Made by a program: the position numbers and the translations under genes. A model generated the notes under the pieces. That model was given only the letters and a program-made list of their open reading frames with translations. It searched no databases and was not told the origin of the DNA. Of a stretch of 64,000 nucleotides of DNA, positions 1-64,000 are shown piece by piece; positions within the stretch are counted from its first letter, which is position 1; the number at the start of each line of letters is the position of its first letter. The stretch spans positions 11,429-75,428 of the forward strand of contig CAZXAM010000003.1 in assembly GCA_964638545.1 (NCBI GenBank), in the 5' to 3' direction. The DNA comes from an uncultured Rikenellaceae bacterium. GTDB lineage: Bacteria > Bacteroidota > Bacteroidia > Bacteroidales > VadinHA17.

Positions 1-2275
1 ACTTGTGCTTACCCATATTTTCGTTCAGGAAAGTGGCAGAATAGACATAAGAAATATTATATCTGTTCATCAGATAGTCAAGCTTGCGGTAGATAATATC
101 TGTTCCATCATATGTCGATGAGATGAATGTTTCAAAGGGTAAATACGAGAGAATATTATCAGGAGAGATCATCAGGTTGTCCGAGAGGAAATATTTTTTT
201 ACAGGTTCTATCAGAGTCTGGTACAGACCAAAGCCGATTTTCTGAAAATCCCTGAATTTTGTCCTTGTTCCTTCGGAGTTCAAAGGATATGCAAGGAGGT
301 TCCTGAAATCTTCAAGGCGTTGCATGAACGAAGAATCGGTTTGGATTGTCACAAGCTGTCTGTGCTTTTTGTTGACAAGAAAAACATAGAGTACAGTATC
401 GGAGACAACATAGTTCAGGTAGTTAGATCCTCGCCCGATGATCTTAGGAATTTCTTTCAGCGCCGGGACACTGTTACTGTATTTAAGTGAGAAATATCCG
501 GGATAATCTTTCTCAAATGTCAGAATGAGGGCATCGCGGGCAGTAACGGCCTCAAGCAGATTCTGTTTCCAAATGGCAAGCATATCCTTATCCGGTTTTT
601 CCTTTTCATTTTCCTGGGAGATCCTGAAATTGTAAAATCCAATTTTTCTCTGAAGCTCTTTTTCTTTCCCCGCCAGAAGGTCAGGTATATGGAACTGAAC
701 GGCCTTCATCTGTCTTGTAGCAGAAAGAAGACCTGCAACTTTGCTTTTTTCTGCGTATTCGAAGGCTTTTTCAAGATAGCGGCTGTCGCCGGTTTTCCTG
801 TAGCAAAGTTCGAAATCGCGGATTGCAGTCAGGTATGAATTCCGGAAGTTATCCCCGAGTATCAGCCTGCTTTCTTCTTCAGTGATAGTGTACCTTATTC
901 TGTCGAGGAGGGAGATAACCAGTTCGGATGTTTCCGCTGCTTTTTCCAGGATATGGATATTTCCGGATTCAGAGTACATGCTCCGCAATATATCGTATTT
1001 AAGCTGCAGAAGTCTCAGTGAGCTTCTGTCGACTGTGATCGAATCGAGTGAAGGATTCGCGATGATATTGTCATCGGCATTCTGTCCATTATTTCTGAAG
1101 AGGAGATCTCTGATGATCACCAGCGCCTGCCTTTTTTCACCGTTATTGAACAGCATTCTGGCATAGCCCGACAGAATCTGTGTTTTCATCACAACGTCTT
1201 TTTCATGCTTCCCGATGTATGTAAGAAGAGTATCATATATTGCTGATGTTTTAGCGGTACCGCCCATAAAATCTGACAGATAACCTGCATAATTATTAAG
1301 AACCTCGATATAGGAGCGCGATCCACGGCCATATACCTCGATCGCTTTTCCTGCCACTCCCGAAAGGAGCCTCTCTCCTTTTTCAGCATCTCCTGACCTG
1401 GCAAGCGTTGACGCATAATTATAGATCAGGTTAAATGTCATATTGGTATTCTTGTCGACAGCCAGGTTAATTCCGCGGGAAAAGAATTCGGATTCCTTGT
1501 CAGAAAGGCCGAGATGACCATATGTGACCGCCATACTGTTGATCAGGTTAATGTAGTCTTCATCGCGGGAGATGTTATTCTCAAGTATCATTGATTCGGC
1601 TTTTTCAAGGTATATCCTGGCCTTTGCATAATCTCCCATTCTGGCATACCCTACTCCGACCGTATTATAGAAGCGGCTGAGACCCTGATTGTCCAGTGCA
1701 TAGTTGTTGTTGTTTATAATCATCTGCGCCCTGAACGAGTAATCAATAAAATCTTCGTAGTCGAGGCATTCTATAGAGGCTGCAGCCAGGGCAGAGTATG
1801 CTTCAGCAAGCTGAGGGGCATTCTCCCCATACTGCCTTACCATCAGACCTGCATAATCTTTCATATAGACAACGACCTGAAGGAAATCGCCAAGATAACT
1901 TGATGCGGTTCCGGCGTTGAAGATTGCATTTGCATATCTTTCGTCTTCCATTTCCAGCTTTTTCCTGATACCAATGCACTCATCAAGTTTGGACATTGCG
2001 GAATTATACCTCCCAGACAGAAGGTCGCAAACTCCCGAAAAATAAAAGATATCGGATATCATCATGCTGTCGCCCGGATGAAACCGGATCGAATTCCGGA
2101 GACTGTCGGAAACTGAACGAAGTCCTGTGGTATCACCGTTAGCTGCCATCAGCTGAATCCTTGTACCTATACGGTCGAATTTGTCAGCTGACTGGCTGAA
2201 AGAGGCTCGCAAATTCAGAGCTGTAAAAAAAAACAGCACAGCCGAAACAAACATTAAGTTCAAATACCGGAACAT
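1..2275 (-). CDS. Secreted TPR-repeat + CHAT-domain protein (partial; C-terminus lies beyond window start)
   Basis: Absent from the ORF track because it runs off the edge. Manual translation of the minus strand from ATG 2275-2273 is stop-free to position 2 (758 codons). The N-terminus MFRYLNLMFVSAVLFFFTALNLRASFSQS looks like a signal peptide, followed by long TPR-like helical repeats. The last in-window residues (LMISPDNILSYLPFETF...RYNISYVYSATFL) resemble the start of CHAT domains. The catalytic His/Cys would lie outside the window. Confidence 0.75.
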   Translation of the reverse strand, partial: MFRYLNLMFVSAVLFFFTALNLRASFSQSADKFDRIGTRIQLMAANGDTTGLRSVSDSLRNSIRFHPGDSMMISDIFYFSGVCDLLSGRYNSAMSKLDECIGIRKKLEMEDERYANAIFNAGTASSYLGDFLQVVVYMKDYAGLMVRQYGENAPQLAEAYSALAAASIECLDYEDFIDYSFRAQMIINNNNYALDNQGLSRFYNTVGVGYARMGDYAKARIYLEKAESMILENNISRDEDYINLINSMAVTYGHLGLSDKESEFFSRGINLAVDKNTNMTFNLIYNYASTLARSGDAEKGERLLSGVAGKAIEVYGRGSRSYIEVLNNYAGYLSDFMGGTAKTSAIYDTLLTYIGKHEKDVVMKTQILSGYARMLFNNGEKRQALVIIRDLLFRNNGQNADDNIIANPSLDSITVDRSSLRLLQLKYDILRSMYSESGNIHILEKAAETSELVISLLDRIRYTITEEESRLILGDNFRNSYLTAIRDFELCYRKTGDSRYLEKAFEYAEKSKVAGLLSATRQMKAVQFHIPDLLAGKEKELQRKIGFYNFRISQENEKEKPDKDMLAIWKQNLLEAVTARDALILTFEKDYPGYFSLKYSNSVPALKEIPKIIGRGSNYLNYVVSDTVLYVFLVNKKHRQLVTIQTDSSFMQRLEDFRNLLAYPLNSEGTRTKFRDFQKIGFGLYQTLIEPVKKYFLSDNLMISPDNILSYLPFETFISSTYDGTDIIYRKLDYLMNRYNISYVYSATFLNENMGKHK

Positions 2276-2505
2276 CAGATTATGCTTTTTCCCTTCTAAA
2301 TATCTCAATAATATACGTGATAATCAAATTTTTTAATCCCATTTAGAAAAAAACGAGCTTGTATATGATTGAATATCAGAATTTAAAAAAATATTTTAAA
2401 AAAAACTGCATTTTTTTGGTCACAAACACGAGGGTTGTTACATGTAGTAATGAAAACAATTACAGAATTACCCTGAATTAAAATAAAATAAAAACAATTA
2501 CGAGT

Positions 2506-2640
2506 ATGAAAACCCTGAATTTCAAAAAAACAAGTGATCTCTTTGCCGGATTTGCATTATCAAATGATGAAATGATTAAAATACGTGGCGGGGAAAATGA
2601 CGGAACAATAAAACCACCTAACCCTCCCATCAAGATCTGA
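2506..2640 (+). CDS. 44-aa precursor-like peptide with double-glycine (GG) leader
   Basis: ATG 2506, TGA 2638-2640. Translation: MKTLNFKKTSDLFAGFALSNDEMIKIRGG / ENDGTIKPPNPPIKI. It is below the 60-aa track cutoff. The leader ends in L-S-x-x-E-M-x-x-I-x-G-G, the pattern of Bacteroidota GG-type bacteriocin/natural-product precursors. Confidence 0.55.
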   Translation: MKTLNFKKTSDLFAGFALSNDEMIKIRGGENDGTIKPPNPPIKI

Positions 2641-2884
2641 TAAGAAAGGTATGGAATTCTGTTCGCTTTTGGACGGAAACAAAATATAATATATCATCCC
2701 GGCAGGGATGATCAGGCTGGAGCTGATGACAATTGGCCCGGTTGAGGTTGGCACACCAATTTGCAGACATCTGTAATTGGCAATCTGGTGTGCACAGCTG
2801 ACAGCCGGATCAGGAGTTGACACAGATGAACAGTTTATTAAATTGTCTTACGGGATTGAATAAAAAACAAATATTCCAGGTTAT

Positions 2885-3631
2885 ATGAAAACAATCGACT
2901 TCTCCTATTTCATCGAAAGATACAACTCAGGTGAAATGGACGATACAGAAAAGCAATGGTTCCAGAAGGAACTTGAAGGAAACAAAAACCTCAGGGATGA
3001 GGTAAACCTCAGAGCCAAGACTGACATGGTACTGAAAGATTACTCATCCCTGCAGCTCAGGAACAAACTCCGTGCAATTGAAAAAGAGAGGGCAGCAGCA
3101 ATTCCCCCAAGAAACGGAGGCAGGCAGTCATCAATCAGGTATGCCGCAGCTATCGCGGTTTTAGTCCTTCTGGGAAGCATACTTCTTTTCCGGGGCAGGA
3201 GCCTGACACAGGAAGAGATCATGGACAGGTTCTATACACCTTATGAAGTGATTGCAGCTTCCAGGTCGGCCGGGGAGATAGTGGATGAAAATTACAAAAC
3301 TGCCCTCGACTACTATAATATCCATGATTACGGCACGGCGGCACAGTTCTTCAAAAAAGTCCTTGACGAGAACCCCAACGACATGGCCTCGACAATGCTT
3401 TATGGAGTATCCAGCTTTGAAGAAGAAGATTACCCTCTGGCTCAAAAATCATTCACCGAGGTAGTAACCGATAACGACAACTTCTACATTGAAGATGCAC
3501 AATGGTACCTTGCATTATGCTACATACGAACAGATGAGCGGTCGAAGGCAATCGAACAGCTTACACTGATAAAAAACTCGGAGAGCATTTATTCAAAGCA
3601 TGCAGGGAAAATCCTGAAAAAGATCCGATAG
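2885..3631 (+). CDS. Single-pass membrane protein with C-terminal TPR repeats (anti-sigma-factor-like layout)
   Basis: 248-aa ORF with ATG start. It has one hydrophobic helix (AAAIAVLVLLGSILLF). The C-terminal half has TPR-like motifs (ALDYYNIHDYGTAAQFFKKVLDENPND..., AQWYLALCYIRTDERSKAIEQL). Confidence 0.75.
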   Translation: MKTIDFSYFIERYNSGEMDDTEKQWFQKELEGNKNLRDEVNLRAKTDMVLKDYSSLQLRNKLRAIEKERAAAIPPRNGGRQSSIRYAAAIAVLVLLGSILLFRGRSLTQEEIMDRFYTPYEVIAASRSAGEIVDENYKTALDYYNIHDYGTAAQFFKKVLDENPNDMASTMLYGVSSFEEEDYPLAQKSFTEVVTDNDNFYIEDAQWYLALCYIRTDERSKAIEQLTLIKNSESIYSKHAGKILKKIR

Positions 3632-3647
3632 ATAAATATTCAGGGAT

Positions 3648-4484
3648 ATGCGGAACCTTATCTTAAATACCAAAGCCAATGACAACGATTCTCAGGCAAA
3701 CAGAAATGGAATCGATAAGGTTGATATTATCCATAATTACGATATGATCAAATGTCCGACAATCCTGACAGGCGTGTCGCATGAAGTGAGAACGCACATG
3801 AATGCAATCGTTGCGTTTTCGTACCTGATGAACAGGGATTCCTCAAACGATTCGGAACGAGAGGAATTCAGCAATCAGATACTCTCTTCGTGTGCTCAGC
3901 TTATTGGTTTGCTGGATAATTTTCTGGATTCGGCGATAATTGATCTGTGCAACCAGAAAACTGACCTTCGAAGATACAAGCTAAGCAGCATACTGGATGA
4001 GATGTATTCAGAATTCCGGGAAGCTCTCAGAAGAGAAGGCCAGGAGGAAGTTGAACTTGTTGCGGAGAGCAGAGAGCATGATCCGACTGAAGTTATCATA
4101 GATTCTGACAGGGTATTCAGGGTAATTCGCGCCCTTTTCCAGAATTCGCTGAAAAATACAGCTTCAGGGTACATTAAGATAGGTTACGAATTCAGGGAGA
4201 GTACAGTAACCTTTCATATAATTGATTCCGGCCAGGGTTATTTCAAATGCAAAGAATTTCTTCATACAGAAGATCTGAACCAATCGCTTTTAAAATTCAA
4301 CGATACAGTTTCGGCGGTTAACATAACCCTGGCCAAGAAACTTATTTCAGTCCTGGGCGGAACCGTGTGGCTCGAATGCAACGGGCTCACGGGTTCCGGT
4401 TTTTATTTCTCGATACCGGTAAAGAAGGCCGGAAGCCCGGATGTAAACATAGATAAACATCTCAATCCCATGATCGCAATCTGA
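3648..4484 (+). CDS. Histidine kinase core (HisKA + HATPase_c) without sensor or TM domain
   Basis: The H-box SHEVRTHMNAI lies only about 45 aa from the N-terminus. An N-box-like FQNSLKNT and a G1 box IIDSGQG are present, and the G2 region is degenerate. There are no hydrophobic segments. It starts 17 nt after the TPR gene. Confidence 0.8.
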   Translation: MRNLILNTKANDNDSQANRNGIDKVDIIHNYDMIKCPTILTGVSHEVRTHMNAIVAFSYLMNRDSSNDSEREEFSNQILSSCAQLIGLLDNFLDSAIIDLCNQKTDLRRYKLSSILDEMYSEFREALRREGQEEVELVAESREHDPTEVIIDSDRVFRVIRALFQNSLKNTASGYIKIGYEFRESTVTFHIIDSGQGYFKCKEFLHTEDLNQSLLKFNDTVSAVNITLAKKLISVLGGTVWLECNGLTGSGFYFSIPVKKAGSPDVNIDKHLNPMIAI

Positions 4485-4526
4485 CAGTGGATTCGAGTCG
4501 ATGTCTGATTCAGTCAAGCATGAGTG

Positions 4527-4560
4527 CAAAAATGGCCGTCACCAATACGGCCATTTTTAT
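4527..4560. terminator. Bidirectional intrinsic terminator between convergent genes
   Basis: AAAAATGGCCGT-caccaat-ACGGCCATTTTT. An 8-12 bp stem is flanked by an A-run and a T-run, directly after both stop codons. Confidence 0.7.
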
Positions 4561-6497
4561 TTCTTTCGCGCCACTACTTTTACTTCTGTCCTCCTGTTCA
4601 GCTTCCTGCCATCGAATGTAACATTGCTGGCCACCGGAGCAGTGTTCCCATAACCTTTGGATCTCAGCCGTTCTTTCGGAATGCCCCTGGATGTAAGATA
4701 GTTTACGACAGAAACAGCTCTTTTCTCAGATAATATGATGTTGTGCTGATCGGTGCCAGTGGAGTCGGTATGGCCTCCGATCTCAACGATAATGTCTTTG
4801 TTATAAGCAATAAGATCAGCCAGATTATTAAGCTCTTCGACAGATTCCGGCTTCAATTCCCAGGAATCCACTTCGAAAAAAACATTTGCCAGAAGCATTT
4901 TCTCTCCTACTTCCGCTGGACTCAGAGTTATCTTTTTAATCAGTGGTTTCACAGCTGTATGCACACCTTCGAACATAAAATTGTCAGAATAGAAAAGGTA
5001 ACCTTCCTTTGTGACATTAATCCCATAGTTATAACCCGACGGAAGGCATACGAGGAAGTTACCGTTGCCGTCTGTAGTGCTGTTTATTATTACCTTGTTT
5101 GTTGAAAGATTAATCAACTCATAATCAGCTTTCAACAGTTTTCCTGTTTCTTTGTCAGTCACTTTGCCCTTGAGATACGATACAGGATCGGGCCTCACTG
5201 ACTCATCGAGGTTAAAGGAAAAGACATCTTTCCCGTTCGTGTTGTTGCGTTTTGATGAAAAATAAGCTCTGAGACCTTCTGAATCGATTATAAGTCCTGT
5301 TTCATCGCTTGAAGTGTTTATCGGATATCCGAGGTTTTTAGGTTCCGACCAGGAGCTGTCGTTATTCATGCGGGTCATGTAAATATCAAATCCACCCATT
5401 CCGGGCAGGCCGTTTGAAGCAAAATAGAGGGTTCTACCGTCGAAGTGGATAAAAGGAGACATTTCGTCTGCATCAGAATTGACAGAACTTCCCATGTTTA
5501 CAGGCGGCGCCCAGGTTCCTTTGGCAGTAAGAATCGAAAACCAGAGATCCTTGCCTCCGAAGCCTCCCTTCCTGTTACTCGTAAATATCAGGAAATTACC
5601 ATCAGCGCTTATGGACGGCGTAGACTCCCAAGAAGTAGTGTTTACAGGCCATCCAAGATTACGCGGCACAGACCATTTTCCGTCGGTGAATGCAGAAAAA
5701 TATATATCACAGCTTCCCATTCCGCCAGGTCTCTCGCATGATGTGAAATACATGTAACTCCCGTTCGAAGAGAGTGTCTGAGCACCTTCATTTGCACGTG
5801 TGTTAAGAGGCTCGCCGACATTTACAGCTTTAGACCAGCTTCCATCAGTAAGGTAGCTGATATAGAAATCTTCCTGGCCTCCGCCACTACCCGGCCTTTG
5901 TGAACCAGCATTCAATTGCCTTGTGAACATAAGCGTCTGGCCATCGGCGGTGATAGAGGGCCAGTATTCATCATCGTCGGTATTAATTCCCGGTCCGACA
6001 CTTTCAGGATTGAAGAGGACGGGTTTCTTTACAGCTTCAATCGCAAATTCACAGTTTCTTATGTTTCGAAGCGCGAGAGGCTTGTTCTTTTCTGAGATCC
6101 CCGGCTGCCTCAGGTAGGTTTTATAGTGAGAGAGCGCATTTGAATAATCGCCTGCCATGAATTCAGCATTTGCCAGATTAAAGAATACAGGCCTGTATGC
6201 AGTTGAATCTATTGAAAGAGCGTTGTTGTAGTTCCTGGCAGCTTCCTCATAGTTTCTTCTTTTCGTGTTGATCTCACCAAGCATCATGTGAACTTCGTAG
6301 AACCTCTTATCGAGGACAAGTGCCTGATTAAAAACTGTTTCAGCTTTTTCAAAATTATTATAGTCATAATAAGTGAGGCCTTCATGATAAAGCCTGATTG
6401 CTTTGTTTGAATTAGTGTGAAGGCTTTGTGCAATACCTTCACGGGACGCTGAGCATGAGACAAGAATCAGAAATATGATTGCCGACAGCCTGATCAT
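4557..6497 (-). CDS. OmpA-family lipoprotein with N-terminal TPR, TolB-like beta-propeller repeats and C-terminal OmpA domain
   Basis: 646 aa. The signal MIRLSAIIFLILVSCS has a lipobox-like Cys. TPR motifs and repeated WD40-like TolB motifs (SISADG.., YFTS..) follow. The C-terminus IGGHTDSTGTDQHNIILSEKRAVSVVNYL is the OmpA peptidoglycan-binding motif. Confidence 0.9.
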   Translation of the reverse strand: MIRLSAIIFLILVSCSASREGIAQSLHTNSNKAIRLYHEGLTYYDYNNFEKAETVFNQALVLDKRFYEVHMMLGEINTKRRNYEEAARNYNNALSIDSTAYRPVFFNLANAEFMAGDYSNALSHYKTYLRQPGISEKNKPLALRNIRNCEFAIEAVKKPVLFNPESVGPGINTDDDEYWPSITADGQTLMFTRQLNAGSQRPGSGGGQEDFYISYLTDGSWSKAVNVGEPLNTRANEGAQTLSSNGSYMYFTSCERPGGMGSCDIYFSAFTDGKWSVPRNLGWPVNTTSWESTPSISADGNFLIFTSNRKGGFGGKDLWFSILTAKGTWAPPVNMGSSVNSDADEMSPFIHFDGRTLYFASNGLPGMGGFDIYMTRMNNDSSWSEPKNLGYPINTSSDETGLIIDSEGLRAYFSSKRNNTNGKDVFSFNLDESVRPDPVSYLKGKVTDKETGKLLKADYELINLSTNKVIINSTTDGNGNFLVCLPSGYNYGINVTKEGYLFYSDNFMFEGVHTAVKPLIKKITLSPAEVGEKMLLANVFFEVDSWELKPESVEELNNLADLIAYNKDIIVEIGGHTDSTGTDQHNIILSEKRAVSVVNYLTSRGIPKERLRSKGYGNTAPVASNVTFDGRKLNRRTEVKVVARKK

Positions 6498-6501
6498 TTA
6501 A

Positions 6502-7128
6502 TTACGGTATATGCATGTATTTATGTATCTGCAGGGAAATCCTCCATTCAGGATTTTTCCTGGCATAGTTTACCAATTCCGGAATTACAGTTTCAAACCT
6601 GCTCCATTCCGGCTGCAGGAACAGCCTGCATTTCGGGCTGACCAATCCCCTGCATTTCTCAGCCCAATCAAGATCAGTGTTATCCTGAATGATAACTTTC
6701 AGTTCGTCAGCCTTTTTGCAGATATTTAAATCCGGGGGCATGTTTTTCTTGGGTGAAAGGCAAATCCAGTCCCACATGCCGCTAAGCGGATATGCACCTG
6801 ATGTCTCAATAAATGTACAGATATTGTTCTCCCTGAGATTCTTACAGAGCAGGTCAAGGTTCCACATCAACGGTTCTCCGCCTGTAACGACTACTGAATC
6901 TGCTCCTGAACCGACAACACGCCTGGTAAGTTCATCTGTGCTTACCAACGGAAGAAATTCAGGATCCCAGGCAAATCTTGTATCGCACCAGCTGCACCCT
7001 ACATCGCATCCTCCCAGACGTATGAAATATGCGGCTTTGCCAGCATGATATCCTTCACCCTGAATTGAATAAAACTCCTCGACAAGAGGAAGCATATTGC
7101 TTCTATCATCTATTTTGACCTTTTTCAC
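6502..7128 (-). CDS. queE: 7-carboxy-7-deazaguanine synthase (radical SAM)
   Basis: EEFYSIQGEGYHAGKAAYFIRLGGCDVGCSWCDT carries the CxxxCxxC radical-SAM cluster in the QueE-typical context. The track start at 7128 is GTG. An in-frame ATG at 7095 (MLPLVEEF...) is an equally plausible start. Confidence 0.9.
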   Translation of the reverse strand: MKKVKIDDRSNMLPLVEEFYSIQGEGYHAGKAAYFIRLGGCDVGCSWCDTRFAWDPEFLPLVSTDELTRRVVGSGADSVVVTGGEPLMWNLDLLCKNLRENNICTFIETSGAYPLSGMWDWICLSPKKNMPPDLNICKKADELKVIIQDNTDLDWAEKCRGLVSPKCRLFLQPEWSRFETVIPELVNYARKNPEWRISLQIHKYMHIP

Positions 7129-7205
7129 CTGATGGTTAGAGTTATTCAGGATTGCAATTTACGTTACATTATTGATAACGAAGTTATGGCTGTGCATATT
7201 TCATT

Positions 7206-8972
7206 TCAGTTACGCCGGCCAAACAGAAGCTCACGTTCCCTTGAGGCAGCTGATTTAACCCATTGCTCAGGAATGATCTTCCAGTTATTCATCGGTTCAG
7301 GGTATATGTTCTTCTTCTCCTCAATGTATTTCATGATATAATACCTCAGGTCCCTTTCTGTTGAAGCAACAACGCGAGACATAAGATCATCATTCTTTAT
7401 GCCGGCACCTTCAGCCAAGTGCCCTCCTCCTCCGTTTCCCCGGTATGAATTTACCGCCACCCTGTAGGTTACGTCGTGCCGGAATTCCCTTCCATCAGTA
7501 AAGTCTAGTATTTCGACTTTCTTTCCATCAGGTTTTGAAGCATCCACGATATATTCCAGCCCGGCAGCCGAATCAAAATTATACGGCTGGTTTTTAAGCC
7601 ACAGCTGATTATCGGTGAGTGCCGGCTTGCCATCCTTATCAAGCCTGTATTTAAGCAGGTAATCAGCAGGGCTCTTCATGACATTAAGCCATCCGGAATA
7701 TGAAAATTCAAGGTATTTTTCTATTTCTTCTCCTGTAAGTTCCATGGTGTAAAGCATGTTCTCAAACCTGTAAAGCTTGAACATGTCGCCCACAGTGATC
7801 TTTCCCTTAGCGATGCTTACATCGAAGGACAATGGCGCTGCAAATGAAACATCTGCATCTGTGATCTCCAACTGGATCGAATGAATCATATCGACAAACG
7901 CAGAGGATCCGAAATAGGCATCCCTGGTTGAAATTGCAGCCCTGGAATTTCCGATCACTTTATTTACATACTTTTTCACAACTTCATCCTGAGATTTGAA
8001 GGCCTCAAGGAAATCATTATCAGGCTTGTATTTTTTTACTTTGATCATGCTGCCCGCTATTTTTTTGCGCACGCGGCCTGTCATCGAATTGACTGAAAAT
8101 CTTATATCAGCCCTGGCAATGCTTTCCGACCGGCTGCCGGCGTTAAGAATCAGCACAGAATCGCCATTGATATTTGCAAATTTCTCATTAGCTTCCCGAT
8201 GATCATGACCGCAGAAAATGATATCGAATCCCGGCACATTATAAGCAACGTCAGCTGTGCCGTTTTCGCTCATGTTAGATCCTGTTCCCGGCTTTGCTCC
8301 TTCCCTGTCCCATCCTGAGTGGAACAATCCAACGATCAGATCAGGCTTCTGCCTGAGGATCTCAGGCATCCACAGTTTCGCCGTTTCAACCATATCCCTG
8401 AATTCGATGCCTGAATAAAGCGTCTCAGGAAGCCAGGTTGGAACGGCTGGAGTAATAAGACCAAGAACTGCAACTCTGATTCCTTCCTTCTCAACGATCA
8501 CGAAAGGAGTAAAGTAAGGGTTGCCGGTTCTCTTGTCCACCGCATTTGCGGCAAGAAGAGGAAAGCTATTTTCCAGCACAAGCCTGTCATAAACATCATG
8601 TCCGGCTTCAATATCATGATTTCCGACAGATGCCGCATCATAATCAAGCCAGTTCATCGCTTCAGAGAGAAAATGGGGAGAGAGGGTGTCGATATAATTA
8701 TAATAGTAAACGGCAGGCTGACCCTGCAGGTTATCACCATTGTCAAGCAGGAAAACATTATTGCCGTTGTTTCTCAGCGACCTGATATAATTCGCCGAAT
8801 TGGCAAGAGAAGCATCAAGAGGTTTTTTTTCGATATAATCATAAGGCATAATAGTTCCATGCAGGTCGGTTGTTTCAAGGATAACAATGTTTTGTGTGTC
8901 TTTCCTGCCGCACGATGTAAAAAGTGACAAGAGGATGAAAGCTGCAATTATCCGAGTGTATTTACGATTCAT
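7206..8972 (-). CDS. Bifunctional metallophosphatase/5'-nucleotidase-family lipoprotein
   Basis: Start moved to ATG 8972 (MNRKYTRIIAAFILLSLFTSCGRKD, lipoprotein signal). Metallophosphoesterase motifs TTDLHG, DNGDNLQG and GNHDIEAGH are present, with a C-terminal 5'-nucleotidase-like domain. The track ORF to 9227 reads through a GC hairpin repeat. Confidence 0.85.
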   Translation of the reverse strand: MNRKYTRIIAAFILLSLFTSCGRKDTQNIVILETTDLHGTIMPYDYIEKKPLDASLANSANYIRSLRNNGNNVFLLDNGDNLQGQPAVYYYNYIDTLSPHFLSEAMNWLDYDAASVGNHDIEAGHDVYDRLVLENSFPLLAANAVDKRTGNPYFTPFVIVEKEGIRVAVLGLITPAVPTWLPETLYSGIEFRDMVETAKLWMPEILRQKPDLIVGLFHSGWDREGAKPGTGSNMSENGTADVAYNVPGFDIIFCGHDHREANEKFANINGDSVLILNAGSRSESIARADIRFSVNSMTGRVRKKIAGSMIKVKKYKPDNDFLEAFKSQDEVVKKYVNKVIGNSRAAISTRDAYFGSSAFVDMIHSIQLEITDADVSFAAPLSFDVSIAKGKITVGDMFKLYRFENMLYTMELTGEEIEKYLEFSYSGWLNVMKSPADYLLKYRLDKDGKPALTDNQLWLKNQPYNFDSAAGLEYIVDASKPDGKKVEILDFTDGREFRHDVTYRVAVNSYRGNGGGGHLAEGAGIKNDDLMSRVVASTERDLRYYIMKYIEEKKNIYPEPMNNWKIIPEQWVKSAASRERELLFGRRN

Positions 8973-9040
8973 TTTTTTATTTTTTACAATCCATAAACTT
9001 AAAAAGAAAATCCAAAAATACTTACATTTTTTTTCATAAG

Positions 9041-9108
9041 ACCCCCCTTCCCGTTCCCCCCAGAGGGGGAAAGCCCGCCCCGCTTCGGCGGGGGCAGGGT
9101 TAGGGGTA
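9041..9108. repeat. G/C-tract hairpin cluster in a divergent promoter region
   Basis: CCCCCC-aga-GGGGG lies at about 9056-9069 and CCCCGC-ttcg-GCGGGG at 9078-9093. Both are embedded in C- and G-runs in an otherwise AT-rich spacer. Confidence 0.6.
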
Positions 9109-9132
9109 TTCAAAAAAGTATATATTTGTGTT

Positions 9133-10308
9133 ATGGTAAAGACTGGACTTGAGATTATTGCCGGCAATCTTCCTGCCGGACTCCGTGGAAAAAAAGTGGG
9201 CATACTTTGCCATGCACCAAGCATCACGAGTGATTATAAACATATCATTGACATATTTTCTGCCAGCCGTGATCTTTACATCGGAGCTGTTTTCGGGCCT
9301 CAACACGGATTATCCGGACAAACACAGGCCAATATGATCGAATGGGAAGGCCCGGAAAAAAGGACACCGGGGTTCCCTGTTTTCAGCCTTTACGGAAGGA
9401 ACAGAAAACCAACTCCTGAGATGCTGGGCCATATTGAAGCACTGATTATTGACCTCCAGGATGTTGGAGCCAGGCTTTATACATACGTATGGACAATCAA
9501 GCTGTGCATGGAAGCATGCACTGAGGCAGGCATTCCGGTTTGGGTACTTGACAGGCCGAATCCAATTGGGAGGGTCCCCTTTGACGGTCCGGTGCTTAAG
9601 AAAGAGTTCTTTACATTTGTGGGAGGCGCAGAAATCCCTCTCTGTCACAGAATGACGATCGGGGAAATGGCTCTCTGGATAAAGGGGAATTATATCCCTT
9701 CATGTGACCTTAAGATTGTTTGGATGGAGGGATGGAGAAGAAATTCATTATTCGATCAGACAGGATTGCCGTGGGTGCTTCCCTCACCGAATATCCCTAC
9801 AGTCAAGACTGCGATAGTATATCCAGGTTCCGTTCTCCTCGAGGGCACAAATCTTTCCGAAGGAAGGGGAACGACTATCCCGTTTGAGCTCTTCGGAGCC
9901 CCCTTTGTGGATACGGGAAGGCTCCTTAAAATGCTTGAAGAGAAGGATTTGGGCGGATGCAGATTCAGGAGGCATGATTTCATCCCGACATTTAATAAAT
10001 ATAAAACCATTTTGTGCAATGGTATTCAGATTCATGTAACCGATCCGGAAAATTTCCACCCTGTGGCTGCAATGATGGATATACTTGATTCTATTATTGA
10101 GATATCTCCGAAAGATTCCATACGATTCAACCCTCCTCCTTATGAATATGAGAATGAGTTAACGCCGTTTGACATTCTTTCAGGGGATTCCGGAATGAGG
10201 AAGGCACTGATCAACCGCCAGGATACAAGAATTGAAAAGGAAAGGTGGAGCTATGAAATTGAGGAATTCAGAAAAGAGTTCGTCAGGATAGCTTTTTACC
10301 CGGAGTGA
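9133..10308 (+). CDS. DUF1343 / exo-beta-N-acetylmuramidase NamZ-family protein
   Basis: 391 aa. The N-terminus GLEIIAGNLPAGLRGKKVGILCHAPSITSDYKHIIDIF, followed by GPQHG and LIIDLQDVGARLYTY, is typical of DUF1343. Confidence 0.85.
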   Translation: MVKTGLEIIAGNLPAGLRGKKVGILCHAPSITSDYKHIIDIFSASRDLYIGAVFGPQHGLSGQTQANMIEWEGPEKRTPGFPVFSLYGRNRKPTPEMLGHIEALIIDLQDVGARLYTYVWTIKLCMEACTEAGIPVWVLDRPNPIGRVPFDGPVLKKEFFTFVGGAEIPLCHRMTIGEMALWIKGNYIPSCDLKIVWMEGWRRNSLFDQTGLPWVLPSPNIPTVKTAIVYPGSVLLEGTNLSEGRGTTIPFELFGAPFVDTGRLLKMLEEKDLGGCRFRRHDFIPTFNKYKTILCNGIQIHVTDPENFHPVAAMMDILDSIIEISPKDSIRFNPPPYEYENELTPFDILSGDSGMRKALINRQDTRIEKERWSYEIEEFRKEFVRIAFYPE

Positions 10309-10340
10309 ACCAATCAGGAGATGAAGTTTGTGCTATTATT

Positions 10341-10724
10341 TTATTCAAACAAACCATTGTCTCTCAAAAGAAGAAGGATTGCGGAATGCGGTACCACCAT
10401 TAGTTTCTCATTGTTGAATTCGATCTCAATTGCACTGTTCTGAAGGTAAACAGCCTGATCACCCTCCTTTGGCTGAAGAGGAACGTATTTTGGTTCATCA
10501 GCCCTTGCTTTCCAGGGTTCATCAGATTCATTTATTGAAGGAATAGGATACCCGGGGCCGACTTTCAGCACATATCCAATCTGAACTTTCTCATTTTCGT
10601 TAACGCCCGGAGGAAGGTAAAGTCCGCTTTTGGTTTTCGACTGGGGTGTTTTTGGTTTTATAAGGATCCTGTCGCCAATAACTATAAGCTTCTGAAGATC
10701 CTTTTCATCAAGTAGTACACTCAT
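10341..10724 (-). CDS. GroES (Cpn10)-like family protein, stand-alone
   Basis: IGDRILIKP...KTKSGLYLPPGV...GYVLKVGPG has the Cpn10 fold signature with an insertion. There is no groEL nearby. Start set at ATG 10724, because the track start 10736 is TTG. Confidence 0.75.
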   Translation of the reverse strand: MSVLLDEKDLQKLIVIGDRILIKPKTPQSKTKSGLYLPPGVNENEKVQIGYVLKVGPGYPIPSINESDEPWKARADEPKYVPLQPKEGDQAVYLQNSAIEIEFNNEKLMVVPHSAILLLLRDNGLFE

Positions 10725-10792
10725 AACCTTTATCAATTACAGCAAAAATAGGATTTTTCGCCAAAATTGGGCCAATCCGATTCACAGTTTTA

Positions 10793-10800
10793 TAAATTTG
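10793..10800 (+). promoter_or_regulatory. Candidate Bacteroidota -7 promoter element (TAnnTTTG)
   Basis: TAAATTTG lies 37 nt upstream of the yigZ-like ATG. Only the -7 motif matches. Confidence 0.3.
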
Positions 10801-10836
10801 CATAGTTGTTTCAGAAACGAAAGAGATTTATAGGGC

Positions 10837-11451
10837 ATGCCCGAGAATTATACTTACAAAACCATCCGCTCTGAATCCTCAGGCCAGTACAAGGAAAAAG
10901 GCAGCAGGTTTGTCTCAGCTGCGTATCCTGTTTCGGATGAGCAGGAAATAAAATCGATCATTGATGGGATAAGAAAAGAGCGTCACGAAGCACGGCATCA
11001 CAGCTACGCTTACCTTCTTGGATCCGGAGAACCTGTATGGAGGGCAAATGACGACGGAGAGCCTTCGGGAACAGCAGGAAAACCCATACTTGGCCAGATC
11101 AGATCATTTGGAGTGACAAATGTCCTCATTGTTGTGTCAAGATATTTCGGAGGAACCCTTTTGGGCGCAAGCGGTCTGATAAACGCATACAGGAGCGCTG
11201 CTTACGACGCGTTGAACAATGCCGAGATAATAGAACATATCATTGAGGAGTCTTATGAAATATTTTTTCCTTACGAGTCAATGAACCATGTCATGAAAAT
11301 TATCAAGGATGAAGAAATAGTCCAGTCAGAGCATTCATTTGGTCTGGAGTGCAGGATAAAGATTGGTATAAGGCTTTCATCAAAGGAAAAAATTCTTGCA
11401 CGCTTCTCACGGATTGACGGATTGAAATACAAATTCCTAAACGTCGGATAA
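10837..11451 (+). CDS. YigZ / IMPACT-family protein (UPF0029)
   Basis: KGSRFVSAAYPV...ARHHSYAYLLG...DDGEPSGTAGKPIL is the conserved YigZ N-terminal domain pattern. Confidence 0.85.
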   Translation: MPENYTYKTIRSESSGQYKEKGSRFVSAAYPVSDEQEIKSIIDGIRKERHEARHHSYAYLLGSGEPVWRANDDGEPSGTAGKPILGQIRSFGVTNVLIVVSRYFGGTLLGASGLINAYRSAAYDALNNAEIIEHIIEESYEIFFPYESMNHVMKIIKDEEIVQSEHSFGLECRIKIGIRLSSKEKILARFSRIDGLKYKFLNVG

Positions 11452-11565
11452 CGCGGGATTTCGACCTTAAAAGTTGTTAATTACTTATCAACATTTACAA
11501 TTGCAAAATGATTTCATGACTAATTTTAAGTCTGTAAGATTGGTCCTGTCTTAAAATCTAATCCC

Positions 11566-12474
11566 ATGAATATCAAGAGCTTAGTTTCAATTGATGATTT
11601 CTCCAAAGAGGAAGTATTAAAAATACTCGACCTGGCTGAAGGATTCGAAAAACAACCGTTAAGGAAGCTTCTGGAAGGCAAAGTTATTGCAACGCTGTTC
11701 TTTGAACCGTCAACGAGGACCCGGCTCAGCTTTGAGAGTGCGATCAACAGGCTCGGAGGAAAAATCGTAGGTTTCACAGACGCATCCAGTTCAAGCGTCG
11801 TAAAAGGCGAAACACTGCATGACACAATAAGGATGGTAAGCAGCTACAGCGACCTGATAGTGATCAGACATCCGATTGAAGGGAGTGCCCGGTATGCAAG
11901 TGAAATCTCTTCGGTACCGGTCATAAACGCAGGCGATGGTGCAAACCAGCATCCGACTCAGACTATGCTTGATCTGTACTCCATAAGAAAGACACAGGGA
12001 ACTCTTGACAATCTTAACATATTCATGGTTGGAGACCTTAAATATGGACGGACGGTCCATTCACTTATGATGGCAATGTCGAGATGGAATGCGACTTTCA
12101 ATTTTATTTCACCGGAAGAGCTCAGGATGCCGGATGAGTTCAAGCTTTACCTGGATAATCTGGGACTGAAGTATTATGAGCATACTGATTTCACTGATAT
12201 AATTTCCAAAGCTGATATTATCTATATGACACGGGTTCAGAAAGAAAGATTCTCGGACCCCATCGAGTACGAAAAGGTTAAGAATGTATATGTACTGAGG
12301 AATTCAATGCTTTCGGGCACAAAACATAACATGAGAATACTGCATCCACTGCCGAGAGTCAATGAAATTGCAACAGACGTGGATACAAATCCCAAGGCAT
12401 ACTACTTCAATCAGGCCTTGAATGGCGTATATACAAGGCAGGCTATACTTTGCACACTTTTAGGAATAAACTGA
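11566..12474 (+). CDS. pyrB: Aspartate carbamoyltransferase catalytic subunit
   Basis: [17 protein letters not shown] and HPLPR motifs are present. 302 aa, followed by pyrI. Confidence 0.95.
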
Positions 12475-12488
12475 AGGAGAGCTGATCC

Positions 12489-12950
12489 ATGAAAAAAGAA
12501 CCAAAACAATTAAGCGTAAGCGCTATTCAGAACGGGACAGTGATAGATCACATCCCTGCGAAGCATCTTTTCAAAGTCATTCAAATACTGGGACTGGATA
12601 AAATTGACCATCAGATCACTTTCGGCACGAATCTCGAAAGCAAGAAGCTGGGAAAAAAGGCGATCATCAAAATCTCTGAAAAATTTTTTGCCGACGATGA
12701 TATAAACAGGATAGCACTCGTTGCTCCGGATGCAAAGCTGAATATCATCAGAGACTATGAGGTTGTTGAGAAGAAGGTTGTTGAAGTGCCTGACATGATA
12801 ACCGGGATTGCCCGGTGCATGAATCCAAAATGCATTACAAACTTTGAGCCTGTAACAACACGTTTCCGGGTTGTTTCAAAGAAAAATGTAACGCTGAAAT
12901 GCCACTACTGCGAAAAGATCACGAACCAGGAGAACATGCAGATCATTTAG
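12489..12950 (+). CDS. pyrI: Aspartate carbamoyltransferase regulatory subunit
   Basis: 153 aa. LSVSAIQNGTVIDHI is present, with C-terminal zinc cysteines (CMNPKCIT...CHYCEK). Confidence 0.95.
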   Translation: MKKEPKQLSVSAIQNGTVIDHIPAKHLFKVIQILGLDKIDHQITFGTNLESKKLGKKAIIKISEKFFADDDINRIALVAPDAKLNIIRDYEVVEKKVVEVPDMITGIARCMNPKCITNFEPVTTRFRVVSKKNVTLKCHYCEKITNQENMQII

Positions 12951-13414
12951 CGCAGCCTGTCATACGACTTGACCAGTTCCTCGTCCTTTTTTATCCCTCT
13001 GAAAGCCAGCCAGGAGGTCAACAGCATCAATGGAAGAATAAACATGTTAAGGCCTGGCCTGATTTCACCGCTGTATTTCCCCGATATATAAATATAGTAA
13101 AAAACAGAAGCTATAATCAGGAGAAGGACAAGAGTCATAAGACCTGCCGTAATTTTCATCTGCAGCTTCCTTTTCTTAAAAAGGAAGAGTGCCACTAGTG
13201 AAATAATTATTATCACAAGTACCAAAGCAGTCATTGACAATAAGATCCAGATAGTTGCCTGTCCCCCGACATTCTCTGTAATCTTCAGGCCTTCAGGACT
13301 TACATCTAATATATTTTTCGGCCCTTCAGCAAATTTAATAACACGTCCGTTTAGGAATAATATTGACAATACTGTTGTCAGAAAAAGATAAAGGCTTTGG
13401 ATTCGCTGTATCAT
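12947..13414 (-). CDS. DUF4293-family membrane protein
   Basis: The MIQRIQSLYLFLTTVLSILF N-terminus and four hydrophobic helices match the family. It overlaps the pyrI stop by 4 nt, tail to tail. Confidence 0.75.
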   Translation of the reverse strand: MIQRIQSLYLFLTTVLSILFLNGRVIKFAEGPKNILDVSPEGLKITENVGGQATIWILLSMTALVLVIIIISLVALFLFKKRKLQMKITAGLMTLVLLLIIASVFYYIYISGKYSGEIRPGLNMFILPLMLLTSWLAFRGIKKDEELVKSYDRLR

Positions 13415-13565
13415 AAATAAGGCATATAATTTCTATAAAATTAAACTTTTTTTGTTCTCCGGTCAATAATCCGGTGTCGAATGCCTGCTAAATTAGAGCA
13501 CCTGCTTTTAGGATAATTTAACATATTTTTAAACCAGCCTGAAAAGTAATGCCGCTCAAATTACC

Positions 13566-13573
13566 TACATTTG
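13566..13573 (+). promoter_or_regulatory. Candidate -7 promoter element (TAnnTTTG) for RND operon
   Basis: TACATTTG lies 57 nt upstream of ATG 13630. Confidence 0.3.
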
Positions 13574-13629
13574 TCAGTTCGCAATTTTCAGACAAATACC
13601 GGACTCAGTCTGTATAATATCAGAATTTT

Positions 13630-14748
13630 ATGAAGAAGAGCCTAAGAATCACAATTACAATTTCATTGATAGTTATACTGGCATCAATAATTTTTTATCC
13701 TAAATACAAACCTGTACTTAAAAAGCTGACAGGCAAAGAGAAGGGTGACATGGGTCCTAATCCAGGCCAGGGAGGAAGAGGAGGTTTCGCCTCAGGAAGA
13801 CAGATCCTGAACGTAAGCGGATTTCTGATCATGCCTGCAAGCGTCAGCGATTTGTACAGGAGCACCGGACAGTTGAGACCCGATGAGGAAGTTGAACTAT
13901 CCTTTGAGACATCGGGAAAAGTTGTCGGCATCAATTTCACCGAAGGAACAAGAGTCAAGAAAGGTTTCCTTCTGGCAAAAATGAATGACAAGCCCCTTCA
14001 GGCTCAACTTGAGAAATTAATGGCTCAGCGGAAGCTTACAGAGGAAAAAGAGTTCAGGCAAAGGTCGCTTCTTGAAAAGGATGCAATCAGCCAGGAGAGC
14101 TATGACCAGATTGTTACAGAGCTTCAGACTATTCAGGCAGATATAAATCTGGTCAAAGCCAGAATCTCTGAAACAGAACTGCATGCACCTTTTGACGGCA
14201 TTATCGGAGTTCGTTATCTCAGTGAAGGAACATACGCGAATCCATCGACAAAGGTCGCCCGGCTCGTTAAAATCAGTCCGATAAAACTGGATTTTTCCAT
14301 TTCAGAACGATTTGCGAATCAGGTTCAGGCAGGATATCCAGTAACATTTACTGTCGATGGGAACAGCAAGATTTACGAGGCTTCGGTATATGCAATCGAT
14401 CCGAAGCTGGATGAGGAGACCAGGACGATTACAATCAGGGCTTTGTATCCGAACAAGAACGAGGAGCTGAAACCAGGCCGCTTTGCCCCTGTCACACTTC
14501 TTCTTTCGAAGATCGACAACACAATTTCCATTCCCAGTGAAGCCATAACCCCGGAAATGGATGGTGAAATGGTTTATGTGTACAGAAACGGAAAAGCAAA
14601 TATCATAAAGGTCACCACAGGTTTGCGTACGGAATCCATGGTTCAAATCACGGAAGGGCTGAAATTTGGTGACACGCTTATCACCACAGGCATACTTCAG
14701 CTCCGTCAGGGGCTTCCTGTAGTGCTCGACACTCTTATCAAAAATTAA
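13630..14748 (+). CDS. Efflux RND transporter periplasmic adaptor (MFP/HlyD family)
   Basis: 372 aa with an N-terminal TM anchor, a coiled-coil hairpin and a beta-barrel region (ELHAPFDGIIGVRYLSEGTY). It is first in a three-gene efflux operon. Confidence 0.9.
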   Translation: MKKSLRITITISLIVILASIIFYPKYKPVLKKLTGKEKGDMGPNPGQGGRGGFASGRQILNVSGFLIMPASVSDLYRSTGQLRPDEEVELSFETSGKVVGINFTEGTRVKKGFLLAKMNDKPLQAQLEKLMAQRKLTEEKEFRQRSLLEKDAISQESYDQIVTELQTIQADINLVKARISETELHAPFDGIIGVRYLSEGTYANPSTKVARLVKISPIKLDFSISERFANQVQAGYPVTFTVDGNSKIYEASVYAIDPKLDEETRTITIRALYPNKNEELKPGRFAPVTLLLSKIDNTISIPSEAITPEMDGEMVYVYRNGKANIIKVTTGLRTESMVQITEGLKFGDTLITTGILQLRQGLPVVLDTLIKN

Positions 14749-14760
14749 TAACCGGCCAGA

Positions 14761-17700
14761 ATGAGCATTTCGACCACCAGCATAAACAGACCGGTACTGG
14801 CTTCAGTATTTGCGATTATTATTCTCCTGTTCGGATTCGTCGGACTTACGTATTTGGGGATCAGGGAATTTCCCAGCGTTGACCCGGCTATCATAACAGT
14901 AAGCACCTCCTATCCGGGGGCAAACTCGGATGTAATTGAAACACAAATCACTGAACCTCTTGAACAGAATATCAACGGTATCCCGGGAGTCCGCACACTT
15001 ACAAGTGTAAGCAGTCAGGGAAGGAGCAACATAACCGTTGAATTCGAATTGTCTGTTGATCTTGAAACTGCCGCCAATGACGTCCGTGACAAAGTATCGC
15101 AGGCTACAAGGCTTCTTCCGCGCGATTGCGATCCGCCGACAGTGGCCAAGGCTGACGCAGATGCGAATCCAATACTGTTCCTTACCGTGGAGAGCAGTAA
15201 AAGATCGCTGCTGCAGCTTTCTGAAATAGCCGACCTGACTCTTAAAGAACAACTTCAGACTATTTCGGGTGTGAGCGCTGTCAATATTTTTGGAGAAAAA
15301 AGATATTCGATGCGCCTCTGGATGGATCCATCCAAACTTGCAGGCTACGGCCTGACGCCTATGGATGTAAGGAATGCAATCAGCCGTGAAAATGTAGAGC
15401 TTCCATCAGGTTCCATCGAAGGCACCAACACTCAGCTTACTATAAGGACGCTTGGACTGATGACCACGCCTAAAGAATTCAATGATCTGATCATAAAGCA
15501 ATCAGGAGGCAGGATTGTAAGATTCAGCGATATCGGGAGGGCTGAGCTTGGACCCGAAGATATAAGAGGGATACTTAAGAGAGACGGCGTTCCGATGGTT
15601 CAGATCGCAATGATCCCTCAGCCAGGCTCGAATCATATTGATATAGTCGACGAAGTTTACACGAGGCTTGAATATATAAAGAAAGACCTACCGGCAGATG
15701 TTAAGGTCAATGTCAATTATGACAATACCGAATATATACGCTCCTCGATCAAGGAAGTCAAGGACACGATCTATATTGCATTTTTCCTTGTTGTGATCAT
15801 AATTTATGTTTTTCTCAGAAGCTGGCGCGCAACACTTATTCCGATCCTTGTGATTCCTATTTCCCTGGTGGGTTCATTCTTCATCATGTATGTGGCGGGA
15901 TTCACCATCAATGTATTGACGCTTCTTGCCATTGTGCTTGCTATTGGTATTGTCGTTGATGATGCGATAGTTGTGATGGAAAACATATATGTCAAAGTGG
16001 AGTCAGGGATGAATCCCATTGAAGCCGGACTTAAAGGATCAAAGGAGATCTATTTTGCAATTATCTCGACTACAATAACCCTTGTATCTGTTTTCTTCCC
16101 TATTGTATTCCTTCAGGGTATCACAGGGCGTCTTTTCAGGGAATTCAGCATTGTTATGGCTGGTGCGGTAACCATTTCCGCTTTTCTTGCACTGTCGCTG
16201 ACGCCAATGGTATCCACCAAATTGCTGCGTCACGAAAAGAAACACAGCTGGTTTTTCAGGAAAACAGAAAAATTCTTTGACCGTCTCAATAAATGGTACA
16301 GCGACGCTCTTGGATCTTTCCTGAAACATCGCAGGTGGGCGCTTGTCATACTCGTTACCGCCCTGGGACTGGTGGTTCTTCTATGGAACTCCATCCCGGC
16401 CGAAATGGCACCGCTTGAGGACCGCTCGCAGATTACCATAAATATGTCGGCGCCTGAAGGTGCAACCTATGAATATATGCTCAGCTACGCCGATGATTTG
16501 TCGAATCTGGTGGAGAAAAGGGTACCTGAGCGTCAAAGCTATACTGCGATGGTAAGAGGCGGCAGTTTTTCCAATATGAGGATCATGCTTCAGAAGCCGG
16601 ATGAAAGGGAAAGGACTCAGCAGGAAATAGCCGATCAGCTCTCTTTTGACCTAAGGACAAAGACAAAAGCCCGTTCATTCGTTCAGCAGCAATCGACTTT
16701 CGGAAGCCGGCGCGCAGGTATGCCTGTACAGTATGTGTTGCAGGCTACTTCCATTGAAAAACTAAGGGAGATCCTTCCTGAATTCATGGCGCGTGTCAGC
16801 GAAAGCGAAATCCTTCAAATGGCAGATGTGAACCTGAAATTTACAAAACCAGAGCTCAGGATCCACATAAACAGGGATAAGGCAACCTCACTGGGAGTTT
16901 CAACGCAAAGCATAGGCCAGACTCTTCAGCTGGCACTAAGCGGACAAAGGTTCGGATATTTTTTCATGAATGGAAAACAATACCAGATACTCGGAGAACT
17001 CGCCCGTTCCGACCGTAACAAGCCTCTCGATCTGAAATCCCTTTACGTGAGAAACGACAGGGGTGAGATGATACAATTCGATAATCTTGTCACGCTTACC
17101 GAGGAGACAGCTCCGCCCCAGCTGTATCGTTACAACAGGTTCGTTGCTGCGACCGTCTCCGCTGGCCTTGTAAAAGGACGGACTATAAGTGAAGGGATAG
17201 AAGAAATGGACAGGATCGCAAAGGAAGTGCTCGATGATTCATTCAGGACAGCCCTGGCAGGAGACTCCAAGGACTTCATGGAAAGTTCTTCAAGCCTCAT
17301 GTTTGCATTTGCACTTGCGCTTGTTCTGATCTTTCTGGTTCTCGCCGCGCAATTTGAAAGCTTCAAGGATCCGCTGATCGTAATGATGACTATCCCGCTA
17401 GCTCTCACTGGTGCGCTTGTATTCATGTGGTACTTTAACCTCACAATGAACATCTTCAGCCAGATCGGACTTATAATGCTTATAGGACTTGTTTCGAAGA
17501 ACGGAATTCTGATTGTTGAATTTGCCAATCAGAGGAAAAGCTCAGGCATGGTAAAGATGGAAGCTATAAAATATGCAGCATCTGCGCGTTTCCGTCCCAT
17601 ACTAATGACAAGCCTTGCAACTATTCTGGGCATTTCGCCCCTGGCGCTGGGATTCGGGGAAGGTGCACAGAGCCGCGTGGCAATGGGTACTGCAGTTGTC

Positions 17701-17814
17701 GGGGGAATGATATTCGCAACATTTCTGACACTGTTCATTGTACCTGCAATCTATACCTATATTTCGAGTGAAACAAAATTTTCGAAGGATGAAAACAAGG
17801 TTGGTGTCTCTTAG
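14761..17814 (+). CDS. Efflux RND transporter permease (AcrB/HAE1 family)
   Basis: 1017 aa with 12-TM RND topology. SINRPVLASVFAIIILLFG, VVDDAIVVMENI and KNGILIVEFANQ are present. Confidence 0.95.
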   Translation: MSISTTSINRPVLASVFAIIILLFGFVGLTYLGIREFPSVDPAIITVSTSYPGANSDVIETQITEPLEQNINGIPGVRTLTSVSSQGRSNITVEFELSVDLETAANDVRDKVSQATRLLPRDCDPPTVAKADADANPILFLTVESSKRSLLQLSEIADLTLKEQLQTISGVSAVNIFGEKRYSMRLWMDPSKLAGYGLTPMDVRNAISRENVELPSGSIEGTNTQLTIRTLGLMTTPKEFNDLIIKQSGGRIVRFSDIGRAELGPEDIRGILKRDGVPMVQIAMIPQPGSNHIDIVDEVYTRLEYIKKDLPADVKVNVNYDNTEYIRSSIKEVKDTIYIAFFLVVIIIYVFLRSWRATLIPILVIPISLVGSFFIMYVAGFTINVLTLLAIVLAIGIVVDDAIVVMENIYVKVESGMNPIEAGLKGSKEIYFAIISTTITLVSVFFPIVFLQGITGRLFREFSIVMAGAVTISAFLALSLTPMVSTKLLRHEKKHSWFFRKTEKFFDRLNKWYSDALGSFLKHRRWALVILVTALGLVVLLWNSIPAEMAPLEDRSQITINMSAPEGATYEYMLSYADDLSNLVEKRVPERQSYTAMVRGGSFSNMRIMLQKPDERERTQQEIADQLSFDLRTKTKARSFVQQQSTFGSRRAGMPVQYVLQATSIEKLREILPEFMARVSESEILQMADVNLKFTKPELRIHINRDKATSLGVSTQSIGQTLQLALSGQRFGYFFMNGKQYQILGELARSDRNKPLDLKSLYVRNDRGEMIQFDNLVTLTEETAPPQLYRYNRFVAATVSAGLVKGRTISEGIEEMDRIAKEVLDDSFRTALAGDSKDFMESSSSLMFAFALALVLIFLVLAAQFESFKDPLIVMMTIPLALTGALVFMWYFNLTMNIFSQIGLIMLIGLVSKNGILIVEFANQRKSSGMVKMEAIKYAASARFRPILMTSLATILGISPLALGFGEGAQSRVAMGTAVVGGMIFATFLTLFIVPAIYTYISSETKFSKDENKVGVS

Positions 17815-19111
17815 CCTTTTCTTTCTATTTACTGCCAGCCAGTTGCCGGGACAGAAGATCTATGATGTCAGGGAATGCATAAAGACCGGGCTCGACAGGA
17901 ATTATTCCCTGTTGATAATCCGTAACAACGAGGCAATAGCAAAGAACAATCACACCATTGGCAACGCAGGTTATCTTCCTTCGCTGGATCTCAGCGGAAG
18001 GCACAGTGGCACACTAAATGATTCCAGGACGAATCTCGGTGACACAAGCGGCACGTTTACCAACAATATCCATAACACGACAAGTTCCGGATCGTTAGGA
18101 ATGGGATTGACCATTTTCGACGGTTTCAGTGTGTCGACAACTTACAGGAAGCTTGGCGAGCTTAAGAAGATAGGAGGACTGAATACTCAGCTCGCCATTG
18201 AGAATCTTGTTGCCGACATTGTCGTTGCATATAATAATTATATTCAGCAAGTAAAACTGCTTGAAAATCTTGAATATGCGGTATCCCTTTCAAGGGAAAG
18301 ACTGAGGATTGACGAAGACAGGTATTTGCTGGGATCAAATTCAAAGCTACAGGTTTTGCAGTCAAGAGTCTACCTGAATGCCGACAGTTCAAGGCTTTCA
18401 AAGCAGGTTGAGACAGTCCATGCGGCTCAGATACGCCTCAATGAGCTCATGGCTGTTGAGGACCTTAACGGCAGGTTCACTGCAAGCGATACCACAATAG
18501 CAGTCAATCAGCCTCTTCTTTTTGAGAAGCTTTATAATGAAACACTGGCAAAGAACACCAGCCTGCTGATAGCATCAGCTAATAAAACAATTTCGGAGTA
18601 TGATTACAAGCTGGCAAAATCAAGGTCTTATCCATATCTCACAGCTTCATCGGGGTATAACTATAACTTTAATACCTTCTCGCACAGTTCATTCGATAAT
18701 CAGCAGACGAACGGGCTCAGCTACGGGGTAACGCTTGGATTCAATATTTTTGACGGATTCAACCAAAGGAGAAGCATCCGGAACTCTTCGATAGATATTC
18801 AGAGCAAGGAGCTTAAATACCAGGAAATAGAACAGGGTGTAAAAGCTGATCTCATTACCATATTCAGCGCGTACAGCAATTACCTGAGGCTCATAGAGCT
18901 TGAGAAGCAAAATTTAAGCACGGCGACGGAAAACCTCACGATCGCAATGGAAAGATACAAGCTGGGCAGTCTATCGGGGATAGATTTGAGAGAAGTTCAG
19001 AAGAGTCTGCTTGATGCAAGAGAGAGCCTCCTTTCGGTTCAATACATGACCAAGCTTGCAGAAATCTCACTTAAGCTTATTTCAGGAGGAATAATGGAAT
19101 ATTACAATTAG
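17789..19111 (+). CDS. TolC-family outer membrane efflux protein
   Basis: Start set at ATG 17789 (MKTRLVSLSLFFLFTASQLPGQ signal), overlapping the permease end. Two OEP repeats are visible. Confidence 0.85.
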   Translation: MKTRLVSLSLFFLFTASQLPGQKIYDVRECIKTGLDRNYSLLIIRNNEAIAKNNHTIGNAGYLPSLDLSGRHSGTLNDSRTNLGDTSGTFTNNIHNTTSSGSLGMGLTIFDGFSVSTTYRKLGELKKIGGLNTQLAIENLVADIVVAYNNYIQQVKLLENLEYAVSLSRERLRIDEDRYLLGSNSKLQVLQSRVYLNADSSRLSKQVETVHAAQIRLNELMAVEDLNGRFTASDTTIAVNQPLLFEKLYNETLAKNTSLLIASANKTISEYDYKLAKSRSYPYLTASSGYNYNFNTFSHSSFDNQQTNGLSYGVTLGFNIFDGFNQRRSIRNSSIDIQSKELKYQEIEQGVKADLITIFSAYSNYLRLIELEKQNLSTATENLTIAMERYKLGSLSGIDLREVQKSLLDARESLLSVQYMTKLAEISLKLISGGIMEYYN

Positions 19112-19155
19112 CGGCTGGAGGGATTTTCTTAAATTTGCTTCTCAATTCAAGATAC

Positions 19156-20019
19156 ATGGAAAAGAAGACAGAGCTGATAACCAACAATGACGGAAGTGTT
19201 TTTCATTTAAACCTGCTGCCCGGAGACATTTCTGACAAGATCATCATAGTAGGCGATCCGGGGCGCGTCGATATGCTGTCAACACTTCTTACGGATATCA
19301 GGGTAAGAAAAGAAAATCGCGAGTTCAAAACTGTAACCGGCTATTTTGAAGGAAGGGAGATAACCATCATATCTTCGGGAATTGGCACCGACAATATCGA
19401 TATACTCATCAATGAGCTTGATGCGCTTGTCAACATTGACCTGGCAACAGGGATAGCCAAGAAAGAACCTGAAACTCTTACGTTTATCAGGATAGGCACT
19501 TCGGGCGGGCTAAGAGATGAGATACCAGCAGGTTCAACGGTGCTGACTGAGACTGCGATTGGTTTTGACGGGCTTCTGCATTTCTATGAAGGATACGACT
19601 GGCTGCTCGACACAGTTCTTTCTGATGTGCTCGTGGAATATCTTGAATGGCCTGATACCCTCTCCTACCCATATTCCGTGAATGCCAACAAAGACCTGGT
19701 TGAACTATTCAGATACGAGAAATTTATCAGGGGAATTACTATTTCAGCGCCAGGATTCTATGCACCTCAGGGCAGGTCTCTCAGGTTGAACACCTTTGAT
19801 CCGGACATAAACAAGAAGCTTTCAGAATTTACCTTAAGAGGGAGGTTCATTGCAAACTATGAGATGGAAAGCTCTGCTATATATGGACTTGCAGGTTTGC
19901 TGGGACACAAAGCCCTGACATTGTGCATTGTAATAGGCAACAGGGTATCGGGAGTGTTCATCAATGATTACAAGCCTTTGATCAGGGACCTGGCTATCAA
20001 GGTATTACAAGTCATCTGA
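19156..20019 (+). CDS. Nucleoside phosphorylase (PNP/UDP family)
   Basis: VGDPGRVDMLS, RIGTSGGL and EMESSAIYGLA motifs are present. Start set at ATG 19156, because track start 19135 is TTG. Confidence 0.8.
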   Translation: MEKKTELITNNDGSVFHLNLLPGDISDKIIIVGDPGRVDMLSTLLTDIRVRKENREFKTVTGYFEGREITIISSGIGTDNIDILINELDALVNIDLATGIAKKEPETLTFIRIGTSGGLRDEIPAGSTVLTETAIGFDGLLHFYEGYDWLLDTVLSDVLVEYLEWPDTLSYPYSVNANKDLVELFRYEKFIRGITISAPGFYAPQGRSLRLNTFDPDINKKLSEFTLRGRFIANYEMESSAIYGLAGLLGHKALTLCIVIGNRVSGVFINDYKPLIRDLAIKVLQVI

Positions 20020-20048
20020 TTTTTCTTTGCATTAAAGTCTAATCTTTC

Positions 20049-20056
20049 TAAATTTG
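20049..20056 (+). promoter_or_regulatory. Candidate -7 promoter element (TAnnTTTG)
   Basis: TAAATTTG lies 23 nt upstream of ATG 20079. Confidence 0.3.
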
Positions 20057-20078
20057 TTTGGAAATAATTCCTCAGAGA

Positions 20079-21047
20079 ATGTCCAAAAGCAGCAATGATG
20101 AAATTGATCTCCTCGAACTATTCAGGAGAATGGGCAGAACTTTTTCAAAATGGCTCGGAGCGATCGGAAACGGATTGCTAATCTCGATCTTCTTTCTGAT
20201 AAGGAACATTGGACTGCTTATTGTCAGCCTGCTTATCGGAGTTGGAGTGTCATATATCAATAAATGGAGCAGCAAACCATTATTTAAATCGGAAATTATT
20301 TTTAGGAGCAATACGGTATCAAGTTCTGAAATGATATCATATTTTAGCAGGCTCAGTAATCTTCTTGAAGAAGATAATTATAATGCTGTTTCCGCATTAT
20401 TGTCCATTCCACAAGAGCAAGCTAATACATTAAAGGATCTGAAGGCGCTCTGGATGGTTGACCAGAACAATGATAAGATTCCGGATTATATTGATTATAA
20501 GAACAGGTCGACAGCCAACGATACTATCAATAAAAGAGTAGACGACAGGTTTGCAATTGCAGTAAGTGTATCTGATCCTGCTTATCTGCCTAAGATCAGG
20601 GATGGCTTTCTTGCTTTTGTAAATAAAGATGAAATACTGAAGATCCAGAACGATTTCAGGTTAAGAAAAACCGATGAGCTTCTCGAGAGACTGAATTATG
20701 ATATTGAGCAGCTGGATAGTCTGCAGAAGATCAAATATTATGAAGAAACCAAGAATCTAAAACCCAGAGAGGGCGGACAGATTGTGTTTCTTCAGGAACA
20801 AAAAACGCAGCTTGTCTATGAAGACATCTATAACCTCTACTCACGGAAACAAAAACTTGACGAGGAAAAAGATGTTTTTCCTGAAATAATTACAGTCATC
20901 AGTGACTTTGTCCAGCCTTTAAAAAGGTTTAACGGAGGATTCTTCTATGGCAAGGTCATTATTCCCTTAAGCTTTGGATTAATGATAATCTTCCTTATAC
21001 TTAGGCAAAACAGGAAAAAGCTGAAAGAGCTCTACAGAAAATACTAA
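20079..21047 (+). CDS. Wzz-like (chain-length-determinant topology) membrane protein
   Basis: It has an N-terminal TM (LLISIFFLIRNIGLLIVSLLIGVGV), a long soluble coiled region and a C-terminal TM (IIPLSFGLMIIFLIL), followed by a basic tail. It is adjacent to the polysaccharide locus. The call rests on topology only. Confidence 0.55.
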   Translation: MSKSSNDEIDLLELFRRMGRTFSKWLGAIGNGLLISIFFLIRNIGLLIVSLLIGVGVSYINKWSSKPLFKSEIIFRSNTVSSSEMISYFSRLSNLLEEDNYNAVSALLSIPQEQANTLKDLKALWMVDQNNDKIPDYIDYKNRSTANDTINKRVDDRFAIAVSVSDPAYLPKIRDGFLAFVNKDEILKIQNDFRLRKTDELLERLNYDIEQLDSLQKIKYYEETKNLKPREGGQIVFLQEQKTQLVYEDIYNLYSRKQKLDEEKDVFPEIITVISDFVQPLKRFNGGFFYGKVIIPLSFGLMIIFLILRQNRKKLKELYRKY

Positions 21048-21050
21048 TAA

Positions 21051-21079
21051 AAAAGGGTGCCCATCCGGAGCACCCTTTT
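21051..21079. terminator. Bidirectional intrinsic terminator
   Basis: AAAAGGGTGC-ccatccgga-GCACCCTTTT, a 10-bp stem between convergent genes. Confidence 0.7.
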
Positions 21080-21136
21080 AAATCTACTAAAAAGGTAATT
21101 TCTAATAATATGTCTCAATTACATTCTGAGACTGAC

Positions 21137-22234
21137 TTATTTGTTTATATGATCAGACAGGTTCTTCTGGATGCCATTCTTTTTCAAGTAAAAGAAAAGG
21201 ACGAATGACAGAATAACGCATAACCCTGCAATAGCCGACAATAGTACCATATTCCCCAGGGATCTGAAAAAATATGTCAGGATCACAACAACAAGGTTTA
21301 TTGTCAGAAGTACTGTTGTTGTCTTGAAATGAGAGTTTGATATTCTCAGTAAGTTGTGATGAATATGGTTGTTATCCGCCTTAAATATGGATTTCCTGTT
21401 CAATAACCTGACAAAAATAATTCTTAAGATATCAAATACGGGTAATACAAGTATTGCAAGTGTAATTGAGGGTGCGACTTCCAATACTGAACCTGAGGGA
21501 TCTGTGGCGTTCTTCTCAAGAAAGTTAATCGCGTTGACTGCAAGCAGAAAACCGATCAACATTGAACCTGTATCTCCTAAAAATATTTTCTTTTCCTGTC
21601 CGAAAACATTAAAATAAAAGAATGCAATAAGTGAACCTGTAAGGGATGCGCAAATCACTGCGAGAGAAAGATAGTCATGCAGGTAAAACCACAAGCCAAA
21701 GATCATGGAGGCTAATATCCCAACCCCGGAAGCAAGACCGTCTATCCCATCGATCAGATTCATGCTGTTAATTAAGGTGACAACAATCAGGACTGTAAAA
21801 ATGATGCTCAACCATGATGGAAGAGTCTCAATGCCAAAAATCCCATAGCAGTGCCAGATTCTTAGATGGCCAGGGATGACAAGGACCATGGCTGCCAGAA
21901 ACTGTCCGATAATCTTCTTAAGCGGAGTGAGAGAAATAATATCGTCCTTTATGCCTATAAAGAAAAGGATCAGCATTCCGGCTATTACGTAATTCAACTG
22001 ATCAGAACTTTCGACACCGGTAAATATAACCGATGAAATTATAACTCCGGCAAATATCATAGCTCCACCAAGCCTCGGAGTTGGTCTTGAGTGCGAGGCG
22101 CGCTCCCCGGGCAGATCGTAAAGCTTTTTGATCATTGCCAAATCCAGTACTTTTGGAATACCGATCCAGGTAATCGCAAATGAACAGATGAGACCCGCAA
22201 GAATAAAAGACCAGCCAGGGAGATCTAAAGGCAT
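21137..22234 (-). CDS. Undecaprenyl-phosphate HexNAc-1-phosphate transferase (MraY/WecA GT4 family)
   Basis: 365 aa, polytopic. FFIGIKDD and NSMNLIDGIDGLA motifs are present. Confidence 0.9.
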   Translation of the reverse strand: MPLDLPGWSFILAGLICSFAITWIGIPKVLDLAMIKKLYDLPGERASHSRPTPRLGGAMIFAGVIISSVIFTGVESSDQLNYVIAGMLILFFIGIKDDIISLTPLKKIIGQFLAAMVLVIPGHLRIWHCYGIFGIETLPSWLSIIFTVLIVVTLINSMNLIDGIDGLASGVGILASMIFGLWFYLHDYLSLAVICASLTGSLIAFFYFNVFGQEKKIFLGDTGSMLIGFLLAVNAINFLEKNATDPSGSVLEVAPSITLAILVLPVFDILRIIFVRLLNRKSIFKADNNHIHHNLLRISNSHFKTTTVLLTINLVVVILTYFFRSLGNMVLLSAIAGLCVILSFVLFFYLKKNGIQKNLSDHINK

Positions 22235-22264
22235 TGCTAGGAAACTAATATATGTTAAAAATAA

Positions 22265-23533
22265 TTAAAGATTTTCAACTTTCGATGATTCCCGATCAAT
22301 CGAAAGTAATAAGGCGAAGTTCATCCAGAATACCATGAACAAAACTCCGGCAATCCTGACCAAAATGGATTCAAACAGCATATTTATAAAAATGATTGAA
22401 ATAATAAGGAACAACAAATCCTTTTTTTGCCTAATTGAATTCAGAAGTGGTGCGAGTAATGTCAACAGAAGACTTACCAGCCCAACAATGCCTGTCTGTG
22501 TTGCTGTTTCAAGGAACTGATTGTGAGCATTTGATCTCAATTTCACATCCTCCTCAAACCCGTTTTTTACGTGCTGATTGACGAGCTCATTCAATCCGTC
22601 ACCTACACCATACCCAAAGACCGGGGCTTTAATGAAAACTTCGACAGCACTGGTCCATTGTGGTATCCTTTTATCACCCAAAGAGTCTTCCTTAACGGCT
22701 TTTACGGTTTCTCCTATCCTGGTGAACCTGAATAATCCCATGACCAACAGCAAAAGAATTATCATCGTTACAGGAATAGTTATCCATAACGAGAATCTTC
22801 TCAGGTACTTCAAAAGATAAAAGATAATGACAACAAGCAGTGTAAGCATCGCTGCCCTGGATCCAAGTGCAAATACAAACAGAAAGAAAATAACAAGTGG
22901 TACAACTGAAACAAGTACAGGCCTGTTATTCGGCACATTGGTGATCCTGTCAAGGATCAGGACTATTGCCCATACAAGGTACATTGATATATAGCTCTTC
23001 TGTAAAATCGGAGAAAGATGCAGGTAACTGGAAGTACCTGTAAGGGTATCCGTCTTCATATAACTTACAATGTCCGCGATATCCCATCTTACAAAGAGAA
23101 CTATCATGGAAACTATTATGTAAATCAGAAGTCCGGCAATATAGAAGTCAATGATATAATTAATCATTTTCGCTTTGATCGTTTTCTTCAGAACCAGTAT
23201 CAAAAAAGGCATTATTATCATTGAGATCATCGTTTCAATGGTCTTTCTCCCATAAGTAAGATCTTCCGTGTACACCAATGAAAAAACAGTCACAGCCATG
23301 AAGATCAGGTAAAAGATACTAATGCTGAATATCTCCCTGAACTTAATTTTCTTATTTAACGCAATTACAATAGAAAGAATGGTCCATGGAATAATCAGAT
23401 AAGTAATATACCGGTTATTAAAAGGAAGAACCAGGCAGAAAACCAGAACAAAATAATAATTCAAACGTTCAAGAATGTTTTCCTTCAGGAATATTATTGA
23501 GGGAACTTTCGGCATCTTTTCACTTCTTTTCAT
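22265..23533 (-). CDS. O-antigen ligase / Wzy_C-family polytopic membrane protein
   Basis: 422 aa with about 10-12 TM helices and a large loop carrying GSRAAMLTLLVV and a periplasmic segment. Confidence 0.75.
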   Translation of the reverse strand: MKRSEKMPKVPSIIFLKENILERLNYYFVLVFCLVLPFNNRYITYLIIPWTILSIVIALNKKIKFREIFSISIFYLIFMAVTVFSLVYTEDLTYGRKTIETMISMIIMPFLILVLKKTIKAKMINYIIDFYIAGLLIYIIVSMIVLFVRWDIADIVSYMKTDTLTGTSSYLHLSPILQKSYISMYLVWAIVLILDRITNVPNNRPVLVSVVPLVIFFLFVFALGSRAAMLTLLVVIIFYLLKYLRRFSLWITIPVTMIILLLLVMGLFRFTRIGETVKAVKEDSLGDKRIPQWTSAVEVFIKAPVFGYGVGDGLNELVNQHVKNGFEEDVKLRSNAHNQFLETATQTGIVGLVSLLLTLLAPLLNSIRQKKDLLFLIISIIFINMLFESILVRIAGVLFMVFWMNFALLLSIDRESSKVENL

Positions 23534-24668
23534 GAAACGGTTTACCCAGGCAGAAATTGATTTGATGAAGGTAGGTTCTGTTCACAATATCTGAACTGAA
23601 TTTTTCAATTACGATCCGCCTGCCATTTTCCCCAAGCTGTAACAGTTCTGGATCTGAAGTATTTAAGGACCTGATAATCGCAGATTTAAGGCTTTCCGGG
23701 CTCCCTGGCTGACAAAGAAATCCATTTACCCCTTCTGTTACTAGATCGCTGCATCCGGGTACATCGGAAGTTATTAATGCTTTCCCGCAACTTGCAGCTT
23801 CGAGCAAAACTCTCGACAAGCCTTCCCTGTAACTCGGCAAGACTACGATATCAGCTTTCTCAAAAAACTCTGTGATTTTATCTGTTTTTCCCAGATAACT
23901 GATGAGACCATGGTCTTCCCACTTCCTGATTTCATCCAGTGCGATACCTGAGATATTTTGTTCATCAACTATTCCTCCGAGAAGGAACACGGCATTTACT
24001 GAACCATTTTTTTTCAGGTCCCTGATGGCATTGATGTATTCATATATGCCCTTGTCCCTAAGGATTCTTCCGGCAAACAGGTATCTTCTCGGCCTACCTG
24101 GGGAGCTTGAATGTAATTTATATTTTTCGGTATCAATCCCTGACCCCGGGACATAGCCTGCAAGATCTCTCTTAATTATTTTCCTCCTGATGAAATATTC
24201 AATGTCAGAATCATTCTGAAACAGGACTTTGCATGATGCTTTCAGCGAGAATGAATATAATTTCCTCAGAATCTTCGTCTTCAGGTTTTCATGTATCAGT
24301 CCGGAACCCAGACCACTGATTGTATTAATGCAAGAAATTTTCAACAATCTGCAAACTATTGATCCATATATATTTGGCTTCACTGTGAAAAGCAGCACTA
24401 TTTCAGGGGATATTCTTTTAAGCGTTCTCATCAGCTTAATGAAAAAGATCACCTCCTGAAACGGATCAAACCTGGATCTGTGCACAGGAAGAATGATCGG
24501 ATTTATATCCATATTGGCTAATCCTGAGACAGATGAACTAAAAAAACTTACATCATTGACGATAACAGATATCTCAAAACCTGCTTTTCGCAGATACATA
24601 ATCAGGTCTTTTCGAAAATTATTTATCGACCATAATGTATTAGAGCAGAGAACTATTTTCCCGTTCAT
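23520..24668 (-). CDS. Glycosyltransferase family 4 (GT-B)
   Basis: The C-terminal EGLSRVLLEAASCGKALITSDVPG is the E-x7-E region typical of GT4. Confidence 0.85.
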   Translation of the reverse strand: MNGKIVLCSNTLWSINNFRKDLIMYLRKAGFEISVIVNDVSFFSSSVSGLANMDINPIILPVHRSRFDPFQEVIFFIKLMRTLKRISPEIVLLFTVKPNIYGSIVCRLLKISCINTISGLGSGLIHENLKTKILRKLYSFSLKASCKVLFQNDSDIEYFIRRKIIKRDLAGYVPGSGIDTEKYKLHSSSPGRPRRYLFAGRILRDKGIYEYINAIRDLKKNGSVNAVFLLGGIVDEQNISGIALDEIRKWEDHGLISYLGKTDKITEFFEKADIVVLPSYREGLSRVLLEAASCGKALITSDVPGCSDLVTEGVNGFLCQPGSPESLKSAIIRSLNTSDPELLQLGENGRRIVIEKFSSDIVNRTYLHQINFCLGKPFHEKK

Positions 24669-24730
24669 TCCTTTATTTAAAATCCGGTTTATTCATATCA
24701 GATACAAGAGATGTCTGAAACAAAGCTCCT

Positions 24731-25462
24731 TTATCTGAATATCTTTCTGAAATTAAAGTAGAGAAACGAATACGCCCTGTCCGCAAAAGATTTGGATTTC
24801 GTATCCGTAAGATCCAGGTCACTGACACTCACAAAACTGTCTGAATTCAGCTTAAGGAACTTCTTAAACTTTTCGAAATCCGAATTATCCATTGTTCCCG
24901 GATGGCATGAAAATGTATATAGACCCGGAAAATATATCCTTCTAACCTTGCCGAATTGCTGAGGGATAAATACAAAATCATCTGTACGATAAGGTTTGAA
25001 CGCAATTGTATCTGAGATGATCCGGATCGGGGTTTCTTTTTTCAGAGCCAGAAGAGTATTTTCGTCAAATGTATGACTGGGCGCTGTAAAAATCCGTGGC
25101 TGAAAGTTCATTTCAAGAAATTTCCGGAATCCCTTACGGATTTCTTCACATTGCATTTCAAATGGCAATCCGGCAAATTCGGACCTGTTTTGGACTGGAT
25201 TGATCCCTCCCGACTCATTGTGATAAATATGGGTGTTTCCATGCATGCATATTTCCCAACCAGCTTTTTCAAGATCCTTCAGATGACTCCAAATGCCCGG
25301 ATCGTATGAACCGGAACGCAGGCCCAGGTCCATATTGTTTGGTATAACTGCGATCAAGGGCTTAATTCCGTGGGAAAGAAGCAATATTTCAAATCTCTCC
25401 CACTTCTTGAGATCCATAGTTTCTGAGGCATCATCCAGTCGCAGGAGATAACTCACTTTCAT
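24731..25462 (-). CDS. DUF2334 / polysaccharide-deacetylase-like protein
   Basis: LRLDDASETMDLKKWERFEILLLSHGIKPLIAVIPNN and the HGNTH motifs resemble DUF2334. Confidence 0.7.
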   Translation of the reverse strand: MKVSYLLRLDDASETMDLKKWERFEILLLSHGIKPLIAVIPNNMDLGLRSGSYDPGIWSHLKDLEKAGWEICMHGNTHIYHNESGGINPVQNRSEFAGLPFEMQCEEIRKGFRKFLEMNFQPRIFTAPSHTFDENTLLALKKETPIRIISDTIAFKPYRTDDFVFIPQQFGKVRRIYFPGLYTFSCHPGTMDNSDFEKFKKFLKLNSDSFVSVSDLDLTDTKSKSFADRAYSFLYFNFRKIFR

Positions 25463-26049
25463 GTTTTGACTTTTCTTATAGCATAAACCTTCCGGGAGCT
25501 TTGGAATTCGCCAATTTTAGTTATCGTACAACTAATGCCAGCAAAAATACGATTGAAATCATGACAATATTTATAGCCCGAATGATCAACCGAATCCACA
25601 ATCAGGAGTCCTTTTTCCTTTATATTTTCCTGGAAATATTGCACAAGTTTATTTGTCAGGATCTGTTCGTTAAAGCTGTGTATCCAATTTACAGCAATGA
25701 TAAGGTCATACTTTCCTTCAAGCAAGGATGACGGGAAACAAAATTCCTTGAACTTAAGATTAGGCCTCCTCCTGTTCAAGAATGCAGCTGCCTTAAGTAC
25801 ATTTTCATCACAGTCCATTCCGATCATGTTTCTTCCATTAAGCCTGGAAATCGTATCACCAAGTCCGCATCCTATCTCACAAATATCATCCAATGGATAA
25901 TACTTTCTGGCAAAACTGGCAATAGCTTCAGGGTAAACCCTGTTACCTGCAGGAGAAATGTGCCAGGAGTCAAAATGATATACAAGAAATAGGATAAAAT
26001 TCCTGAATCTCTCATGCAATGTCAATATCCTTAAAGCTGTTTTGTTCAC
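25459..26049 (-). CDS. Class I SAM-dependent methyltransferase
   Basis: Motif I EIGCGLGD is present. GTG start. Overlaps the downstream gene by 4 nt. Confidence 0.8.
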   Translation of the reverse strand: MNKTALRILTLHERFRNFILFLVYHFDSWHISPAGNRVYPEAIASFARKYYPLDDICEIGCGLGDTISRLNGRNMIGMDCDENVLKAAAFLNRRRPNLKFKEFCFPSSLLEGKYDLIIAVNWIHSFNEQILTNKLVQYFQENIKEKGLLIVDSVDHSGYKYCHDFNRIFAGISCTITKIGEFQSSRKVYAIRKVKT

Positions 26050-26067
26050 ACAATCCCTTTTATCAGA

Positions 26068-27180
26068 TTATCTTGTCCCTGCCTGTGACAAGACTGATTG
26101 ATATAATTCAATGTACGAATCTGCTGTTCTCTCTATATCGTATTTCAAAGATCTTTCCATACATCGTTTTGTGATCATTTCTGATATTTCCTTGTTCCCC
26201 AGGACGAGCATGATCTTATCCGCCAGATCCTCAGGGTTACCGGGTTCATAAAGAAGCCCTGCATCTTCCACAATATCGTGAAGACCTATAACATCAGAAG
26301 CTAACAATGGCTTTCCTGAAGCCATACCCTCAATTGCAGACAAGGATAATCCCTCATAAAATGAAGACATTATTACTATATCTACAGATTTAAGAATACG
26401 ATCGACATCGGTTCTGGCACCCAGAAAATGAATCCTGCTTTCAAGACCAAGTTCCTTTGCAGAATGCTTGAATCTGGATTTAAGCTCACCCTCCCCCACA
26501 AGTACCAGGTGATGGTTCTCAGGCAGATGAAGCATGGATTTTATCAGAGTGGAGTGATCCTTGCTTTTGTGAAACCGTGCAACATTCAGAATTAGTTTAT
26601 TATTTTCGCTGCATCCTGGTATTAATTCATCCTTCTTATAAGGAAGGGCCTCATTGATACCCCTGAGGTCGATTCCATTTTCAATAATCCTGATTCTCTG
26701 TCCTGAATCATTCAGATGCTTTCGCGCGTTATTAGCAGTATTATTCGATACAGCAACTATATATCTGTATTGTTTGTAGATAAATCTCTCAAACTGTCGT
26801 AAAATAAAAAGTTTCCTCCTTTTGTTGTCCGGACTGTGTTCGGTGGTGATCATTACGCTTTGTGAAGTGGATAACTTTCTTGCAATTGCCGCCCAGTACT
26901 GTGAAGGGAACAGGTGAACATGGATTAAATCATAGCTATTCAGGTAAGGCCTGATTTTAAAAATTATGAAAGGATTATAAATATTGAGCCCTTTACCAAT
27001 GTAATTAATTATAACATGATGTTTTTCCGACAGCTCCTTCGAAATAAAAGTTTCTTTACCGTCGAGAGTCAGTATGCTGCATTTCATCCCTTTAGCATTC
27101 AGGAGAGGAATAATATTTTCTAACAGCTTTTCAGCTCCCCCTGTTTCCAGGCTGTTAATGACATGTAGAACTTCAACCAT
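26068..27180 (-). CDS. Glycosyltransferase family 4 (GT-B)
   Basis: VINSLETGGAEK at the N-terminus and EGLSLSAIEGMASGKPLLASDV at the C-terminus. Confidence 0.85.
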   Translation of the reverse strand: MVEVLHVINSLETGGAEKLLENIIPLLNAKGMKCSILTLDGKETFISKELSEKHHVIINYIGKGLNIYNPFIIFKIRPYLNSYDLIHVHLFPSQYWAAIARKLSTSQSVMITTEHSPDNKRRKLFILRQFERFIYKQYRYIVAVSNNTANNARKHLNDSGQRIRIIENGIDLRGINEALPYKKDELIPGCSENNKLILNVARFHKSKDHSTLIKSMLHLPENHHLVLVGEGELKSRFKHSAKELGLESRIHFLGARTDVDRILKSVDIVIMSSFYEGLSLSAIEGMASGKPLLASDVIGLHDIVEDAGLLYEPGNPEDLADKIMLVLGNKEISEMITKRCMERSLKYDIERTADSYIELYQSVLSQAGTR

Positions 27181-27200
27181 ACTGAATCCCGATTGAATTT

Positions 27201-28391
27201 TCAGGCTGGGATTTTTGCAACCTTAGTAAATCCGCCTGTTCGCGAAACTATTCTAATAATCACGAGTAAATAGGTGAGGTTATGAACGAACAATAACTGA
27301 TCGGTAGCACAGACGCACAGAAATGCCAATCCGATTGTGAAATATCCGGTCGGCAACTTCCTAACAATAGAGTATAATAAAAAAATCCAGACAGCCAATC
27401 CTATTATCCCAAACGAAATAAAACTAAAAACCAGTGAATTACTGTAATTTGTCAGCGGCTCACCGGTAGCCATTGTTGTTATTCCCAGCTTAAGTTCCAC
27501 CAGGTAGGCAAACTGATTCAGTCCGATTCCGAAGATATAATCCGAAAGCCTGAAAAAGCTTATATAATTCAGGGTTCCGAATAACCTGGGACTTGAGTCT
27601 TTACCAAAAATTGTAGTCAGCTTGCCAAGTGCAAAACTCACTATATCCGGCTTGAACAGAACAAAAAAGGCTATAAATGCAAAAATGAATATCCCGGCCA
27701 GCAGCAGCCTTTTTCTGGTAATCCTCTTAAAGAAGAATTCCCTGAAATGCCACAAAACAACCAGAACCGCTGTTATTATACCAAGAGAACTTGTTGAAAA
27801 TATTATAGTTATCAGGACAAAAGCAGAAAAAAAGTAGTCTTTCTTTATCAGCGATAGAGCAAAAAGAGGCAAAAGATATATTGCAAAATGTGACGGTTCA
27901 GTGAAAAAGCCGCCAGGCCTGAAAATTGTGGCGTTTAAATCCTGATACGCTATACGCTCGATTCCTGGAATGAAAAGAAGGATCTTTGTGTCAAACATAT
28001 TCCAGACAGCATGCTGAAAAAAGAGACCGATGGCACAAATCACTGACACTATCTTCAGGTATTTATAGAGACGGGACAGATCATCATCCGGATCCATTGT
28101 CATCGACAGTGTGACAATCAGAAACAGTCCCATCGCAAACGTGTTATGAAGCACAAGCGTTACATTAACATCGCGGTTAATAATGATCTGGAACAAATTG
28201 CTGCAAATAAAGAATATCATAGCAACGATTAATTCCGTGTCAATGGTCACTTTTCTCGCCGTTAAGAGCTTATAGATGAAGAACAGTAACAGGACCAGGT
28301 TGCCCAAAGTTATCCCTGGCAGGATAATATAGATAGCCAGAACCGGGTATAGTGCAAATAAAAGATACTTCAGGGAGATCTTGAAGTTCAT
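27201..28391 (-). CDS. Polytopic membrane protein, putative O-antigen/EPS polymerase (Wzy-like)
   Basis: 396 aa with more than 10 hydrophobic helices and no soluble domain. It sits inside a glycosyltransferase cluster. Confidence 0.6.
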   Translation of the reverse strand: MNFKISLKYLLFALYPVLAIYIILPGITLGNLVLLLFFIYKLLTARKVTIDTELIVAMIFFICSNLFQIIINRDVNVTLVLHNTFAMGLFLIVTLSMTMDPDDDLSRLYKYLKIVSVICAIGLFFQHAVWNMFDTKILLFIPGIERIAYQDLNATIFRPGGFFTEPSHFAIYLLPLFALSLIKKDYFFSAFVLITIIFSTSSLGIITAVLVVLWHFREFFFKRITRKRLLLAGIFIFAFIAFFVLFKPDIVSFALGKLTTIFGKDSSPRLFGTLNYISFFRLSDYIFGIGLNQFAYLVELKLGITTMATGEPLTNYSNSLVFSFISFGIIGLAVWIFLLYSIVRKLPTGYFTIGLAFLCVCATDQLLFVHNLTYLLVIIRIVSRTGGFTKVAKIPA

Positions 28392-28419
28392 ATTGAACGG
28401 AAAATGAGATGAAGGGATT

Positions 28420-29595
28420 TCATTTTATGATTGAACTATAGATCCGGAGAGTTCTTCCGGCAATCGTCATCCAGCTGCTTTCACCGGTATGATAAATATT
28501 GAAGATATTCCTGCTCATAATATCCAGCATCCCGGGATCAAGGATGAATTTTTCAATTGCTTCCTCCAGCCTAACTGAATTTGCGGGTTCGATCAGAAGC
28601 CCTGTGATTCCATCCTCAACAAAGTTCTTTAATCCGCCTGTATCAGTCGCAATCACAGGCTTGCAAAAAGCAAAAGCAGTCATTATTACTCCGCTCTGTG
28701 TGGCATCAGTATAGGGGCAAACGACAATATCCGATTCGTAGATCAGTTTTGCCAGATCTTCATTTTCGATATAACGGTTTATGAATAGAATATTCTTCCT
28801 TCCCTCTATATTGCCTACCTCCGGATCCCCTTTTCCTGCGATTACCAGTTTTGTATCGGAAAATTTTGATAAAATTGAATCAAAGGCGGGGAGGAGATAT
28901 TTGATGCCTTTGTACCTGTTAATCCTTCCGTATAGGATCAGCTGGATTGAGTCGCCTTTTAAATGAGATTTTTTAGTGGACGGAAGAGGACTGAATCGTA
29001 AAAGATAATCGTAAATACCCAACGTTGAGGTAAACAAGTTTTTTCGTTGCAGTCTATATCTTATGATGAATGCTTCCTGCTGTTCACGATTAAGAATTAT
29101 GTAATTATTTATGAACCTGTAAGATATATTCCTCTTCAGGGCTTCACGGAAAGTATCATTATCTGAATGAGGAAGAGGATCATGGATAGTACATACTATC
29201 GGCGTTTTCAGGAGAAAGTACAACAAAAAGTAATTATGATTGAAATCAATATTGAAATGAATTATGTAGGGATTAATTTTTCTGATGACTCTGGCAAGCC
29301 TGAACTGCAGGAGCAAATTTGAGAATGAGAGCCTGTTTGTTTTCCTGTTTACAATAAAAGTCTTTCCATTGGGCAGGTCATCAAACCGGTTTTCAAGGTT
29401 ATAAGCTTTTCCATTAAGAATACCAGCGGTCTTTATGAGATTCTCAATACTGAAAATGGTTGCCCGCGCTGACAACGGAGATACATCCAGAAAATAGTGC
29501 AAATCACACTCAGCAGACAGGTGACGGATCAATGGAATATCATAATCAAGATAAAAAGGGTTAGAAAAGTATAGAACTTTATTCGGCGATCTCAT
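28420..29595 (-). CDS. Glycosyltransferase (GT-B, GT1/GT4-like)
   Basis: C-terminal ATQSGVIMTAFAFCKPVIATDTGG...GLLIEP. Confidence 0.8.
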   Translation of the reverse strand: MRSPNKVLYFSNPFYLDYDIPLIRHLSAECDLHYFLDVSPLSARATIFSIENLIKTAGILNGKAYNLENRFDDLPNGKTFIVNRKTNRLSFSNLLLQFRLARVIRKINPYIIHFNIDFNHNYFLLYFLLKTPIVCTIHDPLPHSDNDTFREALKRNISYRFINNYIILNREQQEAFIIRYRLQRKNLFTSTLGIYDYLLRFSPLPSTKKSHLKGDSIQLILYGRINRYKGIKYLLPAFDSILSKFSDTKLVIAGKGDPEVGNIEGRKNILFINRYIENEDLAKLIYESDIVVCPYTDATQSGVIMTAFAFCKPVIATDTGGLKNFVEDGITGLLIEPANSVRLEEAIEKFILDPGMLDIMSRNIFNIYHTGESSWMTIAGRTLRIYSSIIK

Positions 29596-29608
29596 TAAAC
29601 TCTATATA

Positions 29609-30565
29609 TCAGACTCTTATATTGCTCTTAATTCTCTTCCCGACTGATTCTATGATTGCTCCAAGAATATTCGCGGCTTTGATGTTATAATCCCTTCTGC
29701 AGATCAGGAAGTTTTTGATAATCCTCAGAGGCTTGTCATAGAAGATGAATCTGGCGGCAGTTTCAATAAGTCCAATCTCAATTTCCTTTCCTGCTTTTGC
29801 TTCCAGATCAGAGAAGAGAGGATTATTCCCGGTCAATGATTTCATGGACTCTAGGAATTCCAGCACCCATATCTTATATTTTCTGAGTGCCTCCATCTTC
29901 TGGCAGTAATATTTATGGGATGAACTGATATTTTCTCCTGAATTTCTCCAGTTGCACAAAACCTCATTGACAAAAACTACTCCGTTTTCTTTTGCCAGCA
30001 GGCAGCAAGTTATATCGTCAGATGACCAACCTGATGGCATGCGATAAAATCCACCAATTTCATTTAGGGCCGCAGTCCTGAACATGAATTCCGTCACCAT
30101 CTGGTTCCTCTTCTTAATTATCCGGTTCCACATGAAATCCAGAACATCCTCATGTTCATTACAGGCCGAACTTATATCACTGGTCTCACCTTCAGAATTG
30201 ATGAGCCTAAGCCTGCAGTGAATGACATTAATCTCAGGAAATTTATTTGCTTTTTCAAGTAATTTTACAAAAAAATCCGGTTCATAATAATCATCATCTG
30301 ACGCCAACACGAAGTATTTTCCAGCGGCTTTCTTCAGAATGTCATTCCAGCATGATACCAGATCCTTCCCTCCGACATTCTGCTCATTAATAAAATATCG
30401 TATCCTGGGATCATTAAACTTTTTAATTACCGCATCGACCGGATCAGGAGAAGCATCATTTATGATTATCAGCTCAAAGTCCCTGAAAGTCTGGGCCAGA
30501 ATACTTTGCACTGCAATTTCAAGATACTTGCTTTTATAGGCTGGCAACCCTATGCTTAACAACAT
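29609..30565 (-). CDS. Glycosyltransferase family 2
   Basis: LSIGLPAYKSKYLEIAVQSILAQTFRDFELIIINDASPD and the later DDD motif. Confidence 0.85.
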   Translation of the reverse strand: MLLSIGLPAYKSKYLEIAVQSILAQTFRDFELIIINDASPDPVDAVIKKFNDPRIRYFINEQNVGGKDLVSCWNDILKKAAGKYFVLASDDDYYEPDFFVKLLEKANKFPEINVIHCRLRLINSEGETSDISSACNEHEDVLDFMWNRIIKKRNQMVTEFMFRTAALNEIGGFYRMPSGWSSDDITCCLLAKENGVVFVNEVLCNWRNSGENISSSHKYYCQKMEALRKYKIWVLEFLESMKSLTGNNPLFSDLEAKAGKEIEIGLIETAARFIFYDKPLRIIKNFLICRRDYNIKAANILGAIIESVGKRIKSNIRV

Positions 30566-30593
30566 GATGAAGAAATATAGTGACTAATATAAG

Positions 30594-31553
30594 CTAATTT
30601 CTGACCTGCTTTTTCCGAAGAAAAAAAGCAGCCTGGTCTCCTTTTTGCCTCCTGTTGAGATAAGCAGCTTTCCTTTCATAATTACTAATCTGTTTCCTGG
30701 TAAAAACAGACCTTTCGGGAGACTTCTGAAATGAATCATCAGAATTCAGATGGATACTATTCAGAACCTGCTCACTTCCCCAGAACTGGAAACTTGTTGA
30801 ATCATATACCGCTTTGTCAATTGAGAATCCGGTTCTCACGGCCAGAGTCTCCATACTCTTTAAAGAATGAAGGTAGAAATGCCTTGGAGCATCTATTTGT
30901 ACCCAGCTTGTTCCGTAATGCTCCCATGCCCATGAATCAACGGTTGGGATCCGTATCATGCATAATCCTCCCTCTGAAAGAAGTTCCCTTACCCTGGTCA
31001 ACTCCTCAAACGGATTCTTAATATGTTCAAAGGAATGATGGTATGTTATCAGGTCCCATACTCCCTCCATCTCCATCAAAGACTTCCTTTCCACCTTTAC
31101 TCCATCTGAATATGATATCGTAACATCAATGAATGGATCAATGCCCTCCACATTGGCAAATCCTATTTGCTTCAATCTCCGGATAAGGCTTCCATCACCG
31201 CATCCAACATCGAGAATCTTGCTTTCAGGAGGCATCGTGGTATATAATCCAATAAGATCTGCCGGGAAAAGGGAGAGGAGAATCCTTCCAGTTATCGTAC
31301 CTCCAAATGCAGCATACTTGTCACGTTTTTTTTTCAGTAACAGTTTCAATCTTGAATCTTCCGAAACAGGAGTACTATAGCTGTAATACCCTGAAGAGTA
31401 ATATTTCGACAGATCCTTTGGAAATTCAGCTATCTGCAGGCAGCCACAGGCAGGGCATTTAAAATATTCAAAAATTTCCTTCAGGCCAAACATCATTTCC
31501 CTGACATGGAAAGTTTCATGGCCTTCAGCGTTATCACAAATTCGGCACTTCAT
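30594..31553 (-). CDS. Class I SAM-dependent methyltransferase with N-terminal Cys4 zinc ribbon
   Basis: CRIC...CPACG at the N-terminus and motif I ILDVGCGDG. Confidence 0.8.
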   Translation of the reverse strand: MKCRICDNAEGHETFHVREMMFGLKEIFEYFKCPACGCLQIAEFPKDLSKYYSSGYYSYSTPVSEDSRLKLLLKKKRDKYAAFGGTITGRILLSLFPADLIGLYTTMPPESKILDVGCGDGSLIRRLKQIGFANVEGIDPFIDVTISYSDGVKVERKSLMEMEGVWDLITYHHSFEHIKNPFEELTRVRELLSEGGLCMIRIPTVDSWAWEHYGTSWVQIDAPRHFYLHSLKSMETLAVRTGFSIDKAVYDSTSFQFWGSEQVLNSIHLNSDDSFQKSPERSVFTRKQISNYERKAAYLNRRQKGDQAAFFLRKKQVRN

Positions 31554-31568
31554 CAGCAGAAGTCAATG

Positions 31569-32954
31569 TCATCGTTTATAACCGTTTCTAAATGAAAGGT
31601 ATTTCAGATCGTTGCAGGAGATTTTCAGATCCTTGATAACCTCATAAGGCCATTTCCAGCTCTGGTAGGCAATGTCGACAAGTCCCGGAGCAAGGAAAAG
31701 ACTTAAAAGGCCGATGTTTGTCCAACCGAGAAATATATACATCAGAAGAGCTGTGGCCAGGCCTGAGATTATTGACGGCCTGAAGAACGGAACCTCATTT
31801 TTTGTCAGCAGGATGCCTCCGGCAGAAGCATGATTCATCTCAAGAAAGGAGACAATCATCGCCAATAGGAAAATAGATCCCGGGACCAGTACTGTTTCAG
31901 AATTAATAAGTTTCAGTGCAGGATCTCCGAAAAAGTATATTACAAGTGCACCTGAGAAAAAGATTATGACGGAGAAGAAGGTTCCCTTGACATAGATCTC
32001 CCTGATTCGTTCGATATTTCCATCGACCCTGCATTTGACGATCAGCGGAAGAAATGTTGTAAGATAAATTGGAGCAAGTCCGGCAAGTATATCAAGCACC
32101 TGCCTTGTAATGCCTACAGATGCAATATCCTTTAGCGGCAGGTAGAATGAACCAATGAACACAGCCGATTTGGTGATCAGAATACCTCCCAATGCCGTTA
32201 GTCCCAGCTTCAGCGCATTTGGATAGACTGCCTTCAATACTTCCTTTCTGCTGTTTTTCTTTGCATTCCTTAGATTATGCCGCAGCTCCTTTGTAAAAAA
32301 GGCCCGGTGGGCAAGCACCCTGGCAACAAGTACATAAACAAGCTGTGACGACACTATAGCTACAATCCCGAAGCCCTGCATAAGAAGGAAATACGCGACT
32401 AAGAGGAATAGCATCTGTGAGAGAATTATTATCTGCTTAGACTTTTTAATAAGACCTTTCCCCACAAGCAGGGCATCATAGTAGAAAGTATAGAGATTCC
32501 AGGCATTGACCAGGCACAGGATTCCCCATGCTAAGAATGCAGAATTTTTATCACCTCCGTAATTCCGGAGTATGAAGCTAATATACCACGTTCCTGCAGT
32601 TGCAAGGAGGATCATGGCTATAAACGCTATCCTGAAATAAAGCCATCTCATAGAGGCAATCGCCCCCTTCAGCAGATCATAATCAACTCCTCCGTTTTCC
32701 ACGGAAGAAGTGAATCCCTGAGGTTTCAGCTCCTTAACGCCGCTGAAAATATATGTGATATTGCGGCTAAATGATGAGCTGAAGCCAAAGTCAAAAAGGT
32801 TCACAATGAATGTCACCGACATGAAGATGGTCCACAGACCGACTTCATCGGCTGGAAGAAGCTTCAGAATAACCGGCAGCAGCAAGGCAGTGGAGGCAAT
32901 CCGAAAGAAAGTTGCGAAGAAACTCCAGACTACATCAACTTTTGTTATCTGCAT
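31569..32954 (-). CDS. Polysaccharide flippase (Wzx / MOP superfamily)
   Basis: 461 aa with about 12-14 TM helices, located at the 5' side of the glycosyltransferase block. Confidence 0.75.
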   Translation of the reverse strand: MQITKVDVVWSFFATFFRIASTALLLPVILKLLPADEVGLWTIFMSVTFIVNLFDFGFSSSFSRNITYIFSGVKELKPQGFTSSVENGGVDYDLLKGAIASMRWLYFRIAFIAMILLATAGTWYISFILRNYGGDKNSAFLAWGILCLVNAWNLYTFYYDALLVGKGLIKKSKQIIILSQMLFLLVAYFLLMQGFGIVAIVSSQLVYVLVARVLAHRAFFTKELRHNLRNAKKNSRKEVLKAVYPNALKLGLTALGGILITKSAVFIGSFYLPLKDIASVGITRQVLDILAGLAPIYLTTFLPLIVKCRVDGNIERIREIYVKGTFFSVIIFFSGALVIYFFGDPALKLINSETVLVPGSIFLLAMIVSFLEMNHASAGGILLTKNEVPFFRPSIISGLATALLMYIFLGWTNIGLLSLFLAPGLVDIAYQSWKWPYEVIKDLKISCNDLKYLSFRNGYKR

Positions 32955-33042
32955 AAATTACAGCTTTCGCATCGTCAGTTACATGCAAATAATAAACATA
33001 TACCTGATTATCTGATATTTAGATATAGGAATGTAACAAATG

Positions 33043-34026
33043 TTACAAATTATTCCAGAACCATTCAACAGCTTTGTGCAGACCTTCAGTCACATTCAGA
33101 GAGGGAGAATAGCCAAGGAGTTTCCGTGCCTTTTCAATAGACGCTTGTGAATGTGGTATATCACCTGCCCTTTCGGATCCGTACACCGGTTTAATCTTAA
33201 GTATCTCACTATCGAATTTACCAGCAGATTCCCGGATAATGTCTAAAAGCTGATTGAGAGTGGTCCTCTCACCGTGAGCAACGTTAAAAACCTGGTTAAT
33301 TGCAGATCTGTTGCCGGTTATCACTGCCAGGTGGTTTGCCTGGATAACATTATCAACATATGTAAAATCGCGTGAATAGCTTCCATCGCCATTGATTTTA
33401 GGCGACTCATGGTTCATCAATTGCTTGACAAACTTTGGTATGACGGCAGCATAGGCACCGTCAGGATCCTGGCGGCGTCCGAAAACATTAAAATACCTGA
33501 GGCCGATGACTTCAATTCCGTAATTAGCTGAAAAATTAGCAGCATAGAGTTCATCAGCAAATTTTGTTATTGCATAAGGAGAAAGAGGATTCCCGATCTT
33601 TTCTTCTACCTTAGGAAGGTCGGGATGATCACCATAGGTTGAAGAGCTTGCAGCATAGATGAATCTCTTCACCCCTGCTTCCTTTGAAGCAAAAAGCATT
33701 TTCACAAAACCACCGATATTTACATCGGTAGTACTCACAGGATCTTTCAGTGAACGAGGCACAGAGCCCAGAGCGGCCTGGTGCAGAACATATTCAATCC
33801 CTGAAACAGCCTTAACACAATCATTGTAGTTGCGGATATCTCCTTCGATCAGGGTAAATCCGGGATGACCGAGAAAATCCTTAATATTCTCCCTTTTGCC
33901 GGTTGAGAAATTATCAAGGCATGTTACAATATTCCCGTTCTGCAAAAGAGATTCCACCAGGTTTGAACCTATAAAACCGGCGCCCCCTGTTACCAGCACC
34001 CGGCTATTCTTCAAGAGTTTTTCCAT
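33043..34026 (-). CDS. NAD-dependent UDP-HexNAc(A) 4-epimerase (WbpP/TviC-like SDR)
   Basis: VTGGAGFIGSNL, LDNFSTGKRENI, SPYAITK, GLRYFNVFGRRQDPDGAYAAVIPKF and INGDGSYSRDFTYVDNV are present. Confidence 0.9.
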   Translation of the reverse strand: MEKLLKNSRVLVTGGAGFIGSNLVESLLQNGNIVTCLDNFSTGKRENIKDFLGHPGFTLIEGDIRNYNDCVKAVSGIEYVLHQAALGSVPRSLKDPVSTTDVNIGGFVKMLFASKEAGVKRFIYAASSSTYGDHPDLPKVEEKIGNPLSPYAITKFADELYAANFSANYGIEVIGLRYFNVFGRRQDPDGAYAAVIPKFVKQLMNHESPKINGDGSYSRDFTYVDNVIQANHLAVITGNRSAINQVFNVAHGERTTLNQLLDIIRESAGKFDSEILKIKPVYGSERAGDIPHSQASIEKARKLLGYSPSLNVTEGLHKAVEWFWNNL

Positions 34027-34057
34027 ACTTCAGAAAATCAACAATAAATATTAATGA

Positions 34058-35221
34058 TTAAAGTTGGTCGAACAACGACATTATCTCTTTAACAATGAAT
34101 TCAGATGTTCTGCCATCTCCGTAGAAAGCCGGATACTCAGGTTCTTTTGAATCAGTCATGAACCGGCTGAATTCTTTCCTGATTTTCTCGGCATCAGCGT
34201 CGACAAGGACTGCCGTCCCATTCTTGACCAGCTCGATCCATTCTGTCTCTTTTCTCAGCACCAGGCATGGTTTCTTAAAGAAATGAGACTCCTTCTGTAC
34301 ACCTCCCGAATCAGTTATGATCATTTTACTTGATTTCTCAAGCAAGGTCATTTCAAGAAATGAGACCGGAGGAACAATTGTAATATTTAGATTCTTAAGC
34401 AGTTCGGCGTAGAGTGGTTCAAGTCTGGTCTTCAGGGTATTTGTAGTTCTGGGATGCAAGGGCATCACAAATTTAATCGAGTATTCACCGGCCAGCAAGC
34501 TCAGGGTTCTTAAAATAGTTTCCAGCCTTGATATATCATCAGTGTTGGCTTCCCTGTGAATTGTCGCAAGAATGAACCTGCCGGGCACAAGTCCCAGATC
34601 ATTTAACCATGCGGTTTTCTTTCTTTCAGCCAGATCTGCGAAGAAGAGGGTGTTATCGTACATGATATCGCCGGTAAAATAGATCTTGGGATTATCGATG
34701 TTGTACGGGGGACTGTTCTCCGGCCTGAATCCTTCCCTCATAAGGTTCTTGAATGCAGCATTTGTGGGTGCAAAAAGAAGCGTGGATGCATGGTCGCTCA
34801 TTATCCTGTTTAGTTCCTCAGGCATCATTTTGTTGAATGACCTGAGACCTGCTTCGATGTGCACAACAGGAAAATGGAGCTTGGCAGCTGCAACAGCACC
34901 AGCCAGGGTTGAGTTGGTATCGCCATACAGTATTACGCAATCGGGTTTCTCCTTCTGGAGTATCTCCTCAATGCCGGTAATCATGAGTGAAGTCTGCCGT
35001 CCATGGCTTGATGATCCCACACTCAGGTTATAATCAGGTTTGTGCAGTTCGAGTTCCTCAAAGAACACATCAGAAAGCTCTTTGTCGTAATGCTGGCCTG
35101 TATGAACGATAATTTCTTTTATCCTATTGGAATAGTTCGATCTGATTGCCCTGCTGATAGCTGAGGCTTTAATTATCTGCGGCCTTGCTCCGACTATGTT
35201 GACTAATTTAATATAATTCAT
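34058..35221 (-). CDS. wecB: UDP-N-acetylglucosamine 2-epimerase (non-hydrolysing)
   Basis: Start set at ATG 35221 (MNYIKLVNIVGARPQIIKA). HTGQHYD, DTNSTLAGA and ITDSGGVQKE motifs are present. Confidence 0.9.
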   Translation of the reverse strand: MNYIKLVNIVGARPQIIKASAISRAIRSNYSNRIKEIIVHTGQHYDKELSDVFFEELELHKPDYNLSVGSSSHGRQTSLMITGIEEILQKEKPDCVILYGDTNSTLAGAVAAAKLHFPVVHIEAGLRSFNKMMPEELNRIMSDHASTLLFAPTNAAFKNLMREGFRPENSPPYNIDNPKIYFTGDIMYDNTLFFADLAERKKTAWLNDLGLVPGRFILATIHREANTDDISRLETILRTLSLLAGEYSIKFVMPLHPRTTNTLKTRLEPLYAELLKNLNITIVPPVSFLEMTLLEKSSKMIITDSGGVQKESHFFKKPCLVLRKETEWIELVKNGTAVLVDADAEKIRKEFSRFMTDSKEPEYPAFYGDGRTSEFIVKEIMSLFDQL

Positions 35222-35329
35222 TGCCAGTTTTGTCCGGGAACTCAAAGGTAGCAAAATATCCTTCAGGGGAAAGAATTTTCAAGTTGGTTTTGATGAACAG
35301 GGTAAAATCAGCCACAAAGAGGCCAACAG

Positions 35330-35373
35330 AAAACATAAAGGGCACACAGGTGCATTGATCCTATGTGCCCTTT
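35330..35373 (-). terminator. Intrinsic terminator after rny
   Basis: AAAGGGCACA/TGTGCCCTTT forms a 10-bp stem with a 16-nt loop, followed on the minus strand by a T-rich run (TTATGTTTTC). Confidence 0.6.
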
Positions 35374-35386
35374 AATAAGAGGATAA

Positions 35387-36949
35387 CTATTTTGCGTAGT
35401 TGACTGCCCTGGTTTCCCGGATAACGGTAATTTTTATCTGGCCAGGGTAGGTCATTTCATTCTGGATCTTTTTGGCGATTTCGAACGAGAGTCCTTCAGC
35501 CTCCTTATCGGTAACCTTCTCGGCTCCGACAATAACTCTGAGCTCACGTCCTGCCTGTATCGCATATGTTTTCATAACACCAGGATACTGGAGGGCAAGA
35601 GATTCGAGTTCTTTCAGTCTCTTTATATATGATTCTACAACTTCACGGCGGGCTCCGGGGCGGGCTCCGGAAATTGCATCGCACACCTGGACTATCGGAG
35701 CTAAAAGAGTAGTCATTTCCGTTTCATCGTGATGGGATCCGATAGCATTGCATATTTCCGGTTTCTCCTTATATTTTTCAGCCATTTTCATGCCAAGCAC
35801 TGCATGCGGAAGTTCCGGCTCATCATCGGGTACTTTCCCTATATCATGAAGAAGTCCTGCCCTCTTGGCAAGCTTTGAATTCAGTCCGAGTTCTGCCGCC
35901 ATTATTGATGCCAGGTTAGCAACCTCGCGTGAATGCATCAGCAGGTTCTGGCCATATGAAGACCTGTACTTCATTTTCCCAACCAGGCGTACAAGCTCAG
36001 GATGCAGGCCATGGATGCCCAGATCGATAGCTGTTCTCTTTCCTACTTCGAGGATCTCCTCCTCCACCTGCTTTTTGGTTTTTTCCACAATCTCCTCTAT
36101 TCTTGCCGGATGGATCCTTCCGTCTGTCACAAGCTGATGGAGAGCCAGTCTTGCTATTTCCCTCCTTACGGGGTCGAAAGCTGAAAGGACTATTGCCTCA
36201 GGTGTGTCATCAACTATGATTTCCACTCCTGTTGCAGCTTCGAGGGCCCGGATGTTTCTTCCCTCGCGGCCGATTATCCTACCCTTCATTTCATCAGATT
36301 CAATATGGAAAACAGTGACGGCGTTTTCGATTGCATTTTCGGCAGCGACTCTTTGAATTGTCTGTATCACAATCCTTTTCGCTTCCTTATTGGCGGTCAT
36401 CTTGGCTTCATCGAGGATCTCATTGATATACGACATGGCTCCTGTCTTTGCCTCCTCCTTAAGGGATTCCATCAGGAGGTTTTTAGCGTCTTCCGCTGAC
36501 AGGCCGGATATCTGTTCAAGCTGTTCAACCTGCTGCTTATGGTACTTTGTCAGTTCCTCATTGCGCTTTTCGACCAGTTCCATCTGGGCGTTCAGGTTAT
36601 CCCGCATTGTATCTGTTTCGTTTCGTTTACGCTGGGTTTCCTCAATTTTTTGATTGAGCGTAAGTTCCTTCTGCTTGATCCTGTTTTCAGCCTGTGAAAT
36701 CCGGTTATTCTTCTCATTTATCACCTTCTCGTGTTCCGATTTAAGCTGAAGAAATCTTTCCTTGGCCTGAAGAATTTTTTCTTTTTTTATAACTTCTGCC
36801 TCAGTTTCAGCATCGGTGATTATTCTTTTCCGCTTGCTCTCAAGAGCGTTCTGCCAGACCAGGAAAGATATCCCAAAGCCTGCAACCAATGCAGCTGCCG
36901 AGAGCGTTATGGTCAGCCACACAGGTATTGTTCCTATTAATTGAATCAT
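35387..36949 (-). CDS. rny: Ribonuclease Y
   Basis: 520 aa with an N-terminal TM, a long coiled coil, a KH domain ([15 protein letters not shown]) and an HD domain (GLLHDIGK). Confidence 0.95.
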
Positions 36950-37022
36950 AAGTATCGATATTATATTATAAATAAAAAACCCGCAAAGTTCCTCCAGCTT
37001 TTATAAAACCCCATATCATAAA

Positions 37023-37128
37023 TGGTTGGAGCTTCTAATCCGGTCCGAACTTCCACTGTCCCGAGAAATCGGGATCCCCGCCTAAGCGGGACTGCGGCCT
37101 GTTCTCGCTGAACTAAGTCCAGCTCCAA
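37023..37128. ncRNA. Candidate structured RNA element (class unknown) in the zapA-rny spacer
   Basis: An 8-bp closing stem (TTGGAGCT 37026-33 / AGCTCCAA 37121-28) encloses two adjacent tetraloop hairpins (TCCCGA-gaaa-TCGGGA 37059-74; CCCGC-ctaa-GCGGG 37077-90), plus further helices that allow a four-way junction. The region is GC-rich in an AT-rich 254-nt non-coding gap. Confidence 0.3.
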
Positions 37129-37203
37129 AGTTTTAACTGTTGAGTTTCAAAAATGAATGAAGAAACGATGCGGGCAATTTTATTGCTATGTTAAAGAACG
37201 CTG

Positions 37204-37497
37204 TTACTCTTTTGTATCAAGCACTGAATCGATTTTCTGAATCAGCTCCTTAATGGCATCCGGGAGATATCCGTTATCAAGTTTTTCTTCTTCCTCTGTA
37301 AGCTTGATCACGTACTGCAGAGCAGCCATAGCCAGAAAATCCTGTACATCCTTATCAGCGTACCGCTGCTTGTATTGCAGCACCTTTTCATTGATCATCC
37401 TGGCAGCTTTCCTGATCTTCTCTTCATTTTCCCGTTCCACTTTCAATGGATAATACCTGTCCGCCACATTGACCCTGATCGATAGCTTATCATCCAT
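37204..37497 (-). CDS. zapA: Cell division protein ZapA
   Basis: 97 aa. LSIRVNVADRYYPLKVERENEEKIRKAARMINEKV is the typical ZapA N-terminal pattern. Confidence 0.85.
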   Translation of the reverse strand: MDDKLSIRVNVADRYYPLKVERENEEKIRKAARMINEKVLQYKQRYADKDVQDFLAMAALQYVIKLTEEEEKLDNGYLPDAIKELIQKIDSVLDTKE

Positions 37498-37506
37498 TGT
37501 TATATT

Positions 37507-37800
37507 TTATCTGTTCAAAAGAGCAACACATCTGTCTATTTCCCGCACTAATTCCATTATCTTCTTTTTTGCTTCCGTTCCGTTCTCTCCTTCACCCAAC
37601 AGTGCTCCTGCTAGCTTTATTCTTTCATATTTAATTTCCAATTCCTTTATTCTGGCATCCCGGTCATCAAGCATTTTCCTCAATGCTTCGCTTCCGGTTT
37701 TAAGATCCGTGTATTCAGTCTTCAGGTTATTATATTTATTAAACAGTTCATCAAGCTTAATGTTCAGAATTTTTAATTCTTCATAACCCTGAGCTGACAT
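37507..37800 (-). CDS. Small coiled-coil protein (ZapB-like partner upstream of zapA)
   Basis: Start set at ATG 37800 (MSAQGYEELKILNIKLDELFNKYNNLKTEY...). It has heptad-rich sequence and is 97 aa. The track extension to 38040 would overlap the divergent M23 gene. Confidence 0.7.
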   Translation of the reverse strand: MSAQGYEELKILNIKLDELFNKYNNLKTEYTDLKTGSEALRKMLDDRDARIKELEIKYERIKLAGALLGEGENGTEAKKKIMELVREIDRCVALLNR

Positions 37801-37921
37801 AGCGAATTCTTTGTACAAAGTTAGCATAGTTAATGAAATTTTCAAAAAAACACAATGAAATAGTTTGTTCAGACCGGTCATAAGTTTAGTTTTGCACAAC
37901 CAGAAAACAAATGAAATCCAC

Positions 37922-39640
37922 ATGCTGATTTTAAGACTTGCCTTTTTAAGCATATTTTTTTTCAACAACTCTAATTGGAAACCGGAAGACAAACCGCTTT
38001 TTGTCTCTCCGGTAAAGATCCCTCTGGCACTCTCAGCCAACTTTGGGGAGCTTAGGATCGACCATTTTCATTCAGGAGTCGATATCAAAACCCAGGGCGT
38101 GACCGGCAAGGAAGTTGTAGCTGCCGCTGACGGATACATTTACAGGATAAGCATATCTCCAAACGGTTTCGGCAAGGCGCTTTATATAAGACATCCTTCA
38201 GGGTATTCAACTGTTTACGGACACCTGGAAAGGTTCACGCCAGAGATTGATGAATTCGTGGAAAGGAGTCAATACGAAAAAAAAAGCTTTACTGTCAATC
38301 TCTATCCCGCGAAAGATAAATTTGCTTTCAGACAGGGCGATTTAATAGCCTATTCAGGAAATACAGGCGGTTCTTCAGGACCTCATCTGCACTATGAGAT
38401 CCGTAAAACCGAGACTGAGGAGCCCGTCAATCCGCTTCTTTACGACATGGATGTTACAGACAACATCAGACCTGTAATCGAAAGACTGGTCATATACCCG
38501 GCAGGGAACAATACGCTGATAAATGGCAGAAACTCAGTACTTAAAATGAAAGTGTCGGGAGAAGGAGGCAAATATTTTATATCAGCAGACAATGAGATAA
38601 GGATAAGCGGACCGGCAGGCTTTGGCATTAAATCTTTCGACCAGCTGAATGACAATCATAATAAATGCGCTGCCTACACAATAGAGCTGAAGGTTGACAG
38701 CATAACCAGGTTCCGTTATGCCATGGATAAGTTTTCTTTCAGTGAAACGAGGTATGTAAACAGCCACATCGATTATGAGGCCTACATGAAGGAAAACACT
38801 TATTATGAGAGAGCTTTTGTACTTCAGGGAGATCATTTGAGCGCTTACCAGAATGTCATAAACAAAGGGATATTTAATTTCATCGACAGCGGTAACCATT
38901 CGCTCGAGATCATTCTTGAGGATGCTCACAGGAACAGGTCTTCACTAAGCTTCAGGGTTAAAAGCGACCGTCCATCGATTCCTTCAGGAAGAAAGATCAG
39001 GGAGGGTGCTATCCCGATGGTTTACAACAGGCCGAACAGGTTCAGGGCAGAGAACATAACCCTTACAATTCCTTCCGGGGCACTCTACGACACACTGTTT
39101 TTCGTCTACAAAAAAGAGGCAGGCACACCGTTAATGTATTCGGATGTTCATTATGTACATAATAAGTTCACCCCGGTTCACAAAGCTTATACACTGTCAA
39201 TCAAACCATTTAATGTTCCTGCCGGGAAAAAATCCAAGATGCTCATAGTTCAGATGGGCAACGATTTCTCAAAAAGCTCCATTGGAGGTTCGTGGACAGA
39301 AGATTTTATTACAGCCAACGCTCAATCATTCGGAATGTTCTATGTAGGCATCGATACGGTGGCTCCCGGAATTTACCCTAATGGATTGACTTCAGGATCT
39401 GACCTGACAGGCAAAAGAGAACTCAGGATACGTATCCTTGACGATCTTTCCGGAATCAAGAGCTATGAACCGTTGATAGATGGCAAATGGGCTCTTTTCG
39501 AGTATGACCAGAAGAATAATGTTCTTGTGTACAGATTTGATCCTGAAAGAATTACGAAGGGCACGAAGCATAACCTGACACTTAAAATATCAGATAATGT
39601 GGACAACACCAGTAATTTTAATTGTGATTTTACCTGGTAA
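37922..39640 (+). CDS. M23-family metallopeptidase
   Basis: HSGVDIKT and GNTGGSSGPHLHYEIR motifs are present. Start set at ATG 37922 (MLILRLAFLSIFFF signal-like), because track start 37865 is TTG. Confidence 0.85.
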   Translation: MLILRLAFLSIFFFNNSNWKPEDKPLFVSPVKIPLALSANFGELRIDHFHSGVDIKTQGVTGKEVVAAADGYIYRISISPNGFGKALYIRHPSGYSTVYGHLERFTPEIDEFVERSQYEKKSFTVNLYPAKDKFAFRQGDLIAYSGNTGGSSGPHLHYEIRKTETEEPVNPLLYDMDVTDNIRPVIERLVIYPAGNNTLINGRNSVLKMKVSGEGGKYFISADNEIRISGPAGFGIKSFDQLNDNHNKCAAYTIELKVDSITRFRYAMDKFSFSETRYVNSHIDYEAYMKENTYYERAFVLQGDHLSAYQNVINKGIFNFIDSGNHSLEIILEDAHRNRSSLSFRVKSDRPSIPSGRKIREGAIPMVYNRPNRFRAENITLTIPSGALYDTLFFVYKKEAGTPLMYSDVHYVHNKFTPVHKAYTLSIKPFNVPAGKKSKMLIVQMGNDFSKSSIGGSWTEDFITANAQSFGMFYVGIDTVAPGIYPNGLTSGSDLTGKRELRIRILDDLSGIKSYEPLIDGKWALFEYDQKNNVLVYRFDPERITKGTKHNLTLKISDNVDNTSNFNCDFTW

Positions 39641-39647
39641 GAAAATA

Positions 39648-39747
39648 CCCCCGGCGCTTCGCGCCACCCCCTGAAGGGGGTCTAAAACCCTTATAATAAG
39701 TATATCAGCTATCAGCATTTAGCCCCCCTTCAGGGGGGTTGGGGGGG
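39648..39747. repeat. 100-bp inverted-repeat element made of G/C-tract hairpins around an AT-rich core
   Basis: Hairpins are GGCGC-ttc-GCGCC (39653-65), CCCCC-tgaa-GGGGG (39667-80) and CCCCCC-ttca-GGGGGG (39723-38). The outer C-run 39648-52 faces the G-run 39741-47. The arms CCCCCTGAAGGGGG(T/G)CTAAA are reverse complements of each other. Confidence 0.6.
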
Positions 39748-39751
39748 TCAA

Positions 39752-40651
39752 CTAATAGATCCTTGCGGGATAAACTCCCTTTCTGATCATCTTTTTAAGG
39801 CTCTCCACAACAAAGGGCTTATCTTCACGGTAGGTGACACCAAACCATCTTTCGTTGCTCATCAGGATTTTAATCCGGATGCTGCCGTTTTTGACGAATT
39901 TATCAAGTGAGGTAGGTATGTCAAGCTCTGATTTGAGATCCATTCCCTTCTCGTTGATGAAATTGCGAAACTCTTCAGCAAGATAAGCAAAACAAGAGGG
40001 TTTGAACCCGAACAGGTTCATTGAAACAATTTCATTGCCGGTAAATTCCTGGAAAGCCCCATCAGATACTGGAGCTTTGGCACCTTTGCTGGTTTTCTCT
40101 ATCTGACGTGTTTCGACTATGTGCGACAATAATCCATCAGGTGTTACTTTGCAGACTCCCCGGTTCACATGTCCATGATCAGAGAGTGTATTCCCCAGCT
40201 TATACCCGATAATGGCATATGAATCAGGATCTTCATCGTTAACAAGAAAATCATGAAGTATTTTATACGACTCAACACCATAGTAATCATCAGCATTTAT
40301 AACACCAAACGGCTCTTTTATCTTGTCCTTAGTTACAAGTATGGCATGACTTGTACCCCAGGGTTTTGCCCTGTCGGGAGCTACCTTCACACCTTCCGGG
40401 AGGTTTGTGATCTCCTGGAAGACATAATCCACTTCAATCCTGTTGCGCAGCTTCTCAACAAAACGTTCCTTAACCTGCTCCTCGATATCACGTCTGATCA
40501 CAAAGACTATCTTACCGAATCCGGCGCGGATTGCATCGTATATTGAATAATCAATTATTGTTTCACCCGAGGGTCCAACCTCGTCAAGCTGCTTATTGCC
40601 GCCATAACGTGTTCCCATTCCTGCTGCCAGAACTAAAAGTGTAGGTTTCAT
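39752..40651 (-). CDS. Sugar-phosphate nucleotidyltransferase-family protein
   Basis: LVLAAGMGTRYGGNKQ is the NTP-transferase G-loop. 299 aa. Confidence 0.8.
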   Translation of the reverse strand: MKPTLLVLAAGMGTRYGGNKQLDEVGPSGETIIDYSIYDAIRAGFGKIVFVIRRDIEEQVKERFVEKLRNRIEVDYVFQEITNLPEGVKVAPDRAKPWGTSHAILVTKDKIKEPFGVINADDYYGVESYKILHDFLVNDEDPDSYAIIGYKLGNTLSDHGHVNRGVCKVTPDGLLSHIVETRQIEKTSKGAKAPVSDGAFQEFTGNEIVSMNLFGFKPSCFAYLAEEFRNFINEKGMDLKSELDIPTSLDKFVKNGSIRIKILMSNERWFGVTYREDKPFVVESLKKMIRKGVYPARIY

Positions 40652-40744
40652 ATTATAAAGGTTTTGAATTGCACAATTATACGGAAAAATCTGTTATTTT
40701 TAAGATTTGCAGATGACTATATGATATTGATTTCTATATTGCCT

Positions 40745-40835
40745 GAAAATCAATTTCTTGCCCCTGCCCTGAAGGGAGGAAATTGATTTTCTTCGCACCC
40801 TTTAGGGACGGGGCAGACGAAGAAAATCAAATTTT
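40745..40835. promoter_or_regulatory. Triple-copy element able to form mutually exclusive hairpins immediately upstream of cutC
   Basis: GAAAATCAATTTC (40745-57) and GAAAATCAAATTT (40822-34) are both complementary to GAAATTGATTTTC(TTCG) at 40779-95. The two loops (GCCCCTGCCCTGAAGGGAG / CACCCTTTAGGGACGGGGCAG) are themselves near reverse complements. Confidence 0.5.
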
Positions 40836-40841
40836 TTGACC

Positions 40842-41588
40842 ATGAAATTCAAGCTTGAAATTTGTGTGGACAGCATCGAATCGGCACTCACTGCGCAGAA
40901 TGCAGGAGCCGATAGAATTGAGTTGTGCAACAACTTGTATGAAGGTGGCACTACACCTTCATCAGGAATGATAAGTTTGGTCAGGGAAAGCCTTTCGATA
41001 GGCTTGCATGTCATAATACGTCCCAGGGGCGGGGACTTTCTTTACAACGATCCTGAATTCGATATAATGAGAAGGGATATTGAAATGTGCGGTAAAGAAG
41101 GAGTTGACGGAGTGGTTCTAGGTATCCTGAAATCCGATGGTTCGATCGATACGGAAAGGACTTCAAAGCTGGTACAGCTTGCCCATCCGATGAATGTGAC
41201 TTTTCACCGGGCTTTTGATCTTTGCAGCGATCCATTCAAAGGGTTGCAGGATGTGATTGAAACCGGCGCCTCAAGAATTCTTACCTCAGGTCAGAAAAAC
41301 AATGCAGAAGAAGGAACTGATCTGATAAAAGAACTGGTCAGGAAGGCTGGCTCAAGGGTGATTATAATGCCGGGAAGCGGGATAAATGAATTAAACATAG
41401 GTGAGATTGCAAAACGAACAGAAGCTTTCGAATTTCACCTTTCCGGACGCAAAACTGTCGACAGCGGGATGACATTCAGAAGAGAGATCATAAATATGGG
41501 ATCAATCCCTGGCGTACCGGAATATACCAGAAAAGTCGCTGACGCTGAAAAGATCAAAAAAATAATCAGAATCCTCAAAATGATCTGA
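40842..41588 (+). CDS. cutC: Copper homeostasis protein CutC
   Basis: MKFKLEICVDSIESALTAQNAGADRIELC, HRAFD and LTSG motifs are present. Start set at ATG 40842, because track start 40836 is TTG. Confidence 0.9.
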   Translation: MKFKLEICVDSIESALTAQNAGADRIELCNNLYEGGTTPSSGMISLVRESLSIGLHVIIRPRGGDFLYNDPEFDIMRRDIEMCGKEGVDGVVLGILKSDGSIDTERTSKLVQLAHPMNVTFHRAFDLCSDPFKGLQDVIETGASRILTSGQKNNAEEGTDLIKELVRKAGSRVIIMPGSGINELNIGEIAKRTEAFEFHLSGRKTVDSGMTFRREIINMGSIPGVPEYTRKVADAEKIKKIIRILKMI

Positions 41589-41633
41589 AGCATTTTGAAA
41601 TCAGTGCCGGATTTTTACCTTTGTCGGGAGGAA

Positions 41634-41663
41634 GGCGCCAGGCATCTGGCGTCAGGCGTCAGG
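41634..41663. repeat. Tandem heptamer array (GGCGTCA-type, about 4 units)
   Basis: GGCGCCA GGCATCT GGCGTCA GGCGTCA GG, followed by A8. It also contains the hairpin CGCCAG-gcat-CTGGCG. Confidence 0.6.
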
Positions 41664-41705
41664 AAAAAAAACATTCGTTTTATAAATTATTATTCAGGAA
41701 TTATT

Positions 41706-43439
41706 ATGAAGAAATTAGCAGCAATACTATTGACAATTCTGTTGTCAGGTTTCATGTCCATTGAGACATCAATGGCATGCACAAATTTTCTTGTTACAAA
41801 GGGAGCATCCAAAACAGGGTCTGTGATGATCACCTATTCGGCTGATTCTCATGTTCTCTATGGCGAACTTTATTACTGGCCTTCGAGGGACTACCCTGAA
41901 GGTGCATTGCTGGATGTTTATGAATGGGATACCGGGAAATACCTGGGCAAGATCAAACAGGTGCCTCATACCTATTCAGTCGTTGGAAACATGAATGAGC
42001 ACCAGCTGTCCATTGGTGAGACCACCTACGGAGGCCTTGAGGAACTCTCCGGGCCTGCCGGTATAATTGATTACGGGAGTCTCATTTATATAACCCTTCA
42101 GCGGGCAAAAACTGCAAGGGAAGCGATTAAGGTCATTTCGGAATTACTTACAGAATACGGATACGCAAGTTCCGGCGAATCATTTTCGATTGCAGATCCT
42201 AATGAAGCCTGGATATTTGAAATGATAGGCAAAGGTAAAGGCAACAAAGGAGCTGTCTGGGTAGCCCGGCTAATCCCCGACGGATATATTTGCGGCCATG
42301 CCAACCAGGCTAGGATCCAGACCTTTCCGCTGGCTACAGGCAAGAAAACCAGCAATGCAATAACGTCTAAAGACCTGAGAAGGATATTTGATCCGGCTGT
42401 CGAATGCGTCTATTCAGCTGATGTTATTGAATTTGCAAGAACACTTAAAGAGAAACCTTTTACAGGTCCCGACCAGCAATTCAGCTTTTCAGATACATTT
42501 AATCCGATAACATTCTCAGGGGCAAGGGCTTGTGAGGTCAGGGTATGGTCATTTTTCAGGGCTGTGAATAATGAGATGGAGCAATATACGAACTATGCAG
42601 CCGGCCATGACCTTACCAAAAGGATGCCGCTGTGGGTGAAGCCTAACCGTAAGATATCAAACTACGACCTTATGAACTTCATGCGCGATCACCTTGAAGG
42701 TACAATATTCGACATGAGAAAAGATATCGGAGCAGGACCATTTGCATCACCTTACCGCTGGCGCCCGATGACCTGGCAGGTAACAGGAGATCCGAATTCA
42801 TACGTCAATGAGAGGGCAACCGCGACACAGCAGACCGGTTTTGTATTCGTTGCCGAATCGCGAAGCTGGCTTCCTGATCCGATAGGCGGAATTCTCTGGT
42901 TTGGGGTGGATGATGCCAGCACAACGGTATTCAACCCCATGTACTGCGGAATCACTGAAATTCCTGAATGTTTCAGGGTAGGCAACGGCGACATGGTAAC
43001 CTACTCTCCCACTTCCGCATTCTGGCTTTTCAACCAGGTTGCAAACCAATGCTACTCCCGTTACGACATGATGAGCGCTGACGCTATCAAACTGCAGAAG
43101 GAGCTTGAAACAAAATACATCACTGAAACTGCCGAAAAAACAGACAAGGAAGCGCTTAAGCTGTACGAGAATGATGTCTGGAAGGCAAGAGATTACCTGA
43201 CAGATTATTCCGTGAATGCGGCACAGAGCACATTCAAACAGTGGAAGAAGCTTAGCGAATACCTCCTTGTTAAATATATTGACGGGAACATCAAAAATGA
43301 GAAGAACGGCAAATTTGAAACCACAGAGGACGGATATCCTGCATTTCCAAAACAGCCAGGGTACGATGACAAGTGGAAGAAGTCAGTAATACAGGATAAC
43401 GGGAAGATACTGCTGGCACCGGCAGGGTCAGGGCACTAA
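41706..43439 (+). CDS. C69-family dipeptidase (secreted)
   Basis: Start set at ATG 41706 (MKKLAAILLTILLSGFMSIETSMA/CTNFLVTKGASKTGS). The catalytic Cys directly follows the signal peptide, as in peptidase C69. Confidence 0.9.
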   Translation: MKKLAAILLTILLSGFMSIETSMACTNFLVTKGASKTGSVMITYSADSHVLYGELYYWPSRDYPEGALLDVYEWDTGKYLGKIKQVPHTYSVVGNMNEHQLSIGETTYGGLEELSGPAGIIDYGSLIYITLQRAKTAREAIKVISELLTEYGYASSGESFSIADPNEAWIFEMIGKGKGNKGAVWVARLIPDGYICGHANQARIQTFPLATGKKTSNAITSKDLRRIFDPAVECVYSADVIEFARTLKEKPFTGPDQQFSFSDTFNPITFSGARACEVRVWSFFRAVNNEMEQYTNYAAGHDLTKRMPLWVKPNRKISNYDLMNFMRDHLEGTIFDMRKDIGAGPFASPYRWRPMTWQVTGDPNSYVNERATATQQTGFVFVAESRSWLPDPIGGILWFGVDDASTTVFNPMYCGITEIPECFRVGNGDMVTYSPTSAFWLFNQVANQCYSRYDMMSADAIKLQKELETKYITETAEKTDKEALKLYENDVWKARDYLTDYSVNAAQSTFKQWKKLSEYLLVKYIDGNIKNEKNGKFETTEDGYPAFPKQPGYDDKWKKSVIQDNGKILLAPAGSGH

Positions 43440-43442
43440 GAC

Positions 43443-43535
43443 GGTACATGGTACATGGTACATGGTACAAGGTGCAAGGCATATAGCTTAAATTTCTTAA
43501 CCGTGTACCGTGAACCGTATACCTTATACCATCTG
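43443..43535. repeat. Two opposed heptamer arrays forming a long imperfect hairpin
   Basis: GGTACAT x3, GGTACAA, GGTGCAA, GGCATAT (43443-84), then a 16-nt spacer, then CCGTGTA CCGTGAA CCGTATA CCTTATA CCATCTG (43501-35). The second array is the approximate reverse complement of the first. Confidence 0.65.
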
Positions 43536-43598
43536 TATAATTTATCAGGTAGATCCAAACATTTTCTTTCATATTAATTCATTATTAAAATTTTGTTT

Positions 43599-43606
43599 TA
43601 TCTTTG
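43599..43606 (+). promoter_or_regulatory. Candidate -7 promoter element (TAnnTTTG) for rplS
   Basis: TATCTTTG lies 50 nt upstream of ATG 43656. Confidence 0.3.
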
Positions 43607-43655
43607 CGTCCGATTTTGAAGGGATAAGATTTTTGAATACAAAATATTACGGAAG

Positions 43656-44003
43656 ATGAACTTAATGAATGTTGTAGAGAAGGAACTTGGGGTAAAAACT
43701 GAATTCCCGAAGTTCATAGCAGGAGATACGGTTACTGTCCATTATAAAATCATTGAAGGCAACAAGGAGCGAGTACAGCAGTTCCGCGGAGTTGTAATCC
43801 AGAGAGCCGGTACAGGACATACGGAAACTTTCACTGTCAGGAAAATGTCAGGTAACGTCGGAGTTGAAAGGATATTCCCCATCAGTTCACCCTTTATCAA
43901 CCAGATTGAAGTCAACAAACATGGTAAAGTGAGAAGGGCAAGAATATATTACATCCGCGATCTCACGGGCAAGAAAGCCCGCATAAAAGAAAAGAAATTC
44001 TAA
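43656..44003 (+). CDS. rplS: 50S ribosomal protein L19
   Basis: 115 aa. [29 protein letters not shown]...[11 protein letters not shown]...[10 protein letters not shown] is the L19 signature. Confidence 0.95.
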
Positions 44004-44035
44004 AAAAAAAGCCATCGGGAAGATGGCTTTTTTTT
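44004..44035 (+). terminator. Intrinsic terminator of rplS
   Basis: A8-GCCATC-gggaa-GATGGC-T8, directly after the stop codon. Confidence 0.85.
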
Positions 44036-44075
44036 ATCATGCAATCATGCCATCATGCAATCGTGCAATCCTGAA
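44036..44075. repeat. Tandem octamer array (ATCATGCA-type, 5 units)
   Basis: ATCATGCA ATCATGCC ATCATGCA ATCGTGCA ATCCTGAA. It is the reverse complement of the GATTGCAC array at 58509-58535. Confidence 0.7.
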
Positions 44076-44076
44076 T

Positions 44077-46884
44077 TCAGATTTTATCGATCAGTTCCTG
44101 TTTCTTAACTTTTGCTTCTTCTATTATGTTATTTGCCCTTTTATCGGCTTCGGTTGTAAGCTGGGTTGCTCTTTTATCTGCTTCCTGTTTAAGCCTGTCG
44201 GCGGCTTTCTGGGCCGCAAGCTTTGCTACAGCTCCTTTTGATGCTGCTTCATTCACAAGATTCTGACTCTGCAGATTGGCCTCCTTCCTTATTTTCTCAG
44301 CGGCATCGGCGGCTTCATTGCGCAACTTCTGAGCAGTTGCTTCAGCCTCCTGAATCAGCTTGTCGCCTTGTGCCTCTGCCTCTTTCCTTGCCTTTTCCTT
44401 GCCTTCATCAATAGCATTTCCAACAGTCTGCTTTACGGTTTCCTTTACACCGGCAGATGTCCCGCTCTGCGAAGCGTCACCAAATACCGGTGTCACAACC
44501 GGCTTTCCGAAGACCCCTGTCAGCCTAACATTTACCTTCATAATATCGGCAGGTTTATAAGAAATCCCGACTGAGGAGGCCAGTGCCGACAGATTGTCGA
44601 CCATTGTATTTACCGAACTGCCAAGCTCCGACCGGGGGAATTCAGTTTTAATGAGATAATTCATAGTCTGGTCAAGGCCCTGGTCGCCGCTGATATTCAA
44701 CTTAATATTCCCCACCCTGGTATCAAAAGGACTGACATAGACCCGACCTTCACTGAGTTTAAAGCTCACATTAAGGTCCCTGAAGATATTGGAGTATTTT
44801 TCATTAAGCTTAAGAAGCTCTTTCATCTTATCGTAGGCTGCCGATTTGAGCAGTGTAATTTCTTCGGACTGAAGTTTCCCTCCTCCGGTAATTGTGGCGA
44901 TAAGGGGCATCATGTTTGATCCGAGGAGGCTCTGGTATGAAAGTTTAACATTCATTTTCCCGTCAACTCCTGCTGCGGCAGGTGCAAGCTTCTGGATTGT
45001 ATTGAATGTATTGAACGCATCTTTTACTCCTATGTTTTGAATTGCCAGATCTGCCTTCATCATCGGTTTAAGTGTATCACGGGTATCATAATCGGCATCC
45101 AGGGTAATGAGTCCGCCCAGGATGTAAAGTCCTGTCTCCCTGAAGCTCAGTACGCCATTCCTTACAATAATATGTCCCTTTACATTCTCTGCCCTGATCT
45201 TATCATAAGAGAACTTCTTTATATTCGCATTGAAATCAAAATCAATGTTTTCCGGCACTTTAATAACTGCCAGAGAAGTTGTATCCTCCGTCTCGGTAGA
45301 ATCAGATGCAATTTTTGAAAGGATCTCCGAAATATCGACAAAATCAGATCTCATCGCAAGATTCCCCTTTATTGTCTCATCCTTAAGCAGGTAAGGAAGA
45401 TAGTTTTCCAGTTTGCCTGAAAGGTGGAAGTCGCTTTTACCCCCGATATTAAGATCGGCATTTGTAAGAGAGGCGTATGCCGGAGAGAATTCCAGGCCGG
45501 CATCGTTGATCCTGATTTCAGGGTAGCCTGTCATCGCTACAAGCATGTTCTGAAATCCCATTTTCCCTGAAGCCTGGAATTTGTCGTATTGTTCCTTTTC
45601 GAGCATGGAGAGCCGTCCTGCCATTTTTACAGACATATCCACTATTCCTGAAAGGCTGATACTGTCGAGTGGAATTGCTTTTGTCAGAGCGTCAAGATCT
45701 ATCTTTCCGGTCAGTGAAGCTTTAATATCGGGATCACTGACAGGATTTCTGAGAGAAAATGTCATGTCGAAAGGATTTCCGGCCAGCTGAAAATGGAAGA
45801 GATCAGCATTTGCAGTCGTACCGTCCATATCGGTGCCGTCAACAAAAGCTTTCATATTAATATTGATATCCTTAATCTTTTCGGGCAGATCAGGATAGCT
45901 GATAAGTCCGTTGTTGACAACAAGATCCAGTGAGATATCAGGCAGGGTGGTGTCGGCATCGCTGTAGACCCCTTTGGCTGTACCGTTAAGAGTAAAATCG
46001 CCCGTAGCGGTAAGATCTTTGAAATCTTCCATATATAATGCAGGGATCAGAGAAAGCAATGTTTTAAATGATGTCTTATCCGTCCCGAATTTAAGGTCGG
46101 TCTCGATATCATCACCGGGCATGGCGACCATCCCGGAAAATTTCAGAATCAGATCGTTTATTGACAGGTAATTTTCTCCGAAAGTAAATTTGTAATTCTC
46201 AAGATCAGCCAGGAGATTAATTTCAGCATCTGCCAGAGCTTTACTCAGATATGCTACATCTTCCATAACCACTGATAACTCTCCGATCTTCAGATAAATC
46301 AGAAGATCGGTCCGGCTGGCAACCATATCGCCCGTAAGGTTGAGATTAAGATTACCCAGTTTCGCAAAAAGGTCTGAGCTTTCGTCGGTATATGTGACAT
46401 TTGAATTCAGCAGGGCAACCTTTTTCAGTTTCATCCTGAATGTTGAAGTATCTGATTCTTCAACAGTTTCGGTCGTATCTTTGGCAATATCCCAGTTTGC
46501 AGTTCCATCTTTAAGGATTATTGCATTTATAACTGCATTGTCGATAATCAGTGATCTGACCTCATACCCGGACTTTTTGAATAAGCTGGGCAGGTTTAAC
46601 ACAAGGTCGAAAGATTTACATCCAGCCAGAGTATCACCCTGGAACTTATCCACTCCTACCACCGATACATCATTGAGTGAAAATGAAAGGTTGGGGAAGT
46701 TACGGAAGAAGCCTATTTTATAATCATCAAACTTTACCTGGGCATTAACGGATTCGTTGATGACCTTTTCGACCTTAGTCTTGAGCTTCTCCTTGAAAAT
46801 CACGGGGATTGTAAAAAGCAGTAGGAGGATGAGAAGTATCAGTCCTCCAAGTATTTTAAGTATCCAGCCGGTCGTTTTTTTCAT
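44077..46884 (-). CDS. AsmA-family protein with charged coiled-coil C-terminal extension
   Basis: 935 aa with an N-terminal TM anchor (WILKILGGLILLILLLLF) and a long beta-rich AsmA-like body. The last ~110 aa are K/E/A-rich (KEAEAQGDKLIQEAEATAQKLRNEAADAAEKIRKEA...). Confidence 0.8.
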   Translation of the reverse strand: MKKTTGWILKILGGLILLILLLLFTIPVIFKEKLKTKVEKVINESVNAQVKFDDYKIGFFRNFPNLSFSLNDVSVVGVDKFQGDTLAGCKSFDLVLNLPSLFKKSGYEVRSLIIDNAVINAIILKDGTANWDIAKDTTETVEESDTSTFRMKLKKVALLNSNVTYTDESSDLFAKLGNLNLNLTGDMVASRTDLLIYLKIGELSVVMEDVAYLSKALADAEINLLADLENYKFTFGENYLSINDLILKFSGMVAMPGDDIETDLKFGTDKTSFKTLLSLIPALYMEDFKDLTATGDFTLNGTAKGVYSDADTTLPDISLDLVVNNGLISYPDLPEKIKDININMKAFVDGTDMDGTTANADLFHFQLAGNPFDMTFSLRNPVSDPDIKASLTGKIDLDALTKAIPLDSISLSGIVDMSVKMAGRLSMLEKEQYDKFQASGKMGFQNMLVAMTGYPEIRINDAGLEFSPAYASLTNADLNIGGKSDFHLSGKLENYLPYLLKDETIKGNLAMRSDFVDISEILSKIASDSTETEDTTSLAVIKVPENIDFDFNANIKKFSYDKIRAENVKGHIIVRNGVLSFRETGLYILGGLITLDADYDTRDTLKPMMKADLAIQNIGVKDAFNTFNTIQKLAPAAAGVDGKMNVKLSYQSLLGSNMMPLIATITGGGKLQSEEITLLKSAAYDKMKELLKLNEKYSNIFRDLNVSFKLSEGRVYVSPFDTRVGNIKLNISGDQGLDQTMNYLIKTEFPRSELGSSVNTMVDNLSALASSVGISYKPADIMKVNVRLTGVFGKPVVTPVFGDASQSGTSAGVKETVKQTVGNAIDEGKEKARKEAEAQGDKLIQEAEATAQKLRNEAADAAEKIRKEANLQSQNLVNEAASKGAVAKLAAQKAADRLKQEADKRATQLTTEADKRANNIIEEAKVKKQELIDKI

Positions 46885-46986
46885 AACAGGAATGTTTTAC
46901 ATTTTGCAGTATAAACGGTTTTTAAAATTAGATAATATTCCGGAGATAGAAAAAGAAGTCTTCTTTGTGACCAGTGGTCTATCGGT

Positions 46987-47035
46987 GAGATTCCTCATTC
47001 CTCCGCCAGCTGGCGGATTCATTCGAAATGACAAT
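46987..47035. repeat. Dispersed-repeat family member (GATTC...AATGAC type) with central perfect 16-nt palindrome
   Basis: GAGATTCCTCATTCC-TCCGCCAGCTGGCGGA-TTCATTCGAAATGACAAT, with the palindrome at 47002-47017. The ends resemble the copies at 48662-86 and 56059-90. Confidence 0.55.
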
Positions 47036-47139
47036 GTTGTTTTTTGATCGGGGGGCAGAGGCGGGACTTAATTTAAACATAGATTCTTTTTGATGATACA
47101 GGGAGGTCTTCCCAAATAATGAACAGTTAAAATATTTAT

Positions 47140-47147
47140 TATATTTG
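47140..47147 (+). promoter_or_regulatory. Candidate -7 promoter element (TAnnTTTG) for tRNA-Arg
   Basis: TATATTTG ends 11 nt before the first tRNA nucleotide, a spacing compatible with a short 5' leader. Confidence 0.4.
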
Positions 47148-47158
47148 CAACCGAATTG

Positions 47159-47232
47159 GGTCCCGTAGCTTAACTGAATAGAGCATCTGACTACGGATCA
47201 GAAGGTTGGGGGTTTGAATCCCTTCGGGATCA
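47159..47232 (+). tRNA. tRNA-Arg (anticodon ACG)
   Basis: Manual cloverleaf. The acceptor GGTCCCG/CGGGATC has 6 Watson-Crick pairs plus 1 GU. The D arm is GCTT-aactgaata-GAGC. The anticodon arm is TCTGA-cTACGga-TCAGA, with ACG at 47193-95. The variable loop is AGGTT, the T arm is GGGGG-tttgaat-CCCTT and the discriminator is A. CCA is not encoded. Confidence 0.9.
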
Positions 47233-47234
47233 CT

Positions 47235-47355
47235 AAACAAATCATGCTCCGTAAGGAGCATTTTTTGTTTTTAGAATGGAGCAGACCGTCAGGTCTGAAT
47301 CCGGTTAAAAAACAAAAATGGAAGCCCCGCTTTTTGCGGGGCGCATGATTTGTTT
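47235..47355. repeat. Nested inverted-repeat region downstream of tRNA-Arg
   Basis: The outer IR is AAACAAATCATGC (47235-47) / GCATGATTTGTTT (47343-55), 13/13. The inner IR is CATTTTTTGTTTTT / AAAAAACAAAAATG. The central hairpin is CAGACC-gtca-GGTCTG (47282-97), and GCCCCGC-ttttt-GCGGGGC lies at 47324-42. Confidence 0.5.
47244..47273 (+). terminator. Intrinsic terminator after tRNA-Arg
   Basis: ATGCTCC-gtaa-GGAGCAT followed by TTTTTTGTTTTT. Confidence 0.75.
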
Positions 47356-47460
47356 TGTTGTAGCCCCCCATCCGGTTCGTGAACGAAGTGAACAATCCCT
47401 TCGGAATCTCAAAATGTAAACTATGCAATTAAGCAACTGAATTTATATTAGATTTGGGAA

Positions 47461-47883
47461 ATGATGAACTCTATGCTCTCGTCGAGATTATTATTTTGTT
47501 CTCTCCTGCTGATAATTTGTGTCAATACTTCAGGGCAGGAGGCAGACACTGCTTTCTATAAAACTGAACTTGAAAGATTCAAAGCCAGGGAACAAAACGG
47601 AAAAGGACTGACTATTACCGGATTGGCAGAAGTAACGCTGGGATCCATTTTACTGGGTGTTGCTTCAGGCAGTGAAGAGACTGACAGCAAATTTCAAGAT
47701 GTAATTGGCTTGAGCGGTTTGTTCCTGGCTGGCTCCGGAATACTTTCCACACTCATTGGCGGAATCGACTGGTATACAGGCAAGAAGAAAGCATCAGAAT
47801 TTAAACTAAAACTCGATCGCAATACTTCAGGTGCCTGCATTTTGCCTGGCCGGGCAGAACTGAAATTAACATTTAACTTCTGA
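47461..47883 (+). CDS. Hypothetical exported/membrane protein
   Basis: 140 aa with a signal-like N-terminus (LLFCSLLLIICVNTSGQ) and two Gly-rich hydrophobic segments. No family recognised. Confidence 0.6.
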   Translation: MMNSMLSSRLLFCSLLLIICVNTSGQEADTAFYKTELERFKAREQNGKGLTITGLAEVTLGSILLGVASGSEETDSKFQDVIGLSGLFLAGSGILSTLIGGIDWYTGKKKASEFKLKLDRNTSGACILPGRAELKLTFNF

Positions 47884-48174
47884 ACGGCTGCAGGTGTAAT
47901 AATTTATCGCCGATATACCTTTTCTTATCAACAGATTCCTTCACTCCATCAAAATCACCTTTGAAAAGGATTTACTTTGCGTTAACTTTCAGTTAGTTTT
48001 TAACCAAAGGCTTCTGTTTTTTGCCATTTTAATACTATTAGAACTCCAAACCTTGCTACCGGGAGAATGCCCGGAATCTCAGAACGAGTAGGTTAAGCTC
48101 ATCCGAAAAGCCTGTATGCCTCATAGAATACGGGCTTTTCTTTTTCCTGGTTCTTCAAGTGGGCTGTCAGGAAT

Positions 48175-48212
48175 AATGAAAAAAGTCCTGCCGGGAATTT
48201 CCGGCAGGACTT
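48175..48212 (-). terminator. Intrinsic terminator after the lipoprotein gene
   Basis: AAGTCCTGCCGG/CCGGCAGGACTT forms a 12-bp stem, followed on the minus strand by TTTTTTCATT. Confidence 0.7.
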
Positions 48213-48243
48213 CAGATAATCTATTTTAAGGGTCCTGATATCT

Positions 48244-48564
48244 CTAACAGAGTCCGTCAAGATCATTCTCCGCTTCAGTAATAGCATCTTCCAGCTCTGT
48301 TTTCTGCACAGAGGACCATAAAGAGCAATCAAGAAATTTTTCAAGTGCGTTTAGATAATTCTGGTAAGCTGCCTTATATGCATTGCATGTTGTGGTATTC
48401 TGAGCAGCTGAGTAGGCCGCTGCAGCATTCGAGACAGCATTCAGTTCTGTTGTAATCTGTGTTGCCCACGCAGTCCCGCAGAAAGCCGGATCGCCAGCAT
48501 CTTTCTTACAGGCATCAAGTCCCAGGAATGAGACGATTATCAAAAAACAAAGAATTTTTTTCAT
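48244..48564 (-). CDS. Hypothetical Cys-rich lipoprotein
   Basis: Start set at ATG 48564 (MKKILCFLIIVSFLGLDACKKD, with a lipobox). 106 aa, with six cysteines in the mature part. No family recognised. Confidence 0.7.
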   Translation of the reverse strand: MKKILCFLIIVSFLGLDACKKDAGDPAFCGTAWATQITTELNAVSNAAAAYSAAQNTTTCNAYKAAYQNYLNALEKFLDCSLWSSVQKTELEDAITEAENDLDGLC

Positions 48565-48661
48565 TGTATCTGGTTTAAGGTTAGATAAAAAACACTTATT
48601 CAAATATAATAAAAAATCTGATTCTGCAGAAAATCAAACAGCTTTTAGTTATGAAGTCAAA

Positions 48662-48686
48662 GATTCTTCACTTCGTTCATAATGAC
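48662..48686. repeat. Dispersed-repeat family member
   Basis: GATTCTTCACTTCGTTCATAATGAC. Its reverse complement contains GAACGAAGTGAAGAATC, which matches GAACGAAGTGAACAATC at 47381-97 (16/17). Confidence 0.5.
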
Positions 48687-48775
48687 AGTTAATTAGAAAA
48701 CCCCACTATATGAAATAAAGTGAGGTAAAGCCCATATGTTATTGCATGAGCCTTCCTATCAATGAACCCGGGAGA

Positions 48776-48946
48776 TTATTTTTCCTTTTCAGCGTCTCTC
48801 AGAATCCGGCGTGCGATAGCTTCATTATCTTCCTTTGCCTGCTGATCCCTCGAAATAGAATAATTTTCCCTGCGTTTATCTGCAGCTTTTAAGTCCTCCT
48901 CTTTCGGATCAGGGAAATGAACCGGTATTAATGTTTCATTTTTCAT
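48776..48946 (-). CDS. Hypothetical small charged protein
   Basis: 56 aa from ATG 48946 (MKNETLIPVHFPDPKEEDLKAADKRRENY...). The track version uses an upstream TTG. No family recognised, and coding status is uncertain. Confidence 0.4.
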   Translation of the reverse strand: MKNETLIPVHFPDPKEEDLKAADKRRENYSISRDQQAKEDNEAIARRILRDAEKEK

Positions 48947-49116
48947 AATGCAAAGATACTCATTAATAGACTCAGTGTTACAAGCACAGTTCCATTCTGC
49001 CCTCAATATACTTCTTTTTAATCCTGATGCTGCCCTCCTTTTGACGGATTACGGCAAGATATCAGGCAATTATAGAGTTAAAGTCATTATATTTAAACCT
49101 TAGAACGTGACAGACT

Positions 49117-50232
49117 GTGGCAAAATGCCTGCATATTGTTGCACTCAACATCCCCTTCCCCCCGGATTTCGGCGGGATGATCGATTCATTCCACCGAATC
49201 AGGTCGCTAAATGAAGCAGGTGCCGAAATTAATCTCCATTGCTTTGAGTATGGAAGAAAGCATTCTTCCGAACTCGAAAAGTTGTGTAAATCGGTCAATT
49301 ATTACCAGCGTGACACTACGTTCTTCAGACATTTATCCCTGAAGCCATATACGGTTGTCTCCCGGAATTCTGAAAAGCTTCTCGAGAATCTTTCCGGGGA
49401 TAATTATCCAATACTTTTTGACGGGCTTCATACAACTTTCTGGATGTGCCATCCAGCCCTCTCGGGAAAACGGAAATATGTGAGAGTTCATAACATTGAG
49501 CATTTATATTACGAAACACTCTCCAGGTTTGAAAGGAATCCTGCCCTGAAACTCTTTTACAATATTGAATCATTCAAGCTTAGGCACTATGAAAAGGCAC
49601 TTAAGGAGGCTGATGCCCTGATTACAATTTTAGGCGCCGATCAGGAATACTTTGAAAGAAGGTTCAGCAATTCTGAACTGATCCCGGCATTCCATCCTTT
49701 CGACAAAGTCGACAGCCAGGAAGGAACCGGTGACTATATTATTTTCCACGGTGATCTTTCCGTTAGTGAGAATATTTTTGTTGCCGAATACCTGATCGCG
49801 AAGATATTTTCTGCGCTTCCTTACAAATGTGTAATTGCAGGAAAAAATCCTCCTGCCCGCCTGGGAAAAATGGCTTCTGATTTTAAGAATATCAGTATTG
49901 TACCAAATCCCGATAATCTTCAGATGTCCGAGCTTATCAGGAATGCCCAGATTAACCTGTTATTCTCAATGGCTTCAAACGGAATGAAAGTAAAGCTGCT
50001 GGTCGCACTGTTCTCAGGCAGGCATTGCGTTGCAAATTCAAATATCCTTAAGGGAACTTTGCTTAGCCGTGCATGCCATACTGAAGATTCAGCAGACGGA
50101 ATAATACAAAAGACAAAAGAGCTGATGAGAATTCCTTTCACAACCAAGATGATAAATGACCGTGAAAATATTCTGGAGTTATATTCAAACAAGTTCAGTG
50201 CCGGAAGGATGCTGAGTATTATTTTTCCTTAA
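49117..50232 (+). CDS. Glycosyltransferase (GT-B, GT1/GT4-like)
   Basis: 371 aa with GTG start. The N-terminus LHIVALNIPFPPDFGGMIDSFHRIRSL is typical of a Bacteroidota GT1-family group. It is a stand-alone gene. Confidence 0.75.
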   Translation: MAKCLHIVALNIPFPPDFGGMIDSFHRIRSLNEAGAEINLHCFEYGRKHSSELEKLCKSVNYYQRDTTFFRHLSLKPYTVVSRNSEKLLENLSGDNYPILFDGLHTTFWMCHPALSGKRKYVRVHNIEHLYYETLSRFERNPALKLFYNIESFKLRHYEKALKEADALITILGADQEYFERRFSNSELIPAFHPFDKVDSQEGTGDYIIFHGDLSVSENIFVAEYLIAKIFSALPYKCVIAGKNPPARLGKMASDFKNISIVPNPDNLQMSELIRNAQINLLFSMASNGMKVKLLVALFSGRHCVANSNILKGTLLSRACHTEDSADGIIQKTKELMRIPFTTKMINDRENILELYSNKFSAGRMLSIIFP

Positions 50233-50245
50233 ATGAAAAGATTCA

Positions 50246-50344
50246 TCAAACGGCATCGGCCGTAACCATATTCCGTCTTGGAAGCAGGGAGACTACAAGG
50301 GTCCCTATAAGACCTAGTCCTATCAACAGGATAAAGCCCGTCAT
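50246..50344 (-). CDS. Possible 32-aa hydrophobic peptide
   Basis: MTGFILLIGLGLIGTLVVSLLPRRNMVTADAV has one TM helix followed by RR. It starts 27 nt downstream of the M28 peptidase stop on the same strand. It is below the track cutoff and has no further support. Confidence 0.25.
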   Translation of the reverse strand: MTGFILLIGLGLIGTLVVSLLPRRNMVTADAV

Positions 50345-50370
50345 ATAGGAACCAGGCTTTTCGAATTAAT

Positions 50371-51381
50371 TTATTTTGCAGGTCTGGTAAATTTCGGATT
50401 GGTCCATTTAATCTCTTTATCCGTGTTGGCGAGCCAGATTACCATGCTTCCGAAAAAATTCACAAGGTCGGCCATATTTTCGTAATCAAAGAGTTCTGTT
50501 TCGTCATCTACACTGTGAAGATAAGGACCAGATGTCGAGGTGGCAAATGTCCCGCTGGGAATGCCTATGGACTTGCCTTCTGCAGTTGAAATTCTTGAAA
50601 AAGAGATATTGTCTGATGAATAGAATAGCTGCTCAGCATCAGGAACAGTATCAATGAGCAGAACATCAGAGTTCGCGTTAAACTCTTTTATCAGGTCATC
50701 AATGTTTGAATTCTGGCATCCTGTCATGTAATACCTTTTTTTGCCCAGGTAATCAGAATGCCCGATCATCTCAAAGTTAAGGTCAGCAACGATGTTTGCA
50801 GGAAGCACGGGAGCAACCGAAATAAAATGTCTTGAGCCTCTCATTCCGCCCTCCTCACCACTAAAAGCTGTAAAAAGTATTGATCGTTCAGGATTTATCC
50901 CCGAATTCAAAATATATTTTGCCAATCCTATCAATGTGCACGTACCGGAAGCGTTGTCGTCAGCACCGTTACAAATTGAATCCTGAACATTTCCCTTTCT
51001 GATCCCGATATGATCAAAATGAGCGCTGACTACAATATACTGGTTACACCTGACCGGATCAGAACCCTGAATGATTCCTATCACATTCCGCTCAGATATC
51101 GATCCCTTACGGGTGGATACACTATATTCCTGAAAGAGATTTTCTTTTCCTCCGATGCTTTTAAGTCCATACTCTCTGAATTTGCCTTCAATCCACTGTG
51201 CTGCCTCCTTCATTTCAGGCGAACCATTCCTTCGTCCAAGCATCTCATCTGAAGCAAGATATGATACCCATTCCCTGAGCTCACCGGCGGTAACAATGTT
51301 CTTTTTACCGATTCTTTCCTGATTGGAGCCTGATATAAAACCAGCTAGCAGAATTAAATACAAAACAGGTATTATGTTCAT
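50371..51381 (-). CDS. M28-family aminopeptidase
   Basis: NVIGIIQGSD, VVSAHFDHIG, GADDNASGTCTLIGLAKY and FSGEEGGMRGS motifs are present. Start set at ATG 51381. Confidence 0.9.
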   Translation of the reverse strand: MNIIPVLYLILLAGFISGSNQERIGKKNIVTAGELREWVSYLASDEMLGRRNGSPEMKEAAQWIEGKFREYGLKSIGGKENLFQEYSVSTRKGSISERNVIGIIQGSDPVRCNQYIVVSAHFDHIGIRKGNVQDSICNGADDNASGTCTLIGLAKYILNSGINPERSILFTAFSGEEGGMRGSRHFISVAPVLPANIVADLNFEMIGHSDYLGKKRYYMTGCQNSNIDDLIKEFNANSDVLLIDTVPDAEQLFYSSDNISFSRISTAEGKSIGIPSGTFATSTSGPYLHSVDDETELFDYENMADLVNFFGSMVIWLANTDKEIKWTNPKFTRPAK

Positions 51382-51517
51382 AAACAATATGTTATGTATT
51401 AAAGTGATAACACTGAATTGAACCTGATATTATAACAATTTATCGACCCGGTGAAATGGTCATAAATATAATATCTTTAAAGTTTATAAATTGCAGGTTA
51501 ATAAATAAAACAGGATC

Positions 51518-52885
51518 ATGTCAAACCTGAATAAATCCGGCGCCGGAAGGAAGATTTTATTCGGAGCTTTAATCTTTCTCCTGCTTATTATAACATCTGC
51601 AGCAGTATACCTGAGCACCCTGCTGCCTATTATAACAGGCTATTCGGCGAAGAATATGGGATCAGCGGTGTTTGTTTCCGGAAGAGCTCCGGCTGAAGTA
51701 GATGCTACGGACCTTAATTTTTCCTTCATTAAATTTGCCAGGGATAAAGTAGATTACACCGACAGCAGTGTGACCAGCAGCTTTCTATGGGGCAGGTCGA
51801 GGTCGATAAACCGTGAAGATTTCGGGGTTACTCTTGTCAGAAAGGCAAAGGAGAGTGTGATCAGGGAAGTTGATTTTCCATCGATAACTGCTCCGGGCTA
51901 CTCCAGGGATACCATCTTGTGGCCATTGGGAGATATAATACCTGATACGCTCACCGGCATAAACAGAGAAATGCTCAACAGAATTTCAGGAAAACTCATC
52001 GCTGAGAACGGGTACGGAGGAAATCCGTTTGCATTTATGGTTCTCCATAAAGGGATACCTGTTGCAGAAGCATATAAGCCGCAGTGCACAAAAGAGACAC
52101 GATTCCTGAGCTGGTCGATGGCAAAGAGCTTTTTGAACGGTATGATTGGAGTTTTGGTTAAAGAAGGAGAATTGAATATTAATGACCCGACAGGACTTGA
52201 AGCCTGGCAGGAAGATGACAGACGAAACATTACCCTCAACGATCTCATGCGAATGCAGAGCGGACTTGAATGGAACGAAGATTACGGGAACAGGTCTGAT
52301 GTTACCGTAATGCTCCATTGCAAAAAAGACATGGCAGAGTTTTCATATAATTTTCCTCTGGAATACCCTGTCGGTACCAATTTTAAATATTCCGGCGGAA
52401 CTGCAAATATTATCAGCTACCTGATCCGCAGACATTTTGACAATGATGACGAGTACTACGCATTTCCTTACGAAAAGCTATTTTATAAAATAGGCATCAC
52501 AGATGCTGTTTTTGAAACGGATCCTTCCGGGACCTATGTAGTCTCCTCATATCTTTATGCCACGGCAAGAGACTACGCACGCTTCGCCCTTCTGTACCAG
52601 CAGGATGGCGTTTTCAACGGGGAACGCATTCTGCCTGAAGGGTGGGTAAAATACACCCGCGAGCCGGTGCCTTCAAGCAACGGTCAATATGGCTCGCTTT
52701 TCTGGCTCCACGGAGAAGGAGAAGTGCCATCCGCACCGGAAGATATTTTCATATGCCAGGGACACGACGGGCAGAGAATCTTTATAATGCCTGCCCAGGA
52801 GTTGATTGTGGTCGTCCTTGGGTATTCACCGAAAGGGACTCTGGATTTTAACGGACTCATAAAAGATATTCTCGGAACAATATAG
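51518..52885 (+). CDS. Serine hydrolase (beta-lactamase / PBP4*-like family)
   Basis: 455 aa with an N-terminal TM anchor. An SxxK motif (SWSMAKSF), a YSGG region and a later HDGQ are present. Confidence 0.85.
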   Translation: MSNLNKSGAGRKILFGALIFLLLIITSAAVYLSTLLPIITGYSAKNMGSAVFVSGRAPAEVDATDLNFSFIKFARDKVDYTDSSVTSSFLWGRSRSINREDFGVTLVRKAKESVIREVDFPSITAPGYSRDTILWPLGDIIPDTLTGINREMLNRISGKLIAENGYGGNPFAFMVLHKGIPVAEAYKPQCTKETRFLSWSMAKSFLNGMIGVLVKEGELNINDPTGLEAWQEDDRRNITLNDLMRMQSGLEWNEDYGNRSDVTVMLHCKKDMAEFSYNFPLEYPVGTNFKYSGGTANIISYLIRRHFDNDDEYYAFPYEKLFYKIGITDAVFETDPSGTYVVSSYLYATARDYARFALLYQQDGVFNGERILPEGWVKYTREPVPSSNGQYGSLFWLHGEGEVPSAPEDIFICQGHDGQRIFIMPAQELIVVVLGYSPKGTLDFNGLIKDILGTI

Positions 52886-52895
52886 AATTTTTGCA

Positions 52896-53507
52896 ATGGA
52901 AGAAAGAGTAAGAAAAATCTTTGAGGCTGAAGCTGCTGCAATAAAGAATATTCCTGTAACAGGTTACTTTGAGAAGGCAATTGAGATAATTTTTAAAAAC
53001 GTCCATGGGAAAAAAGGAAAACTGGTAACCTCGGGAATGGGTAAAGCCGGTGAGATTGCAAATAATATCGCAACAACATTCAGCTCTACCGGAACGCCCT
53101 CAGTTTTTCTTCATCCCAGTGAGGCGCAGCATGGCGATCTTGGAATACTTCAGGAGAATGACGTCCTGCTGGCAGTATCAAATTCCGGAAAAACAAGGGA
53201 GATCGTTGAGCTTATAGACCTGAAAGACAATTTATACCCTGAAGTTCCTGTGATTGTCATTACAAGCAACCCTGAAAGCCAGCTTGCAAAAAAAGCAGAT
53301 TGCTATATTCTGACCGGGGCTCCTGATGAAGTTTGTCCGCTCGGACTGACGCCTACGACTTCTACAACCGTATTTACTGCAATCGGCGATGCTCTGGTCG
53401 TCCTGATGATGGAGAGAATAGGTTTCACAGCTGCCGATTATGCAAAAAGGCACCATGGAGGATACCTGGGAGCAAAATCGAGAGAAAAGTCAGGACTGCA
53501 TGAATAG
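52896..53507 (+). CDS. SIS-domain sugar-phosphate isomerase (KpsF/GutQ-like, no CBS pair)
   Basis: GKLVTSGMGKAGEIANNIATTFSSTGTPSVFLHPSEAQHGDLG matches the KpsF/GutQ SIS core. At only 203 aa it lacks the CBS domains. Confidence 0.85.
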   Translation: MEERVRKIFEAEAAAIKNIPVTGYFEKAIEIIFKNVHGKKGKLVTSGMGKAGEIANNIATTFSSTGTPSVFLHPSEAQHGDLGILQENDVLLAVSNSGKTREIVELIDLKDNLYPEVPVIVITSNPESQLAKKADCYILTGAPDEVCPLGLTPTTSTTVFTAIGDALVVLMMERIGFTAADYAKRHHGGYLGAKSREKSGLHE

Positions 53508-53536
53508 TTTGATATCAGGAAATTCCTGGAGGCGAA

Positions 53537-53589
53537 GACAAAAGACAAAAGACAAAAGACAAAAGAAACAAGATACAAGAAACAAGATT
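53537..53589. repeat. Tandem heptamer array (GACAAAA-type, about 7.5 units) abutting a start codon
   Basis: GACAAAA x4, GAAACAA, GATACAA, GAAACAA, GATT then ATG. It is preceded by the small hairpin TCAGGA-aat-TCCTGG (53514-30). Confidence 0.7.
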
Positions 53590-54948
53590 ATGATGAACAG
53601 CAAGAAATCAGACGATATTAGCAGGAAAGACTACATCTTTTCTATTTCAATAATAGGCTTGTTCTTTTTCATTTTCGGATTTGTAACCTGGCTGAACGGC
53701 ATCCTGATTCCATTTCTCAGGACAGCTTGTGAGCTCAATGATTTTCAGGCATACTTTGTAGCCACGGCGTTTTACATAGCATACTTTGTGATGGCACTCC
53801 CGATGACTCCGATTTTAAAAAAGACCGGCTTCAAGAGAGGGATGTCTGTCGGTTTATGGATAATGGCAGCCGGCTGCCTGGTTTTTATACCTGCAGCATT
53901 AACAAGAACATTCGGACTCTTCCTGACGGGCCTCTTCATCATGGGGACAGGTCTGACATTGCTTCAAACAGCTTCCAATCCATATATTACAATAATCGGC
54001 CCCAGAGAAAGCGCTGCAAAAAGGATCAGCATTATGGGAATCGCCAACAAGTTTGCCGGAGTCATTGCGCCAATCATACTTGCAAGCATAATCATGAAGG
54101 ATTCTCATATTCTTGAGGAAAAACTTGCTCAGGCTGCCGATGCAGTTACCCGTGCCTCTCTGCTTGATGAAATGGCTCAAAGAGTAATAATGCCATACAT
54201 TGTGATGTCGATTGTCCTGGTTCTTCTTGGTCTGCTCCTGATGTTCGTCCATCTTCCTGATGTAGACACAGAAGCAGAGGATGAGGCTGTCGTGGAAGCT
54301 AATGTTAAAAAGACCAGCATATGGCAATTCCCTCATCTGATACTAGGAGTTGTTGCGCTGTTCTTCTATGTTGGGGTAGAGGTGATTGCCGGAGATACAA
54401 TTATAAGGTACGGACAATCGCTGAATATTCCAATGGAATCGGCCAAATACTATACTTCACTCACGATGCTGAGCATGATCCTGGGATACCTGATGGGAAT
54501 ACTTCTTATTCCGAAATACCTGAAGCAGGTTGACGCTCTCAAGATCTGTGCTATACTGGGCGTTATATTAACATTTGGGGCAGTGCTTATTCCCGCAGCC
54601 AGCAGCTTTACCATACCTTTCATCGATCTTGTAACCTTCAAACCTCTTCACCTTATTATTCCGGTCACAGTATTGTTTGTAGCGCTTCTTGGCTTTGCCA
54701 ATGCCCTTGTCTGGCCGGCAATATGGCCGCTTGCCTTAAACGGTGTCGGAAGATTCACGAAAACTGCCTCAGCAATGCTTATAATGGCAATTGCCGGAGG
54801 AGCCATACTTCCACTTGTTTATGGAAAACTGGCAATAAGCTTCTCGACTCAGGCTGCATACTGGTTATGCATTCCCTGTTATCTTGCGATAATGTATTAT
54901 GCTTTCTTTGGGCATAAGGCTGGTTTGAAGAATGGATCACAATCTTAA
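53590..54948 (+). CDS. Sugar MFS transporter (FucP / glucose-galactose transporter family)
   Basis: Start set at ATG 53590 (MMNSKKSDDISRKDYIFSISIIGLFFFIFGFVTWLNG). It has 12 TM helices and a FucP-like N-terminal motif. Confidence 0.9.
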   Translation: MMNSKKSDDISRKDYIFSISIIGLFFFIFGFVTWLNGILIPFLRTACELNDFQAYFVATAFYIAYFVMALPMTPILKKTGFKRGMSVGLWIMAAGCLVFIPAALTRTFGLFLTGLFIMGTGLTLLQTASNPYITIIGPRESAAKRISIMGIANKFAGVIAPIILASIIMKDSHILEEKLAQAADAVTRASLLDEMAQRVIMPYIVMSIVLVLLGLLLMFVHLPDVDTEAEDEAVVEANVKKTSIWQFPHLILGVVALFFYVGVEVIAGDTIIRYGQSLNIPMESAKYYTSLTMLSMILGYLMGILLIPKYLKQVDALKICAILGVILTFGAVLIPAASSFTIPFIDLVTFKPLHLIIPVTVLFVALLGFANALVWPAIWPLALNGVGRFTKTASAMLIMAIAGGAILPLVYGKLAISFSTQAAYWLCIPCYLAIMYYAFFGHKAGLKNGSQS

Positions 54949-56026
54949 AGAGATTTTCGATTCCTTCAAAACTGAAGGAACGTGGCTTAAGGCGGAGCCA
55001 TTCGGCAGCGGTCATATTCATGAGACTTTTCTGGTCAGGACCTCTGAACCGGAAATGGATGATTATATCCTCCAGAAAATTAATACCGTTGTATTCCTCA
55101 ATATTCCACAACTTCAGGAGAATATTGAACGTGTGACAGTACATCTGCGCAAGAAACTATCAGGGATACCAGGTTCAGACCTAAAGAGAGAGTGCCTTCA
55201 GATGATAATGTGCAAGGATGGGAAAAGCTGGCATACTGATGCCAAAGGCAATTTCTGGAGAGTCTTTGTTTTTATATCCAATCACCGTTCGTACGACATT
55301 GTTGACTCTCCGGGAAAGGCTTTCGAAGGAGGCAGGGCAATAGGCAGGTTTCAGGCGCTTCTCACAGATCTGGGGGGCAGATCCCTTCATGAAACCATCC
55401 CTTCATTCCATGATGTTGAAAAACGGATTGCAGGCTTCATAAAAACACTGAAGCGTGATACTGCAGGAAGATCCTCCGTGTCAACCCGGGAAACAGAATT
55501 TATCTTATCGAGGACGGAAGAAATGAAGATAATCCAGAAGCTTGGAAGGGAGGATAAAATACCTGTCAGGATAACACATAATGATACCAAGTTCAACAAC
55601 ATACTATTCGATGAGAACGGCAAATCACTCTGCATAATCGATCTTGACACCGTGATGCCCGGATATTTCCATTCCGACTTTGGCGATGCAATAAGGACCG
55701 GGGCAAATGTTGCCGCAGAGGATGAAGAGGATCTTTCAAGAATTCATATGGATATGGATCTGTTCGCTGCATATGCAGAAGGATACCTTCAGGAGACAAG
55801 GGGAACACTTAATGCTGTAGAGAAAGAATATCTGGCATTTGCTCCCCTGGTGCTGACCTACGAGCAGGCACTGCGTTTCCTGAATGATTATCTGGACGGA
55901 GATATTTATTATAAAATACACCATGAGAATCATAATCTTCAGAGGGCAAGGGCGCAAATAAGGCTGCTTGAAAGTATGGAAGGACAGTACAGGAAGATGC
56001 AGGACATAATAATGAAGCTGGTGTAA
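54932..56026 (+). CDS. Aminoglycoside-phosphotransferase-fold sugar kinase (N-acetylhexosamine 1-kinase NahK / AmgK-like)
   Basis: AEPFGSGHIHETFLV...YILQKINTVVF resembles the NahK N-terminus. The catalytic region is ITHNDTKFNNILFD...IIDLDT. It overlaps the transporter gene by 17 nt. Confidence 0.8.
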   Translation: MDHNLKEIFDSFKTEGTWLKAEPFGSGHIHETFLVRTSEPEMDDYILQKINTVVFLNIPQLQENIERVTVHLRKKLSGIPGSDLKRECLQMIMCKDGKSWHTDAKGNFWRVFVFISNHRSYDIVDSPGKAFEGGRAIGRFQALLTDLGGRSLHETIPSFHDVEKRIAGFIKTLKRDTAGRSSVSTRETEFILSRTEEMKIIQKLGREDKIPVRITHNDTKFNNILFDENGKSLCIIDLDTVMPGYFHSDFGDAIRTGANVAAEDEEDLSRIHMDMDLFAAYAEGYLQETRGTLNAVEKEYLAFAPLVLTYEQALRFLNDYLDGDIYYKIHHENHNLQRARAQIRLLESMEGQYRKMQDIIMKLV

Positions 56027-56058
56027 TGGTTGAGGAGGGGTTTGGGGTGGGTTTTAAA

Positions 56059-56090
56059 GATTGCTTCGTCACTGCGTTCCTCGCAATGAC
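56059..56090. repeat. Dispersed-repeat family member
   Basis: GATTGCTTCGTCACTGCGTTCCTCGCAATGAC. The reverse complement is GTCATTGCGAGGAACGCAGTGACGAAGCAATC. The terminal ATTGC/GCAAT can pair. Confidence 0.55.
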
Positions 56091-56114
56091 GGATTATATT
56101 AATATATTTACTTT

Positions 56115-56732
56115 ATGGATTGGAATAAAGAGGAGACCAGACTGCTGAAATCGCTGAATAACCCTGATAAGATTCAGGCATTCCTTGATTCGGTTGAATA
56201 TAATCCGAACTATGAATGCAGGTCGCCCAGATGGGTGATAAGGAAACGTTCAGCTCACTGTTTTGAAGGGGCTCTGTTTGCTGCAGCAGCATTGCAGTTT
56301 AACGGTCATAAACCGCTAATAATTGATATGAAGGCAGTCAATGACGATGATCATGTAATTGCTGTCTTCAAGCAAAACAAATGCTGGGGAGCTGTTGCGA
56401 AATCGAACTTCACATCTCTCCGGTTCAGGGAGCCGGTATACAGAAGTGTTCGTGAACTGATCATGACTTATTTCGATTTTTTCTTTAATACCGACGGTTT
56501 CAAATCTTTAAGATCCTACACCCGTCCATTTGATGTTTCATTTTTCGAATCGCGCAAATGGCAGACCACCGATGAGGACCTTGAATATATAGGTGACAAG
56601 ATAGAGTCGCTTCATCATTACCCCGTAGCCACGCCCGGGATGGTCAGAAAGCTTTATAAAGCCAGCGATATGATGATGAAAGCAGGCATGCTGGGCTCAA
56701 AACCTGAAGGATTGTTTAAACCCAGGAAGTAA
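56115..56732 (+). CDS. Hypothetical protein, possible transglutaminase-like Cys-His-Asp fold
   Basis: 205 aa. SAHCFEGALFAAAAL (Cys), DDDHVIAV (His) and a later Asp/Asn are spaced as in transglutaminase-like cysteine peptidases. The assignment is tentative. Confidence 0.6.
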   Translation: MDWNKEETRLLKSLNNPDKIQAFLDSVEYNPNYECRSPRWVIRKRSAHCFEGALFAAAALQFNGHKPLIIDMKAVNDDDHVIAVFKQNKCWGAVAKSNFTSLRFREPVYRSVRELIMTYFDFFFNTDGFKSLRSYTRPFDVSFFESRKWQTTDEDLEYIGDKIESLHHYPVATPGMVRKLYKASDMMMKAGMLGSKPEGLFKPRK

Positions 56733-56872
56733 CTTCCCGTTACTTACCTTAACAATTGTAAAAATATTAATTGGTCGAATTTTTACCATTATTATAGTAT
56801 TGTATTTCAATTATATGCTAATACAATAAAAAAGCCGGTCGAATTTTAATTTGCATTTAGAATGAGTTTGAC

Positions 56873-56880
56873 TATTTTTG
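56873..56880 (+). promoter_or_regulatory. Candidate -7 promoter element (TAnnTTTG) for carboxylase operon
   Basis: TATTTTTG lies 21 nt upstream of ATG 56901. Confidence 0.3.
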
Positions 56881-56900
56881 AACCCTGATAAAATAAGGGT

Positions 56901-58457
56901 ATGGACGTCTCGGGAAAAAGTTACAAGGCCTTTAGAGAAAGGCAGGAGGCATTAAAGAAACAATACAGCCCAAAACAGGCCGAAAAACAGCATTCAAAAG
57001 GAAAACTCACGGCCAGGGAGAGGATAAGTCTTCTCTTTGATGAGGGCACTTTCGAGGAACTTGATGCTTTTGTCACGCCTGCCAGCCAGCCTGTGGATTT
57101 CGGAAAAGTGGAGAGAACCTATGGCGATGGTGTGATTGTGGGTCACGGAAAGGTTAACGGCAGGCTCGTATTTGCATTCGCACAGGATTTCACAATCATG
57201 GGAGGTTCGCTCGGTATTGTCCACGCCAGGAAAATTGTCAAGATCCAGGAAATGGCCCTGAAAATGGGTACCCCGATAATAGGGATGATGGATTCAGGAG
57301 GCGCAAGGATACAGGAGGGTGTGGCCAGCCTGAGCGGGTATGCCGCCATTTTCCATAATATTATTTCTTCTTCAGGTATAATTCCCCAGCTATGCATCAT
57401 TATGGGACCTGCAGCAGGAGGAGCGGTTTACTCCCCTGCCCTCACCGATTTCGTCTTCATGGTGAACCATACCAGCTATATGTTTGTAACAGGACCCAAT
57501 GTTGTGAAGGAAGTTCTGAACGAGGATGTTACAAGGGAAGAACTTGGAGGCGCTGAGGTTCACAGCCGGAAAAGCGGTGTAGCCCATATGGTCTACGACG
57601 ATGAGGAGAATACGATCATGGCTCTGAAAAAGTTCCTTACATATCTGCCTTCCAACAATGTCGAGAATCCACCGGTTGTTGCTGATGATAACAATACGCC
57701 GGATGTCAATGAAAAGCTGCGGGATATTGTTCCGGACGATCCTAACAAAGCTTACGATGTCAAGGAGGTTATCAATCTTATTGTCGATAAGCACAGCTTT
57801 TTCGAAACAGGAGAATTCTTTGCCCCAAACCTTGTAACAGGTTTTGCCCGATTTAAAGGCAAGACAACAGGGATAGTTGCCAACCAGCCAAAAGTGCTTG
57901 CCGGTGTGCTCGATATTGATTCATCGACAAAAGGCGCCAGGTTCATTCGGTTTTGCGATGCATTCAACATTCCTATTCTGACACTGGAAGATGTTCCAGG
58001 CTTTCTCCCGGGAAAAGATCAGGAGCATGCAGGTATAATCAGACATGGGGCCAAGCTCCTTTTCGCATACAGCGAAGCCACTGTTCCCAGAATAACTGTT
58101 ATCCTCCGGAAAGCATACGGAGGCGCATACATTGTCATGAACAGCAAGAGCCTGGGCGGTGACTTCAGTTTTGCCTGGCCTACTGCCGAGATCGCTGTAA
58201 TGGGTCCCGATGGAGCTGTTGCAATACTATACCGGAAAGAGCTTGAAGAATCGAAGAATCCTGACCAGCTTAAGAAAGAACTAGTAAAAAAATACCGGGA
58301 TAAGATAGCCAATCCTTTTATTGCCGATGAGCTGGGTTATATTGACGAAGTTATCGATCCTGCCGTAACAAGGCACAAGATCATTTCAGCTTTCAGCGCA
58401 CTGAGCAATAAATGGGTGAAAGTGCCATCGAGAAAGCATGGGAATATGCCATTATGA
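56901..58457 (+). CDS. Acyl-CoA carboxylase carboxyltransferase subunit (propionyl-CoA carboxylase beta / methylmalonyl-CoA carboxyltransferase family)
   Basis: 518 aa. HSKGKLTARERI, AQDFTIMGGSLG, DSGGARIQEG, MGPAAGGAVYSPALTDF and ILRKAYGGAYIVM are present. Confidence 0.95.
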   Translation: MDVSGKSYKAFRERQEALKKQYSPKQAEKQHSKGKLTARERISLLFDEGTFEELDAFVTPASQPVDFGKVERTYGDGVIVGHGKVNGRLVFAFAQDFTIMGGSLGIVHARKIVKIQEMALKMGTPIIGMMDSGGARIQEGVASLSGYAAIFHNIISSSGIIPQLCIIMGPAAGGAVYSPALTDFVFMVNHTSYMFVTGPNVVKEVLNEDVTREELGGAEVHSRKSGVAHMVYDDEENTIMALKKFLTYLPSNNVENPPVVADDNNTPDVNEKLRDIVPDDPNKAYDVKEVINLIVDKHSFFETGEFFAPNLVTGFARFKGKTTGIVANQPKVLAGVLDIDSSTKGARFIRFCDAFNIPILTLEDVPGFLPGKDQEHAGIIRHGAKLLFAYSEATVPRITVILRKAYGGAYIVMNSKSLGGDFSFAWPTAEIAVMGPDGAVAILYRKELEESKNPDQLKKELVKKYRDKIANPFIADELGYIDEVIDPAVTRHKIISAFSALSNKWVKVPSRKHGNMPL

Positions 58458-58468
58458 GGCGACCGGCT

Positions 58469-58484
58469 CCCGATAGCTATCGGG
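58469..58484. repeat. Perfect 16-nt palindrome after carboxyltransferase stop
   Basis: CCCGATAGCTATCGGG, flanked by CCGGCT / CGGCTACCGGC direct repeats. Confidence 0.6.
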
Positions 58485-58508
58485 ACGGCTACCGGCAACA
58501 GGAAAAAA

Positions 58509-58535
58509 GATTGCACGATTGCACGATTGCATGAT
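58509..58535. repeat. Tandem octamer array (GATTGCAC-type, about 3.4 units) 12 nt upstream of accC start
   Basis: GATTGCAC GATTGCAC GATTGCAT GAT. It is the reverse complement of the array at 44036-44075. Confidence 0.7.
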
Positions 58536-58547
58536 AAATAATGAATT

Positions 58548-60053
58548 ATGAAGATCAACAAGATATTGATAGCCAACAGGGGTGAGATAGCCGTACGGAT
58601 AATGAAAACCGCAAGGAAGATGAAAATCAGCACTGTGGCAATCAGAACTTCCCTGGAACCAAATGCCATGTATCTCTCCTTTGCTGATGAGATATTCGAC
58701 AACACTGAAGATACATCTGAGGTCCCGGTATTCCTTGACATTGAAAAACTTATCTCAATCGCACTGAATACAGGGGCTAATTCCGTTCATCCGGGTTACG
58801 GTTTCTTGGCCGAGAGTGCATACTTTGCACAGAAATGCCTGGATAACAATATTATATATATTGGCCCATCGCCGGATGCCATATATAAAATGGGGAACAA
58901 AATGATTGCCCGCAAGCTGGCATTGGAGAATGGAATACCGATGGCCATGGGAAGCGAGGGGAACATTGCCAATGATGAGGAGGCAGTCAAAACAGCAGAG
59001 AAGATCGGTTACCCGGTAATTATCAAGGCTGCTTCAGGCGGAGGCGGAAGAGGCATGAGGATAGTCAGGAAACCGGAAGAGATGGAAAGGATGTTCCTTA
59101 CAGCGAGTAAAGAAGCCGAGAAGGCGTTCAATGATCCTTCAGTTTTTATTGAAAAATATATCGAGAATCCGAAACATATTGAATTCCAGATACTTGGCGA
59201 TACCAAAGGAAATCTTATCCATCTGGGAGAAAGAGAATGCTCAATTCAGCGGAAACATCAGAAACTGCTCGAAGAGGCTCCTTCAGCCGCTCTCGACAGC
59301 AAGTTGAGGAAGAAGATGGGCTCAATGGCTGTTCAGATTGCCAAATCCGTAAAATATTATTCAGCCGGTACTGTCGAATTTCTATTGGACTCTGACAGGA
59401 ACTTCTACTTCATGGAGATGAATACCCGCATCCAGGTTGAACATCCTGTTACCGAAATGATTACTGGCATCGACCTGATTGAACAGCAGATCAGGATCGC
59501 TAATGGTGAAACTCTGCCGGTTCAACAGGAAGATATTAAACTAAAAGGCTGGGCAATTGAATGCAGGATCAACGCTGAGGACGTTCAGGCAGGCTTTGCT
59601 CCCAATCCCGGTAAAATAGAGAAGCTCAGCATGCCCTCTGACTGTTATGTAAGAGTCGATACCGGGATACAGGAAGGTTCAGCGATTGTATCAAGTTATG
59701 ATTCAATGATCGCCAAGCTGATCGTAACAGGAAAAGACAGGAAAGAAGCTATCCACCACTGCAAGCTGGCACTTGACAAAGTCTGGATCAAGGGAACAAA
59801 AACGACTCTTCCTTTCTTCCGTTTGTTGGTCCGCAACAAGAAATTCCTGGATGGTAGTTTTACCACTGCATTCATCGAAAATGATCTTGATAAATATTAC
59901 TATAACAGCGCATATGAAGAGATGCTGGCAGCCTGGCTTGCAACAAGGCTGTTCGTGGATGAGAATCTGCAAGAGAGCAATATCAGCGCCGATATCGGAA
60001 ACAACAATGATATGAGCCCCTGGCTGTTAAACAAGAGGATAAATCAATTTTAA
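58548..60053 (+). CDS. accC: Biotin carboxylase subunit
   Basis: KILIANRGEIAVRI, the ATP-grasp loop ASGGGGRGMR and EMNTRIQVEHPVTE are present. 501 aa. Confidence 0.95.
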   Translation: MKINKILIANRGEIAVRIMKTARKMKISTVAIRTSLEPNAMYLSFADEIFDNTEDTSEVPVFLDIEKLISIALNTGANSVHPGYGFLAESAYFAQKCLDNNIIYIGPSPDAIYKMGNKMIARKLALENGIPMAMGSEGNIANDEEAVKTAEKIGYPVIIKAASGGGGRGMRIVRKPEEMERMFLTASKEAEKAFNDPSVFIEKYIENPKHIEFQILGDTKGNLIHLGERECSIQRKHQKLLEEAPSAALDSKLRKKMGSMAVQIAKSVKYYSAGTVEFLLDSDRNFYFMEMNTRIQVEHPVTEMITGIDLIEQQIRIANGETLPVQQEDIKLKGWAIECRINAEDVQAGFAPNPGKIEKLSMPSDCYVRVDTGIQEGSAIVSSYDSMIAKLIVTGKDRKEAIHHCKLALDKVWIKGTKTTLPFFRLLVRNKKFLDGSFTTAFIENDLDKYYYNSAYEEMLAAWLATRLFVDENLQESNISADIGNNNDMSPWLLNKRINQF

Positions 60054-60062
60054 CGATTTTGC

Positions 60063-60590
60063 ATGAACGTTAAGCCAAAAATAGATAAGCTCTACACCCT
60101 TACATCAGAGAAAAAAAAATTCAGTTTCTCCCTGCCCCTGAAAAACAGGATTAAGATAGGTAAAAGGATTTACGAGGTTCAACTAAAGTCGGACGATAAG
60201 CACGGGACTTATGTTCTGTGGAAAAACCGCAAATACCCCGTAGAGATAGTAAGGTCGAGGCAGAACAGGTACGAGATCCTGTTCAATGACATAAGCTACA
60301 CATTTACAGTCGAAACGCCATTCTCCCTTCAGAGAATGAAGGTGCTTAATTCAGGCAAACCAAAAGCCGACAAGGAAATGTTACGCGCTCCCATGCCGGG
60401 AAAAATAATAGATGTTCTTGTCAGGGAGGGTGCATCAATTCTTCGTGGGGAACCGGTCGTTATCCTTGAAGCCATGAAGATGCAGAATGAGATTCAATCT
60501 CCCGTAAACGGAACTGTCATTAAAGTCCATACCAGACCAGGCAGCAATGTCATGAAGGATGATCTGCTGGCGGAGATAAAGGCAGAATAG
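60063..60590 (+). CDS. Biotin carboxyl carrier (biotin/lipoyl attachment domain) protein
   Basis: The C-terminal APMPGKII...VILEAMKMQNEI carries the AMKM biotinylation motif. Confidence 0.9.
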   Translation: MNVKPKIDKLYTLTSEKKKFSFSLPLKNRIKIGKRIYEVQLKSDDKHGTYVLWKNRKYPVEIVRSRQNRYEILFNDISYTFTVETPFSLQRMKVLNSGKPKADKEMLRAPMPGKIIDVLVREGASILRGEPVVILEAMKMQNEIQSPVNGTVIKVHTRPGSNVMKDDLLAEIKAE

Positions 60591-60598
60591 CCCAGGGC

Positions 60599-62056
60599 TT
60601 ATTTCGCAGGAACCTGTTTCAGACTTTCACACAGAAAAGAATAAAACTTCTTTACCGATGGTATATTCACCTTCTCATCAGGTGAATGGGGATGCTTAAT
60701 CGTCGGCCCAAAAGAAATCATATCAAGGTTAGGATATACTCCTCCGATAATAGCGCATTCGAGACCTGCATGTATTGCTTTAATATCGGGATCCATACCG
60801 AACATCTTTTTATAGGTGCCGCTGAGAGTTTTTAAGACAGGTGATGCCATATTGGGTTTCCATCCCGGGTAGCCTCCCGACATTGATACTTTTGCATCTA
60901 TAAGGTGGAAACCGGCTGCTATTCTCCAGGCTGTTGATTCTTTCGCTGTGTTGACCGAGCTGCGGCAGAGATTATGAACCGCCATACTGCCTTTGGCAAC
61001 CTTCACAATTGCCATGTTATTCGATGTCTCAACGAGTCCTTTCATTGCCTGGCTCATTCTCATCACGCCGGCCGGGCAAATGAAAATGGCCCTTATTATT
61101 TTGTACTGATCAGCTTTGACCATGACCTTCGCCGGCATTTCGCATTTTTTTGCGGTAAATGAAAGATCCGGTTCGGTTTCTGCAAATTCAGCCCTGTACA
61201 TCTTTTCATATCCCTTAACGAATTTCTCGAATGCTTTTGCTTTTGCCGATGCTACCAGCAAAACAGCATAAGACTCACGAGGTATGGCATTGCGGAGGTT
61301 TCCTCCTCCGGCTTCTGCAACCCTGACTCCGAAATCAGATTCAGCCTGCATCAGGAAGCGGAACATGAGCTTGTTTGAGTTGGCTCTTCCGAGTGCGATG
61401 TCAACACCTGAATGACCACCTTTAAGTCCTTTTGCTGTTATCCGGTATGCGGCCATCCTTGCAGGAGATTTCTCTTCCTTATATTTCTTTTCCGCACTTA
61501 CATCAATTCCACCTGCGCAACCGACGCATATTTCGTGCTCGTCTTCAGAATCAAGGTTCATGAGGATATCTCCTTTAAGCAATCCTTTTTTCAGGCCGAA
61601 AACTCCGGTCATACCTGTTTCTTCGTCAATAGTAAAGAGTGCTTCCAGCGGTCCGTGCTGAATATCCTTTGAAGCAAGGACAGCAAGAGCTGCCGCCACG
61701 CCAATTCCATTATCTGATCCAAGGGTTGTGCCATTGGCTTTTACCCAGTCTCCGTCGATGATGGTTTGTATCGGATCCTTTTCGAAATCATGTTTTTTAT
61801 CGTTATTCTTCTGCGGCACCATGTCGAGATGTGTCTGCAGGATAACGCCTTTTCTTTTCTCCATTCCCTTAGTGGCAGGTTTCCTTATTATCACGTTCCC
61901 CACCTTATCGACAATGGTTTCAAGCTTATGGTCTTTTCCGAATTTGACAACATATTCAACAATCTTCTTCTCCTTCTTTGAAGGATGGGGGATCTGTGTT
62001 ATGTCATGGAAAATATTCCACACCTGCTTTGGTTCAAGATTGCGGATGTCGCTCAT
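60599..62056 (-). CDS. pepD: Aminoacyl-histidine dipeptidase (M20C, Xaa-His dipeptidase)
   Basis: 485 aa. LEPKQVWNIFHDITQIPHPSKKEKKI, HLDMV, LGSDNGIG and FTIDEETGMTG are present. Confidence 0.9.
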   Translation of the reverse strand: MSDIRNLEPKQVWNIFHDITQIPHPSKKEKKIVEYVVKFGKDHKLETIVDKVGNVIIRKPATKGMEKRKGVILQTHLDMVPQKNNDKKHDFEKDPIQTIIDGDWVKANGTTLGSDNGIGVAAALAVLASKDIQHGPLEALFTIDEETGMTGVFGLKKGLLKGDILMNLDSEDEHEICVGCAGGIDVSAEKKYKEEKSPARMAAYRITAKGLKGGHSGVDIALGRANSNKLMFRFLMQAESDFGVRVAEAGGGNLRNAIPRESYAVLLVASAKAKAFEKFVKGYEKMYRAEFAETEPDLSFTAKKCEMPAKVMVKADQYKIIRAIFICPAGVMRMSQAMKGLVETSNNMAIVKVAKGSMAVHNLCRSSVNTAKESTAWRIAAGFHLIDAKVSMSGGYPGWKPNMASPVLKTLSGTYKKMFGMDPDIKAIHAGLECAIIGGVYPNLDMISFGPTIKHPHSPDEKVNIPSVKKFYSFLCESLKQVPAK

Positions 62057-62232
62057 ATTGTAATATTTTAATTAATAAAAATTAAACCTCTGATATCAAC
62101 ATTTCAAGGCACTAAAATTAGTCAATTAAATCAAATAACTAAAATCCATTTGATATACTAATTGAATCATGTTCGTCGATTTTGTAACAAAATTGTAATA
62201 ATTGACCATTTTGATATCTTATTCGATTTGTT

Positions 62233-62240
62233 TAATTTTG
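62233..62240 (+). promoter_or_regulatory. Candidate -7 promoter element (TAnnTTTG) upstream of phosphate transporter
   Basis: TAATTTTG lies 92 nt upstream of ATG 62332, within a 275-nt AT-rich spacer. Confidence 0.25.
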
Positions 62241-62331
62241 GCACCGATTTCCGTAGACCAGTAATTTGTCAAAACAAATTTTAAGCATCCTAAATAACCT
62301 ATTAACAGACAATTAACAATAATCCAAATTA

Positions 62332-63321
62332 ATGACATTCCTCATTATCATTATTGTGTTGGTCCTGATCTTTGATTTCATTAACGGGTTCCACGATTCA
62401 GCCAATTCAATAGCCACGGTTGTATCTACAAAAGTTCTATCTCCATTCAATGCTGTACTGCTTGCTGCCGTGTTCAATTTCATAGCTTTCATGTTTTTTG
62501 AGCCAAGGGTTGCTCACACTATAGGTAAGAACGTCATTGATCCCAGTTTTGTCACGTTGACGGTTATTGCTTCAGCACTTGTGGCTGCAATTACCTGGAA
62601 CCTGCTTACATGGTGGTGGGGATTACCCTCCAGTTCATCTCACACTCTGGTTGGAGGGTTGGTGGGTGCCGGGATTGCCAGCGCAGGGGTTCAATCGATT
62701 CATATCGGCGGTGTTCTTACAATAGCAGCATTTATCGTTATTGCTCCACTCCTGGGGATGGTCATCTCTTACATAATTTCCATAATAGTCATTCATCTGG
62801 TAAAAAGATACTCGCCCTCAGGCGTCGACAAGCATTTCAGGAGGCTTCAGCTGTTATCAGCCGCTGCATTCAGCCTTGGTCACGGGGGTAATGATGCGCA
62901 GAAATCAATGGGCATAATATGGGTTGCCCTTATTTCGGTGGGAATGGCTTCGGTTGATGACAAGACACTTCCCCTGTGGGTTATTCTCTCCTGTCAGGCA
63001 GCCATTGCCCTTGGCACTCTTTTCGGGGGATGGAGAATCGTCAAGACAATGGGACAGAAAATTACAAAACTCAAGCCTTTTGAAGGCTTCTGCGCTGAAA
63101 CTGCCGGTGCGCTGACTCTTTTCGGTGCAACAAGTCTTGGAATTCCGGTAAGCACGACTCATACCATAACCGGATCAATTATGGGTGTTGGAGCAATTAA
63201 GGGATTGTCCGCAGTGAAATGGGGTGTGACGCGTAAGATCTTCATTGCATGGATCGTCACAATTCCAATTTCGGCGATAGTTGGTGCAGGTGTGTTTTTT
63301 CTGTTCAACTGGATTTTATAA
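62332..63321 (+). CDS. Inorganic phosphate transporter (PiT family)
   Basis: NGFHDSANSIATVVST and GGNDAQKSMG signature motifs are present. 329 aa, polytopic. Confidence 0.9.
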   Translation: MTFLIIIIVLVLIFDFINGFHDSANSIATVVSTKVLSPFNAVLLAAVFNFIAFMFFEPRVAHTIGKNVIDPSFVTLTVIASALVAAITWNLLTWWWGLPSSSSHTLVGGLVGAGIASAGVQSIHIGGVLTIAAFIVIAPLLGMVISYIISIIVIHLVKRYSPSGVDKHFRRLQLLSAAAFSLGHGGNDAQKSMGIIWVALISVGMASVDDKTLPLWVILSCQAAIALGTLFGGWRIVKTMGQKITKLKPFEGFCAETAGALTLFGATSLGIPVSTTHTITGSIMGVGAIKGLSAVKWGVTRKIFIAWIVTIPISAIVGAGVFFLFNWIL

Positions 63322-63345
63322 CTTACTGAAATAAATACAATTGAT

Positions 63346-63996
63346 ATGAATATTGATAAATTCCTCAAGTTTTTTGTCCCCAAGGATCACAGTTTTTATC
63401 CTCTCTTTGAAGAAGATGCGGCAAACCTTCTCAAAGCAACCGAACTGCTTCAGAAGCTTCTTGCTACTGATGATAATGAAGAACATGAGCGGATACACAA
63501 AGATATAAAGGATGTTGAGCATATCGGAGATGAGATAACCGACAGGACATATTTCCAGTTGAATAAATCATTTATAACACCTTTCGACAGGGAGGATATC
63601 CATGAGCTTACTGCAAATATCGACGACGTGGTCGACTCTATTAACGGTGTAAGCCGGAGGATATGCCTCTACAAACCTAAGAAGCTTCTCCCTGTATATA
63701 AAAACATGGCAGAGGAGATACATGCAGCAGCCCTCGAGATAAAGACATGCATTCACGGGCTTAACGATGCTGCTGCCAACAGGAAGGAAATTACGGAAGC
63801 CTGCAACAGGGTTACTGCTATTGAGCACAAAGCAGATGAATATTATTTTGTTGCTGTTGCAGAGCTCTTTGAAAAAGAGACTGATGCGGCAGAACTTCTG
63901 AAAAACAACAAGATACTGGAGATACTTGAAAGAATTGTCGACGAAGAGGAGGATGTAACAGATACGATCAAGTCAATCCTTATAAAAATGGCTTGA
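63346..63996 (+). CDS. DUF47-family (PhoU-like) phosphate transport regulator
   Basis: 216 aa. FFVPKDHSFYPLFEE...IKDVEHIGDEITDRTY...DREDIHELT is typical of the DUF47 partner of PiT transporters. Confidence 0.85.
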   Translation: MNIDKFLKFFVPKDHSFYPLFEEDAANLLKATELLQKLLATDDNEEHERIHKDIKDVEHIGDEITDRTYFQLNKSFITPFDREDIHELTANIDDVVDSINGVSRRICLYKPKKLLPVYKNMAEEIHAAALEIKTCIHGLNDAAANRKEITEACNRVTAIEHKADEYYFVAVAELFEKETDAAELLKNNKILEILERIVDEEEDVTDTIKSILIKMA

Positions 63997-64000
63997 TGAC

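Follow-up and report, generated by a model that had tools for sequence, protein, structure and literature searches.

A conserved double-glycine peptide gene in a TPR-CHAT, ECF sigma factor and histidine kinase locus of Bacteroidales, a candidate for peptide signalling

The 44-codon open reading frame (ORF) at 2506..2640 of the window, as we call the whole 64-kb stretch of DNA that was analysed, is a real conserved gene under coding constraint and not a chance ORF. Its product, MKTLNFKKTSDLFAGFALSNDEMIKIRGGENDGTIKPPNPPIKI, is a tiny, apparently unmodified peptide with a double-glycine (GG) leader. It belongs to a vertically inherited, core-genomic module that combines such a peptide and its exporter with a TPR-CHAT protein, a membrane TPR protein, an ECF sigma factor and a histidine kinase. 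We tentatively propose, at slightly less than an even chance, that the exported peptide is a self-produced signal, which would be sensed by the periplasmic TPR and CHAT proteins and would feed into the ECF sigma factor and/or the kinase. The features of the locus are listed in Table 1.

Table 1. Features in and around the peptide gene (window positions)
Feature	Position	Strand	Details
Double-glycine precursor gene, 44 codons/44 aa	2506..2640	+	ATG at 2506, TGA 2638..2640
Leader segment	2506..2592	+	29 aa, ends RGG
Predicted mature core	2593..2637	+	15 residues, ENDGTIKPPNPPIKI
Promoter-like or operator-like element	2411..2447	+	T-run, then GTCACAAA-N13-ACATGT
Conserved GAATTACCCTGAAT block	2465..2478	+	Alignment of upstream regions
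Stem-loop, 8-bp stem	2657..2678	+	17 nt past the stop; fold of 2636..2730, terminator-like scan
Second stem-loop	2695..2710	+	Fold of 2636..2730
TPR-CHAT protein, N-terminal 758 residues	1..2275	-	Signal-peptide-like N-terminus
248-aa single-pass membrane TPR protein	2885..3631	+	AlphaFold2 model, pLDDT 76
Histidine kinase, 278 aa, HisKA + HATPase_c	3648..4484	+	Domain scan
Radical SAM ORF	6502..7128	-	QueE models, best E 1.8e-34, below curated cut-offs

The peptide gene, its leader and its core

An earlier note on this DNA had described a clean ATG...TGA ORF of 44 aa, alone in a gap of about 600 nt. This description held: the gap measures 609 nt and extends from the start of a minus-strand gene at 2275 to the start of a plus-strand gene at 2885. 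An in-frame stop lies just before 2482, and the ATG at 2506 is the first in-frame ATG after that stop. The gene is present in a single copy in the 64-kb window.

When the peptide was searched against 5.8 billion sequences, 8 homologous proteins of 44-47 aa were found (E 1.8e-21 to 6.2e-5). The peptide profile search gave 94 representative clusters at E <= 1e-3, of which at least one is spurious and which include P0129 and P0170, two large proteins resembling the spurious P0137 in the match table. P0137 was rejected as a homologue, since it is a large repeat protein that matched through repeated low-complexity sequence. The earlier note had named a conserved small ORF at the syntenic position and coding constraint in alignments as checks on the gene, and both were present. 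In a scripted scan a matching ORF of 40-50 aa was found at the syntenic position in 69 of the 80 species-level Bacteroidales MAG loci. In the alignment of the peptide ORFs, the nucleotide entropy was 0.76, 0.69 and 1.31 at codon positions 1, 2 and 3, respectively, and the third positions were near-saturated in the codons of the invariant Gly, Gly, Pro and Leu. The median dN/dS was ~0.35, and the homologues differed in length by in-frame indels only.

With L(-12) S(-11) x x E(-8) M(-7) x x I(-4) x G(-2) G(-1), the leader of the window peptide fits the GG-leader consensus that we used, L(-12) S(-11) x x E(-8) L/M(-7) x x I/V(-4) x G(-2) G(-1). The consensus residues are L18, S19, E22, M23, I26, G28 and G29, and 48 diverse members of the family all share L18, E22, M23, G28 and G29. 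TIGR04149 was weakly matched by 18 of these 48 members (best E 4.3e-6) and TIGR01847 by a single one (E 0.11). The consensus fit and the weak TIGR04149 matches bear out the Bacteroidota-type double-glycine leader that had been noticed earlier. The two families named along with it did not apply to the peptide itself: no NCBIfam or Pfam model matched the window peptide at E <= 10, and it is therefore a member of neither TIGR04149 nor TIGR01847. The TIGR04149 matches of the relatives probably fall on the leader, and we took them as leader-level similarity because the cores are without Cys and without a radical SAM partner.

The 71 predicted cores are 12-18 aa long, contain 27% Pro and have a median side-chain charge of -1 (neutral or anionic). 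They are not amphipathic. Cys was found in 2 of them, whereas Ile is the C-terminal residue in 67, and the conserved C-terminus of the core is PP[IV][KR]I. The GG and the hydrophobic, Pro-rich tail are separated by a conserved acidic linker that ends in [DE]-P. The window core had been described beforehand as short (15 aa), proline-rich, free of Cys and not accompanied by a RiPP enzyme, and our analysis agrees on all these points.

Conserved module around the peptide gene

No C39-peptidase ABC exporter had been seen in the window, and a tblastn search of the window with the PCAT of a relative likewise gave no match at E <= 1e-3. The ten large window ORFs that were scanned are housekeeping genes or had no Pfam match. 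The upstream side, which had been suggested as the place to look for a PCAT, was checked on the relatives. All relatives whose upstream sequence reaches far enough encode a canonical PCAT ~4 kb upstream of the peptide, which corresponds to ~1.5 kb beyond position 1 of the window. The PCATs of the relatives are 717-747 aa long and have a complete C39 domain (Peptidase_C39, E 4.2e-37) with the motifs QPDAMDCGP, HF[IV]VV and ADPA, and they are usually accompanied by a HlyD-type adaptor. PCAT was present in 72 of the 85 loci; we attribute the 13 missing ones mostly to contig ends. It is also present in L091, the DNA of which is 86% identical to positions 7..3180 of the window. The relatives, including L091, carry both the PCAT and an ECF sigma factor just beyond what is position 1 in the window. 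This sigma factor has 188 aa, and its TIGR02937 score of 61.9 bits exceeds the cut-off of 42.9. As the CHAT gene runs past the window edge, our observations of the exporter, the sigma factor and the CHAT catalytic residues all come from relatives. By comparison with them, a PCAT exporter is probably encoded just off the left window edge in this genome. The non-canonical export partner that had been considered earlier is unnecessary, since the relatives have a canonical PCAT with an intact C39 domain.

In many relatives a small membrane protein with the motif DDYEPYSGK adjoins HlyD. The earlier statement that the window holds no radical SAM gene needs to be amended, as there is one such ORF on the minus strand; what stood is that it is no peptide maturase. 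The ORF matches models of QueE, an enzyme of the queuosine pathway, was ruled out as a maturase on these grounds, and is kept as a housekeeping neighbour in related loci.

The loci were drawn from a set of 160 species-level genomes, all of them with the neighbouring TPR gene. In all long loci the gene order is HlyD, PCAT, sigma factor, TPR-CHAT, peptide, 248-aa TPR protein (TPR248) and histidine kinase (HK), and the same order from HlyD to HK is found around the most divergent peptides. Across all related loci that were examined, the peptide gene keeps the same position in the core genome. The housekeeping neighbours DUF349, QueE, an OmpA/PD40 protein, 5'-nucleotidase and NamZ are also syntenic across the lineage. 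The whole neighbourhood is therefore syntenic, and conserved adjacency alone is no proof of functional linkage. A 125-aa LytTR protein was found only inside a lineage-specific insertion in L002-L004 and was ruled out as a part of the module. The conserved module contains no response regulator.

Co-divergence was analysed by partial Mantel tests that were controlled for flanking housekeeping genes. Core distance tracked the periplasmic domain of TPR248 (partial r 0.27), its N-terminal domain (0.23) and CHAT (0.23), each with a permutation p of ~0.002; these correlations are modest, and partial Mantel tests are liberal for related sequences. In the same test the core distance did not track PCAT, HK or the sigma factor. 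The leader distance tracked the C39 domain (0.45).

The TPR-CHAT gene is divergent from the peptide gene, and the window edge cuts it before the catalytic His/Cys. Its full-length relatives have 996-1060 aa, a CHAT domain (E 7.5e-53) with the motifs HLAMH and SSCNTG, and a C-terminal membrane anchor. Together with the signal-peptide-like N-terminus, this anchor predicts a periplasmic topology. The protein starts directly with the hydrophobic signal-like segment and has no fused zinc-binding anti-sigma domain. Outside the TPR part, the full-length CHAT protein matched no PDB sequence significantly, CHAT structures included.

TPR248 consists of a strongly conserved cytoplasmic N-terminal region of three helices, a membrane helix at about residues 84-103 and, in the AlphaFold2 model, a periplasmic three-repeat TPR domain (residues ~105-248). 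Fold matches of the full-length model were to YbgF, SycD/IpgC/PcrH and Hop-type peptide-binding TPR domains; all of them were to the TPR part and none was to an anti-sigma fold. Weak matches of anti-sigma models to the N-terminal part were obtained in 8 of 15 members, with 17-18 bits on the two members that were scored individually, against a cut-off of 100 bits. Profile searches with the N-terminus against PDB sequences and Pfam gave noise only, and a conserved Cys/His zinc motif was not found in the protein. TPR248 is a candidate receptor and a candidate anti-sigma-like partner, the latter role being suggested by its topology and the weak matches. The kinase gene starts 17 nt past the TPR gene, with which it is probably co-transcribed, and it directly follows the TPR gene in 82 of the 85 loci. 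Pfam detected no sensor domain in the kinase, and we saw no membrane segment in its sequence.

The promoter-like or operator-like element lies ~60 nt 5' of the peptide ATG. The exact GTCACAAA-N13-ACATGT sequence occurs once in the window and once per related locus in 67 loci, and it stands directly 5' of the peptide gene in all loci that were cross-checked. Its conservation profile was built from 79 sequences anchored with ACATG as the second half. When 2 mismatches were allowed, a single extra window site was found, inside the CHAT gene. In the relatives the element is absent 5' of the sigma factor and PCAT genes, and the upstream region of the sigma factor gene carries a TAtaTTTG of the Bacteroidetes sigma-A type instead. 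Since the element of the peptide gene is not repeated before these two genes, an autoregulatory loop does not follow. Between the element and the ATG lies the conserved GAATTACCCTGAAT block, which probably belongs to the 5' untranslated region.

Downstream of the stop codon, per-sequence folding gave a hairpin of <= -8 kcal/mol within ~70 nt in 70% of 71 loci. The sequence of this hairpin differs from locus to locus, and RNAalifold found no consensus structure for the post-stop region, in which the hairpins are misaligned. The stem-loops of the window may act as terminators or attenuators, in which case the peptide gene would be transcribed as a short unit by itself. Its own promoter-like element and the hairpin that follows fit a separately regulated, abundant small transcript. 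A conserved TAT..TGATAT block ~70 nt before the TPR gene suggests that this gene has its own promoter. Rfam searches of the intergenic region around the peptide gene gave sub-threshold chance matches only. Across the whole window the sole RNA family match is a tRNA-Arg.

A possible signal and its alternatives

The proposed route would start from a ribosomal precursor with a canonical double-glycine leader of 29 residues, a step that the sequence supports. A PCAT with a complete C39 domain, shown in relatives and expected in this genome, would cleave after Gly-Gly and export the 15-residue ENDGTIKPPNPPIKI, probably unmodified. The free C-terminus PP[IV][KR]I could then be bound by a periplasmic TPR domain, either that of the 248-aa membrane protein or that of the divergently encoded TPR-CHAT caspase-like protease. 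Binding would alter the state of the membrane protein, possibly via cleavage by the CHAT protease; parallels are the self-cleavage proposed for DdvA and the way in which peptide C-termini activate DegS. The output would be a signal to the ECF sigma factor of the locus and/or the soluble histidine kinase. We infer every functional step beyond the translation and conservation of the peptide. The signal reading would fit both the conserved gene context and the chemistry of the peptide, and the fixed neighbours suggest a self-made signal rather than an antibiotic. Transport by a PCAT and a HlyD adaptor normally carries the cargo out of a Gram-negative cell altogether, and the ~1.5 kDa peptide would need to re-enter the periplasm to reach the TPR domain, which counts against this reading. 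That the locus forms a peptide circuit of Gram-negative Bacteroidota, in which a PCAT-exported, unmodified, Pro-rich GG peptide is the dedicated ligand of a split periplasmic TPR/TPR-CHAT sensor with control over an ECF sigma factor and/or a sensor-less histidine kinase, and acts from cell to cell or in an autocrine manner, is possible, but we regard it with some doubt.

The main rival to the signal reading is that the peptide is a small unmodified antagonist similar to a bacteriocin or microcin, exported via PCAT/HlyD, with the TPR, CHAT, sigma factor and kinase genes being only syntenic neighbours or regulators of its production. A GG leader, a PCAT and a HlyD adaptor are indeed the classical export set of class II bacteriocins and microcins, and the synteny of the housekeeping genes makes adjacency weak evidence for a link to the sensor. 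The small membrane protein beside HlyD could be an immunity protein, although its strict motif was found in just 27 of the 49 full-length loci. GG-leader toxins of Bacteroidota are known, namely the bacteroidetocins (PMC6671954). However, the length of the cores, their charge, their lack of amphipathicity and the near absence of Cys set them apart from cationic membrane-active bacteriocins and from the disulfide-containing bacteroidetocins, and class II bacteriocins and microcins, which come with a dedicated immunity gene, are cationic or amphipathic and usually >25 aa, which the cores are not. Bacteriocin loci are typically patchy and mobile, whereas this gene is single copy at a fixed core-genome position in the related loci examined. 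Moreover, core divergence tracks the TPR and CHAT proteins and not the exporter. We therefore consider an antagonist unlikely.

Still less probable, in our view, is a RiPP precursor whose core is processed before or after export by an unrecognised enzyme, for instance by CHAT as a protease or transpeptidase. CHAT, with its caspase fold, might trim the core further or ligate it head-to-tail or through side chains. The weak matches of the relatives to TIGR04149, a family of rSAM-modified RiPP precursors, would agree with this, although we read them as leader-level similarity; the end of the acidic linker could be a second processing site, and core divergence correlates with CHAT divergence. CHAT also belongs to the caspase/legumain-like protease clan, some members of which catalyse transpeptidation. 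On the other hand, no radical SAM/SPASM, LanB/C/M, YcaO, ATP-grasp or other known maturase was found at any locus, with QueE as the only radical SAM gene, and the cores hardly ever contain Cys. The predicted periplasmic topology of CHAT means that it would meet the peptide only after leader removal, and we know of no CHAT protein that modifies a RiPP. Finally, the ORF could be a regulatory upstream ORF without a functional peptide, the translation of which controls hairpin read-through into the TPR-kinase operon. The hairpin after the stop in most loci and the ~225-nt spacer before the next gene would suit such a role. Amino-acid conservation along the whole ORF with its low dN/dS (0.35), the textbook GG leader, the divergence of which tracks the C39 domain of the neighbouring PCAT, and the separate block that suggests a promoter of the TPR gene itself all speak against it, and we give it hardly any weight.

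GG-leader-exported peptide pheromones are a hallmark of Gram-positive bacteria, and the GG peptides of Bacteroidota are known as toxins or RiPP precursors. Our literature searches found no paper that describes a module of CHAT, PCAT, ECF sigma factor and secreted peptide in Bacteroidota, and a search on CHAT with ECF and anti-sigma factors in Bacteroidetes found nothing. If the signal reading is true, no ligand of a TPR-CHAT-controlled sigma pathway would have been identified before this peptide, and the system would be quorum-sensing-like, of a kind not described for Bacteroidota. The locus is a testable candidate for the signals that activate bacterial TPR-CHAT proteases outside CRISPR systems, and it bears on the question whether environmental Bacteroidales use peptide signalling. 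Since the peptide is short enough to synthesise and the binding domains are small and soluble, the hypothesis is directly testable despite the organisms being uncultured.

Comparison with known systems

The streptococcal-type double-glycine peptide pheromones are reviewed in PMC7595303. Like ComC/ComAB/ComDE and BlpC/BlpAB/BlpHR, the locus, as seen in the relatives, combines a short, probably unmodified GG peptide and a dedicated cleaving and exporting PCAT with a candidate sensor and regulator, and in both cases the peptide is encoded in a small unit with its own regulation. Unlike in ComCDE and BlpCHR, the host is a diderm Bacteroidales and a HlyD-type adaptor is found with the PCAT in most loci. 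In addition, our module is without a polytopic membrane histidine kinase and without a LytTR response regulator. Its kinase is of the HisKA type with no detectable sensor domain. Periplasmic TPR domains and a CHAT protease are the receptor candidates, and the module includes an ECF sigma factor.

The TIGR04149 (GG_sam_targ_CFB) precursors share the style of the leader, whereas the window peptide has no match to the model, no radical SAM/SPASM maturase and an essentially Cys-free core. With colicin V and other microcins (CvaAB-TolC) and with the bacteroidetocins, the system has in common the GG leader, the PCAT with a HlyD-type adaptor (here from the relatives) and the Gram-negative cell. In contrast to these toxins, the core is much shorter, anionic or neutral and without a disulfide, and the locus is core-genomic and not patchy.

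In the DegS/RseA/sigma-E system, a free peptide C-terminus that is bound by a periplasmic domain activates a protease, which starts the destruction of the anti-sigma factor. The proposed mechanism would follow the same logic, as an analogy only. The ligand would be a dedicated secreted peptide and not the C-terminus of a misfolded porin, and a TPR domain and a caspase-fold protease would take the place of PDZ and the HtrA-type protease.

In DdvA/DdvS, an ECF sigma factor is under the control of a periplasmic TPR-CHAT domain, and the authors proposed that a signal induces CHAT proteolysis and then release of the sigma factor (PMC11506125). CHAT proteins are also conserved beside ECF54 sigma factors (PMC8999054). 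As in DdvA/DdvS, one locus encodes a periplasmic TPR-CHAT protein with a His/Cys dyad and an ECF sigma factor (here the dyad and the sigma factor are from the relatives), along with a protein that spans the membrane once and has a small helical domain on the cytoplasmic side. DdvA fuses the anti-sigma part, which has a CHCC zinc site, to TPR-CHAT, whereas here the corresponding parts would be two proteins, and this locus also encodes a candidate ligand together with, in the relatives, its exporter.

A conserved gene for a double-glycine precursor peptide

The small ORF described in the earlier note was confirmed as written, running from ATG to TGA, with its first ATG after an in-frame stop. 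It lies in a gap of 609 nt between the minus-strand TPR-CHAT gene, which runs off the left window edge, and the plus-strand gene of the 248-aa TPR protein (TPR248). A word-seeded search covering 5.8 billion proteins found eight matches of 44-47 aa (E 1.8e-21 to 6.2e-5), in which the leader is invariant and the variation consists of in-frame insertions of 2 or 3 residues directly after Gly-Gly. With a profile, 94 matches at E <= 1e-3 were obtained among 1.84 billion cluster representatives, nearly all of 40-70 aa; a large repeat protein among them, P0137, was rejected as a spurious low-complexity match, and two further large proteins (P0129, P0170) look similar in the table of matches. With TPR248 as anchor, 80 species-level genome loci were fetched, all from MAGs of uncultured Bacteroidales, Bacteroidia or "Rikenellaceae", and a scripted scan found a syntenic matching ORF in 69 of them, about 225 nt ahead of the anchor gene. 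The remaining 11 comprise two without upstream sequence and nine missed through an inexact anchor motif, eight of which carry the promoter-like element of the peptide gene.

When 71 sequences were aligned by codon, nucleotide entropy at positions 1, 2 and 3 was 0.76, 0.69 and 1.31 bits, and third-position entropy was 1.4-1.8 bits at the invariant codons for Leu, Gly, Gly and Pro. The median pairwise dN/dS was 0.35 (1741 pairs, dS < 1.5), an approximate figure since dS is near saturation. Some public records annotate the gene as "hypothetical protein" (e.g. MCU0455160.1), with neither function nor family name attached. This comparative evidence strongly supports a real gene, encoding a conserved and translated double-glycine (GG) leader precursor.

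Counted from the cleavage site, the peptide carries L-12, S-11, E-8, M-7, I-4, G-2 and G-1, and at the sequence level its leader matches the classical double-glycine consensus, LSxxELxxIxGG. L18, E22, M23, G28 and G29 are invariant among 48 diverse members. The window peptide matched no NCBIfam or Pfam model at E <= 10; scanned singly, 18 of the 48 members weakly matched TIGR04149 (best E 4.3e-6) and only one touched TIGR01847 (E 0.11). We take the weak TIGR04149 matches to reflect homology of the leader with the Bacteroidota GG-leader type, and not membership, because the other defining features of TIGR04149 are missing. No known maturase was found for the peptide in its locus. The sole nearby radical SAM gene, 4 kb away, matches models of QueE (7-carboxy-7-deazaguanine synthase) with a best E of 1.8e-34, which stays below the curated cut-offs, and was rejected as maturase on this match; it is a conserved housekeeping neighbour.

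Features of the window discussed in the text
Feature	Position	Strand	Remarks
TPR-CHAT protein, residues 1-758	1..2275	-	starts with signal-peptide-like hydrophobic segment
Promoter-like element	2419..2445		T-run and GTCACAAA-N13-ACATGT
GAATTACCCTGAAT block	2465..2478	+	conserved; presumed 5' untranslated region of peptide gene
Peptide gene	2506..2640	+	product MKTLNFKKTSDLFAGFALSNDEMIKIRGGENDGTIKPPNPPIKI
Stem-loop after peptide stop codon	2657..2678
Further stem-loop	2695..2710
TPR248	2885..3631	+	first 70 residues strikingly conserved
Histidine kinase	3648..4484	+	HisKA and HATPase_c; H-box histidine visible in sequence
Radical SAM gene	6502..7128	-	matches QueE models
Partial RND efflux operon	13630..19111	+
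ORF upstream of AcrB-type pump gene	13630..14748	+
AcrB-type pump	14761..17814	+
TolC-like outer membrane factor	17738..19111	+
935-aa ORF	44077..46884	-	no Pfam family at E <= 1e-5

Exporter, gene order and regulatory sequences

The earlier note had reported no C39 ABC exporter within the window and was right, since tblastn with the peptidase-containing ABC transporter (PCAT) of a relative matches nothing there. Ten large window ORFs were scanned, encoding an RND pump, a TolC-like protein, peptidases, RNase Y, carboxylase subunits and similar proteins, and one without Pfam match; apart from the 935-aa ORF, those scanned are recognisable housekeeping genes. The window starts inside the divergent upstream gene, and beyond that gene all relatives with enough sequence carry a sigma factor and a PCAT, usually accompanied by an HlyD-type adaptor. 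The sigma factor (188 aa) is of ECF type (TIGR02937, 61.9 bits versus a cut-off of 42.9). The PCAT (717-747 aa) combines Peptidase_C39 (E 4.2e-37) with ABC_membrane and ABC_tran, and its C39 domains appear catalytically complete, as the motifs QPDAMDCGP, HF[IV]VV and ADPA are present. In the related locus L091, whose DNA is 86% identical to window 7..3180 and whose peptide is 98% identical, sigma, PCAT and HlyD are arranged exactly as in the other relatives; we infer that the PCAT gene of the present genome would start roughly 1.5 kb past window position 1. That a canonical PCAT is the locus partner of the peptide in relatives is strongly supported, and the product is very probably a real, PCAT-processed secreted peptide. 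Since part of an RND efflux operon lies in the window, the genome does possess an outer-membrane channel of possible use to a PCAT/HlyD exporter, the TolC-like factor being probably dedicated to the RND pump.

Gene order was fixed across 85 loci: leftward DUF349, HlyD and PCAT, rightward sigma, leftward TPR-CHAT, rightward peptide, TPR248 and histidine kinase, and leftward OmpA/PD40/TPR protein and QueE. TPR248 was present in all 85, CHAT and kinase in 82 each, sigma in 73, PCAT in 72 and HlyD in 64, and most of the missing genes presumably reflect contig ends. Even the most divergent peptides found (P0187, P0196, P0201, P0218 and P0219) have the same arrangement, including where CHAT is only ~30% and kinase ~34% identical. 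Since the housekeeping flanks are likewise syntenic, adjacency on its own is no proof of a functional link. The lineage with the TPR248 anchor spans at least 160 species-level genomes of uncultured Bacteroidales.

The convergent sigma and TPR-CHAT genes overlap by ~28 nt at their 3' ends (L002:6777-6804, L091:3319-3346), which could couple the expression of both. In locus L001, on a 77.6-kb contig, many of the module genes are fragmented (CHAT in four pieces, PCAT in two, the OmpA/PD40 gene in three), which points to an assembly rich in frameshifts rather than to true pseudogenes. A lineage-specific insertion between kinase and OmpA/PD40 gene (L002:12254-16148 and the same region of L003 and L004) encodes a 781-aa CarbopepD_reg_2 (TonB-dependent-receptor-like) protein, a LytTR-domain protein of 125 aa that lacks a receiver domain, and a DUF4249 protein. 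The insertion, which is missing from most loci, might bear on uptake of the peptide or on the response to it.

The most conserved non-coding sequence of the region is the promoter-like element, which occurs once in the 64-kb window and, in exact form, once per locus in 67 related loci, ~60 nt upstream of the peptide ATG in those cross-checked. With two mismatches permitted, the sole additional window site falls within the CHAT gene. Its 16-nt spacing from TGTCAC to ACATGT would suit a sigma-70-family promoter, and the element could equally be an operator within a weak Bacteroidetes sigma-A promoter. Ahead of the sigma gene stands a textbook -7 motif of Bacteroidetes (TAtaTTTG) rather than the peptide element, which therefore lends no support to an autoregulatory loop. 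Two strongly conserved blocks, AAGTAAAGATATTTATATTTT and GGAAATAnTATATTTGCCAATTGAT, were seen in the PCAT-sigma intergenic regions (L002:6168-6238 and equivalents), with a shorter spacer in L002 and L008; GGAAATAnTATATTTGCCAATTGAT contains the sigma-A -7 motif TAnnTTTG, upstream of the sigma gene. Another conserved block stands ~70 nt ahead of the TPR248 gene. Within ~70 nt of the peptide stop codon, a hairpin of <= -8 kcal/mol is found in 70% of 71 loci, its sequence differing among loci.

Neighbouring proteins and the mature peptide

Full-length relatives of the TPR-CHAT protein, a candidate caspase-like protease, have a complete CHAT domain (E 7.5e-53; HLAMH and SSCNTG motifs) and, at the C-terminus, a membrane helix with a short basic tail behind it. 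Together with the signal-like N-terminus, these features predict that the bulk of the protein is periplasmic. In the AlphaFold2 model (pLDDT 76), TPR248 has three helices at its N-terminus, a membrane helix spanning 84-103 and a TPR domain of three repeats. Structurally, this domain is best matched by YbgF, the SycD/IpgC/PcrH chaperones and TPRs of the Hop type. Such domains bind extended peptides, often at free C-termini. The N-terminal part weakly matched an NCBIfam anti-sigma model in 8 of 15 family members (best E 3e-4), with 17-18 bits versus a cut-off of 100 for two members scored individually; searched alone against PDB sequences and Pfam, this region gave nothing meaningful. From topology and context, it is plausible that TPR248 is an anti-sigma factor. 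The kinase has no further Pfam-detectable domain, and no membrane segment was seen in its sequence.

Between the DUF349 and HlyD/PCAT genes we observed a conserved ORF of 57-64 aa (L002:3245-3430, L095:3543-3737, L097:619-804, L099:347-520) that has a membrane helix at the N-terminus, a basic stretch and, at the C-terminus, the motif DDYEPYSGK, which is strictly kept in 27 of 49 full-length loci. It has no Pfam match and is possibly an immunity-like or accessory protein.

After Gly-Gly cleavage, the 71 cores would be 12-18 aa long (median 16), with 27% proline, a median side-chain charge of -1 and Cys in only two. An acidic linker ending in [DE]-P is followed by the consensus I-[LIV]-[KL]-P-x-x-P-P-[IV]-[KR]-I; the C-terminal residue is Ile in 67 of 71, and PPVKI and PPIKI are the commonest C-termini. 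TPR domains classically recognise a conserved free C-terminus, as Hop does with EEVD and PEX5 with SKL.

Possible roles of the peptide

Apart from the existence of the gene and of its partner for export, what is said here of function is inferred. Cleaved after GG and left unmodified, the peptide would act as a self-made signal, recognised at its C-terminus by a periplasmic TPR domain, either that of TPR248 or that of the TPR-CHAT protease. Binding would trigger or block CHAT proteolysis of the membrane protein TPR248 and so control the ECF sigma factor and/or the kinase. PCAT and HlyD should carry the peptide out of the cell, so that a route back would be needed to reach a periplasmic receptor. 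We put this full signalling model forward tentatively, at slightly less than an even chance.

Co-divergence was assessed from pairwise distances of leader and core against each neighbour protein in 53 loci (partial Mantel, 500 permutations, flanking housekeeping genes controlled). The leader correlates with the exporter and the core with TPR248 and CHAT, as the signalling model predicts; the correlations are modest, and tests of this kind are liberal when the sequences are related. The leader was tied more to the kinase (0.59) than to the C39 domain (0.45), which may be a clade effect; the YALTVEEMICVKGG-leader clade has the most divergent kinases.

Partial correlations of peptide core and leader with neighbour proteins
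Neighbour	Core partial r	Leader partial r
TPR248 periplasmic domain	0.27 (p about 0.002)	0.04
TPR248 N-terminal domain	0.23 (p about 0.002)	-0.03
CHAT	0.23 (p about 0.002)	0.18
PCAT C39 domain	-0.13	0.45
PCAT rest of protein	-0.02	0.36
Sigma	0.09	0.19
Histidine kinase	-0.10	0.59

A small bacteriocin or microcin would be an unlikely reading: export machinery is present and a small membrane ORF lies nearby, but the size and charge of the peptide, its single-copy gene and the fixed core-genome position speak against it, and the core chemistry is unlike that of cationic, amphipathic or disulfide-bonded bacteriocin peptides. Less probable again is a RiPP processed by an unrecognised enzyme, for which the CHAT protein would be an example. 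A regulatory upstream ORF is hardly credible in view of the protein-level conservation and the link to PCAT. The signalling model is our preferred reading.

Literature searches found no paper describing this gene module, and the one devoted to Bacteroidetes double-glycine peptides returned only known toxin, RiPP and Gram-positive systems; none of the curated NCBIfam and Pfam families covers the window peptide. Taken singly, the component types are all known; the novelty lies in their occurring together in this lineage, where a GG peptide and its PCAT are joined by a split pair of periplasmic TPR and TPR-CHAT proteins, by an ECF sigma factor and by a histidine kinase without detectable sensor domain. 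DegS is activated by peptide C-termini, and the proposed mechanism is likened to it as an analogy only. Among the closest characterised logic is that of DdvA/DdvS, in which a periplasmic TPR-CHAT is fused to an anti-sigma factor and self-cleavage on an unknown signal has been proposed (PMC11506125), together with the ECF54 sigma factors, which have been noted as neighbours of CHAT proteins (PMC8999054).
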